From a virus, in IMG/VR virus record IMGVR_UViG_3300031521_000012, positions 32,001 through 96,000 of that record: a DNA stretch of 64,000 nucleotides; one strand, written 5' to 3'. Position 1 is the stretch's first letter, and each line of letters opens with the position of its first letter. The position numbers and the translations under genes are program-made. Below the pieces are notes generated by a model. That model was not told the DNA's origin. It searched no databases and saw only the letters and a program-made list of their open reading frames with translations. Of this stretch, positions 1 to 64,000 are shown in pieces.

Positions 1-141
1 AGTCGATAGTGCAAGATAAACACATAAGCCTTCACAAATATATGTTGTTTTATTAAACTGTTCGCTCTTATCATTAATCAAGAAATCAAGCATTAACATA
101 TAGATTTGATTGCGTAATTCTTTAGTTAGTTCCATGATTGT

Positions 142-831
142 TTATTTATCAAAAAATTCGTCATTACAATGAGAGCAACCACAAGAAATGATCTCTCCAT
201 CAGCATCAATCTCTATTTCACAATCTAATTTTCTACCACAATAAGGACAGATAGTAACATCTATTTTTGCTAATCCTATTTTTGCTGTGGATATATTATT
301 ATCGGTAGTGATTAGATTATCTAATAAATTTAATCTATTCATATGTTCATCACATGCACCTACCTTAACTTGAATCCAATCTGGTTCATTAGCACGATAG
401 TCAAGTCTTGCACCACGTCCATATTCATTATTAAACATCATTACCACTTGTTGTCCTTCTTCTTTACTATCAACAAACATACTGATGTTATGATTATAAC
501 CATTAAGTCCTTCCTTACCACATATAAAGCAAGGAACATTTGATTCTAAGCCAATACCTCTTGAATGAACATTAACATGATTAATAGTAGCATCGTCATT
601 CAATGGTTCATCGAATGGTCTGCCGAAGTTTGATGATTTATTATTGCTAGTGTTATCATCAATTGCCATATCATCTTCAAACTTAGCTGCATTATCAGGA
701 GCATTAAGATAGAAATCGATAATCATGTTAGATTCTTCAATATTTTCTCGAATAGCGCAATTATTATCGATATTTGTCATTTCGAGAAAATCCATTAATA
801 ATTTTCTGACTTCTTCCTTAGTTATTTTCAT
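142..831 (-). CDS. hypothetical phage protein with CxxC zinc-ribbon motifs
   Basis: 229-aa ORF; CFIC, CPYC and CSHC motifs. Confidence 0.6.
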   Translation of the reverse strand: MKITKEEVRKLLMDFLEMTNIDNNCAIRENIEESNMIIDFYLNAPDNAAKFEDDMAIDDNTSNNKSSNFGRPFDEPLNDDATINHVNVHSRGIGLESNVPCFICGKEGLNGYNHNISMFVDSKEEGQQVVMMFNNEYGRGARLDYRANEPDWIQVKVGACDEHMNRLNLLDNLITTDNNISTAKIGLAKIDVTICPYCGRKLDCEIEIDADGEIISCGCSHCNDEFFDK

Positions 832-852
832 GATATTTTTAATTAAAAATTG

Positions 853-2509
853 TTATTTACTAAAATACTTAGCCATTATGGGTTCGATACTACCTTGACA
901 ACCATTACAATGATGCGTAGTATTGTATCTTATGGAATCTTCCACATATGTATTAGTATTTGTATTAACCCAAGCAAGTTTCATTATATCATATGAGCCA
1001 CACTCACGACAACACAATAATTCATCGTTGGTTATTATTCCTGTATGAACGATAACTGCATTGGTAAAATCATAGTCTACTTCGCATACATAGATAATTC
1101 TTGTATCATCATGAAAAGAATCAGAAATAACATTTTCATTATTGATTGAAGTTTTATACCATCGACTTGCATGTGGATTATCTTGTTGATAATATAATGC
1201 TTCATTATAAGTAAATTCCTTTGGCTTACCAACTTGAGTCATTATTGGCTTAAATTCTTTAAGCCATTCCAGATATGTTATTTTCCTTGTCATAATATTT
1301 TTAATTAAAAATTGTTATTGAAATAGTTTCCAAGTGCCATCGAGTTTATTAATCATCATCACGCCACGTCTGGACTTGTCCTTGTCATAACGATTTTCTA
1401 AGAATAGATAATCTTCTGACTCTATGGATTTACTTGTATCACAATAGAATTCTTTGGTTTCGATGTTATAGTACTTACTATCAACAGAAAAGATACATGA
1501 GTTTTTAACCAGATATGGACTTCTAAAGCTATCCTGCACATATTTTTCATTTCCATTTTTATCTAGTATGCACCATTTGCTTTCCAAGTATTTGGGGTCA
1601 ACCTTAGCACCACGTTTCTTTTGTGAATCCAATATGCTTTTATCATAGAATGCTTCAACGTGTTTTAATAACATGAAGTATCCATTTGGATTTGGCTTAC
1701 TGTCACCCATTCCACCTATGCGATAGAGTGTAGTACCTACCAATTCGCCATTTCGTGTTAGACAAATGAAATCATTCTCATGAATATTCCACTTAGCACG
1801 ATAGTCTGCATTGATATCAATTTTGCTATATTGTAAGCCTGAACCTATTAGTGATTCCGTTTTTATTAGTTGCACGTTCATGTTATTTTTTATTAGAATT
1901 TAGATAAGTCACCCTTCCAGTTTTCAACAGTTGTTGAGGAAGTTACAAAACAATAGCCTTTACCTCTTACGCAAGGATTACTAACATGATAATCTGTTTC
2001 ATCAAGACAATACATTTGATCTGAATAGTCTTTATGCCAATCAGTGCTATTGGTTTGATCGTTCATGCGTTTAACCTCTGCATCTGCATCAGCTTCTTGC
2101 ATTTGACCGATATGTTCACCAATAAAAGTAATTAATGTTTTTTTCATGGTTGATGGTTTTACTTATATCTATAATACGTATGAACACTATCAAATGTTAC
2201 AAACTTAATTGTTTTTATCTTGAAATTCATTCCCACATTTTAAGCATCATCATTCGCATCTAGTAAAATATGCTCAGTTCCACCACAATAGGGACAAATT
2301 GGGTCGTGAATATCATTGGCATCAATATTACTAATTTCAATAGTGCTATTGGCTACCTTTTTATATGTTTTTAGATATTCATTATAATCCTTCTGCCAGC
2401 TACAACCATCTTTCCCATATTCCAAAGTTATTACTAAGTCAGCTCTTACAAGCAATTTCTCTGCTTTAGCTAATTTTTCGTTTAGCTGTTTTAAATATTC
2501 TTCACTCAT
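853..2509 (-). CDS. four tightly packed hypothetical ORFs (853-1293, 1315-1881, 1893-2147, 2240-2509)
   Basis: Co-oriented ATG-started ORFs with short A/T-rich spacers; no recognisable motifs except CxxC pairs. Confidence 0.6.
2170..2202 (-). promoter_or_regulatory. phage ECF-like promoter TTGTAAC-N17-CGTATTATA (copy 1 of 18)
   Basis: Intergenic, upstream of 1893-2147; same motif and 17-nt spacer as 17 other sites. Confidence 0.8.
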
Positions 2510-2521
2510 GATATTTGTGTT

Positions 2522-3420
2522 TTAATTGTTATTAGTAATTACTAATTCTAGTGGTGTAATTTCAGCTAGGCTATATTTAACATCATCTTTGCTCACCACA
2601 TTAAGAAATGTAACTAATTGCTCACGATTTAGATAAATTTGATTTTCCGCCACTTTTCCCGAATACTTAATCGAATATCGATCATTATTCAAATTATTAT
2701 TAACAACCCTAGCTCTATTAATAATTCTATACACAGGACAGCCAGTAACAGAATCATTATGATTAAGATCGCATATCAAATGTCTGTTTTCGAAATTAAG
2801 GGCATTTATCATGCCTGAGAAAGATAGCTTATCCATTGTTTATTATTCTCCAAGTATTAATTCTATTTCTGTTTTGAATGAAGATACAATCATATATCTT
2901 TTATCTGGTGTATGACAGAAATTAATATATGCAATAACTTCATCCAGCTTATATGAAGCAGATGTTTTCGAAATATCATCAGTAACGATGTAATAATCAC
3001 CGCCCTTTTCTATTCTTACTAGCGAATTAATGGCACTTATTTCTAAATGACAGCTACGTAGTTCTATTTCAGAATAAGCGCCTATTGCTTTAATCAGTTC
3101 TTCGGCATTTGCCTTATATTTGGAGTTATTCATCGCTGATCGTATATTTCCCATGTTGTTTAATATTTATTACGCATTTCAAAATTCCATACACCATGCT
3201 TTATATTCATTAGAATAATAATTAGCTTTTCTTCATTTACAATATCGCCTGAATGTGGCGTTGATACATGAAATAGGTCAGTGGCAATAATTTTTTGAAT
3301 ATTAGTATACCTCATACTATCATAACCATTAAGAGTTATTGATAATACCTGATCATAACCAATTTTATTTAAAAACTCTTTGGCTTGTTCTTCGGTTAAT
3401 GGTAGTTTAGGGGTTTCCAT
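2522..3420 (-). CDS. three small hypothetical ORFs (2522-2836, 2843-3154, 3160-3420), probable divergent paralogs of 6285-6725 and 6728-6979
   Basis: Similar size, N-terminal L[S/T]xxxxIxxI pattern, and E-I/L-E-L/I C-termini in several. Confidence 0.55.
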
Positions 3421-3443
3421 TGGAAATAATTATTGGTTATATC

Positions 3444-3476
3444 TATTATACGTATGAGATAGCGAAAAGGTTACAA
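3444..3476 (-). promoter_or_regulatory. phage ECF-like promoter
   Basis: TTGTAAC CTTTTCGCTATCTCATA CGTATAATA on the minus strand. Confidence 0.8.
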
Positions 3477-3508
3477 AAAACGCTGATAAATATTATCTAC
3501 CAGCGTTT
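3475..3508 (-). terminator. intrinsic terminator abutting the next promoter
   Basis: AAACGCTG...CAGCGTTT stem followed by a U-tract on the minus strand, downstream of 3530-3886. Confidence 0.65.
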
Positions 3509-3529
3509 AAATGCGTTTTATTGATTAGA

Positions 3530-3886
3530 TTAACCAATTATTTTGTTTAGCTTTTCGTTTTCGAGTCTTATTTTATTGTGAATATATGATAAGCCATCGT
3601 ATATTCTCCTGAATTTTGTAAGTATATCATCTGGTTGTGCATTAGCTTTTCTCTCACCATTATCACAATCTACAATACCATCACCACTAAGCCTATTTCC
3701 GAAATATTCTAATCTTTGTACTTCAATATCGTAACTCATTACAATATTTTCAAATTTAATGATTAAGTCCTCGAATTCTGAATCGGTGACTTTAACGCAA
3801 GATTTAGATGCGCCAGAGCAATCATCATTATTGTTATATCCGCTGTTGTTGCTAGCCCTATTGTTTTTTAACGTACTGTTTTCCAT
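3530..3886 (-). CDS. hypothetical helical protein; C-terminus resembles that of 28760-29278
   Basis: QPDDILTKF...EKLNKIIG versus EPQGFIEEL...QLLNRII. Confidence 0.6.
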   Translation of the reverse strand: MENSTLKNNRASNNSGYNNNDDCSGASKSCVKVTDSEFEDLIIKFENIVMSYDIEVQRLEYFGNRLSGDGIVDCDNGERKANAQPDDILTKFRRIYDGLSYIHNKIRLENEKLNKIIG

Positions 3887-3906
3887 TGTTTATATATTTT
3901 ATATAA

Positions 3907-3937
3907 CAAAGATATTATATATTATTAAAACAAGCAA
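3907..3937 (-). promoter_or_regulatory. Bacteroidota housekeeping-type promoter (-33 TTG / -7 TAnnTTTG)
   Basis: TTG-N20-TATCTTTG, 20 nt upstream of the ATG at 3886. Confidence 0.6.
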
Positions 3938-3958
3938 GGATTTTTCATAAAATAATAA

Positions 3959-6900
3959 TTATTTTTTTATCGTTTGAATTGGGTCGAATGCACCTTTTTC
4001 GTACTGGTCGATACAACTTCTATTCGGTAAATATAATGGACATTTATGTTCGATACATTTCCCAATGCATTCATAATATATTTTTAACTTTTCTGCTCTT
4101 TTTTCATTTTCAATTGCCAGATCATCCAATGCACGTTTGATATTTTCGGTTTCAATATCCATTAAAATATCTTCTTCGGCTTGTTGAAATCCCATAGCTT
4201 CACGTTCCTCTTGTTCAGCTATTCCAATCCAAACATCGATTTCCTCTTGTTCTGCTTCTTGTTCGGCTAACCATTGAAAATATCTTTCTTCGGCTAGTTT
4301 TACTTCTTCTTTGAATTCTTCATCAGACATGCCGAATGGCTGATAATAAGGGATATAAGGCTCTTCCATTGTATTATATTATTGAGAGAGAACTGTAATT
4401 GTTGTTTTTACTATTGGTGTGGAATAGTCCAGAATTGCATCACATATACTGCATTTATACACAATATGATTTGTTTTGTCTTTCTTATTTACATAGCCAC
4501 CAACATAAACCAATGCCACGTGAATGCTTCTAGGAGCATCTTTTTGTTCATCGTCATATCTGTGTTTACATTTAACTTTTTTCATGATATACTATTTTAG
4601 TTCTCTTCTTAATTCAGTGATGATCGTATATTTATTTTCATATTGAAGTTTTGTATGCTTTATATGATTTTCATTATATCTATGTAAAACATCTACAACA
4701 TCCTTTTTACATAAGATTGCAATATCTTTACCATCTGAATGAAATAATTCATATTCGTTTTTGCATTTCTTTTTGAAATAACACTTAAGACCATAGCTTG
4801 GAATAAATTCCACTTCCAATTCGGTTAATGGTTTATCTAATACATGCATTATTTCTTTTATATGTTCTGCTGTTAGTATCATAATATTATATTTAGTTTA
4901 ATGATATATTATATTTTTCCTTATATGTTAAAAGTCCAGCATGTTTGTAATGCAATAATGCTTCAGGTGGATAATCATGGGTAATGTTTTCTTGTGAAGA
5001 AAGTGGAATACACTCAACATTATGATCGTTATAGTTAACAACCATCAACGGAAACTCTGGATTTGATTTTAGAAATACAATTTCAAATATATCGAAATCA
5101 TCAGTTGTTGTATGCCTGATAGTATATTGCCATTTGCATTTGCGTAGGTCATTAGTATTAAATTTATTGCTCTTATATATCATCATTTTCTTCTATTAAA
5201 TAATTATCAATCACGTGCTTATAATACTTCTTTTCGCAAAACCTAACAGCTTTTTTAACCGTAGTAAATACTTTTTTATCGACAGCCATTATGCCCTGAT
5301 ATGGTATAAGCTGATATACTTGTAGCAAATCGTTACCAAGAATACCAAAAAACACTTTGGTTTTATATTTAGGAGTATAGGCATAATATGCAAATCTTTC
5401 ACCTGCAAATTGATCTTTTCTCCAAACTAAAGGTCTGACCTTATATGATTTACCATTCTTCATACGTCAGTTCATTTAGTTTTATATCTTCAAGTATCAT
5501 TAAGAATTTAGCTAAGGTTTCTTTTTCTAACGTGCAGTTAGTAGTAGAGCACATAGCTAATGTTGGTATCTCAGGCATTACAATATAAGTCTGCTTCATT
5601 TTAATAACAGGATACATATATTCTGCAGATTCAATACTATCCTTCGTTATATCTACGTATATTTGATTTTCAAATTGTTTTTCGACTTCCCTGCGAATTA
5701 TGCGTAGTTCAGGATAGAATATGACATTACTATTGGTAATTCTACTCCAATTTAATAAAACCTGTGCAGCATTAATTGTTTCAATCATCGTTGTTTTTAT
5801 TTAAAAAGTAATCATGTTATATTTCTTCAACAATCCAATCACTTATGCTAGTTTCTCCCATAACTTGACCACGTGAATATTGGCAATCTACATATACTAT
5901 TTTATCTTTTGTTAGCTTATGTATAATACTGTTATTTTCACAATAAACTATAAATGTAGCATAGTTACTTCTTATTGCAGAAGATAATCCATGCACAGTA
6001 GTTTGGTATATTTTACCTCTTTTACTTAAGTTACTTCCATGATATTTATGTGGTTGATAATACATTCCAGTTGGAACATGCTTTAGTTTATATGGATTCA
6101 TAGTGTGATAATTGACTGATATATATATATGAAAAGAAATATGATACATAAATGATAGATATATGATTATCATCATGATAACACAAATGATTTTTTTGAT
6201 TAATGTTTTACTGTTCATGTATAATGAGTAAAACATAAACTCAAAAATGTATAAAAATATTAAGTCGAATATTACACTCATGTTTTATTTTTTGTCAAAA
6301 ATTTCACTCCAACAGTATCCCATAACGCATCCAATACCCCATGAAATATAATTAGGTGCTGTAAAAAAATGATCTAGTGCAATCATAACTGCTGTGCATG
6401 CTGCCCAATACAGTCCGTTGATGATAAATTTTTTCATAGAGTTGTTATTTTTAATTAATCTAATATGTTTGATGTCTTGATATTCCTCAGAAATAAGAAT
6501 AAAATTTATTGTTTCTTCTTCAATGAGAAATTCTTTAAGATCAGTTTTACAATAAGAACGATATGATTCTTGAGTTAAGGGATTATAGCATCTATAGCCA
6601 TGTGCATAGGTTTTAATAGCATAAATAAGATCGCTTTTTCCAGTAAATTCCAGCCTATTATTTATATTAATAGAATTAATAAGATGGTCAAGAGTGCATT
6701 TTATTAGCTTAATTTTATTTTTCACGGTTATTTTGTTATTTCGATTTCTTCCTTAGTTTCAGTTATGAGAGTATAGATGGTATGGCGATCATTTTTATAC
6801 AAATGTAATATCAAATCATCAATTTTATAATGAAACATAGTTTTGGCATTTACATGCTCAACAGTATAATCATCCCAATTTTTTCTTATAACCTCAATAA

Positions 6901-7209
6901 AGCCAGAGTTTTGACACTCAAGCCTTGTGTTTTTAGTAATACTACTAATCACTTGCGATACACTAAGTCTGCTTTTCATGATGTTTTATTATTAAACCAA
7001 TCCCTAATAGTATCGAGTACATCATAAGACATATTAAATATATTCTGTGCAGCATCAGCACCTTTGTTCCCCCAAATAATCCACGATAACGGCATTATAA
7101 CAATCAACGAAACAAAATACGCTGTCGTCACTGTCAAATATACTATAGTGAATACGACTTGTATTAGTCGCAATATAATATTGAAAATAAACTTACCTAC
7201 TGTATTCAT
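3959..7209 (-). CDS. run of about 10 small hypothetical ORFs (some membrane-associated)
   Basis: Abutting or overlapping minus-strand ORFs in the ORF track; hydrophobic stretches in 5817-6281, 6285-6725 and 6976-7209. Confidence 0.6.
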
Positions 7210-7997
7210 TGTGCCATTTTATAAATTCAACAACTGCTTCCCAACAAGCATCAATTAATGTATCTGCTTGATGTAGCGAAAAACCATTTAAACTTACCAT
7301 TATTTGTCCTGTTTCATCATTTAGCATTCCAAAGGAACGTGGATATGAATGCTCAACATAGACAATTCCATCACCAACTTTTATCCTGCAAATCTTTTCA
7401 ACTACTGCCATTAATCCATTCCAATCTTTATGAAAGTATAGTTGATCTTCATCACAACCATTTACATTATCGATTTCACATTCTTGCCATAGAGTTTCTA
7501 TATTGCCATTAAGTTTAAATGGTAATAGCTTTGCTCCCATGTATATAGCGATAAGTTTATTTCCTTCGAGTACTTCTACAAGTGCTTTCATAATACTATG
7601 GATTTGATCGACCTATGTTTTTGTTATACCAGTTGATATATTTAACAACAGCTTTCCATACTGCTTCAATTTTAGACTCTGATGAACTACTGACAAATGC
7701 GCCACCAATATAATCAACAGAAGCTCTATTTGGATAGAATATAACAAACCATTTATAAATAATATCAACCTTATTTACCTTAATAATTATGCTCATTGGA
7801 ACTTTGCTCTCGTCTTCAATCTTATTAACAACAAGCATTAACCAATCCCATGAACGATCATACATTAATTGATTGGGTTCAAATATTAATCCCGATTCAT
7901 CATCAAGCATATATCTTCCATACATGGTTTTTTTTGCACCAATGTAAATGGCAATTAGCTCGTTGCCGATTGTAATTTCTTCTGGTTCTTGCATCAC
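7193..7997 (-). CDS. two paralogous proteins (7193-7591, 7596-7997) of the GNxLIA...YxxxWxWLMxVVxKI family (ABA-sandwich-like phage domain)
   Basis: Shared GN[K/E]LIAIY[M/I]GAK, F/Y-x3-W-x2-LM-x-VV-x-KI and W-x-AVV-x-F/Y-I-x-W motifs. Confidence 0.65.
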
Positions 7998-8407
7998 TTA
8001 TATTTTTTGATGATATCAATAAGTTTTTTTAAAATATTCAAATCGACTTTATCTCTTTGCTGAATTTCATATAGCTTATTGATTTGTGATTCTTTTAACC
8101 ATCCCAAATTCTTTTGTGCCATAAGACCAGTTAAAAAGCCATGATCGCTACTATTAGCTGTTAACTTAAGTTGTTTACGAATCATGGTGAATATGCCATG
8201 CATACGACCTTCTGGTGCTCTTTCGCATTCAGGCGTATCTTTTACATAGATCAATACCTTGCAAACTAAAGGATCACTCAATGCACGATTTAATGATGTT
8301 GGAATATCAATTCTTGAAATGTTAGTATCTGCGACATACTCCCATAGCTTATCTTTAGGTATTATTTTTTTTATCCGTATCATTTGATAATTATTAGTGT
8401 TAATATC

Positions 8408-8440
8408 TATTATACGTATGAGAGTATGAAAAGGTTACAA
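8408..8440 (-). promoter_or_regulatory. phage ECF-like promoter
   Basis: TTGTAAC-N17-CGTATAATA upstream of 7994-8383. Confidence 0.8.
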
Positions 8441-9145
8441 ATCATCACTTTTATTTTTTGATTTTATATTCAATTTTATCAAAAAATAAAAGTGATCTAT
8501 TGATGAACCTACGGTGTTTAATCAATTTGTTTTGTTCTGATCGAGATTCATCATTTAGAATTTTATATGTACGTTCTGCTTCAAAATGATCAGGATAGAT
8601 TTGCAATTCCCATTCATTTATTTCATCTTCGACAGTATCTACTTCCCTAGCCAATAAAAACATAATATATTTATGCACCTTTTGACCGATGATATTCTGG
8701 CAATTATCAATTTCAGTAATTAGTAATTGATACACAGCGATTTTATCTTCAATCTTAGCAAGATCAGCTTGTAATAGGGTATAGTTTTCATCATCACAGC
8801 TATAGCCACTTCGATTAAAAGCATTGATTAGTGTACTCGATTTAAATCCTAACGCAGTTATCTTCTCATGAATCAAATCCTTTAGTAAGTCAACATATAT
8901 TCTATCCATGATTAATCTTGTTTAAATGTTAATATAATACCGATGCCCGCTTCGATCTCAAAAACACAGTCATTGCCACGATAGCCTCTGTAAACAGTAA
9001 TCTGGCTATTGGTTGATATTTGCTTCTTTTCTTCATTAATTGTATCAACTTGTGTTGGGGAATTTTTATATTCTGGATTAGTAATATAATAATTCATATT
9101 TCTATCTTTACCTACTTGAATTGATGTTATAATATTTGCCATAGC

Positions 9146-9883
9146 TTATTTATTATACACTTTATTATACCATTCAACCACCAAGACCACCATTTTCCAA
9201 ACACATTCGATTTTAGTTAAGTCAGAATCAAAAATATTACTATTAACTAAATCACCAGATACTCTTAGTTTGCTATGACTTTTATAATAGATTGCTTCAT
9301 AAAACAATGATGAATCATCTTCATTCTTATAATTTGCATATACATGGCTTTCAGTTATATGAAATCCAGCACAGTCAGGTAGATTTTCAAGTTTTTGAAC
9401 AATAGGCATTAACCATTCCCATGTATTGTGATAAATAAATTCGTTTGGTTCAAATATACCACAACCATCTTGCATGTAATATCCTTGTGGATATGCTTCT
9501 GGTGCATCATTAATAAATTCCCATCCATCAAATAATGCAATAAGTTCGTTTCCTCTTAAAATTTCTTCTGATGTTAGCGCCATTTTTTTATATGTTTGAG
9601 TATTATAGCTTTCAATATAATTCACAACTTGTGTCCAAGTGTACCGAATATTTACTTCTAACACACCTTCTTTGATTTCGCTGATTGAAATACCAGAAAC
9701 AGGCATTTCATTAAGAATTTTCTTAACAACAGGCATTAGCCAATTCCATTCAGCATGGTATTTAGCCCACGTTTTAATTGGTTCACACCTTTCGGAACTT
9801 GTTTCAACGTTAACTTCATCACCGTTTTTATAACCCATAAATTTGGCAATTAATTCGTTACCTATATAGATATTCGTTATCAT
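9146..9883 (-). CDS. protein with two tandem copies of the GNELIA...WxWLMP domain
   Basis: GNELIAKFMG..YHAEWNWLMPVVKKI and GNELIALFDG..YHNTWEWLMPIVQKL. Confidence 0.65.
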   Translation of the reverse strand: MITNIYIGNELIAKFMGYKNGDEVNVETSSERCEPIKTWAKYHAEWNWLMPVVKKILNEMPVSGISISEIKEGVLEVNIRYTWTQVVNYIESYNTQTYKKMALTSEEILRGNELIALFDGWEFINDAPEAYPQGYYMQDGCGIFEPNEFIYHNTWEWLMPIVQKLENLPDCAGFHITESHVYANYKNEDDSSLFYEAIYYKSHSKLRVSGDLVNSNIFDSDLTKIECVWKMVVLVVEWYNKVYNK

Positions 9884-10158
9884 TTGCTTTCCCTTTCTCC
9901 ATCAATAAATGCTTGTTGTGTAGCCCGACTAAACTTAATCAGGTCTTCGAGTGTTAGATCATAATAACCTCTCACATATAATTCAATTGCACCAATCATA
10001 TCCGATAATTCACATATGGTTAGTATTTTATCTCCTTGCTCAATAGCATCCAACAATTCCAAATATTCTTCGGTTATTTTAGATACTTCACCTATTTTGC
10101 CTTTAGGAATTTTATTTTTATGATATGCCATATTATTCTTTCTTTTTAAATAATGCAA
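9880..10158 (-). CDS. MazG-like all-alpha NTP pyrophosphohydrolase
   Basis: KITEEYLELLDA...ELSDMIG matches the EExxE...ExxD pattern. Confidence 0.55.
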   Translation of the reverse strand: MHYLKRKNNMAYHKNKIPKGKIGEVSKITEEYLELLDAIEQGDKILTICELSDMIGAIELYVRGYYDLTLEDLIKFSRATQQAFIDGERESK

Positions 10159-10422
10159 TCAATTCCTGCTGTTTTTCATTAGTCATGAACCTATCAATAT
10201 CAGCTTCAATTTTTTTATAAATTCCTTCCCCATAATTTCCCAACGGACACCAATCAGGAATTGGAACTTCTTCTACTATTGGGTCAGTCTTATGTACAAT
10301 TAATTTATGACACATACGACATTCAACATTAATTTCATATTGACGTGGTAATATAGAAGCAATTGCTTCCATATGGGGCATTCATTACAGCTATCAATTT
10401 TTATTATCTTTGTCATAATATT

Positions 10423-10980
10423 TTATTTTATCAATCCTAATTCAATTCCGTTGATGGTGCTGGAAAATCTTGGTTCAGCACAGCCAGTACCATAAATCCA
10501 ATGAAGAAAGCTTGTTCGTCTTATTCCATAGCTTCCTAACTCAATATTATTTACTTTAATATCGAATTGCTGATTACCAGTGCATTCAATATAGCAGTCA
10601 GGTAATCTACCACGAAAGAAGAACATCGCAGTATCAACTAATTTAGTTAATTCACTACCAGTTACATCATCAGTTATGATAAGTTCGTTCTTCATGAAGT
10701 ATTTCGTATGCGTTTCATCAAATTCTTCAAACCTAAAACATGGTGTGATTGTTTGATACTTGCCTTTAGTTAAAAAACATTTAAGATATTGATAGAGAAA
10801 CGACTGCTCGCCTGATGCAACCAAACACTTATCATTATGCTTTAACTGCATGTTAATTCTGTCTTTGGGCTTGGTGATATCATCAATAGCTTTACTGACA
10901 GTCCACGGTGTTTCAATACGTGTGAAGCCACATGCTTCGTAGTACTTAACTGATTCATCCAATATTTTATAATCGATCAT
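10423..10980 (-). CDS. stand-alone class II aminoacyl-tRNA-synthetase-like catalytic domain (SerRS-like, truncated)
   Basis: Motif 1 GFTRIETP, ASGEQ, motif 2 PCFRFE...FMKNEL, IELGSYG, motif 3 GTGCAEPR; only 185 aa with no tRNA-binding domain. Confidence 0.7.
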   Translation of the reverse strand: MIDYKILDESVKYYEACGFTRIETPWTVSKAIDDITKPKDRINMQLKHNDKCLVASGEQSFLYQYLKCFLTKGKYQTITPCFRFEEFDETHTKYFMKNELIITDDVTGSELTKLVDTAMFFFRGRLPDCYIECTGNQQFDIKVNNIELGSYGIRRTSFLHWIYGTGCAEPRFSSTINGIELGLIK

Positions 10981-11641
10981 CGGTTTTTATTTAGAAATTT
11001 CTATTGTAAATGTTTTCATATGTAATTATTTTAAATGTTTAGGTTTTCTAAAAATTAGATAGAATGGAAATAAAACCCATGCTATAATATAGCCTAGAAG
11101 GGTACATAGCATAACCAAAATGAATATTGGTATTACGATGAAAGCTCTAGCTATTAATAATAATATTTCTGTTTTTTGTAAACTATTTTTCATTTTTATA
11201 TAAATTTTTCGTTACAAATACTACATATGTAAGTCATGTCGTTATCACTTCCACATAAAATCATTGCTGATCTACCATCAGGAAGTATATGATTACAACT
11301 ATTTACAACAGGTACTTTGGGATTTGCGTTTAAGAACGTATTAAGCTCTTTCATATCAAATTCACTTAATTTACCAAATACACAAACACCATCCCCATCA
11401 AAGTATCTATCAATAACAGTAATGGTATAATTTTTAAACATATCGATTAATGCTTTATTGTTTTTTTCCTTAGTGGCAAAAATTTGAATATATTTAAGCC
11501 AAAATGGATTATACACTAAAGTAATCTTATCGTTAGCCATTAAATGTAATGCAAACTTAATATCGATATTGATAATAATATCACCATGTGCTGTATTAAT
11601 AATTAAATCAGCAGATGTTTTTCCATAGAATTTCTTCATGA

Positions 11642-13227
11642 TTATAATATTGTAGTTGTTTTCACTTGTTTATTAAAAATTAATTGATCATATCCAATCT
11701 TAATTGAAATATCCTTTTCGCAGTCTTCAATATTTTCATACTTAGTACTAGTAAACGTACTCCAAAAGTTATCATATTTTCTTTCAACTAAATATCGAAG
11801 TGTTCCATCATTTAGTTCCTGTCGTATAATTCTGTAAACATGCAACTTGCTTTCATATGTTTTAAAAGTGGGTTCTACTACTTCTGGTATTGATGCATGT
11901 TTACATAGACGATTAAGTAATGCCCATTTTTGACGTTCAACATCGAGCAAGTTTTTAAATATCCCCATGATTATAATATCGTTTTTGTTTTAATCAAAGT
12001 TTGAAATATTTGCATATCGCTTTTAACGTATTCTTCGATCTTTTCTTCGGCATCCTCAAACGTGTTTAATTTAAGTTCACTGCCAGCTTTATTAGCCAGT
12101 GTGTTCCAACCTTCAGTAGCTTCTTTCTCTGTTTCAAGTGGGACTACTTTTTTAAATTCAATACAGTAGTGAACAACGCCATTATTTAATTCATATTTCG
12201 CAACACGATAGTTATGTAATGGAGATATATAACGTTTAAATCCCGACTTCTTTTCCTTCTTTGTGGGAAATGATTCACCTTCTAAATGTAATAGCATAAT
12301 ATTATGTTTAATTATAATATCTCAACACTTTTAACATCACGTGGGTCGTATTTTAGCGACTTGGCGTAATATTCAACTTCTTTAGCAATTTCTTCGTTGA
12401 TGAATTCTAATGCTAACTTTTTAGTTGGGTATTCAGTCACCAACATACGCCATGAATTTTTATGTGGCTTATCGGAAGACGTTATGTATTCAATACGAAA
12501 GATCAGATTGCCTGTATTGAATACGATTTTAACTATTCGATATTGCGTTGATGGACTTTGATAAATGGTGTAGCTTGATTTCATTGTTATAGTATTGTTG
12601 TTTTTTTTAATTTCATTCCGTGCATTTGATCGTCAGATTTAATCAATTTGGCTATAAGTTTTTCGGTATCGCCAAATGCTGAAAAATCCAAATTTAGAAT
12701 ATTGCTATCGTCCATAACAGGTCTCCAATTGTTTTCGAATTCATCAGCAGCATTACGCTTTTCAATAGTATAAAATATTCTACCATTATTTAGCTCATGC
12801 TTTAAAATGCGATAATTATTTAATATGCTATGATAAATGGTGTAATTTCCATTTGGATTATCATCGATTATTTTATCTTTCTTGCTCATTATAATATTTC
12901 TTTTTTGATTATTTTCTTTTGTTCGTCTTTAATATGTCGTTCTAAATCAGATTGAATATGCTCGTCAATACAGGCTATAGCTTGCTCAAATGTTTCAAAA
13001 CCAGCATCAGAGCCAATTCTATATTCATATGTTCTCCAAAGTCCATTAACATCTTTATGCCCCAAATAATACTCTTCAGCCTGAGCATGTAGATGTTGAA
13101 CCTCAAACTCCGAAGTATTATTAGCTCTTGTGGTTTTAACTATTCTATAAATGCAAGTAGGACTTCTGTAAACAGTAAAGCCATATTTATCATCATTTGT
13201 CATATCACTCCCATTTATATATTTCAT
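11642..13227 (-). CDS. tandem array of five paralogous small proteins (11642-11968, 11971-12297, 12312-12584, 12587-12889, 12889-13227)
   Basis: Shared Y-x-S-x3-4-YR[I/V], (E)LNxG, [I/V]E, central W, and all end in ...IL-stop. Confidence 0.75.
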
Positions 13228-13660
13228 TTATATCATTCAAAACTTGGTTGCCACCGAATCTACCAATCATAACTTCTGCATCATTAGAAACAATTACGTT
13301 TTCACATATAATATCTCCACCATATATTTTAGAGTTGCCTGATACATTTACATTATTGAAAACTCTAGCTTCATCATATATCATTGCAGTTCCATGAACT
13401 TTAGCATTGCCAGATACTCTACTCTCTCCAAATACCCTTGCTTTACCGAATATAACTGCGTTACCAAAGACTATTGCATTGCCGAATACTTGTGCCTCAT
13501 TTGCCACCCAAGCCTCGTCTAAGAGGTTTAATTCGCTTTGAATCCAACCACCCTTATGACCTGCTTTTCCCCATTTGCAATCAACAATTAATTCAATACG
13601 AAATACTTTAACTCCGTAGTCATTAATTTTAAATTCATCGGTGAGTTTATAGATATTCAT
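13205..13660 (-). CDS. hexapeptide-repeat (left-handed beta-helix) protein
   Basis: GGWIQSELNL followed by VFGNAI VFGNAV IFGKAR VFGESR VSGNAK repeats. Confidence 0.8.
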   Translation of the reverse strand: MNIYKLTDEFKINDYGVKVFRIELIVDCKWGKAGHKGGWIQSELNLLDEAWVANEAQVFGNAIVFGNAVIFGKARVFGESRVSGNAKVHGTAMIYDEARVFNNVNVSGNSKIYGGDIICENVIVSNDAEVMIGRFGGNQVLNDINEIYKWE

Positions 13661-13661
13661 T

Positions 13662-13882
13662 CTAATATAGTTTCATTATTAAATTGATTGAATATGGAAT
13701 GAAGACCACTTCTCCCTTATTATAAACCCCCCCCAACTACCGCTACGAGTGATTTCGAATACAATGCCTAAGTCATTAATTTCCAGTATTTTTCCAACTG
13801 CTCCATAAGAATCTGGATTTACAATTACAACTGTTATGCCTACACAAAAATATTCACTTGTCATAATTTCCTCGTTTTTCAT
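13662..13882 (-). pseudogene. small ORF apparently frameshifted at a G8 tract (13727-13734)
   Basis: G6 or G9 would give ...GVYNKGEVVFIPYSINLIMKLY-TAG, ending 1 nt before the next ATG. Confidence 0.45.
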
Positions 13883-14332
13883 TCATTAATATCTTACAGG
13901 TTCTTTTCTTCTTAGTGATTATATCTGCTAGAAATTCTTTAGCACTATTAACACTACCGTTTTTAATGTAATCTGGATAAACTTTTTCTTCGAAAACAAT
14001 TAATTGTTTCTTCCACCATTCACCATTTTCGGTATTAAGTACTGATATACCAGCATCATCAGGAATTACATTTCCTTCGCTGTCATTACGTACATCAGCG
14101 TAATTAGTAGCTATCCATCTGGCGAATAAAAGCATTTTAACTTGTTCCATGGAGATTATTTATTTTGTAATTACAGCAACAGTTAAGCTACGACCAATTG
14201 TAGTCCAAGTATCATCACACATAATGACGATCATGCCTATTACAGTTATTGTCAATGCTAATGTAAATGCAGCCCAAACAATTAATCCTATTAAACCACA
14301 AATTCTTCTCATGCTATTATTTATCTTTTATT

Positions 14333-14365
14333 TATAATACGTAAAAGTATAGCAAAAGGTTACAA
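14333..14365 (-). promoter_or_regulatory. phage ECF-like promoter
   Basis: TTGTAAC-N17-CGTATTATA. Confidence 0.8.
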
Positions 14366-14386
14366 CTTACAAGAGTTTTTTATAAT

Positions 14387-14414
14387 AAAAAATCCCGACT
14401 AGTGATAATCGGGA
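14387..14414 (-). terminator. intrinsic terminator downstream of tnpB
   Basis: TCCCGATTA-TCAC-TAGTCGGGA followed by U6. Confidence 0.75.
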
Positions 14415-14521
14415 GTTAATAATATCATAAGAATTGTTTTTAATTAAGAAATGCTACTTAAATGATCTGATTCGAAGAATCCATAAAACATATGAACTTT
14501 TCAATAATTCGCTCTCTGCGG

Positions 14522-15977
14522 TTACACATCAACTAGAGTCTTGGATGGTTCAGTTTTAAATTCTAACATCCGTTTGTTGCGATCTAATAATAACGATCTA
14601 ATTACTAAGTAATTAGTGTTTAATTTAATCTCATTATCATTAAATCTGTTTTTGATATTCATTGCTGAATTATAATGAACATTTACACCCTTGTCACACG
14701 AAGGACAATGAAATATGTTACTGGTGCTTCTTTTTCCTAAGAAATATCCGCAGTTTGAACATATTTGTGATGTATATGCTGCATTAATATGTTTAATGGC
14801 TATATTGTATTGAAAGGATTTAAATTCAATTCTCTCTTGCAGATATCCCTTCATCCAATTATTTAATTTATGTTTTGCTTGTTTGTTTTTATATTTTGAT
14901 TTGATATTCTTTGTTAAGTCTTCAACAATCAATACTGTTGGTTTTTCATTTAAAATAAATTGATTTAAAGAATTATTAAGTAATGATTTTATCTCTTCTT
15001 TAATTTTTCTTTTTTTATTGTTAATTTTCTTTGAGCCTAAATTATTTATTTTAATTTTATTTATTAATTTGCTATTGTTATTTTTTAACCAATTCTTTAA
15101 TATATGATCTAATTTTACCTCTATTTTTCTCTTGTTTAACTACGACATCAGTATATTTATTATAAATAATATTAACTTTATCACCGTAAATATTACCATT
15201 AGATGTAGCAATTACATTTTCATAATTTTTATCAATTCCAATTATATTATTCAACTCATTACTATTCACTAATTGTTTTGTTTTAACATCAATTGGTGAA
15301 TGAATTTCAATTGAATTGTTTGATTTATTAATAAATATTTTTAATGTTGTGGTGAATATCAGATTTGTATTTGTTTTAAGCTTAATTCTATTTCTTTTGC
15401 ATAGTGATTGAATTCCAATATAATTGTCCTTATAATCATAAGTACCCGAGTCTATTGTGAAAATATTCTTCTTTTGCGTATATGAAATAGTATTTTTATG
15501 TTTTCTAATAAGTCTACAAATTAATTTATTTAGCTTATTAATATTACATTTATTAATATTTTTAAACATATTGGGGACATCATAAGATTTATGATTTAAT
15601 ATTGAATAAAGCAAATTGTCTTTAGATTTTAACACATAAAAAACATAATGTTTTTCATTATCATTAAGTTCATTTCTTTTATTAATATCTTTCTTTACAT
15701 CATTAACAACATTTGACCAATTAGCTTTAATATTACATATAGATAAATCTAGTGCTGTTCTCCAATGCCTTGTTGGCATATCAAATTTAACTTTATTTCT
15801 AACTAGTTCGTTACGAATTAGTTTTCTATGTTCATAGATTAAATTCAATGATTTAATACCCGAATATTGTGAATAAAATTTATTCTTAACCGAATTAAAT
15901 CTTACTGATAATTCGGTTAATTCTCGTATGTCTTCTTTAGAAATATTATAACAATACTGTTTAATTGTCTTCTTCAT
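14522..15977 (-). pseudogene. tnpB: TnpB-family RNA-guided nuclease homolog split by a 1-nt frameshift at an A6 run (15081-15086); no tnpA nearby
   Basis: RuvC-I IIGIDKN, RuvC-II IVEDL, AYTSQICSNCG...FHCPSC zinc ribbon, RuvC-III NVHYNSAMNI; removing one A joins the two ORFs with no stop. Confidence 0.8.
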
Positions 15978-15980
15978 GAT

Positions 15981-17168
15981 TTAAATATTAAATAGGTGAT
16001 CTCCGAAGCTAGGAAGCATATCATTGCTTGCATCATTTGTATCTTCATCGCCAATCATAAAATCTTCTTCGTTCATTCCATTTGGTTTAGCGCTTATACT
16101 TTTATTGGAAAAGACAAAATAATCTGTTTTATCTCCTTGCGGAAGTATTACGCCATCATAACCTAAGTCACGTAATTGCCCCAAGCCATATTTTTCATAT
16201 TCATTCCAACCAGCAGGTTTATTGATTGTGATGTATCTGGTCATAATATACTTATTACCATGTCCGCCATGCTCACTATTCTTAATGCTGTCAATACTAT
16301 CAGTAAACCAAATAATGCCTTGTGTGCTTCTATTTAAGCTAAATTTACCAAACTTATCATTAGTTCCATGATAAACTTTATATGTTGTTTCATTCATGAA
16401 TGATTGTATTTCTTCGTCAATTGCATCGGTAGCTTGATTGGAATAAGCAACAGGTATTTTATCATCTTTTGTCATACCCGTTATATTTTGAACAGTATTG
16501 AATATAGCACGATAGGTCTCAATGGTAGGATTTTCAAATTTTTTCTTCTGATAAATCTGATAGCCTTCACCTTGAAATTTTAATAATGCATGTGGGTTTA
16601 ATACTACAAGTTCTTGTTCTGATGCCCAATTATCCCATTCGCCTATCTTAACTGCATCAATCTTTCTTAACCATAAATCAACTAAAACATCTTCTATTTC
16701 ATTAGCATCCTCTACATTAGGCATTTTTTCTACAGTAGCACCCTTACGTAATAAAACTGGATAAACCATTCCAAATCGACTCATTCCAGTGAAATTACTG
16801 GCTTCATTTTTACTTTTCGATAAACTAATGCTATGATACTGCTCACCATATCCACCACCGCCTTCGCTGCCCTTTTTAACAAAATTAAAGCCTGCTTGTA
16901 ACCCTTTGCTAACACCGCCACCACTTCCATGCCAATAGATATTATCCATTAATTCTTCTGGACTACTGAATCGTTTTATCTCTTTATAAGCCAAACGTGT
17001 TATTACTGTAAACAAATCTGATTGTGTTGAAAATGACGAAACACCCTTAATCCTTCTAATGATCTTATCTAATGTAAGTTCCCCACGATGATTTGGATAG
17101 TAGTAATGATAGATTTCTTCACCTAGAAAGGATTGGATTTCTTCATTTATAATTTTAATTAAGCTCAT
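15981..17168 (-). CDS. probable virion-associated protein with two ADP-ribosyltransferase-like (H-G-S/T) domains
   Basis: IYWHGS...ISLS...IDAV...EQELVV and KVYHGT...GIIWFT...GYDGVI; repeated I[N/D]EEIQSF linker; preceded by late motif. Confidence 0.6.
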   Translation of the reverse strand: MSLIKIINEEIQSFLGEEIYHYYYPNHRGELTLDKIIRRIKGVSSFSTQSDLFTVITRLAYKEIKRFSSPEELMDNIYWHGSGGGVSKGLQAGFNFVKKGSEGGGGYGEQYHSISLSKSKNEASNFTGMSRFGMVYPVLLRKGATVEKMPNVEDANEIEDVLVDLWLRKIDAVKIGEWDNWASEQELVVLNPHALLKFQGEGYQIYQKKKFENPTIETYRAIFNTVQNITGMTKDDKIPVAYSNQATDAIDEEIQSFMNETTYKVYHGTNDKFGKFSLNRSTQGIIWFTDSIDSIKNSEHGGHGNKYIMTRYITINKPAGWNEYEKYGLGQLRDLGYDGVILPQGDKTDYFVFSNKSISAKPNGMNEEDFMIGDEDTNDASNDMLPSFGDHLFNI

Positions 17169-17182
17169 TTATACCTTTTAGG

Positions 17183-17191
17183 ATAAATACT
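17183..17191 (-). promoter_or_regulatory. putative late promoter AGTATTTAT in a hairpin covering the start codon
   Basis: Same 9-mer lies 15-16 nt before three start codons (17168, 48289, 62085). Confidence 0.6.
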
Positions 17192-17198
17192 TAAGATA

Positions 17199-19644
17199 TT
17201 ACAAAATCGTCACTTTAACTATCTTTTCGGTTGCACCTGTACGTGGGTTAATAACAAATAATCGTTCTGTTTTAACCTTTTTATTATAATGGCTTGAAAT
17301 AGCAGTGATATCTTTATCATGCTTATGAGTATAGAAAAACATACCAGCTTTCATTGTTGTTAATGCAATGCTTTCAATGCTTGTTTTTTGTTTACTATTT
17401 TTTAACATTATTACATTTTCCATTTTATTTTGTTTTTTTATGAAATTTGCAAATCTTAACACATGATCTGCAAAAAAGTTCTGGATTGGCACATGTATTA
17501 TCAATTGCGTGTTCGCAGTTTTCCCTTGTCTTATCTTCCTCAACAACAAATGCCTCAATCTCATTAATGTCATTGACATCAAGCATTAATATTTCTTTCA
17601 ATAGCTCGTCAATAACAACTTGTTTTTCTTCGTTGTTATTATAGAATATATCCACAACTACCTGAACAACTATTCTTTCGTGATGCCTTGGTAATAAATT
17701 TGCGTTTAACATAGTTAATAGTTTTAATTATTACAATTGCATTTATATGTTGCCAATAGCCAAAATCTTTTCTTTCTGTTTACGCATTGACCATTATGTG
17801 ATTCGGCAAGAGTGATAGCATTATGAAGATATCTCATTTTGTTTAAGATTTCTTCACGTGATAGTCCTTCTGGATTGCAAGTACAAATATTTTTCATGTT
17901 GTTTTAGCTTTATTAATTTAATGTTGTTTGTAATACTTGCAGACATGTTCTTATTGGCGTACCTAATAATGGCTCAACACTTGAATAACTAACTCCGAAG
18001 TCTTTCGATAATGTGTGATATGCATCACTCATATTAGTATCAATTGATTTTAACTCTATGGCTGTTTTTTCAGTAAGTGACGAATATAACGTCTGCAAAG
18101 AATAGAAAGCATAATCAGTATCTACACCATCAGTATTATTAACAAGCTTATCTACAATATAATCAAAATATTCTTCATACGATAAGTCCTTTGTAGTTTT
18201 AAAATATTGTTTATGAATTTTGTTAAGAAGCTTAACACGATTAATATGCTCTGGTTTTGATTTTAGTTCGCCAACAGTCATATTCTTTTTTTCATCTTCA
18301 GTTAAAAAAGTTGCATCAGGATTTCTTGCTCTCCATTTAGCATTTGATTCTTCAGCATTTTTCTTTTGCAATGCTTTCAAATCTTTTAATGATTGAACTT
18401 CCTCTTTAATAGCATTGATTCTAGCTTCGAGATCACATTCTGAATCTGTTAGTGCGAGATTTTTAAACCCTTGCTTAATGATCTTGCCAAAATCAGACCA
18501 TTTTAACATATTTTCACCATCAGAACATTCATAATCATATGCTTCCTCAATAGAGAGTATCATCCACAACAGTTCACATCTTTTATTTGAATCTGTTATA
18601 ATATCATAAAAATGTGATTGACTAAAACTATCCTCATTATTTAAATCTTCGCTAACATAAGCATGTAAACCATCTTCGCCAACAAAATCATCATAATAGT
18701 AAAAATTTAAAGCAACTAAATCAAGTTTCAATGCTTTAATGATATTATCACGTTCACTACTAATACTAATTATTAATGGAAAGATATTCTCGTTACGATC
18801 ATAATAAGCTTCATCAAAATTAGCCATGAAATTACGACCAATAGTTCCATCAGGGAGTGTTCCATTTTTTAATAGTGATAATGCTTTTGCTTTGTCACTA
18901 TCGTTTTTTGCAATATAAAGATATCCGCAATAATCATTGTGGGTATATGAACCATAATCGCCTTCACTAACAGTTTTAGATGAATCAGATAAAACATAAA
19001 TCAAATTACAATCACCATCCAAATAAAAGACTTCAATTGTAGAATGATATGTTCTTTCTTGATACTGCCTAGCACCATCTGTTGATGAAACATTGGTAGT
19101 GTTCGATTGATGTGAATCTTCGTAGAGTGTTGTTTTAAACTTTATTAAATTGCTCATTTTATGTTATTTTAATAATCAATATCGTTTTCATCTTCATTAT
19201 AATCTTCTTCTAAAGAAGGATATTTAGTTTTATCATTCCTTAGTGAAAACCATGGGTCTTGAAACATGACTTTTACATTATTTTTTTTGAAATCAATTCG
19301 ATACTCATGCTTTTCGCCCTGTATAGTGCCTTGTGATAGATTAATTGATATGATCTTTTCATCAATCTTAGACTCAAACAAGTTCATCATTGCCACAACG
19401 TTACGTTTTGATTGCAACGGTGTTTTTCGATTAGGTAATGGCTTCATAGTATAATGGTTAAATCATCTTTTATTATCACATAATAAACATTCCATGCAGC
19501 TATCTTTGGCTTTCCGACATCGCAACCAAATGTGAGTTTACAATATTCCTTTAGTTTCTTCCGTTTATCTGAGATAGCAATCCTATTCCAGCCATCCCGA
19601 AAACCATTTGGGGCATGTGTTACTCTATATAAAATGTAGCTCAT
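17199..19644 (-). CDS. hypothetical ORFs (17199-17423, 17425-17712, 17913-19157 414 aa, 19169-19447, 19444-19644)
   Basis: Co-oriented ORFs; no recognisable domains. Confidence 0.55.
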
Positions 19645-19645
19645 G

Positions 19646-19795
19646 TTATACTATAGCTAAATTAGTTGTTCTGATTAGATAATGCTTATCCCAAGTAAAG
19701 ACTTTTGGTTTGCCAATATCACACCCAAAGGTAAGTTTACAATAATCACGATAACCGTTTCCATCAGGCTTAACGCTATATAATATGTAATTCAT
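19646..19795 (-). CDS. 49-aa ORF absent from the track; internally deleted paralog of 19444-19644
   Basis: MNYILYSVKPDGNGYRD-YCKLTFGCDIGKPK versus MSYILYRVTHAPNGFRD(16 aa)YCKLTFGCDVGKPK. Confidence 0.7.
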   Translation of the reverse strand: MNYILYSVKPDGNGYRDYCKLTFGCDIGKPKVFTWDKHYLIRTTNLAIV

Positions 19796-19818
19796 AATTC
19801 TTAGTTTTATGTTATATC

Positions 19819-19851
19819 TATTATACGTATGAACCGTATGAAATGTTACAA
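19819..19851 (-). promoter_or_regulatory. phage ECF-like promoter
   Basis: TTGTAAC-N17-CGTATAATA. Confidence 0.8.
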
Positions 19852-19885
19852 AAAATCACCATTATTTTCATAGTGGTGATTTTTT
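19850..19885 (-). terminator. intrinsic terminator (possibly bidirectional)
   Basis: AAAAAATCACCATTA...TAGTGGTGATTTTTT. Confidence 0.7.
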
Positions 19886-20447
19886 ATTAGAAAATTCTTA
19901 ATAGCCATGTATAGGCTTTAGGACTGATGCGATATATAATATTGCTACATTGACTTAACCAAACGTTATGCCAAGAACCAACATTGCACATATTGCAATC
20001 TTCTTTATGACTTTGATGCGCACTACAGATTGAGTACCATCGTTTCCGCCAAAAGAATTTACCACTATCGGCTTTATTGTTTTCCATTAGGAACTACTCC
20101 ATTTATGATAGCCTTGAAGATGGTTGTATTCAATCTTACGAACTCTGGTGAGTATGATGCTTGTGAGAATTGTTCCTTATACTCTTTTGTATAATCTCTA
20201 ATCCAAACTTCTTCATCGATGATGAAGATGAAGTCACCGACATTACAACATGCTGTTTTTTCAGGACAATTGTATAATGGAGTTTTCAACTCTGAAATCA
20301 AAACATAGGTTTCAATACCTAATCTGTTTTCCTCAACGGTTTTAAATCGCTTGATGTAATTACTTATTTTATTTAGAATTGCATTATCAAATTCTTTTTT
20401 CTTGACTACCATCGGTAATTGTTGTTAGGTGAATAAATTGTTGTATC

Positions 20448-20480
20448 TATTATACGTATATGTAGGTATAAATGTTACAA
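20448..20480 (-). promoter_or_regulatory. phage ECF-like promoter
   Basis: TTGTAAC-N17-CGTATAATA. Confidence 0.8.
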
Positions 20481-21512
20481 AATTACAGAAAATTTTCGAT
20501 AAACCAACGTAATGGCTTATGCTTTAGGCATTCAGGTGTACTGGCAATCATCTGAACTAAGATAAGTTCTTCTAAGCTAGCACCTGTTTCGCTATCAATA
20601 TCCGAATCCATTACATGAAATAGTTGTTGCGGAATATCTTCATTGATAAATATATCGAATTCTTCTTCTGTCATTTGCTTGGTTCTTTATCGTTGCCTAA
20701 ACGAAAGCCAGTGAGTAATGTTTTATATCTTTCATAATAAAACTTAACAATTGGCATGTTATTCACGTAATCAGTGTTTTTATCATAGATATTATTAATA
20801 CACCTATTCGATTTTATAATAACATCTGAAGTATCTTTTACTCCTTTAATTGTATCCTCATTATATTTTTCGACTGAATCAGGAACAATTAATTTAGCCA
20901 TACTATCGAATTTAAGATGAAATATGCTATCATACGATTTTTTGGATAAGCGTATATCGCTAATCAATATGATAGATTTTTCAGATGCACTGTTGATATC
21001 AAAATAAAGAACACCTGCGATAACAATTATGATAATAATCAATATTGTTTTCATGATAATTAAACTTTAAATTATTCTATCTATTGAACCAAATTATGGT
21101 ATCGAAATTCGGTCTGATTGCATTATTCTTCACATCAGAAGGATAAATTTCAATATCAGTTTCTTGATTTTCAATTACATATCTACCGAAACCATCATAA
21201 TCAATAAAACCACCATCTTTAACACATTCAATAAAATTCTCAAGTGACATTACATCACCATATTCGCTTAAAGGTCTTAGAGTATACGGCATAATCATTT
21301 TTCTTTGCTGCATTAATTTGCGCATTGCATCGTTTTCTGGTTTCATGTGTAGTCGAAATTCCTCCCATGATTCATGAAATTCTTTCCAAGTGGAATTAGA
21401 TTTATACATGTTATGTGTTTTATTCCATGTAGTTTCTTTTTCCTCAATTATATCTTCAATTTTTTCAATTTCTAAATCAATTTCTTCTATTCTGGTCATA
21501 CTATTTTAAATT

Positions 21513-21835
21513 AAAAAAGGTCGCTTGATAATGGGTCGTATAGTTAATGACAAAACCAACGCCAAGGTCAAAGACTCTTCTCGCAACAAAGGCAAGGACA
21601 AAATTAAAGTCTGGTTTTGCGACTAATGATCATTAAGAGCGCAATGCTCTTATTGTAACTTAGAACGCAGCGTAGTCGTTTTATAAAAACCCTACAAAAA
21701 ACTTTAAAAATGCGAGAAGACGGTTTACCATTTAAGTTTGTTAACTGAAAGTTAGTTCATAAAATATGTGTAAACCCATTACCAAGCATAGAGAACTGTA
21801 GACTAGGCTTGTGCTTCGTCTACAATTCACCCTTT
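21513..21835 (-). ncRNA. unknown structured RNA (~320 nt) with 6-nt-period NNNUU(G/A) repeats, 3' of the 314-aa gene
   Basis: Nested helices 21523-36/21774-87 (14 bp), 21576-85/21711-20 (10 bp), 21620-25/21673-78, 21634-40/21646-52, 21793-803/21818-28; G-U wobbles work on the minus strand; no ORF of 60 aa or more. Confidence 0.75.
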
Positions 21836-21842
21836 AATATCG

Positions 21843-22787
21843 TTATTCTACTGAGAGAATTTTCATGAATTCATCAACGGTTGACTGAAAACGTGCATCA
21901 ACGTTGATACGCAATGCTGCAACCTGCTGAATCTTAGCCTGACGTTCCTTTTCGAAGTCAGCCTGAATGCTTTTCATTTTCTGCTGTACTTCTTGCATTG
22001 CAGTTTGCCATGCCGATTGCAATAGATTATTAGCAGCTTCTGCTTCGTGTTGAGCATCTGCATTGATCTTTGCAATACGTGCATTTTCTTCTGTGGTTAA
22101 GTTCTTAACCTTAGCCTTGAAGTAATTAACACGCTGTTCGTAACCACGATGAAGTGTAGCAAGTTCTTCGTGTAATTTAAGTAGCTGATCAGCTGTGTGA
22201 TGCACAGTAATTTCTACTGGTGATTTCATCCCATCAGTAATTGTCATCCATTCGATTGCTGGAAGCGATGGCAATTGAATTCTTAGATTGTCTAAGGTCG
22301 AACCTTGATGAATGAACTGTCCGATATGCGAAGCAAATGCTTCTGCTTCAAGATATTCATTTAGCTCTGCAAGTGAGAGTTGTTCCCAACCATAGCTTTC
22401 ATTAACTTCTGAAAGCATATTCAACAGCGGACTGATTGTTTTAGGTCGTTCAGGCAATTCCACTGTTGAAGTATCAGCTGTTGCTGTTTTCCATTCCTTA
22501 AGCAAACTGTCTTTTGCTTTGATGTTCTCCATCAGGAATGCCTGACAAGCATGAAGCTTTGCCTTAGTTCCGAGCAATTCAACCACATTGGTAGGCATTG
22601 GCTTGCCTACATGAATGACATGAGATTTTACACCACCAACCCCATCGTTGATATTAACTGACTTGGAGTAGTTGTTAACTCCTGATAATTCATTTTCAAT
22701 TTCTCTTGCTCTTTGATTGCAAAGATTGGAAATTGATTGAGCTTGTGATAAGCTTAATCCTGTTGCGCTAAGCGAGTTCTTCTTCAT
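21843..22787 (-). CDS. long alpha-helical/coiled-coil protein, function unknown
   Basis: 314 aa, A/E/Q/K/L-rich helical sequence; higher GC and more C-ending codons than neighbours. Confidence 0.75.
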   Translation of the reverse strand: MKKNSLSATGLSLSQAQSISNLCNQRAREIENELSGVNNYSKSVNINDGVGGVKSHVIHVGKPMPTNVVELLGTKAKLHACQAFLMENIKAKDSLLKEWKTATADTSTVELPERPKTISPLLNMLSEVNESYGWEQLSLAELNEYLEAEAFASHIGQFIHQGSTLDNLRIQLPSLPAIEWMTITDGMKSPVEITVHHTADQLLKLHEELATLHRGYEQRVNYFKAKVKNLTTEENARIAKINADAQHEAEAANNLLQSAWQTAMQEVQQKMKSIQADFEKERQAKIQQVAALRINVDARFQSTVDEFMKILSVE

Positions 22788-22809
22788 AACTGGTAAATAT
22801 TAAATATTT

Positions 22810-24669
22810 TTAAACGTTGTTTTTGATTCGTGTACTTTTCTTAAATGTGAAATTGTCATCGAATGATTCACTATAAGCTGCATGATCGAACTCTACATCC
22901 CATCCTTGCTTACGATAAATATCTTCAAAATCCAATAGCTTCTTATCGTATAAATTTCTTTCAATCCCCTTTCTCATGTGTGGGTCAACAGTAGCCAAAT
23001 ATCTACTAACAACTTCTTTTAGTTTAAAATTAGCTGATGTGCCATTCCAACGTTCAACAATTAGTTCGTTGACTGCTTGAATAATTCCATCTGGAATTAG
23101 TTTGCTCTTTTCAGATGCAACATCATTAGGACTTATCGGCTGGATTTTCTCTGACATATGATTATTATTGTTTAATGATTACTCATTACTTCTATTATAC
23201 GTTTGAACCTATGAAAATGTTACAAAAATATGAAAATATTTTTAATTTTTATTCCACTTAAAGAAATCACCTAGAATTCCCATCATTGTTGATTGCATAT
23301 CAGGTGTGCTAAATTCCACACCAACACTTTTCTTATCGAGATCAACAACATATGAAATTAGTTCATCCCTTTCAGGTGTGCTGAATAACATGATGATAAT
23401 ATCTTGCTTTTCATCGCATTCCGATGTACGCATTTCACCGCTTGTAAGCTTTTTAGCTGTTTCGCTATTGGAATCAACCTTTGCGCCATATGCTTCGGTG
23501 ATTAACCCTGCTGCTAAACAATTGTTTTTAATGCAGTAATCTCTAATGGTTTCAGTTAAAGCTATTTTATTAGTCCTGTCACCCATAAAATCAGGTGGTA
23601 GCTGAACGATTATTGGTTTCTCACCAGTGTAAAAGAATACGACTGGTACTAGATAACCACAAGTCTTGAAGTTATCAATCATTGCATCTTTCATTGCTTC
23701 TTTGAAAATATTGACCTTGCTTTCCATGATTATACCACATTAAGTGTAACTGTTTTGGTAACTGTCATTGTTGCAATAGGCTGAATTTCATCGGGCTTAA
23801 TCATAGCAGTAAAACCACCTGATTGATAAAAATCAACTTCCTGACCATTAGCATCGTACTTGCCGTCCTTTAGCCTTTTACAAAAAACATGATGCCCACT
23901 AAAAGAATAGTCACCACTACCACCCCCATCATATTTAGTGTCTAACACGACAAATGCGCCTGCTTCAACTATGAATTCTTCAGTAGCACTAGGGCTTGCA
24001 ACCACACTATCAATAAAGTAATTAACAGTATCTAATGATACATCATACCCTAGATTAGACTTGAATGCTAAGACAATATCTGATGCTACATTCGTCTTTT
24101 CTTTAGTAATATCAATGCTTGTTTTGATTGTAATACCAACAACAATACCCGACTTAGCTAATTTAGTACTAAGTTTTCTATTATCATAGATAAACTTTGA
24201 TGGAAGTTCTGTGTAAACATCCATTCCATCTTGTAGTAAAATTACATCACCTACCTTTAATATTTTATGGCTCATGTTCTTTAGATTATGTTATATTCAT
24301 TATACGTATGAACCTATACAAAAGTTACAAAATTTAATAATTTAATATTATTTTTACATAATAATAATGAAAGTCACCCTTAATATCAAATATATCAGCT
24401 ACTTGTGATTCAATCTCAATTTTATCAATTGAATCTATTTCAGGCACAATAATAGGATTGCTTGAGTTAATAACATCTAATACCCTTCCGATAATAAAAA
24501 AGTTAGCATTGGTATTATATTGAATACATGAAAGGCTACTTAGTGAATCAACATTTAAGTACTTAGCAAAGACTGTATCAAAATCTTCATCGGGATGATA
24601 TGCTTTCCAGTTTTCATGCCACTTGTAAGAAACAAGTATTCCGTATATAAAATATTGGTCGTTTATCAT
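22810..24669 (-). CDS. four hypothetical ORFs (22810-23157, 23242-23727, 23730-24275, 24334-24669)
   Basis: ORF track; promoters at 23193 and 24298. Confidence 0.6.
23193..23225 (-). promoter_or_regulatory. phage ECF-like promoter (drives 22810-23157, the 314-aa gene and the ncRNA)
   Basis: TTGTAAC-N17-CGTATAATA. Confidence 0.8.
24298..24330 (-). promoter_or_regulatory. phage ECF-like promoter
   Basis: TTGTAAC-N17-CGTATAATG. Confidence 0.8.
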
Positions 24670-25568
24670 GGCTTGAATATTACTCCTATCATAAAATTAT
24701 CGATTATTGCAATATTCTTATCATTAGTAATAAATCCAATCTTGTTTAAATGATCGAATAATTCGTAATCCCAATCGCATTCAGTTAGCTGATCGAAAAA
24801 ATGTAGATATCCTCTGTTATTTTCATCAACGATTCCCCAATAGCTATCGTTTTTATTTTTATCGGTCATTATATTAAGGGTGAAGAACATATAACCACCA
24901 TGATTTAATGCACGATATGCTTGTTCAAAATATTCAAACCTATCTTTTTGAGAACAATGCTGCAATACATTAACACAATATACGACATCAAAATATCCTT
25001 CATCCAATAGATAATCAGGAATTCCACTTTTTTCAATTTCAATAAAATTTGAATACTCTTTCAAACATTCTGGTATAATATAATCAATTCCAACATAATC
25101 GTAAGTATCTTTTATTTCACAGAATAAATTTCCATATCCATATCCTATTTCTAATAGCTTTAATTTTTCATTAACAACCTTATTAGATGTTAAATTATCT
25201 AACAATGATATAAGACCCAAATCTTTAGCCATTTTTAATGTGGATTCATTAACTTCTCTTATATTTTTGCAATAATTACCCGATACACTTAACAATGGGA
25301 AATGTTTTCTGCATTCTACCCAAAAATCTTTATTGTTAATATTATTAGGGTGAAATCTTTCAACAGCTTCTTTTTTAACAATTGATTGGTGATTACCATT
25401 ATTAAATAATTTATCACTAATTACTAGGTTTTCCTCATGAAATGTAGTAACTCTTATTGTTGGTTTCAATGAAATGCCCGCCACCTTTTTTCTAAGATAA
25501 TATTCGTTTCGTCTTAACGTAGCGAACCTAATGGCTTTAATTACATCAGTATATGTTTTCATAATCAC
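24666..25568 (-). CDS. class I SAM-dependent methyltransferase
   Basis: LLEIGYGYG, YVGID, FDVVYCVNVLQH, LNHGG. Confidence 0.85.
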   Translation of the reverse strand: MIMKTYTDVIKAIRFATLRRNEYYLRKKVAGISLKPTIRVTTFHEENLVISDKLFNNGNHQSIVKKEAVERFHPNNINNKDFWVECRKHFPLLSVSGNYCKNIREVNESTLKMAKDLGLISLLDNLTSNKVVNEKLKLLEIGYGYGNLFCEIKDTYDYVGIDYIIPECLKEYSNFIEIEKSGIPDYLLDEGYFDVVYCVNVLQHCSQKDRFEYFEQAYRALNHGGYMFFTLNIMTDKNKNDSYWGIVDENNRGYLHFFDQLTECDWDYELFDHLNKIGFITNDKNIAIIDNFMIGVIFKP

Positions 25569-25866
25569 TTTATTTTGAATCCATTATGATATTAATTAAG
25601 GCATTGGCTATTGCTTCAATATTATCTTCCTTAAATTTTTCACCCTCTGGTGATATATTCCAAAACATAAATCCTTCTTGCTTTTCAATAACCTCCATTT
25701 TTTCAATTTCAGCTAATGCAGTATCAATATCATCTTTATATGAAACAATAATTGTTGCACCTATCTGAATCACGCCATATTCATCCTTAAATAAATACCC
25801 TAATAATTCCATAGGTAGGTTAGCATAGAATTTAGCCTTATAGTAAATTTCTTTTGCAGTCATAGC

Positions 25867-26307
25867 TTAATAAATTAGTTTATATGCAATATACATTAAT
25901 ACCAAATGTAATGTGTTATCAGTTAAAGCGTATGTATACGCTTTAAATCCGCCCTCTAGTGCATCATTCAAATTAATTTCGGGTTTATCATCAGGCATAA
26001 AATTTAGCTTATTGTTTTTATACCAATCATTTTTAGTTAAGAAATCTTTTAATCCACTGCCTTTGATATGGTGCATATAAGTCTCACCAAGTGAGTACTT
26101 ATCGATAAAAAAGTGTGACAAAAATACGACAATTATCCATATAAAATCAAAGTTTCCCATGAATAAGCATACTGCAAATGTATATAACATACAATGAATA
26201 ATGCATGCAATATATCCCTCAAGACTATTCTTGGTCTTATTGTGTGCCATGTAGTCTGTTTGGAAGAGGTAATCACCCACCAAATGCCCTAAAAATAACT
26301 CAAACAT
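25867..26307 (-). CDS. DUF3307-like membrane protein
   Basis: GHLVGDYLFQT, HCMLY, SHFFID, DNTLH. Confidence 0.75.
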   Translation of the reverse strand: MFELFLGHLVGDYLFQTDYMAHNKTKNSLEGYIACIIHCMLYTFAVCLFMGNFDFIWIIVVFLSHFFIDKYSLGETYMHHIKGSGLKDFLTKNDWYKNNKLNFMPDDKPEINLNDALEGGFKAYTYALTDNTLHLVLMYIAYKLIY

Positions 26308-26721
26308 AATGATTGTTTTTAAATATGTTTACAAATCGATTTTAATTCTTCCCATGTAGGTTTTGTGCCTTTAGGTACGAAAAATTCAGTATATTCTTCG
26401 TCATATTCATCAGTTAAATAAGGCTTGCCATCTACTAGTTTAAGATACATGCCATCAAATGGTGCACCATCAGTAATAAAATGACCAATGCTTGAAGAAC
26501 AAGAAAGAAATGGATTAAACTCAGCAAGTTCTTTTATCCAGAATTCAGTCATATCAAACCAATCCCTAACAAAATTTCCAGAATAAAATGTTTTTGATTC
26601 TTGTCTTTCAGAAGTGCCTTTTATGAAGAAAAGTGAAATTTCTACACCTTTATAGTTCAAATCTTTTTTTCTGCTGAATTCTTCGTAGTTAATTCTAACG
26701 ACTGCCATAATAGTTTTTTAT

Positions 26722-26754
26722 TATTATACGTATAACAACAACTATTTGTTACAA
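26722..26754 (-). promoter_or_regulatory. phage ECF-like promoter overlapping the 3' end of 26742-27032
   Basis: TTGTAAC-N17-CGTATAATA. Confidence 0.75.
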
Positions 26755-27882
26755 ATTTCTGGTAATAATTTTTCCAATGAATCTTCATAAGAAAATACAA
26801 TATTCATTCTTTCGACTTCATTTGATTTAATTGCTGCATCAAAGTTAGCTTGCGTTGTTCTACCAAATTCTTCACTCTTGCCGAAGAAATATATTGTATT
26901 GGTTTTTCTATCAACATAGAACCTACCACCACCACTGACATTATTTTCTTTTCTTGGGTCAATCAGTTTATAATGATAATCAACATTGCCCATGAGTAAT
27001 ACGCCATGATTTATTAAAAATTTAGCTGCCATTATGTTATTTTTTTAAATTATTATAAATTTCAATTTCATTATCAAGCATTACCATTCTTAGTTCAGCA
27101 GTATCAACACCAAAAAAATAATCAGGATTTATTGTCTTACCTTCTTCTTGATCACCAAGCATAATAACAATGCCCTTTTTAGTCGATTTCACAATTTCCC
27201 TTATGAAAGCAAAATTATCATCAAATGAATATGACCTAACAGAAATTCCCATTATGTTTTTCGGTTTATTGATCTCAACAATGGGTAATTCATTTAAAAA
27301 CATATCTGTTTTTTGATCAATAGGCAGCATTATATTATATTTAGGGTTAATTGTATCTGTATCAATATCATACGTAAATGTTGGGTGAAATATGAAACGA
27401 ATCTTAGTAATAGGAATATTATTATCTAACAATAAATTTCTGTTTTTAAGTATCAACTCTTTTTGATATGGTGTTAATTCTTTATCACCTATTTGGTGCT
27501 CTCTATACACATGCATAACTTCTTGTTGCTGTTTATACATGGCTTCTATTTCAGTAGCGTTTATGTTTATTTTTTTCGAGAAAATTTTAGCCCATATAAA
27601 TTCAACGAATTTATTAACAGACCTGTAAAGTGCTAAGCAAATTACAATAATAACGAGTAATATGATCATTGAATCCATGATGATTAGTTTTTAATTAATA
27701 ATACTTTTTAACTCTGGTTTTCTTACTGAAGCGTCTTTTTCTTGTAATTACTTTACGAATATCGAAACAAATATCCAATATTATGATAAATAAAACAATC
27801 ATAACCATTATGAATATAACCAATGTCATTGATTTATATATTATTGATAACATTAATACTGTTTCCATTATGCTTTTTTCTT

Positions 27883-27915
27883 ATTAATACGTATGAGAAG
27901 CCCAAAAGGTTACAA
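27883..27915 (-). promoter_or_regulatory. phage ECF-like promoter
   Basis: TTGTAAC-N17-CGTATTAAT. Confidence 0.75.
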
Positions 27916-28200
27916 ATTATTTTTTTAAATAAACAATAAAATTTATTCCACCAGATGTTATTGAATAAATTCCCATTAATTGCGTACAGAATTCTTCTTC
28001 AATTCGATGGCATACTTCACCAAATTCTCTATCTTGATCGATGCTACTATTAAGATGCATGCTGATAGCATCACGCATGCATTTTACAGACCAAAAATCA
28101 TTATGTTCATACGCCATTTCAGACCAACCATCAGGAATTAAACCTCTTAGAATTTTTATGTTTCTAAATTCACCTAGCAGTGTAGAATCAATACTTTTCA

Positions 28201-28758
28201 TTATATTAAAGTTTTATATTCTTCCGCTAATGCGCAATACATAACATTTGTGGTATCATCAATATCAATGGTACTACGGTATGCTGACATATCATATGGT
28301 ATACCACTTAAGGCATATGCATCATCAATATCAAAAAATTTCACGTTTTTATTCTTATTGAAGATTTCAACCAGTTCACAAAACCCAATTCTCAATAGCA
28401 TTTCTTCTCTTGAAATTTCATTTACATTATGAATAGGCATTGCAGGTACTGGCGACCAGTGAGTTACTTTCACCCAATTTCGTTTACTATCTTGAAAAGA
28501 TTTACAGCCCATGTTCCAATAACAGAACTCAATGGATTTGTATATCTGACTTTCACCATTTCTACGACCACCCAATGTATTTTTAAAATCTTCCTTAGTT
28601 AATTTTCTTTCAACAACACATAGATAACTTCCGCAATAATCGCCTTTGCTTCCAGAACCATCAAAAGGAAGATAATCCTTCATTGAAATCCATTTTTGTT
28701 TTGATTCAACGTTTAGTACTCTTACATTCATTGAATCATCATATACTTCTTCTTTCAT
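28201..28758 (-). CDS. DUF551-like domain protein
   Basis: WISMKDYLP...VTHWSPVP. Confidence 0.65.
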   Translation of the reverse strand: MKEEVYDDSMNVRVLNVESKQKWISMKDYLPFDGSGSKGDYCGSYLCVVERKLTKEDFKNTLGGRRNGESQIYKSIEFCYWNMGCKSFQDSKRNWVKVTHWSPVPAMPIHNVNEISREEMLLRIGFCELVEIFNKNKNVKFFDIDDAYALSGIPYDMSAYRSTIDIDDTTNVMYCALAEEYKTLI

Positions 28759-29532
28759 GTTAGATTATTCTGTTTAATAATTGTAAATTACCACTATTAA
28801 GGCTATTAATTCTTTCAAACCTACTAAGATACATATCAAGTTCTTCAATAAAACCTTGTGGTTCACATGATAAAGCTTTAGGCAAATTATCTACTTCATC
28901 TTCACCCCCACATTCAAACTTTAATAGTTTTTCTTCAATAGACATTGTTAAGTCATGGTGTTCATCAAGCAATTTCTTTAACTTAAATAATCTATTTAAA
29001 AGTGCTGGTGTTGGGTCAGGGACTACAATGCATTCAATCTGAGGTAATCTCCATGCTTCATTTTTTGATTGTTCATAATCGAGCCAATCAGTTTCATCTA
29101 TACAATAATTAGATTTAAATTCTAATATTTTTTTTTCAAGATTTATACTATCACCAATACTTTCCAAGCGTGATATTTCAACAAGTCTTTCCGTTTCACG
29201 TTTATCAAAAACTCTTGATAAATCGCTTAATGAATCTTTTGATAATGTTTGGATTAATAAGTCTGCTCTTTTGTTCATATGTATTATTATTTAATATTAT
29301 TATTTTTTATTTCTAAATATTGGTCTGTTTGAATATGAATTAATTGAATCAAAGTCATCATCATATAATTTCTGTCTTTTTTCCATTTTATCACAAGCAC
29401 TTTTAAAACTATTACTTGCTTCAACATCAGCATTCTCTTTTAGAAAAATATAACTGCTTTCGATTTGAGCTAATCTGCTGCTACGTGATAAAAGTATTTC
29501 ATAATATTCGTTTGAGATATTCATATACACTA

Positions 29533-30024
29533 TTATTTATTTCTTATTTTATCACGAACTTCCATCAATGCTTTACCCAACAGGTTTAGACCTTTCCAGT
29601 TAGCTTCATCTAAACACTTTTCATTGGTATAGTGCAATCCAATTCCCCATATAACATCATAAGGAGAAGCTTCAACCAAAACTTTATTTTCTGATTCTAA
29701 TAAAACTCTCTTTAACATATGATTTTGATTGAACTTTTCGAATACTATACTAACCATAATATCATATGAAACTTCTGACCAAGCATCAGCATCAAAGTTC
29801 TTAACTAATCTACCTAATGCTTTAGCTTCTGACGGTTCTGGAGTTCTTACAATTCTTTCAGCCATTTCCATATCGTGAAAGTAAATTGCTTTTTCCCACA
29901 TGAAGCATTGTTCTGAATTATAAAAGGTAATACCTTTATATCTGAATCTACACATGCTTGAATACCAATTGGAAAATTCACCATTCCAAAAGAATATATG
30001 TGTCGGAGTTTCTAATTCGTGCAT
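29533..30024 (-). CDS. NADAR (YbiA-like) family hydrolase
   Basis: FSNWY, SEQCFMWEKA, AKALGR, KFNQN, LVEASPYDVIWGIG, GLNLLGKALMEVR. Confidence 0.9.
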   Translation of the reverse strand: MHELETPTHIFFWNGEFSNWYSSMCRFRYKGITFYNSEQCFMWEKAIYFHDMEMAERIVRTPEPSEAKALGRLVKNFDADAWSEVSYDIMVSIVFEKFNQNHMLKRVLLESENKVLVEASPYDVIWGIGLHYTNEKCLDEANWKGLNLLGKALMEVRDKIRNK

Positions 30025-30025
30025 G

Positions 30026-31531
30026 TTAATCTAATTTAGTTGTTAATACAGTACATGATTTTTCTGGTCGTGAGAATGCAACATACCTTAGTTTATTGCG
30101 TTCAACTATATTTTGATTATCATTCATATCATTTTCCATGCACATAACGTGTTGGTAAGTAGAGCCTTGTGATTTATGAACGGTTAGAAAATATCCATAG
30201 TCAATATCTTTAACAATAACATCACCTGAGCTACGATATAATCCACTATGATATTTATTAATATTAACCATTAATAGATTACATCGTCTAAATTCATAAT
30301 ATTTTTTCCATTTTCGTTTATCATCCTTACCCATGTCACGAAAGAAGTCATGCATTTGAGCATACAGATGTAGGTTTTCGTGATCGTTACTATCAATTAT
30401 GAAAACATCATCAAATTTAAACTTACCATGTGCAAGCTCTTCTCTTAACTTAACATGATAGCCATTAATACCATAGGAATTTTCTTCGAGTTTAGATTTA
30501 TCAACAACCCTATAATCAGCAGAATTTTCAATAATATTATAAATTTGCCTTTCATTGGTTACTGTTCGATATCCCATTAAGACATCATTAAGCTCAATTA
30601 TATCCGTAGTATGTTCGAAAAGTTCATCACGAATAACTTTATTGGCTGACATAACTGTATCGTTTTTCCATGCCAACCCTCTTACGAAATCAGTATCTTT
30701 TTTAAATTCATCAGTGGAGAATTTTTCCAATATTAACTTACGAAATTCTCGTTTATCAATAGTAAATTGAATGCCCTCACCTAAATCATTTATATTTGTT
30801 ATTCGATTATATCCACCATCATATGAATTTAAATTGTTTCTAAGCGCATCATAAATTGGCATTAATGGATTACTGTTACACTGTCTTTCAACTTTGGTTA
30901 AGTAATGAACGATAATATCCTTGTCAGTGAAAACACAACTCATAACTTCCTGAACTGGAGGAAGTTGTGCCGAATCACCAACAAATAATATCTTTGTTTT
31001 ACTACCGCTAATAATTTCTTTTAGCAACTCATATAGCTTACGAGGAAGCATCGATGCTTCATCAATAATTACTAGATTATAATCTGTAATTTTTTGTGGC
31101 GCAATTGGCTGAAACTCAGGAGAATTCGGATTAAAATTTTCAATAGAGCAATCAGGGCGAAGTCCAAGTAATGAATGCATAGTTTTCCCTTCTCTTCCAG
31201 TTACATTCGAAACTATTTTTTTTGCCTTATGCGTTGGTGCTGAGACGATTACACCACGATGATAGTTATCTAATATTTTTTTTACGATAGTTGACTTCCC
31301 GGTTCCTGCGTACCCTGCAATTGTAAAAAAGTTTTTATCACTATTAAGCCATTGTTTAGTTTTATTAACACCTGTAAACTGATCATCGTTTAATGTAATT
31401 AATTTACCTGTTGGTAATAATAATTGACTATCAGCCACAGGTGTTGTTGCAACATATTTCTCTTTAAAAACATTATCTAAATCGAAATTATCAAAGATGT
31501 TGTCAAAATCATTCGGCATATTTTTTTCCAT
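30026..31531 (-). CDS. dda: Dda/RecD-like SF1B DNA helicase
   Basis: GYAGTGKS, APTHKA, IIDEASM, GDSAQLPPV, TVHKSQGST, YVAFSR. Confidence 0.9.
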   Translation of the reverse strand: MEKNMPNDFDNIFDNFDLDNVFKEKYVATTPVADSQLLLPTGKLITLNDDQFTGVNKTKQWLNSDKNFFTIAGYAGTGKSTIVKKILDNYHRGVIVSAPTHKAKKIVSNVTGREGKTMHSLLGLRPDCSIENFNPNSPEFQPIAPQKITDYNLVIIDEASMLPRKLYELLKEIISGSKTKILFVGDSAQLPPVQEVMSCVFTDKDIIVHYLTKVERQCNSNPLMPIYDALRNNLNSYDGGYNRITNINDLGEGIQFTIDKREFRKLILEKFSTDEFKKDTDFVRGLAWKNDTVMSANKVIRDELFEHTTDIIELNDVLMGYRTVTNERQIYNIIENSADYRVVDKSKLEENSYGINGYHVKLREELAHGKFKFDDVFIIDSNDHENLHLYAQMHDFFRDMGKDDKRKWKKYYEFRRCNLLMVNINKYHSGLYRSSGDVIVKDIDYGYFLTVHKSQGSTYQHVMCMENDMNDNQNIVERNKLRYVAFSRPEKSCTVLTTKLD

Positions 31532-31817
31532 TATTTTTTATTTTCTACGAATTTCCCAATATTTTGATTTTCCAGCACCATGAAATTCATAAATATAATC
31601 ATCACCGCATGCTTTAAATTCATAAACCTTCCTGTAATCAAAATTATTTTCATTTTTCTTTAGCCAATTCCAAACTTCATAACAATGAAATTCTTGATAT
31701 AGCTGTTCGCTATACGTTGGTTGTGGCTTTTGATTGATGATTGTTAGAGTAATACCACCAAAAAATATTACAATAACCAATATTAACATCGTTAATAAAC
31801 ATCCTGCTTCTGATTTA

Positions 31818-32417
31818 TCACTCATAGTTTATACTAGCTGAATAGAAATTCATTGCTCTCATGATTGTTTCATTATGATTGAAAGCCCATTCATAATTCT
31901 TTTGCTTTGTTATGAAATCAAAATAGTCAACCCACTTTACCTGTGCTGTTTCATGACATACGAACTTCTCAATATCCAACGGAAACAATTGCATATCATT
32001 GCCAATATTATAAACAGATACATATAGCAATGATACGTTTTGATGCTTATCGGTGTTAGGATTATCTCTTACTTCAAACGGATGCTTGTCGTTATTAAAG
32101 ACCCGATACTTTTCAAAGTCCCATAAATTTAACGATGTTTCTTCATGGACTTCACGGCACATTCCATCATAACCAGTCTCGTTCCAGTCCAAAAAACCAC
32201 ATGGAACTCCCCATTTTGATGCTTCATCACGCATTTTATTCGACCTTTGTGTTAAAAGCACATATGTATGACCAAGAAGATCAATGAAGAATACTACACC
32301 AACAACAGCAGGTGCTCTTGAAATCCAAAAATCTAGATTTGTTGCAATACCGTTATTGCATTGATAATAAACTTTAATGCGTTCGTTTGGAACATTATTA
32401 AACTTTGGCTCGCTCAT
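31818..32417 (-). CDS. Nudix hydrolase
   Basis: Nudix box GFLDWNETGYDGMCREVHEETSL. Confidence 0.85.
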   Translation of the reverse strand: MSEPKFNNVPNERIKVYYQCNNGIATNLDFWISRAPAVVGVVFFIDLLGHTYVLLTQRSNKMRDEASKWGVPCGFLDWNETGYDGMCREVHEETSLNLWDFEKYRVFNNDKHPFEVRDNPNTDKHQNVSLLYVSVYNIGNDMQLFPLDIEKFVCHETAQVKWVDYFDFITKQKNYEWAFNHNETIMRAMNFYSASINYE

Positions 32418-32626
32418 TTTCTCTTATGGTATAAAGGTTTTCACTTAGAAACATTGCAATATCAAACAAATCTTCCTTGTTTAATGTTTTAAAAATTTCA
32501 TTTGATTTATCAAAAGTTACTAAGGCTTGTGCTAAACGAGTCATTGCACTCAATAGCTCAACAGGATTATTATCTTTTACATCATCAATAAACTGTAGTG
32601 GATAGCTTTCCATAGCTTTAAGATTT

Positions 32627-33211
32627 TCAGACCTTAACACTACTTTTAGTAATCGAGTTTCCATTTTTTCTTTCTTTAATAATTTTTTCTTTTAAGGTAA
32701 AAATCCTCATAGTACCTAAGCGAGCTATTCTAAACTGTTCAGCTTCAGTTAGTTTTCTAGCACCTTTGATTTTCTTTGGTGTACGTTTGATATGTGCCCT
32801 AACCATTTCAATCTTTTTGTAGTTTAAATATCTTTCACATACTATAATTCCTGCATGTTCAGGTATTAAATCAATGCACTTGTCAATTAAATCAATTGGC
32901 ATTGCGTAATAAAATTCGGATATTCTATGCTGTACATCAATATGCTGATGATTTTTTTTAAGGTCAGCCATGAAATCAGACTTACTGATTTTAATTTCAA
33001 TCTCAACAGCCAATCCACTTTTTTTAATTAAAAACATATCACATTCATGCATTCCTATAAGTCCCCATGATATATTAGGCACAATTATATTCTTTCTCAC
33101 ATCAAAGAGTTTAGCAATAGCTACCTCAATTTCAATAGTTTTTATTGGTGCGTTAATAGTTGAGGTTATTACAGCTTTCTTTGATTTTACCCTTTTGGGT
33201 TGTAACATCAT
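32627..33211 (-). CDS. PD-(D/E)XK (MmcB-like) nuclease-fold protein
   Basis: ECDMF...EIEIKISKSDFMAD...FYYAMP...PEHAGII. Confidence 0.7.
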   Translation of the reverse strand: MMLQPKRVKSKKAVITSTINAPIKTIEIEVAIAKLFDVRKNIIVPNISWGLIGMHECDMFLIKKSGLAVEIEIKISKSDFMADLKKNHQHIDVQHRISEFYYAMPIDLIDKCIDLIPEHAGIIVCERYLNYKKIEMVRAHIKRTPKKIKGARKLTEAEQFRIARLGTMRIFTLKEKIIKERKNGNSITKSSVKV

Positions 33212-33458
33212 AATAAATTTGTGCTTCCTTTAGTGTTATTTTTGTACTAGCTTTAATAGCTGCGACCTTTTTATCGAAATTAACCTCTTCCTTATTATGG
33301 AAATGAAAGCTATTTTCGCCAGTATAATCAGGGTGTTCATCAACATTTACTTCAACATTATAACCGTTATCCTTTAACAGTTTTTCGAGTTGCAACATCA
33401 TTGTTGACTTACCTGTGTTGGCTCTACCTGCGACAATAATTGAGATTTCTTTATTCAT
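33153..33458 (-). CDS. small P-loop protein
   Basis: Walker A GRANTGKST at the N-terminus; 101 aa. Confidence 0.6.
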   Translation of the reverse strand: MNKEISIIVAGRANTGKSTMMLQLEKLLKDNGYNVEVNVDEHPDYTGENSFHFHNKEEVNFDKKVAAIKASTKITLKEAQIYYDVTTQKGKIKESCNNLNY

Positions 33459-34102
33459 GATACAATTGATTTTATAATGATTATTTTAAAGTTTTTGCAA
33501 ATTATTTAGTTGATCAATTCCTAGCGTTCTATTATAAACAGTTAAGTAATATTTTCTTAATGTAGCTAATTTAGGTGGTTTAGCATAATATTTTTTATTC
33601 TTTTTATATAATTCATTTATAGTTTCAGCATAGCATAAGTCAAAAACTTCAATGGTTTTAAGTTTCCAATCGTATTGTTTCTGTTCACCATCATTAATTA
33701 TTTCCATTAAATACCTTAATGCAACTCTTGTTATATCATCAGTTAATGCACGTTTTATTTTAAATTTTTCCCATTCATTACCACATGCATTACAATGGTT
33801 TACTTCTGTAGTTTCAATTGAAAACGAACTGTCGATATCACCCATTCCAAACCAAAACGACCCTGATGTATTTCCTTTAGATTGAACATTACATATTTTA
33901 TTTACGATTTGATCTTTTTTAGCTCGGCAATTAGGACAATTGTGGTTGTGAAATTCTTCTGATTTCAATTCATCCTGATATTCAGCATCCGCAATTTTCC
34001 TACATCTATTTTCAACCATATCAAATTGAATTGATATGTAGCTTTTCTGTAGTCTATTGGGAAAATTAAAATACTTTCGTAAACATGTTATTACATCCAT
34101 TG

Positions 34103-34648
34103 TTATGCCAATTTTTTATCTTTCAATAATTCACGGAGAAATGCGTTCTTAACTCCACCGATTAATCGAATCCATTGTTTATAGCATTCGCTATATTCGG
34201 TTTTTAATGATTCCAAATCTTTTATTCTAATTAGAACAGCATCCGATCCTTGAAATTCATAATTTTCAATAATATGATCTTTAAAATCAGGATAATCCTT
34301 TTTATTAAATACTCTTTCATCAACAAGGAAGCACAAAGAAGTTAAAGAATTATTCAAATCTGGCTCACGAAAATATGTGAAATTAATTCCGTTAGCATTC
34401 AGCGAATCACCTATTTGATTCAAGCTACCTAATGGATTTCCTTCAATATCAAGTTCGTCATTTGTTGTTCCACCGTTAAGAATTATCCAAGTTTTCCAGT
34501 TCAATATAAAATCTTTATATTCATCAGTATTGCCATAGGCTAAAGCATAATCTAATGCTGCATGACCTGATTGAATTCCTTTATGCACTCCGCCAAGTTG
34601 GTAGATAACAAAGAAATACATTCTAAGTTCCAATAATTTATCTTCCAT
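34103..34648 (-). CDS. Pth2-like peptidyl-tRNA hydrolase
   Basis: MYFFV..L.G..KGIQSGHA, TWIILNGG, FREPDL...TSLCF. Confidence 0.65.
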   Translation of the reverse strand: MEDKLLELRMYFFVIYQLGGVHKGIQSGHAALDYALAYGNTDEYKDFILNWKTWIILNGGTTNDELDIEGNPLGSLNQIGDSLNANGINFTYFREPDLNNSLTSLCFLVDERVFNKKDYPDFKDHIIENYEFQGSDAVLIRIKDLESLKTEYSECYKQWIRLIGGVKNAFLRELLKDKKLA

Positions 34649-34811
34649 GTTTATTGCTTTTATGTTTTAATACGTGAACGATGAATAGCAATAGAATACA
34701 TACTATTGAGAAAGTAATTACTCCTAAGAATTCTCCTATAGCTTCCATCGTTCAAATTTACTTATTATAATTCGTTAATCCTATGATTTCTCAATTTAAT
34801 TAATGGTTATT

Positions 34812-34844
34812 TATTATACGTTAATGAACATAGTTTTGTTACAA
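34812..34844 (-). promoter_or_regulatory. phage ECF-like promoter; its TTGTAA doubles as the Leu-stop of 34839-35273
   Basis: TTGTAAC-N17-CGTATAATA. Confidence 0.75.
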
Positions 34845-35276
34845 TAAATTAAATTTTTTCTTGAAAAAACTTATATAATACAGATAATGACCACTTTGGT
34901 CTCTTTCCATATAAGTAACGTCATAACCGATTCTAATTAAAAACCGTATGATCTCGCTATCAAGGTCTTTAGGAAATGGAATATATATTGATCTGCGCAA
35001 AGGGTTTCTCGTTCTGAATGACTTAATTGCATTTAAGATTCTTCTGATCTGATCGTGTCTTTGCTTTCTCATTGCAGTTTTAAATACCTTATCTTGAAAG
35101 TCCAAAAAATTTACATGCTCAAATTTTTTTCTTTCAAATAATTCAGGAGTCAGTTGTTCTAATAACGAAATCCTGAATTCTTGTGTTGCAGGTGTAAAAA
35201 CGGTATAACCATCATTAGGATTTCCTTTAACGATTATACCGTTTTTAATATATTTTAATAATTCTTTATTCATGGG

Positions 35277-36104
35277 TTATAGATTATCAGGAATTCTTGA
35301 CATTAGAAAATCTTTTTCTATTGTAAAAACAGGTGGCTCAACAACTAACCACTTACTACGAAGATAACTACCATTACTAATTCCATCATCATTAGCAGGT
35401 AAAGTCCAAAGAAGTTCTTGCTTTTCGATAAACCTTCCCTGTTTATACTTAATAGCGTAATCGTCCCAATTTATGCCCATTTCAAGCACCATTTCCTGCT
35501 GTTTGGTAACGTTCTTACCATTGAGTTCATTGTGACTGAAAATGCTCTGTGCAACGCTAGAAACGCTATTTCTGATAGTATCTCTTTGCCTAGCAATGAA
35601 GTAATTTGCAACTTCTGACTTAGCTGGAACAGTAAATACACGTGAATCAAATTCAGCTTGCTTTAACTTGGCTGCATCTAAGAACCATGTCCAATTAATT
35701 TGATCAGTACCATTATTATATCTTTCAACATAAAATCTATTTGTCCTTAGTTGATTGAATTTAGAAGTTGCCATGCTTGCTGAAATACTACAGATTTTTT
35801 GTATATTTCCATCAAACCAAGCATCTGTTTCAATTTTTTCAAAGTCAGTCATTAAGATTGATATTTCGTCTGACTGAACAAAAGCAAATTTAGCACCCTG
35901 TATATTTTTACATAAGTAAATTGCTGTTTCATCCATATCATTCATTAAGCCATCATCAAATGGCTTTTTTAAATTCTTACTATAAGAATGAAAGGCTTTG
36001 CCGTCTAAACGTATGATACTGAACGCTCTACGTGGAAGAAAAGACTGTGTTCTGCTTTCATAGTTCTCCTTCATTCTTGTCATTACTTGATCTTTCATAA
36101 TCAA
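35277..36104 (-). CDS. thg1: tRNA(His) guanylyltransferase / Thg1-like 3'-5' polymerase
   Basis: IIRLDGKAFH, FVQSDEISI, WFDGNIQK, FDSR, NYFIARQRD..RNS. Confidence 0.92.
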   Translation of the reverse strand: MIMKDQVMTRMKENYESRTQSFLPRRAFSIIRLDGKAFHSYSKNLKKPFDDGLMNDMDETAIYLCKNIQGAKFAFVQSDEISILMTDFEKIETDAWFDGNIQKICSISASMATSKFNQLRTNRFYVERYNNGTDQINWTWFLDAAKLKQAEFDSRVFTVPAKSEVANYFIARQRDTIRNSVSSVAQSIFSHNELNGKNVTKQQEMVLEMGINWDDYAIKYKQGRFIEKQELLWTLPANDDGISNGSYLRSKWLVVEPPVFTIEKDFLMSRIPDNL

Positions 36105-36566
36105 TTATTGTTTTATGGTTTTTAAATGTATTATCTTAGTCACGTCATTATACAGTTCGATTTCAATATCAGCTAGGTTATCCAAATAATCAAATAATGA
36201 AAATTCATTTATTTGGATTTCACTACGGAAGTCTTTGATCTTTTGCCTATTGATATATACAACCTTGCACTCCATTATTTTGTTATATATCTCGCAATTG
36301 TTTTTAAATAATTTTACATACGCAGGATTTGTTTCGTTTATCTTAACAATAACACCATTGCCATGTACCCAATATTTAAAATCGCCAAGTTCTAAAAGAT
36401 ATCTATCATAAACTAATGGTTTACCCAAAACCTTTCTTTTATCTCTATATGATATTTTTTTTGTGGTAATTTTCTTGATCATTGGAAATAAAAATCCAAC
36501 AGTTTTCTCCAGAGAACCATCGGAATTTACTTTAGATAACTTTGCAAGCATATTTTTAATTAAAAA

Positions 36567-36615
36567 TGTTGGTTATTTTCAATGATTCATTATGTTTTAT
36601 TGAAAATAACCAACA
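36567..36615 (-). terminator. 17-bp perfect hairpin after the RNA ligase (terminator or processing site)
   Basis: TGTTGGTTATTTTCAAT / ATTGAAAATAACCAACA followed by U5 on the minus strand. Confidence 0.6.
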
Positions 36616-36626
36616 GATCACTATTT

Positions 36627-38747
36627 TTATTTGAAATGTTCTTCGTTCTTTTCTTCATCGAAGAAATATTGTTTAGCTATTTCCGAAATGTATTTTGCAA
36701 CATCTTTTAATTCAAATCCAGCATCAGTGATAATATCGATATCTTCTTTAACTACATCAGTAATAACCATTTTCATGTAATCGCCCATTTTCTTTCTATC
36801 AATATATCCACCATTCAATAAGTCACAGGCTTCGGTAAGCATTTGTGATAACCTCCATGATGGCGTTACTTCGTCAGCTAATTCTCTCAATGCAGTTATT
36901 CTTTCAGTGTCAACCTCATGAATAACCTTTACTTTAGAGTTTGAGTGCTTCAAGCCTTTGGATTTGAACGTATAACGATTATCGCTATCATCATAATAAG
37001 AAAATACCAGCCCTTCCCCAACACCACTAACGCCAAAGTATTTTCCAATAGGACATTCATCTTCAACCTCTAACGTTAATTCAACTATTCTATTTTGAGC
37101 TAATTCTGGTTGATTAAAATCAACCTCGACTTCATATGTTTTAAATTGAAGTATGTTATAGATTTGTTGATCGTTAATCATTAGATGTTTGAAGTTCTCA
37201 ATGTCCTGATATGCACCATCAATTCTAACTGCAAATATGATAAACATTTTAGGTAGTTGAGCAATAGCAACACCCTTTTGTATGGAAGAATTATGTACCA
37301 ACGTATAATTTGCAAAATAATTATGATTATCCTCCACCTCTATATCATATTTTACTTTCAACCATTCGTTTACTGGAGTATAGCTTTCAATATCTAATAT
37401 ATTTGCTTCAATTATGGATTTATCGTAATCATTTAAATAATGCTTCCACCAAGTTATTTTTTCGACTTGTTGTAGGATAGTTGGTAGTTTATAATTAAAG
37501 CTGGTAATTACATATGGTGCAATTGTATATAAAAAAGATGCAGCACCTTCAACAGTAAATCTAATATCATAACTAAAATCATTATTATTTCCAGTATTAC
37601 TGATATTACAATAATAGCCATGAGAATTAAACCAGTCTTTAATCAGTTCAACATTTTTACGTCCAAATCCTTGACAATGTAAATTACATCTATATTGTCT
37701 ATTTCTTCCATTATGATTAATAATCGACCCATCATCCATATACCAAACAGCTAATGCTAGAGGACTTAACTTGTTTAAATAGTCAACAGTTACTTGTTTT
37801 GAAGTAGAATTGTTTAAATGTAGTTCATCATATAAATCGGTTATTTCTGGAAATGCTTTAGTGGAAAAAAATTTCATGTTACTTCCATGACCGCTAATAC
37901 CTGTTCGTGGTTTAGTAAAGATATTTGAAAAATTTTCCTCTATAAAATCATTATAATGCTTTTGTTTATCATCTGAATGAGATATGGTGATTATATTTTT
38001 CTGTAAAAATGAACCATCACCTAAAATAGTTCCCATTAAAAATTGTTTAATGTTATGAGCTAGAACCTTTCCATTTGTAATTAATTTATCATCACATTTC
38101 AATTCAGAAGCAAATTTTTCGAGTATTATATTATCTTCAATAACAAAAAATTTATGATTAGGAGTGGTGGTAACACCAGTGGATTTTCCACCTCTTTTTC
38201 GCCTTTGAATATTAATTTTCAGCCAATCATCTGTCTTCCCGTTATTATACCAATTAATAATTTTTTTCGGCTCAAGAATTCCGCTATCGAAATTATATGA
38301 CATTACCTCAACAGCTAATTTTTGATTAACAATTTTACCGATAGGCATTGTAGTTCCATCTGATAATAATATTGGTGTTTGGTATGAAAAACACCCAGCC
38401 CATTCTCCGTAGATAACACATGATTCGTTGAATTCGATATTATCGAAAAGCTTTTGATAATCCTTTGAAAGCATTGCTGCCATAAATCCAGCGTTATCTT
38501 GAGTAAGACTTAGTTCACGTTCTCTTGATTGAAAGGAATAATATGGAATATTTAACTCGTTGATATACTTGCAGATGGCAGAATTTGTTCCATGTGCTTT
38601 TACTGTACCTCTGAATTTTAGCTTAGGGTATGACTCTTTATGTAAATAAATTGCATCACCATTTTCATCTTTTCCTTGATAATCATGTGTAGATTTAACG
38701 TTATGAATGACATTTCTAAACTGTCCTATTTCTGTAAATTTTTTCAT
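36627..38747 (-). CDS. rnl2: Rnl2-family RNA ligase interrupted by an intein (338 aa after splicing)
   Basis: Motif I KAHGTN, QSR, motif III IYGEWAG, IQKG, FIIFAV, motif IV GEGLV, motif V FKSK. Confidence 0.85.
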   Translation of the reverse strand: MKKFTEIGQFRNVIHNVKSTHDYQGKDENGDAIYLHKESYPKLKFRGTVKAHGTNSAICKYINELNIPYYSFQSRERELSLTQDNAGFMAAMLSKDYQKLFDNIEFNESCVIYGEWAGCFSYQTPILLSDGTTMPIGKIVNQKLAVEVMSYNFDSGILEPKKIINWYNNGKTDDWLKINIQRRKRGGKSTGVTTTPNHKFFVIEDNIILEKFASELKCDDKLITNGKVLAHNIKQFLMGTILGDGSFLQKNIITISHSDDKQKHYNDFIEENFSNIFTKPRTGISGHGSNMKFFSTKAFPEITDLYDELHLNNSTSKQVTVDYLNKLSPLALAVWYMDDGSIINHNGRNRQYRCNLHCQGFGRKNVELIKDWFNSHGYYCNISNTGNNNDFSYDIRFTVEGAASFLYTIAPYVITSFNYKLPTILQQVEKITWWKHYLNDYDKSIIEANILDIESYTPVNEWLKVKYDIEVEDNHNYFANYTLVHNSSIQKGVAIAQLPKMFIIFAVRIDGAYQDIENFKHLMINDQQIYNILQFKTYEVEVDFNQPELAQNRIVELTLEVEDECPIGKYFGVSGVGEGLVFSYYDDSDNRYTFKSKGLKHSNSKVKVIHEVDTERITALRELADEVTPSWRLSQMLTEACDLLNGGYIDRKKMGDYMKMVITDVVKEDIDIITDAGFELKDVAKYISEIAKQYFFDEEKNEEHFK
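37290..38393 (-). mobile_element. intein (368 aa) with LAGLIDADG endonuclease
   Basis: Starts CFSYQTPILLSDG; TPNH block B; MGTILGDGS and LAVWYMDDGS; ends YDIEVEDNHNYFANYTLVHN followed by Ser. Confidence 0.93.
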
Positions 38748-38770
38748 AATAATTGTGTTATATTTTAATG

Positions 38771-38845
38771 TGATGAATAAAGGAATCGAACCCTTGTTCT
38801 CCCAACATCAAGTCGGTGTATCCTATCCGCTTAGACGAATTCATC
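38771..38845 (-). tRNA. tRNA-like RNA A (Glu/Gln-type body, non-canonical anticodon arm)
   Basis: Acceptor GATGAAT/ATTCATC, D loop TAAGCGGATAG, T arm AAGGG-TTCGATT-CCTTT; anticodon arm CCGAC-TTGAT-GTTGG out of register. Confidence 0.7.
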
Positions 38846-38853
38846 ATTTATTA

Positions 38854-39162
38854 TTAATCAACAATATATTGATCATCATTAATAATTTTAATTCCTTCCA
38901 ACAATTGAATACTGTTAGAATCAATAATTGCAAGAGTATGTGGATGATGATTTTCAGCTAAATATTTCATTGAGAAGCTGAATGCATCAGCAAATGTCAT
39001 TTTATTAATTTTATCCATAACAAATGCCATGAAACATGCTTCTTCTTGCTCAGCTTCTTCTGCATTTAGTGGACAAGCATCTGATCTTCTTTGCCAAAAT
39101 TCATGCAATAGATTTGGCAATTCGTTTACGTTAAGTGATGTAATATCTTTATTAGGGTTCAT
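38854..39162 (-). CDS. hypothetical protein (102 aa; start corrected to MNPNK so as not to overlap the tRNA-like RNA)
   Basis: ATG at 39162 with an A-rich leader. Confidence 0.55.
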   Translation of the reverse strand: MNPNKDITSLNVNELPNLLHEFWQRRSDACPLNAEEAEQEEACFMAFVMDKINKMTFADAFSFSMKYLAENHHPHTLAIIDSNSIQLLEGIKIINDDQYIVD

Positions 39163-39179
39163 ATGTGTTTTATTTATTT

Positions 39180-39253
39180 TGGGGGGGAGTATGGGATTCG
39201 AACCTATATTTGCTACTTTTGGCTGCTGTCCTTTCCAATTAGACGAACTCCCC
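39180..39253 (-). tRNA. tRNA-like RNA B (C discriminator, encoded CCA, 5-nt anticodon loop)
   Basis: Acceptor GGGGAGT/ACTCCCC + C + CCA; D arm GTC-TAATTGGAAAG-GAC; GCAGC-CAAAA-GTAGC; T loop TTCGAAT. Confidence 0.75.
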
Positions 39254-39261
39254 ATTGTTGT

Positions 39262-40191
39262 TTATAATATTCTCATTAGATGTAATCCTTCTTCTGCAAT
39301 TCTTATTTGTGTAATAACGTAGTTTCGAGTAAGTGAAACAAGTAATTGATCAGCGCCACGTTCTTTCCACGCAACTAACTTTTCGTTGTATTCGTTTCTC
39401 AATAACTTTAATAGATATAATTGATGATCAATTATAATATCTTCATAAATTATAAGGTGCTCGGTAGATTCTATTCTTGTATGTAAAATCAATTTATATA
39501 CCCTGTTAAAGTTACTTATAAATGTTTTAACATAGTCACGTTTAGAACTTCTTGGCATGGCTGTTATGATCTCATTTATATGATCAATAACGGCATTTTG
39601 GTTACGATTCGTCTTCATTTTCATAATGTGTATCCTTTCTTACATTTATAATTTCTTCTTTAACTTTCCGCCATGTTTCTATGTGATCAATAACTGATGT
39701 TGATAAATCACCCATTACGATTACACTATTCAAATCACTGAACGATTGAAATAGATTAATTATTTCATTAACAGCAATTAATGCATAGATTACTGAGAAT
39801 CTTTTATATCCACAAACAGAATGAAAACTTTCAATTAGTTCATCAGCCTTTTCTTTCGGTGTTAGTCCAGTAACATTTCCAATTGTTATGCTCATAATAT
39901 TTCTCTTGTTTCAATTTCTACTTTAACCTCATTCCAAAAATCAATATCTGGATTTTCGAACATTGCACATCCATATCCAGTAGCTGTAACCAATTTTGGT
40001 AGTGCATTAATTATGTGTTTAACTGCAATCAATGCGAAATTTCTTGTATCGTTAAGATGTTTAGTTCTGTCCCAATCATCGAATTTCATTCCATTAACGG
40101 AAACAATAGTACCTATCTGTGGAATTTCCATGAAAAAATCATGAATTAATTCATCAGCCATTTCTTTTACCTTCTTTTCTTGATCTGTCAT
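39262..40191 (-). CDS. three hypothetical ORFs; 39602-39895 and 39892-40191 are paralogs
   Basis: KEKADELI/KEMADELI, ALIAV and W-x-x-VK-x-EI shared. Confidence 0.65.
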
Positions 40192-40202
40192 ATTGTTTTT
40201 AA

Positions 40203-40727
40203 TTAAAAAATCATTCCAATTGTTAATCCACTACCATTACTTGAGCTAAATCCACCGAAAGTAATTGGATTGAAACTCGTTTGTGATATAAACTTGATTG
40301 ACATTCCCAAATTCGGATGCCACCCTCTATATATAACAGGCTGTTGATTATCGTTTATTCGCATAGTTGTAACATTTGTCATTCCAAACGTAGCACCAAT
40401 CATAACACAATTAGCTAAATTATAGCCTAAAAAAACATTGGTTGCTATATTATCACTTAGCTTTGGCTTGATTGGATTATGTGTAACTACACCAAACGAA
40501 CCACCATAGATAAATCCACTTTTGGTAATGTAGTTAACATCGACCTTAGTTAGATTTTCAAACAAGTGTTTATAAAATATGCCTTGTCCGATACTTACTT
40601 CAAATGCTGGTTGTTCAATAACAGTACGAAGACCATAACCACCCATAATACCTCTGCTGTTCCAATCACATTGCGCTTGCGATGTAAATGATACAAATAA
40701 TAAGATTACCAATAATAACTTTTTCAT
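40203..40727 (-). CDS. secreted, probably outer-membrane beta-strand protein
   Basis: Signal peptide ending SQA-Q; alternating Gly/aromatic strands; C-terminal Phe. Confidence 0.6.
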   Translation of the reverse strand: MKKLLLVILLFVSFTSQAQCDWNSRGIMGGYGLRTVIEQPAFEVSIGQGIFYKHLFENLTKVDVNYITKSGFIYGGSFGVVTHNPIKPKLSDNIATNVFLGYNLANCVMIGATFGMTNVTTMRINDNQQPVIYRGWHPNLGMSIKFISQTSFNPITFGGFSSSNGSGLTIGMIF

Positions 40728-40750
40728 GTTATGTGATTTTAATTTTTTAG

Positions 40751-40879
40751 TAATTGGAGCAGGACTCGAACCTACATATATCTGTAACCAACCATCCAGT
40801 CGATAAACCCGATTTAGCCCAATAGATGATTCATTTTATAGGGTTTAGTCAGGCGTGTTTACCATTCCACCATCCAATT
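40751..40879 (-). tRNA. tRNA-like RNA C (Leu-type body, 36-nt anticodon loop, long variable arm)
   Basis: Acceptor AATTGGA/TCCAATT; TG-GTG-GAATGGTAAA-CAC; stem CCTGA/TCGGG; T arm GTAGG-TTCGAGT-CCTGC. Confidence 0.75.
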
Positions 40880-40888
40880 AACAATTTA

Positions 40889-40988
40889 TGGTTTGAATTG
40901 CATCGAGTTTCAGTGTACGCTAGCTAATTACGCAATTTGTTTATACTGACTTACCTCAAGAATGCGCTTCTTGTCTGCAATTCTACCA
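40889..40988 (-). ncRNA. candidate ~100-nt multi-branch RNA
   Basis: Closing stem GAATTGCA/TGCAATTC; hairpin CAAGAA-GCGCA-TTCTTG; stem TCAGT/ACTGA; ends ...AAACCA. Confidence 0.5.
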
Positions 40989-41381
40989 CAATATTTCTTT
41001 TGCTTTTAATGCTTTTTCAATATCAACAATTAAATAATAATCAAAGATTGACATTGGATAAGTCGTTATGAATTTCATATGATATCCTGTTAATACGTTG
41101 CCCTTTACTTGCATATCACCAATGATTACTAACTGATGATTTGCTCGACCACCTTGACCAAATACAATTGGGTTGTTCCATTTTTTGATATGTGTGAAGT
41201 TGTATTTACCTTTCATTGGAACGCCAACTCTTATTGTATCACCAATATTATACGTGTGTTTTGCTTCACCAACATATGATACGTAATATCCTTTTTTAGT
41301 TAGTTCACCAAATTTGACTACTTGTGCGTTAACGCTAGATATTGCCAATAGTAATCCGATTAATAGTAATAGTTTTTTCAT
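40983..41381 (-). CDS. secreted hypothetical protein
   Basis: Signal peptide MKKLLLLIGLLLAISSVNA-Q. Confidence 0.65.
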   Translation of the reverse strand: MKKLLLLIGLLLAISSVNAQVVKFGELTKKGYYVSYVGEAKHTYNIGDTIRVGVPMKGKYNFTHIKKWNNPIVFGQGGRANHQLVIIGDMQVKGNVLTGYHMKFITTYPMSIFDYYLIVDIEKALKAKEILW

Positions 41382-41397
41382 TTTGTTTTTATTTTAG

Positions 41398-41553
41398 TAA
41401 CCGAGATAGGATTCGAACCTATATTTTATGTACACTTAAACTTCACCAGAACGCATCATCCGCCAATAAATGCTTCACATTTCGGCTAACGTGGAGAGGC
41501 TACGACCCTACTCTTCTTTCAGTGAATGCGACTACCAATTTCGCCACTCGATC
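41398..41553 (-). tRNA. tRNA-like RNA D (75-nt structured insert in the anticodon loop)
   Basis: Acceptor GATCGAG/CTCGGTT; GCG-AAATTGGTAGT-CGC; stem TTCAC/GTGAA; T arm ATAGG-TTCGAAT-CCTAT. Confidence 0.75.
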
Positions 41554-41565
41554 ATTTTATTTCTG

Positions 41566-41754
41566 TGATTGAAACTGGACTTGAACCAGTACTTTATAGA
41601 CTTTCGACTGCCTAATAAAGATTTTTCGGACTACTTGAACATGCACACTTTCTCGGCTGTTCTCTCTCGTAAAGATTATTAGTCCTTACCATTCCCGCAG
41701 AACGTTACTTGCGGTCATTTCATCCTAAGCGTTTACCAATTCCGCCATTCAATC
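41566..41754 (-). tRNA. tRNA-like RNA E (~100-nt structured insert in the anticodon loop)
   Basis: Acceptor GATTGAA/TTCAATC; GCG-GAATTGGTAAA-CGC; variable arm TAGGC/GTCTA; T arm ACTGG-TTCAAGT-CCAGT. Confidence 0.75.
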
Positions 41755-41765
41755 ATTTTATTTAG

Positions 41766-41939
41766 TGAGGATGGGTAGTCTCGAACTACCATTTTATTGC
41801 GACTCGTCAGTCACGCACCCATGTCATCCTCTTTCAGATTATGTGATCTGCATCATCACAACACCAATTGATTCACTCATGGTTTCCTTGACTCTTTCTG
41901 GCAGTCAAAGATGCTTTTTCCCATTTAAGCTACATCCCC
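41766..41939 (-). tRNA. tRNA-like RNA F (9-bp/9-nt anticodon arm, ~94-nt variable region)
   Basis: Acceptor GGGGATG/CATCCTC; TA-GCTT-AAATGGGAAA-AAGC; TCTTTGACT/AGTCAAGGA; T arm GGTAG-TTCGAGA-CTACC. Confidence 0.75.
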
Positions 41940-41951
41940 GATTATTTTTAT

Positions 41952-42132
41952 TATTGAATGGAACTGCATTTGCACCTTGCACCGATGGTCATAGGACACT
42001 CACAAAATCTCGATATAATTGTTTGCCTTTTGCTGCCATCTTACGTAGAACTCGAAACCACGATGTTATATCCATCCTTCTTGCGTAGCAATTCTTTTAC
42101 CTTGATTAGAGCATTTACAGTTCCATCCAATA
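41952..42132 (-). ncRNA. unknown 181-nt RNA closed by a 17-bp terminal helix
   Basis: TATTGGATGGAACTGTA / TGCAGTTCCATTCAATA is fully paired with two G-U on the minus strand only; inner GATATAA/TTATATC. Confidence 0.7.
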
Positions 42133-42139
42133 ATTAATA

Positions 42140-42442
42140 TTATGTAATTTTTTTATATATGTTAAATTCTTTTAATTTTCTTTCATGATAACCCTGAACT
42201 GTTCGGTCAGGATTACCTGTTTTAAGTGCGATATCGGCTTTAACTGTATTGTAAGTTTCATCATCGCATAAAACTTCTTCAGGTGTGCTATATCGCCAGT
42301 AGAGATCATACGATTCATGATTTCTCGACTCAGCAATATGCCTTTGCATATCTTCAAGAGTAAGCGAAAATATAATACCATCTGGTCTTGAACCCCAACC
42401 CGCTTCGTATTCTGTGCAATATGATAAAAACAATATGTTCAT
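42140..42442 (-). CDS. hypothetical phage protein
   Basis: 100 aa; EYEAGWGSRPDG motif; directly after a promoter. Confidence 0.7.
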   Translation of the reverse strand: MNILFLSYCTEYEAGWGSRPDGIIFSLTLEDMQRHIAESRNHESYDLYWRYSTPEEVLCDDETYNTVKADIALKTGNPDRTVQGYHERKLKEFNIYKKIT

Positions 42443-42456
42443 CTTGTTCCTTTTCT

Positions 42457-42489
42457 TATTATACGTATGAGGGTAGTTAAATGTTACAA
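42457..42489 (-). promoter_or_regulatory. phage ECF-like promoter heading the RNA array / RNA ligase unit
   Basis: TTGTAAC-N17-CGTATAATA; next copy downstream is at 34812. Confidence 0.8.
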
Positions 42490-42533
42490 AAAATCACAAT
42501 TTTTTTAATAATAATGAAAATAATTTAATTTCA

Positions 42534-42792
42534 AGTATTTATGTTAAAGTTCTTTGATATTGTTGGTTGTTGTTGGAAAACTTTAACAACATAAAATCAA
42601 AAAAGTAATATAGTTATTATATTGACAAGACATTAATAATCATTAGTGAATCAAATTAGTAGTCAATTATTAAATAACAATTAAATGCAATTCTAAAGTT
42701 TAATTACAATAGAATAGTGGGTATGGTAGTTTACCTATTAGTTATAAAACTAAAAACTAATTTAATTTAGAAACTATGAGTTAGTACTTTTG
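42534..42792 (+). ncRNA. candidate plus-strand structured RNA starting at a late motif
   Basis: AGTATTTAT at 42534; stems 42542-51/42579-88, 42601-07/42785-91, 42715-23/42732-40, 42756-64/42777-85 with G-U pairs favouring the plus strand. Confidence 0.5.
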
Positions 42793-44108
42793 TTACAAAA
42801 TATCCAACTTTTTTTCAATTTCTTTTTGATTAATAATAGCATCTTGTTGTGCTGTTATTATTACCTGATCTAAGTGACTCCCAATCACTCTTTTATCAAA
42901 CCAACCAACAGTACGCTGCCTTTGATAATACAATGACAATATGCTGTTTAATAGCAATAGCTTATCATGAATTTCTTTATCAAGTATTGAATTTGACTCA
43001 ACCAAATCATATTCTACAACCTCTAAATAGCTCATGTCAACATGTGGAAGATTATGATTATAATAACTAATCACATCCTCTTCTGTTGCATCACCACGCA
43101 TTAAATCAGGTGTCTCGCATGTTCCTAAGAAAACTTTTCCACCTAATTCAAATGATTTGGCAAACTCTTTAGTTTCTTTAAATCTTAATACTTTAACCTT
43201 CATGATAATAATGATTAGAACTTACAACCTTTTCATGACAATTCATGCACTCAAATTGATACACTTGTGGCTCACCAGCTTTAACAATTGTATACTCAGT
43301 ACCATCAGCTAGCTTATGTGTATTTGAGCTAAGATTTCTATAGTGTACATCACCACCACAATGCTTACACGTATATACATAGTGTTCAAAGCATCTAGGT
43401 GTGCCAAGTAATACTTTATCGTTCTTACCAACAAACCAAATGTTTTTAATACCCTTGGTTTCGTATGTGAATTTTTCATTACAATCATTGCACTGGCAAG
43501 AAGTAATTCTATGATTCATATCTTCACCAAAGTAGCCAACTAATGTTGTTGATGTGCTACCTTTCGAATATTTTTTGATTCACAATATGGACAGAATAAA
43601 CCCTTTTCATATAGAGTCTTGTCGGGTCGTTCTGTTACTAATTCTAAGAATTCGTTCATTTTCCTACGTCTTTAATTAAACATTTAATTAATCGCCTAAT
43701 ATGATTATATTCGGGTGTATTACTTAATTTTTCGTTTAATTCATTGTTTAAATCATTACAAAGGCTATTTGCAAATCTTTCATTTAAAATCAGTCTGCTG
43801 TATTGCCACCATATACCAAAGCTTCTTTTTTGAACTAAATAAACATTGGTTAAATTAAACAGCTTACATCTTCTATCTGATATTTTTTTTACCCTGAACT
43901 TACTCATTTTTAAATTTCTTATATTCTTCATTTAATGAATTACATAACGTAGTAATAAATTCTTTATCGCACATTCTATTACGATAATTTCAATAGATGC
44001 CAAATCGTCTAATTTGAATTTGATATAACGTATTAATTCCATAGATAAAATCAACGCCTACCATTGTTATCTTATTTCTAGTTACTATTTTAACTCTATA
44101 CTTATCCA

Positions 44109-45491
44109 TTATAGCAGGGATGATGATTCGTTAATTTCGATACATTCGGCTAAACTATTGGCACTGCTCTTATCTGTTCTCAGATGCTTAAACACTGGAT
44201 GTAACACAGAATAATTTCCTTTGTTATCTTGCGATAAGCCCGAACATTTAACCTCAACGATGCCATTCAATAGCTCGGACTGATGATCAGTAAGATATTG
44301 CATATCATCTTCATTAATGCCTGTTGGAGAAGTCTTTAATAATCCTTCTTCTGATTCAACATTGATTGATGATATTAGTGAGATATTTTTACCAGTACCG
44401 TAATTGAAGCCAGTGATTCTCAGATCAAGATTAATCTCTTTTTTTACTTTGATTTGGTACGATGGTTTACTATCAACCCAAACACCATCCATTGACTTAA
44501 CAACAGTACCTTCACCACCACGCTCAGATACCTCAACGAAATGCTCCATTACTTCTGCAAGTGTTGATACTATTCGTGTTTCAACAACCGATATCATATT
44601 GAATCCCTTTAATGTATCATCCAGTTTTTTCAATCTTTCACCATATGGTCTGCTGCATTTTCTTGTAAAGTATTCATCAATAGTCAACATATCCCAAGCA
44701 GTAAACCTTATTAGTTCCAATGCTTTATAATATGGCATATGTCTGCTTTCAAATTTATCAATATCTTTTGATGCATCAGCTCCACTGTTCTTCTTTGTTG
44801 CAATACTAATCAGCGAAGCAATCATACCATTCGCATCGAACCTACTTATTTCGTTGCCCATAGTCAGCTCCCCATTTAACACGCAATCAGGTAATTGTAT
44901 TAACTCCGAAAAGAATAATGGATTTTCTAATATAGTGGGCTCACCTTGTCGTGATTCATTAGTTAATTCGCCACCTTGAACGACAGCATTTAAATAACGT
45001 CCATCCATTTTTTCTTGACTATAACATGCGCCTTTAGCCAATAGTTTTTCAACCAATTCTTTTGAAAATGGTTTGCACCCCATGTAACCAGTTTTTTCGA
45101 TTAGATCAGGAAATACTCTGTTAATCATACGTGTTCCTAAACCGATCTTACAATCTTTTTCAATAATACGCTCAATAATATATGCTGAATCAACATCACA
45201 AGAATCAAGAATATCACTTAACCATGAAACAGCATTACCACCTGTAACGTCTCTACTACTTAATGCACGTAATCGATCAATTCCCCATTCCAAATTTGAA
45301 TCATTTCCACGTATATTTTGCTTAATATATGATGGGATTTGCTTAATATAAAACTTAACACGCCTTGAGCAAGCTAAATACAACACTTGTTTTAGCAGTT
45401 CATTATCCTTATACTTTGTTAGTATTTCGATTTTAGCATTTGTTGATGATTCATTTGAGATTTCATCAAAAATTTGTTTTATCGTGCTCAT
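44109..45491 (-). CDS. lig: ATP-dependent DNA ligase
   Basis: QEKMDGR, SRQG, VLNGEL, FTAWDML, GEGTVVK, IKVK, C-terminal OB fold with HPVF..LRTDK. Confidence 0.93.
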   Translation of the reverse strand: MSTIKQIFDEISNESSTNAKIEILTKYKDNELLKQVLYLACSRRVKFYIKQIPSYIKQNIRGNDSNLEWGIDRLRALSSRDVTGGNAVSWLSDILDSCDVDSAYIIERIIEKDCKIGLGTRMINRVFPDLIEKTGYMGCKPFSKELVEKLLAKGACYSQEKMDGRYLNAVVQGGELTNESRQGEPTILENPLFFSELIQLPDCVLNGELTMGNEISRFDANGMIASLISIATKKNSGADASKDIDKFESRHMPYYKALELIRFTAWDMLTIDEYFTRKCSRPYGERLKKLDDTLKGFNMISVVETRIVSTLAEVMEHFVEVSERGGEGTVVKSMDGVWVDSKPSYQIKVKKEINLDLRITGFNYGTGKNISLISSINVESEEGLLKTSPTGINEDDMQYLTDHQSELLNGIVEVKCSGLSQDNKGNYSVLHPVFKHLRTDKSSANSLAECIEINESSSLL

Positions 45492-45506
45492 AGCTTTTCT
45501 TTTATT

Positions 45507-45539
45507 TATAATACGTTTATCAATAGTTAAATGTTACAA
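45507..45539 (-). promoter_or_regulatory. phage ECF-like promoter; TTGTAA is the Leu-stop of the upstream gene
   Basis: TTGTAAC-N17-CGTATTATA. Confidence 0.75.
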
Positions 45540-46305
45540 CTTTTCATTAATAATTTCATTAAATGCTCTATCAAACATTGAGGGCAAAATTCCTAGATTA
45601 TTAAAGTTATAAGTACCACAACCGATAAATGGATGTACTTCGATTATAAACGTTCTACCAAGTTCAATACCAACATCTAACGTATATGCTATTGGCGCTG
45701 ATTTATAAGTGTCAATCATTCGATTGACTAATTCAACATTAGGAAATTTAGTAAAATCACCAGTATAGTTATTTAAACCAACTAGCTTACCTTTATAAAT
45801 AAATGCTCGCCATTCGCTTTCGATATTCATTTTTGTTGAATATTGATAATTTCCAACAGGTATATTATCGCCTACTCTATGCATATTAGCATAAGATTTT
45901 ATTTTATCGTTTGATTTTACAAACCAACCCAAATTAGGATGAACCATTTTGTCTTCATCTTTAATATCACACTCATTTCCATCAAAGACTACCCTATCTG
46001 TAAATTCTAGTGCTCTAAGTTCTAAAGGAATATTAGTTGGCTTTAGTTCTTTACCATAAAAATGTGATAAAAATTCGTTTACAAACTCTACACTACCGAT
46101 TGGTAGTGTAGAGTTTATGATATGGTTGAAAGCCATATGCTTTAGGTAGGTATGGTTTATAGTTATATGTATAATCAATGCAATTAAAATATTTAACAGT
46201 TATCTTATCATTTCTAAGCCATTCATGATACCTGATTGCATTAAGTAACATGAATGAAAAGTCATGAACAATATTACCATCGATCTTTTGAATTAAGAAT
46301 TTCAT
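45534..46305 (-). pseudogene. ATP-grasp (DUF4343/R2K-like) protein split by a 1-nt frameshift inside a perfect palindrome
   Basis: PIGSVEFV, FVKS...K, SEWRAFI, AYTLDVG, IIEVH; N-terminal 70-aa ORF abuts the purA-like stop; frames join at about 46105. Confidence 0.7.
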
Positions 46306-47453
46306 TATACCATATATTTATTATGTTCTACAACGCCTCGATCTGAACGACTATATAATGAATTATAAACTCCTATGTTTATTCCGATTTCATCTTCAGG
46401 AATCATGCATAATTCACCATTTTGAGTAACAGGAATTTTTTCCGTGGAAATTTGATCGAGACAGGTAATTACTAATACCTTTCTCGAATCAGGATTATGA
46501 TATTTATCACACTCAACAGCATATTTCAGTAAGTCTAAATCCAATACCGACTTTCTGAATTCGCCTTGCAATCCTCCATTAACATTTGTTTCTAATGGGT
46601 TTTCAATGATGTAAGACGTATCTAAGTCAATGTTGGTCATATATCCATTACCATGTCGTGTTTGATAAGCACGTGTAATATAATATGTGGTAATATGAAG
46701 ATTATCAGACGGTATTTTAAGTGTTTCAATGATTTTTAATGCGTTTTCGCTTGTTGTATTACTTCTTGTAACATTAGGGAAAAAACCATACTTCATATCC
46801 AACAAAATGCCTTGACCACCTTCAAAAATAAGATGATCGTATTGTGATAACGAATATAAGTTATTAACAATTTTATATCTACTAACCAAATCATCACAAT
46901 CTCTTTTGAAATCATCAACAATCTTTTGAGCAGCTTCTGCTAAATTACCTGAATACCCATAATAGTTTTCAATGATAAGCCTTAACTTTTCATCACGAAT
47001 TGCAGGGTATTGCAAATCACGAACATACAGGTGGTAGTGATCTTCATTTCTTTGAATAGTAGTTCCAAATCCAACGCCAACAGTGCCATGCTGATTGGTC
47101 TTTTCGTTCATGTGATTTTTGAAAATGTCGAATGGTGTTGTAACCATTGCATTAGCATTGAAATAGATTACTGGTGTAACATATTTTTCTCTTAATGCAT
47201 TACCCTCTTTATAAATTCCCATTGGGCTAACAGTACAGTATTCTGACCAGTACGTAGGAATGCCTTTAAGAGTACCCGAACCAAAATTGGAAAATACATG
47301 TCTTGTATTATTATATACTACAGTATGCCCGGTTTGCTGACCACCGTTAAATCTAATCACCAGTGGATTTTTACCTATTCCACATAGATAATTCACGAAT
47401 GAACCTTTGCCTTCATCACCGTAACCACCTCCAATTGTGATACTTGCTCTCAT
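46305..47453 (-). CDS. purA: adenylosuccinate synthetase-like protein (divergent)
   Basis: YGDEGKG, RFNGGQQTGHT, FEGGQGILLD, PNVTRS, RAYQTRHGNG. Confidence 0.85.
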   Translation of the reverse strand: MRASITIGGGYGDEGKGSFVNYLCGIGKNPLVIRFNGGQQTGHTVVYNNTRHVFSNFGSGTLKGIPTYWSEYCTVSPMGIYKEGNALREKYVTPVIYFNANAMVTTPFDIFKNHMNEKTNQHGTVGVGFGTTIQRNEDHYHLYVRDLQYPAIRDEKLRLIIENYYGYSGNLAEAAQKIVDDFKRDCDDLVSRYKIVNNLYSLSQYDHLIFEGGQGILLDMKYGFFPNVTRSNTTSENALKIIETLKIPSDNLHITTYYITRAYQTRHGNGYMTNIDLDTSYIIENPLETNVNGGLQGEFRKSVLDLDLLKYAVECDKYHNPDSRKVLVITCLDQISTEKIPVTQNGELCMIPEDEIGINIGVYNSLYSRSDRGVVEHNKYMV

Positions 47454-47455
47454 AA

Positions 47456-48289
47456 TTAACAAATTTTTAGTTTATATTTCCAAATAAAATCACCAGTTTT
47501 TTTTCTTCTATTTCTCAAATAATTACAAAGTGTGCCATCATCAATTCCCAATTCTCTTGAGGCAGTAATTATTCCATCCCATTCTCTAATAAAATTACCA
47601 TTTAAATCGTATTGTAATATTGGAACTAGTTTCTTTTTTCTCATTTTATCAATAGCATCTACAGAGGATTTAGTTCCTAAGCGTGGACTTTTCCCGCCAT
47701 TTTCGTAATATTTTTTTATGGATGCTTTTTGCTTATCAATAGTTTCTTTGCTTGGCTTTTTTCCAAGATTTGATTTATTATGTCCACTTACAAATCTTTT
47801 TTTCTCATTAATTCTACAAGTAAATTCTGTTCCACATCCACATGCACATTTTCTTTCTTCACGTTGAATATATCTTGGGCTATTTTCACCTGTTTTGGGA
47901 CTACAGATAGGGCAAATACAATTAGGTGTATGACCCATTTCACTTAAAGGTTTGCCCAAATGAGCTAATGACATATTCATTCTAGCTTCATCAGTATGCT
48001 TAACACCTAAAGGACTTCCAGCGATTTTGCATAGATTAAACGTGGGAGATAGCGTATCAATCCAATATTGTTCTCTTACGATAAGATTTTCCTTCTTATC
48101 AACAATTTCAATGACTTCAAAAACAAATGCTTCTTCTCCATATTTATTCCATGAATTTTGCATAAATTGATTCTTATGCTTATTGTATTTAAATGAATTT
48201 CTATGACCGATTTTTCTATTTGAAAAATTAACTGCCGAACCAATGTAAAAATCATTAGTGATTGTGTTTGTTATTTTATAAATTTCCAT
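47456..48289 (-). CDS. GIY-YIG homing endonuclease with NUMOD3/NUMOD1-type repeats
   Basis: EIYKIT...FYIGSA, REQYWID, FNLCKIAGSPLGVKHTDEAR, ILQYDLNGNFIREW; likely start 48289. Confidence 0.9.
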   Translation of the reverse strand: MEIYKITNTITNDFYIGSAVNFSNRKIGHRNSFKYNKHKNQFMQNSWNKYGEEAFVFEVIEIVDKKENLIVREQYWIDTLSPTFNLCKIAGSPLGVKHTDEARMNMSLAHLGKPLSEMGHTPNCICPICSPKTGENSPRYIQREERKCACGCGTEFTCRINEKKRFVSGHNKSNLGKKPSKETIDKQKASIKKYYENGGKSPRLGTKSSVDAIDKMRKKKLVPILQYDLNGNFIREWDGIITASRELGIDDGTLCNYLRNRRKKTGDFIWKYKLKIC

Positions 48290-48304
48290 AGTATATGTTT
48301 TCAC

Positions 48305-48313
48305 ATAAATACT
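48305..48313 (-). promoter_or_regulatory. putative late promoter AGTATTTAT in a hairpin covering the HEG start
   Basis: TAGTAT-TT-ATGT-GAAA-ACAT-ATACTA(TG). Confidence 0.6.
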
Positions 48314-48415
48314 ACAGAATATAAAACCGAACACTATTGAAATTTTCAATGCTGCTCTCATAATTATTTAACTCCGTTCATTGTTTTAGCTACCGTTCCC
48401 ATATTATGTTTTAGT

Positions 48416-48448
48416 TATTATACGTATAAGTCATATTAAATGTTACAA
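48416..48448 (-). promoter_or_regulatory. phage ECF-like promoter
   Basis: TTGTAAC-N17-CGTATAATA. Confidence 0.8.
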
Positions 48449-48482
48449 AAAAAAAGAGAAACTTTCACATTTCTCTTTTTTT
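48447..48482 (-). terminator. intrinsic terminator after the vWA gene
   Basis: A-tract-GAGAAA...TTTCTC-T-tract. Confidence 0.6.
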
Positions 48483-48505
48483 ATATTATCACTAAATAAA
48501 ATCTG

Positions 48506-49423
48506 TTATAGTTTCATTACACCCTGATCGGGAGTATTAGCAACCAAAGCTGAAGCTGCAATCGTTGCCAATGCTGTTGTAACCATGCCAGCTGTCTTAG
48601 CATCGAATTTGCTTACTACGGTTGACATATCAACGCCATGTTGAACTGCAATCAAAGTTGCAATGCAAGCGCAAATTGAATGATAATCATCTAAAACGAT
48701 TAATCTTTCACCAAGCATTTTCTTCCAATAGCCCAATACATATGGGTCGTCAGTATAGCTGCCTTCGTTAACGTGAATGTGATATACGTTATAAAGCCTT
48801 TGGGCTTCTTCAAGAAGTTGAACATCAGTAACTTCTTCAGCTTCAGCATAGCCAAGGAATTTCTTTAATGAATAAACATCAAGTTTATCCCAAGATGCTT
48901 CATCACCGATTGTAATAAGGAAACCCTTTTGATTGCGTTTTTCGAAGCAGTCGATTGAGGTATGTCTACCTGCGATAATCCATGCAAGCAAATATGATTC
49001 CATTCTCTGACCACCGCCATTGCCTTCAATGAAAGTATTTTTAAGCCATTTGTCGAGTTCAACTTCGCCAGACTCAAATTGACCGATTTGAATTGGCACT
49101 TTGTCTGAAATATGATCGCCAATAGCACCAAAAAGAATTTGTGGGTGTAAAACGCCATTATCAATAATGGTATTCATTAAAGTACCTAGTTCGTTTTTGA
49201 TAATACTTTCAGGAATCCTGCCCATGCTACCTGTAACATCTAAAAATACCATTACTGCTAATGATTCAGGATGTGCATCTGAATCACGTGATTCTCTGAT
49301 TCCAATGTTAACTGGAAGAAGTTCTTCGACAGGTTCGTCAGTAAATATCTGACCAGCTGACTTACCAGCATATGAACTACTTAAGTTCCTAGCTGCATCT
49401 GATGACCAACCGCTATATCCCAT
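48506..49423 (-). CDS. vWA (MIDAS) domain protein
   Basis: VFLDVTGSMG, GGGQ..ESY, LITIGDE. Confidence 0.85.
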   Translation of the reverse strand: MGYSGWSSDAARNLSSSYAGKSAGQIFTDEPVEELLPVNIGIRESRDSDAHPESLAVMVFLDVTGSMGRIPESIIKNELGTLMNTIIDNGVLHPQILFGAIGDHISDKVPIQIGQFESGEVELDKWLKNTFIEGNGGGQRMESYLLAWIIAGRHTSIDCFEKRNQKGFLITIGDEASWDKLDVYSLKKFLGYAEAEEVTDVQLLEEAQRLYNVYHIHVNEGSYTDDPYVLGYWKKMLGERLIVLDDYHSICACIATLIAVQHGVDMSTVVSKFDAKTAGMVTTALATIAASALVANTPDQGVMKL

Positions 49424-49425
49424 AA

Positions 49426-49611
49426 TTATTCAGGAATTTCATCGTTAGTATTATCGGTTGCCTCAACAGGTTCAACTGTTGCTTCAACTTCAGGTGTTGT
49501 TACTTCAGCAACTACTGGTGTGGTTGTTGGTACGGTTACTTCTTCAGTTCCCATCATTTCTTCCATTTCCTCTAATGAGAGGTTTGATTGTGAAAAAATT
49601 GCTTGTCCCAT
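49426..49611 (-). CDS. small acidic Thr/Pro/Glu-rich protein
   Basis: 61 aa with no basic residues; first gene after the promoter at 49661. Confidence 0.65.
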   Translation of the reverse strand: MGQAIFSQSNLSLEEMEEMMGTEEVTVPTTTPVVAEVTTPEVEATVEPVEATDNTNDEIPE

Positions 49612-49660
49612 GATATTAATTGTTTTAATTGTTAATAATGATTATAATTTATGTTAAAGT

Positions 49661-49693
49661 TATTATACGTTTGAATGCATCGTTTTGTTACAA
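49661..49693 (-). promoter_or_regulatory. phage ECF-like promoter
   Basis: TTGTAAC-N17-CGTATAATA. Confidence 0.8.
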
Positions 49694-49981
49694 AAATATG
49701 TAATTATTTTTAATTATTCGTTACATAACATAATTGTTTCGTTATAAACTTCCCATTCGTTACTTGTTGCAAGACTCCAATGATTGGAATGCTCACCAAT
49801 TGGGTGCCTACCAGCTGGTGTAGTAGCGCTTCTTTTTATGATAGTTCCAGATTTTTCATCGCTAAATAAAACAACAATACCTGTTTTAAGATGTTTCATT
49901 ATTATAGGATATGATGAAAAATAATTTTTCTGTTTATTAACACTTTCAGCCTTTACCATTTTTACTGTTTTTAATTAAAAG

Positions 49982-50869
49982 TTATAAATCCAATATACAA
50001 AATTTCTTTTCAAAATTTTTCTTTAATATTTCCCGATATTGCAAATATTCACTAAGCTTATTTTCATGCTTAGTTAATAAAAACACCAGTACTTCCTGAT
50101 TGATCTTTACCTTATCCATTTTTAACTTAGTGCCAGCTGCTGATCGATCACCTAAAAGGTATATAGCAATTTTCTTGCAAAGTTCTAGGTCTATGTCAGG
50201 TGTAGCTATCTTTTTGGTAAATAATGTTGTAGGATACCACATTTTATACTTAGCACTGATGGTTTCAGCTTTTTTATTTAAAATAGTCATGTGATAGAAG
50301 CTAGTGACAATTATCCCATGTGTCTCAGGCACAACGAATACTGTAGTGGGGTTGAAACCCATATGTGAGTACCCACATTCTCTTATCCACATAGTAAACT
50401 CAAACATCCTACTAAACAGCCAGTTAACATGTTCTTGTGGTAGAGTTTGATTTGTTAACGGTACTGAGCGATCAGCCAGTACAATAATGAGTTTATCTTT
50501 AGTCAAAATCATATCTTGTGGCATGTATCGCTGAAAACTTTCAGACGCTTTGTCATGCTTTGCCATTAAGATTTTATAGTTATTGGCAGACTTTGTTAAA
50601 AGTGCTCGATTAAGATCGGTAACAACATATTCAATTTTCTTTTCATATACTTTAAAATCGCCTGTTTCATCAGTATATGTGATTCCATTTTCAATCACAT
50701 CCTTATAGTGATTAATAATAGCCATTGCATCGTTTGCTTTTGGCTGTTTGCACATATCAGGATGAATTAGTTTGGAATATGTGATGTAATCTTTCTTCCA
50801 ATCATCCCTAAATAAATCAGATGGCTTTTTTGATTTAAGTGTTTTATCGATTAATTCAATGTCTGTCAT
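49982..50869 (-). CDS. J-domain-like (HPD) plus degenerate protein-kinase-like protein
   Basis: YITYSKLIHPD; GYSHMGFNPTTVFVVPETHGIIVTSFY in the catalytic-loop/DFG positions. Confidence 0.6.
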   Translation of the reverse strand: MTDIELIDKTLKSKKPSDLFRDDWKKDYITYSKLIHPDMCKQPKANDAMAIINHYKDVIENGITYTDETGDFKVYEKKIEYVVTDLNRALLTKSANNYKILMAKHDKASESFQRYMPQDMILTKDKLIIVLADRSVPLTNQTLPQEHVNWLFSRMFEFTMWIRECGYSHMGFNPTTVFVVPETHGIIVTSFYHMTILNKKAETISAKYKMWYPTTLFTKKIATPDIDLELCKKIAIYLLGDRSAAGTKLKMDKVKINQEVLVFLLTKHENKLSEYLQYREILKKNFEKKFCILDL

Positions 50870-51089
50870 TGTTTATTTTTAATTATATTATCGTATGATT
50901 CTAATTCAGGAATAATTTGTTTAAGTATATTCTTTTTAACACTATACCCACAAGCAGAAATAAATGCATAGCTAACAGGATGACCCCTTTCAGCTAAGTT
51001 CTTACGCCATAAGGCTGATACTAAATTCATCAAATGACCATATCCCAATTTTTTGCAAAGTGCATCTACATCTTCAATTTCATTCATTA

Positions 51090-51680
51090 TCAAAATGTTT
51101 TATGTGTTAAAAATCTTTTTGCTTTATATACAATCGTTGGTATTAAACCAGTGTAATTATCACATTGAAAGAAGTTATATTGCTGATTTAAATGCATATC
51201 ACTATCATCATCAAATATAAGAAATTTGTAAAAGTCATAATAATCAACACCAAACCATTCTTTAGTGTGGTCATAAAGCCATTGATGAATTTCAGTACCT
51301 CTGGCATATCCAGTATAAGGTGTTTTATCAATGATAGTAAATGTAGCACCACAATGGTTGAAAATTACCTGTAGCTCTTCTGGTGTATAATGTGAACGCA
51401 TTGAAGCTGATAATACAACAGCACTATTGGTTTCAATACAAAGGTTATTCAATAGCTTCATTCTATCAGGACACATTTCGCCATCATAGTAATCAAGCTT
51501 ACTTATTTCATTGGATTTAACCAATTTTAATAAATGTCGTTTAACTGTTCTATAAAACGGAATATTATCGTAGCGTGTTAAATGCTTATAACGTTCAGTA
51601 TAAAATAACTCACAATTTAAAACTCCATCTAAGTCCAAGAAGATCAGAGAGTTATACTTATTTACTTCAGGTGTTATCAT
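51090..51680 (-). CDS. HAD phosphatase of the Swiss-army-knife RNA-repair type
   Basis: IFLDLDGVLN, VVLSASMR, RGTEIHQWL, LIFDDDSDM, GL. Confidence 0.8.
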   Translation of the reverse strand: MITPEVNKYNSLIFLDLDGVLNCELFYTERYKHLTRYDNIPFYRTVKRHLLKLVKSNEISKLDYYDGEMCPDRMKLLNNLCIETNSAVVLSASMRSHYTPEELQVIFNHCGATFTIIDKTPYTGYARGTEIHQWLYDHTKEWFGVDYYDFYKFLIFDDDSDMHLNQQYNFFQCDNYTGLIPTIVYKAKRFLTHKTF

Positions 51681-52097
51681 TGATTATTTGTTTTGTAATT
51701 TCATTTTCTTTTCTTCGTAATAATTCACACACTACTTCGATAAACCTTTCTTCAGTCATTGCTGGAATAACATCACCTTCCATCAGCACACAATGGTCTG
51801 TATACCATGTATCGGCATAGCAATCAGAATTGTTTTTGAAAATATCGCTTAAACTATTCATTGTTAATAAATTTTGTTTTTGTTAGCAAAATATACTTTA
51901 GTCTTAATACTCTTTTCATATTCTTCCCAAGCTTTGATATTAGCATTGATGTATGCTTTAGCTTCATCACCTTCAACAGCATCCAAGTCTTCCCACAATA
52001 GCTTAACAATATCTTTAATAGATACATGCACTTTGTCATTAACAATATGCGAATAAATTTTCGTTTTCTTAACTACACACATAATTTACTGTTTTTC

Positions 52098-52130
52098 TAT
52101 TATACGTAAAGAGTACCTCAAATGTTACAA
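52098..52130 (-). promoter_or_regulatory. phage ECF-like promoter
   Basis: TTGTAAC-N17-CGTATAATA. Confidence 0.8.
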
Positions 52131-52433
52131 AATCATTAAATATTTATTCTCAATAATGATAATATTTTAAAATAGTCATCGGTTGTTAGATTACTATTAA
52201 TTGTTGAGAATATTCTTTCAGATGTTTTATTACACCAATGAAGTTCAGTAATATAAAATTCTCCATACATTCCAATACGACAAACTAAATCTAAATTTGA
52301 TTTGTGTTTGAAATCGGTAAATAATGGCATGCCCAAAACCATTTCCCATCCCTGCGATAATAAAAAATCTTTGGTAAGTCTTCCAACTGTTTTAATAGGC
52401 GTTTTATTCCCTGTTTTCATAATTTTTTATTTT

Positions 52434-52593
52434 TTGTAACATTTCACCATACCTATACGTATATTAGGTAATGATATTAGAATGCAAAGCTAAATCATTT
52501 AATTGTAAACAGCAATGATTTTTTAAAATTCACAATCAATTATAAAATAAATTGTTAATTTTGTAACATTTTGCCATGCATATCCGTATAATA
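52434..52593. promoter_or_regulatory. divergent control region: two rightward ECF-like promoters (52434-52466, 52561-52593) flanking a leftward host-type promoter (52485-52515)
   Basis: TTGTAAC-N17-CGTATATTA and TTGTAAC-N17-CGTATAATA on plus; TTG-N20-TAGCTTTG on minus. Confidence 0.75.
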
Positions 52594-52614
52594 GGCATAA
52601 CATAAATCATTTTT

Positions 52615-54162
52615 ATGAAAAAAGCTAATAAGCTTACTGAAGAAGAACGTATTCAAGCAAACCTAAATAGCTCAATTAGAAAAATTGAAACTAATTCAAG
52701 ATTAAAAACCTTAACGATAAATAAGATAATAAACGATGATTTAAATCAATTACAAAATAAATTATTAAAACAAGTAACATATAATACAATGAAAAACGAA
52801 AAATTAGAATTATTATTAAACAAGGTGGTTGCCTTTGATCAACCAAACGTTGCCTACTATAAAGGCTTTCTTTATAAAGACAACAGAGGTTACTATATCA
52901 AAGTGGTTGAATCAACTTTGGGTTCATTCTTTTTGAATGATAAAATCTTCCTGAAAGACGGTGATGAACAGTTTATTACACAAGCCGATAAGCCTAAACT
53001 TATGCGTGTTAGCTTAAAATCATGGCATTATCGTCTGATTAAGTATGTGCTAGGTTCAAAAGCACCAACGCCTAAGACAATGCAAAACGGTTGTCCTTAT
53101 TTTTGGCTACTGATTTTCTCAGTACTTGTATCGCCATTCGTATTGCTTGGCAGTGGTTTGTGGTTTGTGATTGGTTTTATTCCACGATTACTATTTTTAG
53201 GCTTAGAGAATTGGGCTAATACTTGGGTTATTGGAATTAGTGATGAACAAGCCTTTGATCTTTACGATCAAGGTAGAAGTTCAAAATTCGGTATACCTGT
53301 AACAGCTAAATTGTTCATGAAAAGAAACGATGAAGATGTTATTGACTTATACATCAAGCAAAAATATAATATTGATTATAGAACCGATAGTAAAGCATGG
53401 TGTGTAAAACGTGATGAATTACGTGAAAAATGGGCTACATGGTATCAGGAAGAACGTAAAAAAATGGATGCTGCTGCTGCTTTACGTAGTACAATACTTA
53501 TGGAAGAAAGACGTAAGCGTATGGCTAGAGAAGCTAAGTGGGAAGCAAGAACTGCACCAATCAAAAAAAATATTAATAATATAATTGACACATTGTACTC
53601 AATCTTCGATTTTGATTGGAAATCAATTATTAAGAGAACCAAACAGGTTGTTGGCGCTGTCTTAACATTCCTTTTACTTGCATTTTCATTTGTAGTGGTA
53701 TGTGCACTTACATTAGGATTATCAATGTTCTTTGATTGGTCGGGTGAGAATTATATGATCTACGTATATTTACTTTCAGGATTGGTTGGCGCAGGAATTT
53801 GTTGGTTATTATCTGTGTTTGTTGGTGGTTGGTTACAAACTGTTGTTAATAAATATAGATCAGGCACTAAAGTATGGTATGTTGAACCTTTCATTTATTT
53901 ATTCTACTATCCGCTTAAATATGTTGCAATCTTCTTGGGATATGCAGTATTAGTTCCTATCAAATTCGTATTCTACAATGTACTATGGAAATTCATTTTA
54001 GTAAACTTAGGATTGTTCTTTTGGAAAGTAATTCGTTCTATTGGTCGTGGTCTTGCTAGCAGTACTGGTGTATTCGGTGAATATTTTTCGGCAAGCTATA
54101 CGGACTACTGTCCCGGGATCGAGTGGGCTGATACTGAACTCGAAGAACGTGAAGAACTTTAA
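52615..54162 (+). CDS. multi-pass membrane protein (start may be 52789)
   Basis: Several TM segments and a central charged helix; CPYFW and DYCPGIEW motifs. Confidence 0.7.
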   Translation: MKKANKLTEEERIQANLNSSIRKIETNSRLKTLTINKIINDDLNQLQNKLLKQVTYNTMKNEKLELLLNKVVAFDQPNVAYYKGFLYKDNRGYYIKVVESTLGSFFLNDKIFLKDGDEQFITQADKPKLMRVSLKSWHYRLIKYVLGSKAPTPKTMQNGCPYFWLLIFSVLVSPFVLLGSGLWFVIGFIPRLLFLGLENWANTWVIGISDEQAFDLYDQGRSSKFGIPVTAKLFMKRNDEDVIDLYIKQKYNIDYRTDSKAWCVKRDELREKWATWYQEERKKMDAAAALRSTILMEERRKRMAREAKWEARTAPIKKNINNIIDTLYSIFDFDWKSIIKRTKQVVGAVLTFLLLAFSFVVVCALTLGLSMFFDWSGENYMIYVYLLSGLVGAGICWLLSVFVGGWLQTVVNKYRSGTKVWYVEPFIYLFYYPLKYVAIFLGYAVLVPIKFVFYNVLWKFILVNLGLFFWKVIRSIGRGLASSTGVFGEYFSASYTDYCPGIEWADTELEEREEL

Positions 54163-54203
54163 AATAATACACTCATAATTATAAACAAAAAATAACTTAT
54201 ATC

Positions 54204-56305
54204 ATGTATACATTCATAACAATATTTGCACTCACAATAATAATCTGTTCGTGTTTTTACAAGAAGAATATGTGGGAAAATAGGTACTTAGTACTGCTAA
54301 TAGGTGCAAGTCTTTCATTAGTATCAATGATTTCAGTAAATTATGTAGCACGTAGTAAGGCTGATATTAAAATCGTTGTTAATTCCGAAAAGAAATTAAG
54401 TTCTTTTTATATGATCAATACTGATCTTAAGTACGCTAAGGATAGTAATAATGTATTGAAACGGCTTGTTAAAAACAACTATTCATTCTATAATAATCAT
54501 GACGCATCTGAATTTATTAAAAGCAAGAAATATCCACATTCCCAAACCAAAATTAGCTTCATTTTATATGAAAACGGTGGAACTAGATATGTAGGTGTTT
54601 TCGTTGATAAGAGAAATGGTGATCAAATAGACTTTTATCACCTGAACAATATATACTTTCAGCCAAGCAAAGATAGTAATGCCTATGTACAAGAAGAAAT
54701 AGCTGAATACAATGTACAGAGTAAATGGGTTGTTAAAGGTACTATACCATCAGCTAAATCAGCTACAATCATATACGTTCCTAAATGGGAATATGCAATG
54801 ATACCTAATTCATTACTTCGTAAATTACCTGTAGAATGGAAAAGAAGCTAATTGAAGTCTGCGATGCTATATTTGTTGATGTAACATGCATGGAAAATGA
54901 TATGACTGATATCAAGTGTGGCGGTCCTGCCACACTTGGTTACGAGTTCAACATTAGTCCTGACGAAGATATAAATGATTTTAAAGCTTTCTTGACCAAG
55001 TGCATTAAAAAACATAAAATGCCGTTAATGGGCATTACAACCAATATTCGAAAAAATATTCCAGTAAGCGACCTTTGGACAAGAGAATTGATCGAAAGTT
55101 ATATTCAAAAAAATAAAATATATTAAATCATGAAAACAACATTATTAGAAATTCTTTGGAAAAAAGAATTGATTCATTGGAGAAGAATGAAACAGGTGTT
55201 TGGTAAATTTAATTGGTTTGGTAAATTAATTATTGCGCCTTTGGTAGTCATTCTTGTAACATTAACACATTATGCTTTTGCATTAATGCACACAATGTTT
55301 GAACTATGCCTATATGCTTTTGCAAGACAAGCATTTAAATATAACTTGCAGAAACTAGCTCTTAAAGTATAACTATAAAAAAACTAACTATGTTTAAAAG
55401 TATTGCATATGTAATGTCAGTAATGATTTACTATTTCATCGAATCTTTACTGGTGGGTCTCTTCGTCAGTGTAGCATATCATAAAATATTATTCAATAAA
55501 TTATTTATTGTCGATATCACATATTTTCAATGGGTGGTAATGATTTGGATTGTTAAGGTCTTATTGTTTGACCTGTTCAAAGTCAACGTAAATAAAGATA
55601 TTGTAATGGTAAACGAAACAAATACAGCTAATTTAAATAATCAATAACAAATGTCAAAATATAAAAAAGAAAATCCAAGGATTCCAGTTAGGTTCATTGA
55701 TGACAAAACTGAGGAAGTATTGTTCGAGTTAAAAGATAAAACATCAATAACTGTTGGTGAAATCTTTTCAAATTATATAGGTTCTAGCATTATTGAAGAC
55801 CACTTTAAAGGTAAAAAGCTACCTAGAAAAGTATTGGTAATTGCAATTGCAGAATTTACGCTAGAAGATTAATACTACGATAATGATAAAAGTTGTACCG
55901 TTTATAGAAACAATTTGCAGTGAAGAGTTTAAAACATTTCTCTACAAGCCGTTTGATATCAAAATGTTATATTCAAATGGTGATACAACTACATTGTTCA
56001 CTGGTTGGCGTGGGAAGAATATGGGGAACTGGCATAGGTTTATGAATGATGATGGTATTACACTAGAATTTTATGCTGGTGATTACAATGTTAGTAATTC
56101 TAAAACTACCAGAAACTATACGATACCATTACCGATTACACTAAATGATTTCATCAATGACATGCATAAATATGGGGTTCAGCTTTATTGGGGAGATTGG
56201 ATTGATGAAAATTTTGAACCTAAAGAATATTTACGTGTTGATGAAATACGTGGATATTTTATTGATTTGTTAAAAAAAATGGATAAATCTCATGAGCTAC
56301 AATAA
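54204..56305 (+). CDS. six hypothetical ORFs (54204-54851, 54836-55126, 55130-55372, 55390-55647, 55651-55872, 55883-56305), three with TM segments
   Basis: Abutting plus-strand ORFs. Confidence 0.6.
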
Positions 56306-56309
56306 AATC

Positions 56310-56339
56310 TTTGCTTTTGAGATTTATTCGTTAACTTTG
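56310..56339 (+). promoter_or_regulatory. Bacteroidota housekeeping-type promoter
   Basis: TTTG-N18-TAACTTTG upstream of the ATG at 56356. Confidence 0.5.
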
Positions 56340-56355
56340 TTAAAATTTAATTATA

Positions 56356-57084
56356 ATGAATACTAACGATATTAAACTATGGTCAAATATTTCGTTCAAG
56401 ACAAAATGCTATCGCAAAAATTTTGATTTAGTTACCGAAAATGAAAATATTATAACAGAATGCGCAGGTAGCATATCTGAATTAAAAATATCTGAAGGCA
56501 AAACGCCATTTATTATTGGGGAATATAGCTTTTCTGTTTGGAATATTGAATTAAGTAAAATGTTGAATATTGATATCAATAAAATCATTAGAAAATATTC
56601 AATCGAAAACACATATCTTGAGTTAGCATCTATTATTGAGGATGAATTAATTGATACATCCAAATACAAAAAGATTGTACTGGTTCATTCATTGATTTTA
56701 CGTCCTGAATTTAGAAAACATGGTATTACTGAAGAATTTATTGAATTCTTATATAGAGATTACTATAATGAGAATACCTTAATTCTAGCACTCGTTAAGC
56801 CATTTCAAGATAATCCAATTGATAATGACTATTATTCCAATCAAAAACTGGTTCGATCACCAATTAAAATTGGCGATGCAGAAGTACAAGAAACTATTCC
56901 AGCATCAGTATATTATTCACTAAAGGATTTATACGATAAAAACGACATAGAATTTAATGAGTATAAACTATTTGCAGTTGCAAGTAAATGTGGTTTTACT
57001 CGGATAGGCGAAACACATCTATTCGATTTTTTACCTGAAAACACAATTAAACGACTTAAAGAAAAGAACAATGTCCAAAAGTAA
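56356..57084 (+). CDS. possible GNAT-fold protein
   Basis: LVHSLILRPEFRKHGIT resembles acetyl-CoA-binding motif A; GFTRIG. Confidence 0.45.
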   Translation: MNTNDIKLWSNISFKTKCYRKNFDLVTENENIITECAGSISELKISEGKTPFIIGEYSFSVWNIELSKMLNIDINKIIRKYSIENTYLELASIIEDELIDTSKYKKIVLVHSLILRPEFRKHGITEEFIEFLYRDYYNENTLILALVKPFQDNPIDNDYYSNQKLVRSPIKIGDAEVQETIPASVYYSLKDLYDKNDIEFNEYKLFAVASKCGFTRIGETHLFDFLPENTIKRLKEKNNVQK

Positions 57085-57572
57085 AAAAGAATTAACAATA
57101 TTAGATTACCATGAAGCATTAGATAGAACATATCTAATGACGAGTATCGTTAATGATGCTCTAATGGAACATCAAGTAATTTTAAAACATGAAGAACTAC
57201 ATGAAAAAATTGAATCGGCTATTGCATTATTAGCAGAAGCATATCAGCTGATCGGTGGCTTAGAATTCTCATTATTTCCCAATGAATTTAAAGTTGCCGA
57301 TGAAAAATCAATTTCAAAACAGAAGCATTGATTATCAACGTAATGTAACTTACTGAATTTTTTACTATTTATAAACGTATGCAAATTATCCTCAACATAA
57401 CAATACACTCCAAACTTCTTCGACTTAGAATAGCGATATTTTAAGTGATAATACTATCCAATACCTAGAAAATCGAAGTTTTCTAGGCATTTTGGTCTTA
57501 AGTGACTCCTATTTGGAATACTACAATAAATTTAAAATGTTTATTCCATATCACATTATTTAAAACAAACAT

Positions 57573-58166
57573 ATGAGAAAACTACTAATTATAATATTTA
57601 TATTATTCATTAACTTTACTTCGGCTAGCAATTATCCTAAAGATAGTATTGCTATCGATACTAATCAAATGAATATTAAAGAAATAGTTGAGTCAGAATC
57701 TGGTGTAAAGATACCAAGATACGCAAACATTAAATACATTGAGTACATATATAATACTGCAAACGACCTCGAATTGCCAATAAGAATTGTATTTAGATTG
57801 ATATATACCGAATCTAAATTTAAAGGTAACACTGTTTCACATGAAGGTGCTAAGGGTTTTATGCAGCTAATGCCAAGAACATATTCAAAATATGGAAAAT
57901 TACTTGAAATAAACAACTTAAATATTGACAATAATTGTAAAAACATAATTGTTGGATTATATTACTTAAAATCGATGTATAATTACTGGAACAAAAGAAA
58001 CATAACCGAAAATAATAAATGGAAATTCACACTTGCATCATACAATGCAGGTATTAATAATGTAATAAAACATAAAGGCATTCCACCGTTTAAAGCAACC
58101 AGAAATTTCCTTGCATTCATATTAAAAGAACCATCAATTTACTTAGCATTAAAAAATGAAGACTAA
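57573..58166 (+). CDS. lytic transglycosylase (SLT domain) with N-terminal signal/anchor
   Basis: IYTESKF, SHEGAKGFMQLMP, NIIVGLYYL, LASYNAG, GIPPF. Confidence 0.9.
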   Translation: MRKLLIIIFILFINFTSASNYPKDSIAIDTNQMNIKEIVESESGVKIPRYANIKYIEYIYNTANDLELPIRIVFRLIYTESKFKGNTVSHEGAKGFMQLMPRTYSKYGKLLEINNLNIDNNCKNIIVGLYYLKSMYNYWNKRNITENNKWKFTLASYNAGINNVIKHKGIPPFKATRNFLAFILKEPSIYLALKNED

Positions 58167-58576
58167 ACTAAAAACAGCACACGAAGAAGCCTATAGCGAT
58201 AATAGCAAAACACTAGGCGTATTGATAAATTATTCTATTGATACAGAACAACCAGATTGGAAAGAAAGCTTCATCTATATTTTCAATAACGGCACATATA
58301 TTTTCTTTGATACGATAACCAACATGTTTAATTATCTCGTTGGTGAACGAAAAATCAAAAGAGCATATATGTCGGAAGATGATTTTGATTTATATTATGA
58401 TACTGATTTTATTGATGGACAATTTAATGGTTTGCTAGTTTGGACTGACAATTAATATGGCGTTGATTGATTATAATACGATTATAAGCCACTTTTACAT
58501 CTAAACGATACGAATGTACCTAAACATAAAATCTATCAGTAGAATAGCTTAAAATGAATTCCAGCGGTATATAACA

Positions 58577-58614
58577 GAAATGAGCCGAATAACAATTGTT
58601 ATTCGGCTCATTTC
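58577..58614. repeat. perfect 38-bp palindrome between convergent gene blocks
   Basis: GAAATGAGCCGAATAACAA|TTGTTATTCGGCTCATTTC, no spacer. Confidence 0.9.
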
Positions 58615-58639
58615 ATTAGTGAAAGAATGTATGTTATAG

Positions 58640-59485
58640 TTATATCTTTCTGAATATATTCATCATTTGAATCGAGAAATTCATTTGTGTTGCGGATTGC
58701 ATGCCAATGAAATCCAATGTATCCTCTCTATTAAGTTCAATATTTTTCCAATAATATTCAGACAGTTCGTTAAGCGGTAATAATTCATCAACCTTTTTAA
58801 GTTTCAAGAAATCTGCAATCAACATTAATGGTGCATCGTTATAGCCATTAAATTTCCAAATATTTGCAGTATCGATTAAACCAGATTCCCATGGTTTAAT
58901 GCTTAATGATTTTTTAATAATCAATGGCAATTCCTTAACAGTAATAAACTGCTCCACATCATCATCTTTATCCCTATAGACCATGAATCGTTTAATTAGT
59001 AATGGAATGTCATGCGTAGATATATTGAATCCACATAATGTATACAGACTCTCCTTTTTAGCTTCTTTTCTAGCTTCAGATATTAATATGAGATCAGTCA
59101 AAAATGTTTCAATAACGATTCTTTCATTATCATTCGTTATAATTTTCATATCTCTCTTCTGACCATTATCCATATGAAGTATAGCATAGGAAATAGATAA
59201 GATTCTAGTATATTCAGGGTAGTACACTGCATTTTTCAAATATATATCGTTTTGAACGACAAGTATAGATTCATCATTACTAGTAATGATATCTGGAATT
59301 GGCTTTACTTTATCAGTAACATCAAATTTAAATTTGGTTTTAGAAATATACGCCCAACGTTCAAACATTGGCTTATCATTAATAAATAAATCATATAATG
59401 ACTTATGAATTAAAACTGGTTTAACATTAATGAATAGCATATCATATATGCTTGCTTTGTTAAAGATTTCGTCAAATTGTGACAT
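58640..59485 (-). CDS. PolB-type 3'-5' exonuclease-fold protein, probably inactive
   Basis: PEYTRILSIS, LCGFNISTHDIPLLIKR, KPWE..LIDT..IWKF; ExoI reads FINVKP. Confidence 0.65.
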   Translation of the reverse strand: MSQFDEIFNKASIYDMLFINVKPVLIHKSLYDLFINDKPMFERWAYISKTKFKFDVTDKVKPIPDIITSNDESILVVQNDIYLKNAVYYPEYTRILSISYAILHMDNGQKRDMKIITNDNERIVIETFLTDLILISEARKEAKKESLYTLCGFNISTHDIPLLIKRFMVYRDKDDDVEQFITVKELPLIIKKSLSIKPWESGLIDTANIWKFNGYNDAPLMLIADFLKLKKVDELLPLNELSEYYWKNIELNREDTLDFIGMQSATQMNFSIQMMNIFRKI

Positions 59486-59511
59486 AGAATAACTGAATTA
59501 AAGGATTTATA

Positions 59512-61406
59512 CTATTGGTTGAATAAAAATTGAAAAATTTTCTTGCGTGAATTGATTACTTCAATTCGAGTTTCTTTATGTATTACAGCAATATCATAAA
59601 AATCATATGATTCGAGCAATGCTCTGGTATATTGTTCTGCTTTATCGTGCTTCAAAATATATTTAATATATTTTTTTATCTTTTTTTGCCTTGACTTACT
59701 TACTTGTTTCTTTTCTATTTCAGAAATAAATAAATCACCAAGCGTATCAATTTCACGTGCAGCAGTGGCTTTTTTACGTTCAGCATCATCTTTTAGATAT
59801 TTTTTGAACGTCTTATAATTATCATGATCATTATCATCACAATCAATTGATAATAGGTTTTTATCTTCAGCCATCGGTGGAAAAGTTATTCTGCTTTAGG
59901 CGGTTTTGCAGTATCCAGTTTATCTGTAGGTTGATAACCTTCTCTGAATGGTACTTCTGGCGTGACACTAACTACGTCAGTAGCTGATTCTTTAGGCTTC
60001 CTACCTCTTTTTTTACTGACTTTAGGAATATCATTATCGGCTAATTCAGCAAAAGAGTTTACTCTAAGTTCATCAAGCTCTTTATAGAATTTCTTAACTT
60101 GTTCTTCCATAACCCCTTTCATCTTATCCATTTCGTCCTTAAACTCACGTTCTCTTTCAGCAATTTTTTCATTTGTAAGGATAACCATTTCAACAAAGTC
60201 AACAAGATCATCAGCAATGACATTATCATCTTTAGGATATATTCTAATAACTTTACCAATTTCGTTTTCGCTTAAAATCTCACATCCTACTTCTTTATTT
60301 TCAGTAAACACCCATCCCGCAGGAATACCAATCTCCAGCTCATACCAACCCTTAGTAGTGTTTCGTGAAAGCTTTAGCATATATCCTGTTATGCTATCCA
60401 ATGCTTCTTCAATTGTATTCATTTAAAATAAATATGTAAAAAATAATGTTAATGATGCCCAAAGCATAAGCTTTTCGGCAGTCGAAATTTCAAACTTCGA
60501 TTCGTTGTTTAGAACAAATCTTCCATACATTTTCATCAATAGATTTGTTAAAACATATATGATGAAAATGATGGAAGATATGAACAAAAACTGATATATT
60601 TCAGCTATTATAGACATGACTTATTCAGCGTGAGTTTGTCCTTGTTGTGGTTGAGCTGCAACTGGTGCAGGAGTACCGTCAGCATTAACAGGTGCTTCAG
60701 TGAAATACTGCTCAATCAGTCCCATCTTAGCATTCAATAATGCTATTTGTTCCAAAAAGTAGGTCATTTCATTGATTTTGTTTTTATAATTCATGTTTAC
60801 ATCCTGTGCTAAGCGTACCAATTCGATTTCAGCGAAGTACTTGTCATTTTGGACTTTGTTTGTCAAGTCTAATTTTAAATTTGCCATTGTTTTGTTTAAT
60901 TTTAAATAATATTATTTTTATACTGTAAAAGTAGTCATTCTAAATACTAAATGCAAGAATTTTTATACTATTTCTAAAATATTTTTTTCTTCTTTTATTG
61001 ATGTGTTTTGTATCTTGTATATTTCAACTAAAATATTCAAAATGTTTTTATTTTTTTGCTTGTTATCGACCTCAAAAATACCTCTCCAAAATTTTTCGAA
61101 GTATGGTAATGATATATCCAAATTTGAATTCTCTTGTGCTCTGTAAAACTGATGATAATAATATGATCGATAGTATTCTCTCAATTCATTGTTATCTGTA
61201 AAATCAATTCCCTCAAGCTTAAACTCTTCACAAACTTTATTAAAGCACCATGAAAAATGGTTATTGATGTTAGTATCTGTGTATAAACTTTCATAATCAA
61301 TATAATATTCATATATGTAATAAAGTAAATTAATTGAAAAATCTCTATATAACTCCACTCTATCCTTAATAATATTATATTTTTTACTGTTGGTATTGTT
61401 TGCCAT
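59512..61406 (-). CDS. five hypothetical ORFs (59512-59874, 59886-60422, 60423-60617 two-TM, 60621-60887, 60963-61406)
   Basis: Co-oriented ORFs; host-type TTG-N20-TACTTTTA at 60926-60956. Confidence 0.6.
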
Positions 61407-61407
61407 A

Positions 61408-62085
61408 TTAAAATAAATTAAAATACTCCTTTTTCATTACATTTAAATCAATATTTCCATTATAGCCATCAACAGCACCCTTTTCAGTAAACTGCCAAAT
61501 CTTCCATTCTTTCCATCCATTGGGTATTAATGGTAGGCTTACTTCTGGATTGTTTGGATAGCCTGCAAGCCATAATGGATTTGCTCCAAATATCGGGCTA
61601 CTGTTAGTATCAGCAAAGCTTTTATATGAATAAAATATCGTTGATACGTTATGCTGCTTTAATCCATTAATGAATGTTGTAATAAACTTATTCATATGGT
61701 CTACCTTATTATCCCATACAACACTTGTTGAATATGCTTCAAGGTCTAGTACTAACGGTAAATCGGCTTTAGGTAGCACTGCTAAATGTGCAAGTACATT
61801 GAAAACCTCTTCGTTAGCATCGTTTTCTGGTATAGACACGTTACCCGGTCTGGCAAAATGATAATATCCTATTTTAACCCCATTTTTTTGAGCATCCAAT
61901 ACTCTATTTTTTAAATTATATTTGCTATCTTCATCAACTGTTGTTCCTTCAGTCATTTTAATAAAAGCAAATTCAATTCCAGCAGCCTTTGCTTTACTCC
62001 AATTAATATCGTTTTGATATTTAGAACAATCAAGACCTAATACAGCATTTAATTCTGCTAATCGTTTTTTTGATATGTTTGCCAT
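61408..62085 (-). CDS. GH25 muramidase (endolysin)
   Basis: GLDCSKYQ, FAFIKMTEG, GYYHF, LVLDLE, LWLAGY, WQFT, IDLN. Confidence 0.93.
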   Translation of the reverse strand: MANISKKRLAELNAVLGLDCSKYQNDINWSKAKAAGIEFAFIKMTEGTTVDEDSKYNLKNRVLDAQKNGVKIGYYHFARPGNVSIPENDANEEVFNVLAHLAVLPKADLPLVLDLEAYSTSVVWDNKVDHMNKFITTFINGLKQHNVSTIFYSYKSFADTNSSPIFGANPLWLAGYPNNPEVSLPLIPNGWKEWKIWQFTEKGAVDGYNGNIDLNVMKKEYFNLF

Positions 62086-62100
62086 AGTTATGTATTTAAC

Positions 62101-62109
62101 ATAAATACT
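62101..62109 (-). promoter_or_regulatory. putative late promoter AGTATTTAT in a hairpin ahead of the endolysin start
   Basis: GTATTTA-TGT-TAAATAC, 16 nt before the ATG. Confidence 0.6.
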
Positions 62110-62131
62110 ATAGCCATATATAATTTTTTAT

Positions 62132-62172
62132 AAAAAAAATGGAGCACCATTATGATGCTCCATTTTTTTTTT
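62132..62172 (-). terminator. intrinsic terminator (possibly bidirectional)
   Basis: A8-TGGAGCA...TGCTCCA-T-tract. Confidence 0.75.
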
Positions 62173-63073
62173 ACTTGCTTATTAAAAGAGAATTTAGTTT
62201 ATCTTCGATATTTTCATCGTACTTGACACGTATTAGAGCTATGTTGTTTTCCATACAATAGTCATTTTTTATTTTATCTCTGTTTTGTTGAATTTCAAAC
62301 ATCGCTTCGCCACCAAAATGTTTAATTGGTTCAAAATGCTGTATTCCGTCGTATTCAATATATACATTTAAATCAGGAAGATAAAAATCGAAAAACAGTT
62401 TTAAAATATTTTTACAATCATTTTCAGATTTTTGCGCTATATATTTAATATTGTTTTTAATGAAAAATCCTTCAATAAATTTTTCTCCCTTTGATTGCCT
62501 ACATTTAGGGCAACCTCGACCATATAAATGTCCGCTTGGTGTTTGTTCAAAAATTCCGTGCTCAGCACAAATTATTTTAACTTTCTTCTTTCCATGCTTA
62601 TAATCAACTATAGAATAATCATATCTATTGTTATGTATCACATTCGATCTATCAATAAAACTACCACATGTTCTTCTATGATTGTTTGCGTTTTCATCAT
62701 AAGCACAATCAGGACATTTACATCCTCTCAGATGATTTTGAGGTAACTGAGAAAACATGCCATGAATTGGGCAGATAATGTTTACGCTAGTTATCGAGTT
62801 AACATATTCAACCAAAGAATAATCATATTTATTAGAATGAATTTTGTTTCCCTTATCAATAAAGCTATTTTTATTATATGTTATACCGCCATTACATTTA
62901 GAACAACCCTTACCACATAAATGATCATTAGGTCTCTGCTCGAAAACACCATGTATATTACAAATAATTTTTATCTTACTGTAGCTATTTACATAATCAA
63001 CTAATGAATAGTCATATTTGGTTTTATGAATAACACTAGCTTTTTCGATAAATGCATTAGTCATATCAATCAT
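62171..63073 (-). CDS. putative homing endonuclease: three zinc-binding repeats plus Vsr/PD-(D/E)XK-like domain
   Basis: 3x YDYS..Y...ICxxHG.F.Q.P..HL.GxxCxxC; SKGE, FDFYLP...IEYDGIQHF, DKIK...LIRV. Confidence 0.8.
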   Translation of the reverse strand: MIDMTNAFIEKASVIHKTKYDYSLVDYVNSYSKIKIICNIHGVFEQRPNDHLCGKGCSKCNGGITYNKNSFIDKGNKIHSNKYDYSLVEYVNSITSVNIICPIHGMFSQLPQNHLRGCKCPDCAYDENANNHRRTCGSFIDRSNVIHNNRYDYSIVDYKHGKKKVKIICAEHGIFEQTPSGHLYGRGCPKCRQSKGEKFIEGFFIKNNIKYIAQKSENDCKNILKLFFDFYLPDLNVYIEYDGIQHFEPIKHFGGEAMFEIQQNRDKIKNDYCMENNIALIRVKYDENIEDKLNSLLISK

Positions 63074-63078
63074 ATTAA

Positions 63079-64000
63079 TTATAACTTAATATTCTTAGTA
63101 CTTGTATATGTTGCTGGTTTATATCCAAGCAAATGTTTCATTTTATTCACTTCTTCATTAATAATAGGTGCTTGTTTTATTTCATTTTCATTCAGTTTTT
63201 GTGCGGAATTTTTTATTACATATACGCTTTTACCATCAGTAAAGAACCTATGCTCTGCTAGCACATTCACAACGCTTTCATTAACACTTACTTTATTATC
63301 AACAGTTTTACTATTATAAGCGTTTCCCAAGCCTGTGAAATCAAGTTCAAATAAGTCACCAATGGCACTAGTATCTACAAATTTAGCTTCATTTAAATTA
63401 AAATCAATAATATGTTTTTTATTAAGAGCATTTGCATATCTACCACTTATCATCGATTCCTTTAAACCCGTTCTTTCATTCCAACCAGATTGCTCTTTAT
63501 CAAATTGTACTTTTTTAGCGGTAGCTTGCATAACTGGTTGATTATCCTTATTATACATTGGAGCTTTTCCAAAATCTTCCAATTGTTTTTCTCTAATTTC
63601 ATAAACAGCATCGCCCATATCTGCCTTTTGTCTATCCTCAAATTTTTGATCGGGCTTATTATCATAGACTAAACTATGCATTCCTTTACGATAAAGATTT
63701 ACCTCGTCCTGTTCTTCAGTGGTTAGATTACGTTTTGTAACTTCGTCACCGTCTTCATTAGTAGAATTACCAACGTTTTTAAACGCTTCACCCTTATTAG
63801 CTTTAAGACCTGTTTTTTCAATGTCTTGACCGAGCTTTTGCGGGTCTTTACCTACTTCGGTTTGCTGATCTTTCCACATTAATTCTTTTTCAACATTAAT
63901 AATATCTTTAGTACCACTATGTTGTAAATCCTTTTTAAAATTGGTTTCATTTTCAGCACCAACACGATCTCTAAGAATCAATGCTGATGGTTTTCTATCT
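63079..64000 (-). CDS. 5'-truncated probable virion/late protein
   Basis: Frame open to the window edge; LKES, LNE, VNES and IINEE motifs as in 15981-17168. Confidence 0.55.
   Translation of the reverse strand, partial: DRKPSALILRDRVGAENETNFKKDLQHSGTKDIINVEKELMWKDQQTEVGKDPQKLGQDIEKTGLKANKGEAFKNVGNSTNEDGDEVTKRNLTTEEQDEVNLYRKGMHSLVYDNKPDQKFEDRQKADMGDAVYEIREKQLEDFGKAPMYNKDNQPVMQATAKKVQFDKEQSGWNERTGLKESMISGRYANALNKKHIIDFNLNEAKFVDTSAIGDLFELDFTGLGNAYNSKTVDNKVSVNESVVNVLAEHRFFTDGKSVYVIKNSAQKLNENEIKQAPIINEEVNKMKHLLGYKPATYTSTKNIKL

Follow-up and report, generated by a model that had tools for sequence, protein, structure and literature searches.

tRNA-shaped RNAs with aberrant anticodon arms beside an RNA ligase and a Thg1-like enzyme in a jumbo phage: a candidate undescribed RNA system

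Codon supply, or the replacement of tRNAs cut by host defences, is the usual explanation for tRNA genes in phages. In t-elements and MALAT1/mascRNA, a non-decoding tRNA-like acceptor/T structure sets RNA ends via RNase P and RNase Z. The tRNA cluster of phage T4 yields two stable RNAs of ~120-140 nt ('species 1 and 2', rnaC/rnaD), which are co-transcribed and processed with the cluster. In engineered tRNA scaffolds, cargo RNA replaces the anticodon arm and the elbow secures processing and stability. Plant mitochondrial t-elements are described in one account as tRNA-like processing signals (PMC1920247), and in another YrlA, a bacterial Y RNA-like molecule, is described as a tRNA mimic in Rsr/RtcB RNA-repair operons (PMC4201824). 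Lak megaphages carry 'enigmatic' tRNA introns, in one case in tRNA-Tyr(GTA) (Devoto et al., 2019, PMC6784885).

The window analysed here, 64,000 nt in length (positions 32,001 to 96,000 of IMG/VR record IMGVR_UViG_3300031521_000012), holds six tRNA-shaped elements (A-F) on the minus strand at 38771-41939, all within 3.2 kb. They resemble the Lak case in oversized tRNA genes, non-ribozyme inserts, occurrence in huge Bacteroidota phages and, for C, tRNA-Tyr ancestry. Lak genes keep an assignable anticodon and a single insert, whereas here mostly no anticodon is recoverable, inserts are up to 100 nt long or are placed in the variable region, and no anticodon arm is conserved among orthologs. A tRNA-like acceptor/T structure without decoding function is shared with t-elements and MALAT1/mascRNA; those are single and belong to eukaryotic or organellar transcripts, whereas here full elbows with structured inserts stand in tandem in a phage operon with RNA-repair neighbours. 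YrlA is likewise a non-decoding tRNA-mimic ncRNA beside an RNA ligase operon, but its topology is permuted, both of its ends lie on the Ro-binding stem and Ro60 is required. TROVE protein (PF05731) was absent, and the array had no Rfam Y-RNA match. T4 species 1 and 2, likened by description only, are also stable phage RNAs by a tRNA cluster, in a phage encoding RNA ligases, but T4 carries normal tRNAs too. Engineered scaffolds have the same swapped anticodon arm and retained elbow but are artificial designs.

A strict elbow scan, which demanded an acceptor stem of 7 perfect base pairs, GG in the D arm and a TTCRA loop in the T arm, was run on both strands of the window and returned exactly A-F, with no other match. 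A relaxed version was too noisy for use, and on insert-bearing elements the pattern scan surpassed a generic tRNA covariance model (R1) in sensitivity. ARAGORN called A alone in default mode and recovered all six at the same positions with introns allowed and the threshold lowered. Against the Rfam tRNA model (RF00005), A, B and C lay above the gathering score (36.6-41.2 bits), and D scored 33.4 bits (E-value mode). The GG D loop and TTCRA T arm are present in all six; the acceptor stem is a perfect 7 bp in 6/6 and the T stem perfect in 5/6, yet the anticodon arm is aberrant in 6/6. By direct reading, the loops at the anticodon position measure 5 (A), 5 (B), 36 (C), 75 (D), ~92-100 (E) and 9 nt (F), and none of the six has the standard arm of a 5-bp stem and 7-nt loop with U33 and purine 37. 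The elbows, the loop sizes and the 94-nt variable region of F agree with the sequence-only reading, which had also described the inserts as mutually unrelated; similarity among the middles was not significant (all z<1.4). GC content of the middles is 37-42% against a genome mean of 30.7% (~95th percentile). ARAGORN found no tmRNA, and no acceptor stem of the elements has G3:U70. Weak Rfam C/D-box matches (E 0.29-3.8) were discarded as AT-rich chance matches. The array gave no blastn match to deposited phages, and for A, B, D, E and F no sequence homologs suited to a covariation test were found. The motif GAAAG is enriched in the loops at the anticodon position (5/26, P 1e-4), which is given as a mere remark because the motif was picked post hoc.

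Element A (75 nt, 38771..38845, minus strand; ARAGORN, Rfam) sits 23 nt 5' of the ligase ATG. It forms a 6-bp stem with a 5-nt loop, or alternatively a bulged stem with loop CUUGAUG, and fits a 7-nt-loop arm solely with the bulged stem and U37. Element B (71 nt plus encoded CCA, 39180..39253, minus strand; Rfam 37.2 bits, ARAGORN, elbow scan) has a 5-nt loop, C73 and one T-stem mismatch. In D (156 nt, 41398..41553, minus strand; Rfam, ARAGORN, elbow scan), a perfect 5-bp stem (TTCAC/GTGAA) encloses the 75 nt; its elbow has a 72-nt homolog in L258, with a 5-nt-loop hairpin in place of the insert. E (189 nt, 41566..41754, minus strand; ARAGORN, elbow scan) combines a type II D arm with an insert of ~100 nt. 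F (174 nt, 41766..41939, minus strand; ARAGORN, elbow scan, folding z -3.39) carries a 9-bp stem under its 9-nt loop. The CUGACGAG string in F was dismissed as part of a plain hairpin. Exact searches of IMG/VR with the 3' halves of E and F gave no match. Base pairing had been claimed for the inserts in general; it was recovered in F (z -3.4) and in the covarying hairpin of C, while the middles of D and E were no more stable than shuffles. Two further structured RNAs had also been proposed. X (41950..42133, minus strand) is a rod closed by a ~19-bp helix with its end 14 nt before F (MFE -50.5 kcal/mol, z -2.89, 0/200 shuffles as stable); it had no Rfam match and no homolog. Spacer RNA Y (40880..40982, minus strand) terminates just before C and has an 8-bp closing helix, but its folding was not significant (z -0.55).

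Judged by its sequence, element C (129 nt, 40751..40879, minus strand; Rfam 41.2 bits) derives from tRNA-Tyr and is interrupted by a 29-nt hairpin between U33 and N34. It is 81% identical to L007:7455-7583; 29/29 tested pairs are kept, with 3 compensatory changes, and the insert hairpin itself covaries (CCC/GGG vs GCC/GGC). The halves on either side of the 29-nt insert in C and L007 are CCTGA-CT and (C/G)TAAA-TCGGG. Joined, the loop of C would read CU-CUA-AA, with anticodon CUA; the arm obtained by joining the L007 halves recurs unchanged in 104 ordinary tRNA-Tyr(GTA) genes of IMG/VR. The exon halves of C rebuild a perfect tRNA-Tyr arm, a better fit to splicing than to a scaffold. Read-through tests gave no TAG, TGA or TAA recoding; coverage was 0.847 under code 11, and TAG made up 16/206 stops.

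The elements share one transcription unit with small ORFs, the intein-split ligase and the Thg1-like enzyme. The unit is headed by a phage-specific (ECF-like) promoter motif, GTAAC-N17-CGTAT (42461..42487, minus strand). The motif TGTAAC-N16/17-ACGTAT has 45 copies in the 168-kb contig, with strand following gene direction; the minus-strand copy at 42487 is followed only by the one at 34842, as expected from the earlier claim of a single promoter heading the series. No convincing intrinsic terminator was found inside the unit. Seven small ORFs, absent from the earlier account, are interleaved with the RNAs; elements lie 8-25 nt from ORFs, and D, E and F are separated by 11-12 nt. The first gene encodes 100 aa (ORF100, 42140..42442), with homologs immediately 5' of the tRNA-like element or of the ligase in L100, L011 and L124. 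Next come ORF132 (132 aa, 40983..41381), with a signal-peptide-like N-terminus, four small ORFs at 39262..40727 (174 aa, OMP-like with signal peptide, 99 aa, 97 aa and 120 aa) and an ORF of 102 aa (38854..39162). An ORF of 148 aa (36105..36551) is not conserved in relatives, and the last gene of the unit encodes 144 aa (34839..35273). All these ORFs are on the minus strand.

The ligase gene (36627..38747, minus strand) encodes a probable Rnl2-type RNA ligase (PF09414, motif KAHGTN) with a LAGLIDADG intein at ~residues 119-486 (nt ~37290-38393). Owing to this interruption its score against PF09414, 23.7 bits, stays under the cut-off of 27; ligases of relatives at the equivalent locus score 50-51 bits. 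Its ortholog in L005 is an uninterrupted ligase of 333 aa, with which the exteins share 54-69% identity; the relation to the 286-aa ligase found in most relatives is only distant. No PDB relative of the ligase was found by phmmer. The Thg1-like 3'-5' nucleotidyltransferase (35277..36104, minus strand) matches PF04446 with E 1.8e-27 and 96.2 bits (cut-off 29.2). The earlier naming of Thg1 from the open reading frames is confirmed. The naming of a Pth2 was not sustained, as Pfam PTH2 (PF01981) had no match in the contig or in three candidate proteins. The protein concerned is a 181-aa putative hydrolase (34103..34648, minus strand; phrog_3668) with its own promoter copy at 34842, and is conserved 3' of Thg1 in 48 loci (tblastn). 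In the ESM Atlas it falls in a viral cluster with PF01981 in 11% of members and a TM of 0.55 to eukaryotic PTH2, so that the predicted PTH2-like fold is a remote lead only. CCA-adding and 2H phosphoesterase modules are also encoded by the phage.

Homologous elements were found at the equivalent locus in dozens of related phages. In related jumbo phages whose Thg1 is 54-63% identical, one tRNA-shaped element of 90-220 nt lies directly 5' of the RNA ligase. The acceptor, D, T and variable-arm helices of the homologs are conserved and covary, and the anticodon positions are non-canonical. Family-1 homologs have the acceptor, D and T arms in common, with unrelated middles of 79-167 nt, and their orthologs conserve no anticodon arm. 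In family 2, 96% of cells are paired and 12/21 pairs show double changes; 0/500 shuffles match this, and slid controls reach 39-51% only. Family 2 also has a conserved long arm capped by UGCA. A reading of GGUGCACC as a kissing palindrome was dropped, the covariation in L075, L099, L008 and L012 being that of a short stem closing the UGCA tetraloop. In 39/84 related loci two conserved structured RNAs flank the element; the one downstream of it follows at 1-17 nt, is ~150 nt long and ends in a terminator. This leader terminator directly precedes the ligase ATG, with no space for a further promoter, and two different ligase families alternate behind one RNA module. Searches of this genome with nhmmer profiles of the flanking RNAs found nothing (the best match, at genome 109.7 kb, is coding), and the window phage is without the downstream leader RNA and terminator.

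Some relatives, for example L011, have no element, and the distant relatives L033-L035 carry ordinary tRNA arrays 5' of Thg1 on the same strand. Nearly all of 24 ordinary tRNAs of the distant relatives have a canonical YU-NNN-R loop, against ~2/26 odd elements. U-1 was found in 22/26 odd elements (P 1e-8) and in 19/24 ordinary tRNAs of related phages, and C74 in 26/26 (P 2e-20) and 21/24, respectively. The preference of the sequence-only reading for selection over decay is supported by the covarying helices of homologs at this locus, including the pairs kept between C and L007. Near relatives carry covarying tRNA-like elements rather than ordinary tRNAs with non-covarying inserts; ordinary tRNAs occur only in the distant ones. 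That related phages carry such RNAs at the matching position suggests that the elements are selected non-decoding tRNA mimics.

Among the functions proposed earlier, scaffolding and processing fit the anatomy best. The elements are quite possibly, at somewhat less than an even chance, processed, non-decoding, tRNA-derived 'tRNA shells' that serve as scaffold or punctuation. One ~7.6-kb transcript from the promoter at 42487 would contain all six. Each element keeps the features that tRNA end-processing and repair enzymes read, namely U-1/G+1, an acceptor stem of 7 bp, N73-C74 and the D/T elbow. Excision, as of a tRNA, would fall to host RNase P and the 3' processing pathway, and the CCA end would be completed, possibly by the phage CCA-adding domain. 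It would also cut the polycistronic RNA into segments, with the stable rod X at the end of the ORF100 mRNA and Y at that of the ORF132 mRNA. For all this the anticodon arm would be dispensable. In A and B it is capped and in F extended, and in C, D and E lineage-specific structured inserts take its place, so that the products should be unable to decode. The released L-shaped RNAs would be stable scaffolds displaying their inserts, and may act in trans. In relatives, the element between two structured RNAs has the arrangement expected of a processing joint. Punctuation alone is opposed by F, E and D, which stand in tandem without an intervening ORF and are more than would be needed. RNase P and RNase Z require little beyond an acceptor/T minihelix, and the conserved D arm and the UGCA arm of family 2 therefore point to a further function. 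The ordinary stability of the D and E middles counts against the shell model.

It is unlikely that some or all elements are instead tRNA genes with protein-spliced introns, from which an endonuclease excises the insert before the adjacent Rnl2-type ligase closes the anticodon loop again, with C becoming a tRNA-Tyr-type amber suppressor (CUA). The insert of C and L007 does lie exactly between U33 and N34, the junction resealed by T4 ligase after PrrC cleavage. The joined L007 arm is an ordinary tRNA-Tyr arm, the insert hairpin of C covaries and the insert of D is flanked by a perfect 5-bp stem. The phage has genes for an RNA ligase and a Thg1-like enzyme as well as for CCA-adding and 2H phosphoesterase modules, and the 'enigmatic' tRNA introns of Lak megaphages offer a parallel (PMC6784885). 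However, the intron solutions of ARAGORN differ among clear homologs (Cys, Gly, Gln); since they assign different anticodons to these, they were dismissed as forced. The lack of a conserved anticodon arm among family-1 orthologs also opposes splicing, and A, B, F and a seventh element have no 7-nt loop to restore. No bulge-helix-bulge motif was seen on inspection of the sequence, and EndA (PF01974), RtcB and a group I intron are absent from the contig, which covers ~51% of the genome. The group I core (RF00028) had no match in the contig, nor in 38000-43000 at E<=5; the inserts are 29-100 nt, against usually 200 nt or more for group I introns. No TAG recoding is visible, and the Tyr arm bearing an insert was found in the L007 contig alone. 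The suggestion of introns is thus disfavoured as a general explanation, for want of a consistent anticodon, a bulge-helix-bulge, a group I core, EndA and RtcB, but is credible for C.

It is likewise improbable that the shells act in trans as non-cleavable, non-decoding mimics that titrate proteins recognising the body of a tRNA, for instance tRNA-targeting defence nucleases of the host, or in relatives as a damage sensor gating the ligase operon. To our knowledge, known anticodon nucleases recognise the anticodon loop, which is exactly the missing part; the downstream leader RNA and terminator are absent from the window phage, and relatives such as L011 have no element. Such a role would nevertheless suit a conserved elbow with a capped or hypervariable anticodon domain, linked to a full tRNA-repair toolkit. 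It would also suit the relatives, where the element belongs to a leader with its terminator immediately before the ligase ATG and two ligase families alternate behind one RNA module, and it has a precedent in one account of tRNA-mimic YrlA RNAs in Rsr/RtcB repair operons (PMC4201824). Functionless, decaying remnants of an ancestral tRNA array are very unlikely. The ordinary arrays 5' of Thg1 in L033-L035, the mutually unrelated middles, the unremarkable stability of those of D and E and the empty locus of L011 would suit decay. They are set against acceptor stems perfect in 6/6 and T stems in 5/6 beside anticodon arms aberrant in 6/6, covariation among homologs, tight flanking signals, GC-enriched middles in an AT-rich genome and conservation of the elements across Thg1 identities of 54-63%.

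The label of an undescribed RNA system is fair, as a candidate. It is rather doubtful that Bacteroidota jumbo phages carry an undescribed tRNA-shell RNA class functionally coupled to the ligase/Thg1-like module either as ligase-dependent, non-ribozyme splicing substrates at 33/34 (C giving a tRNA-Tyr-type amber suppressor) or as body-only mimics that sense or sequester nucleases directed by the host at tRNA and, in relatives, control ligase expression via the conserved downstream RNA and its terminator. The two conserved structured RNAs flanking the element of relatives are absent from Rfam, and the downstream one is riboswitch-like in its layout before the ligase gene. This phage and a clade of relatives keep the tRNA body and discard the anticodon, beside enzymes that mend tRNA loops and 5' and 3' ends. 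Should the elements be processed scaffolds, engineered tRNA scaffolds would have a counterpart in nature, and tRNA punctuation would have an example in a phage operon. Should they be spliced or act as mimics, they would provide a native RNA partner for the long-unexplained Rnl2-type ligases and bacterial and phage Thg1-like proteins.

The window (bases 32001-96000) belongs to a 167,971-bp IMG/VR virus record with a CheckV completeness of ~51% and a contig GC content of 30.8%. The six tRNA-shaped RNAs proposed by the sequence-only reading (A-F, at window positions 38771, 39180, 40751, 41398, 41566 and 41766, minus strand) were recovered by ARAGORN with introns allowed and a lowered threshold, which called six elements between 38770 and 41939 on the minus strand; under default settings only A was called. 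A, B and C exceeded the gathering score of the Rfam tRNA family, D scored 33.4 bits in E-value mode, and no other Rfam family matched over the array region. Both strands of the 64 kb were scanned strictly for the elbow (an acceptor stem of 7 bp without mismatches, a D arm containing GG, and a TTCRA loop on a 5-bp T stem), yielding A-F and no others. Extended to the whole contig, the same scan added one probable false match and a seventh element, outside the window at genome positions 6757-6830 (plus strand). This 74-nt element has a 5-bp stem, a 6-nt loop (GAAAGA) and an A-CTA trailer, and occupies a short promoter-to-promoter unit of its own. No canonical tRNA was found in the 168-kb contig.

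Direct reading of the sequence reproduced the reported loops of 5, 5, 36, 75, ~100 and 9 nt in A-F and the 94-nt variable region of F. The regions replacing the anticodon arm share no similarity with one another, as had been stated. That the inserts are base-paired held in part: F (z -3.4) and the rod RNA X (41950-42133, minus strand; z -2.9) are far more stable than shuffles, whereas C, D, E and the spacer RNA Y (40880-40982, minus strand) do not.

The array matched no deposited phage. AQ-ending signal peptides on two ORFs within it, together with TAnnTTTG-type -7 boxes in relatives, suggest that the source is a Bacteroidota jumbo phage. The contig has 45 copies of the promoter motif TGTAAC-N16/17-ACGTAT, all on the strand of gene direction; 18 of them lie at window positions 2200-52563 (16 minus, 2 plus). 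Copies are crowded at genome 4.6-23 kb (one per 0.2-1.5 kb), which suggests an early region under a phage or ECF-type sigma factor.

The claim that a single promoter heads the series was borne out: a minus-strand motif lies at 42487 and the next only at 34842, with no convincing terminator between them. It is therefore plausible that a single transcription unit starts at 42487 and contains, in this order, ORF100, X, F, E, D, ORF132, Y, C, four small ORFs, B, ORF102, A, the RNA ligase, a 148-aa ORF, the Thg1-like gene and a 144-aa ORF, all on the minus strand. Array ORFs at 40203-40727 and 40983-41381 (minus strand) have N-terminal signal peptides of lipoprotein or secretion type, one ORF also giving a weak OMP beta-barrel match, and may encode envelope or superinfection-exclusion proteins. 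Those at 39602-39895 and 39892-40191 (minus strand) are adjacent, overlapping paralogs, both matching phrog_21441. An ATP-dependent DNA ligase (44109-45491, minus strand) lies just upstream of the unit; downstream of it are genes for a NUDIX protein (31818-32417) and an MmcB-like nuclease (32627-33211).

The RNA ligase, a probable PF09414 enzyme, carries a KAHGTN motif and is interrupted after GEWAG by a LAGLIDADG intein of ~368 residues (37290-38393, minus strand); over their whole length the exteins match an uninterrupted 333-aa ligase from a related locus (L005). Two other loci (L004, L009) carry LAGLIDADG and GIY-YIG homing endonuclease genes between ligase and Thg1, which makes the locus a hot spot of mobile elements. 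Identification of Thg1 was solid. The proposed Pth2 was not confirmed: Pfam found nothing, and ESM Atlas alone put the 181-aa hydrolase close to viral clusters in which a minority of members are labelled PTH2. Outside the window (genome 135743-142888, minus strand), a giant 2370-aa ORF encodes a CCA-adding module (PolyA_pol head, RNA-binding and tRNA_NucTran2_2 domains), a C-terminal 2H phosphoesterase/Acb1-like domain and a weak GNAT match. With the ligase and the Thg1-like protein, the phage is therefore equipped for work on tRNA loops and on both tRNA ends (5' and 3').

With Thg1 as query, loci at 40-63% identity were retrieved, 57 of them viral and 80 metagenomic. In distant relatives (L033-L035) Thg1 is preceded by ordinary tRNA arrays, and nearer relatives have a single tRNA-shaped element of 90-220 nt directly upstream of the RNA ligase. 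Family 1 (acceptor GATTGGR, discriminator A73) has near-invariant acceptor, D and T arms around middles of 79-167 nt that share neither sequence nor an anticodon arm. Family 2 (acceptor GCGTRGG, discriminator U73) has a hairpin with a 4-8-nt loop at the anticodon position and a long irregular variable arm tipped by an invariant G-UGCA-C tetraloop hairpin. In a sequence-only MAFFT alignment of 11 family 2 members, 96% of cells were paired and 12 of 21 pairs showed double changes; none of 500 shuffles reached this level, and slid controls gave 39-51%. At L258:12186-12260 (minus strand), 5 nt downstream of an ordinary tRNA-Met, lies a 72-nt element that combines the acceptor, D and T arms of D with a 5-nt loop on a 6-bp stem. 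Short-loop tRNA shells, as such RNAs are called here, are thus found in an unrelated 60-kb phage contig as well.

Of 84 loci whose upstream sequence is long enough, 39 have a conserved RNA of ~150 nt that opens with an invariant CGA 1-17 nt past the discriminator. It has covarying helices, invariant motifs (GAUAAC, UGCC, AGGAAAG and AAACCUAA) and a 3' hairpin with U-run (terminator) just before the ligase start codon, a layout resembling that of a riboswitch or attenuator. Upstream, a ~230-nt RNA with closing helix AGUCUUUCUG/CAGAAAGAUU ends where the tRNA-like element begins. This composite noncoding module precedes the RNA ligase at L002:7504-8030, L084:4150-4670, L097:6650-7200 and 36 further loci, with two different PF09414 ligase families alternating behind it. 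Neither flanking RNA matched an Rfam family or was found in the window genome. At L011 the ligase follows an ORF100 homolog at once, with no RNA in between.

Ligase-dependent splicing, chiefly of C, was considered. C is 81% identical to a related element (L007:7455-7583), and 29 of 29 tested pairs hold, with four one-sided and three compensatory changes, one of the latter in the insert hairpin; two further compensatory changes were read by eye in the D stem. The L007 halves around a 29-nt insert rebuild CCUGA-CU/GUAAA-UCGGG, a 17-mer that at least 104 ordinary tRNA-Tyr(GTA) genes in IMG/VR have as their anticodon arm. C therefore derives, judging by sequence, from tRNA-Tyr, with the split between U33 and N34; its joined loop would read CUA. 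The insert-bearing arm occurs in the L007 contig only. The window contig showed no stop-codon recoding and no EndA, RtcB or group I intron. We give splicing a small chance of being correct, chiefly for C. ARAGORN intron solutions for the odd elements were forced, clear homologs receiving Cys, Gly and Gln.

Pure decay is quite unlikely. YU-NNN-R is shown by 24 ordinary tRNAs of distant relatives and absent at those positions in all but about 2 of 26 odd elements, whereas U-1 (22/26 odd, 19/24 ordinary) and C74 (26/26 and 21/24) occur in both. Among 50 strict-scan elements of either kind, C stands at position 74 in 47 and A at position 76 in 40; full CCA is seldom encoded, and C-N-A trailers (CGA, CTA, CAA) suggest a common 3' maturation rule across the phage clade. 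The elbow and processing signals are, by these comparisons, under selection and decoding is not; the sequence-only reading had likewise argued for selection and against decay. A mimic or sensor acting in trans has a small chance of being correct. A literature search found no description of this RNA class, returning Lak 'enigmatic introns' (PMC6784885), a jumbo-phage RNA-repair survey, YrlA (PMC4201824) and t-elements (PMC1920247).

We tentatively favor tRNA-like excision of these shells, the simplest mechanism, for which known enzymes would suffice. RNase P and the 3' pathway would cut the elements out as they do tRNAs, and CCA would then be completed. The products would be stable L-shaped RNAs incapable of decoding, and their excision would also segment the operon RNA.
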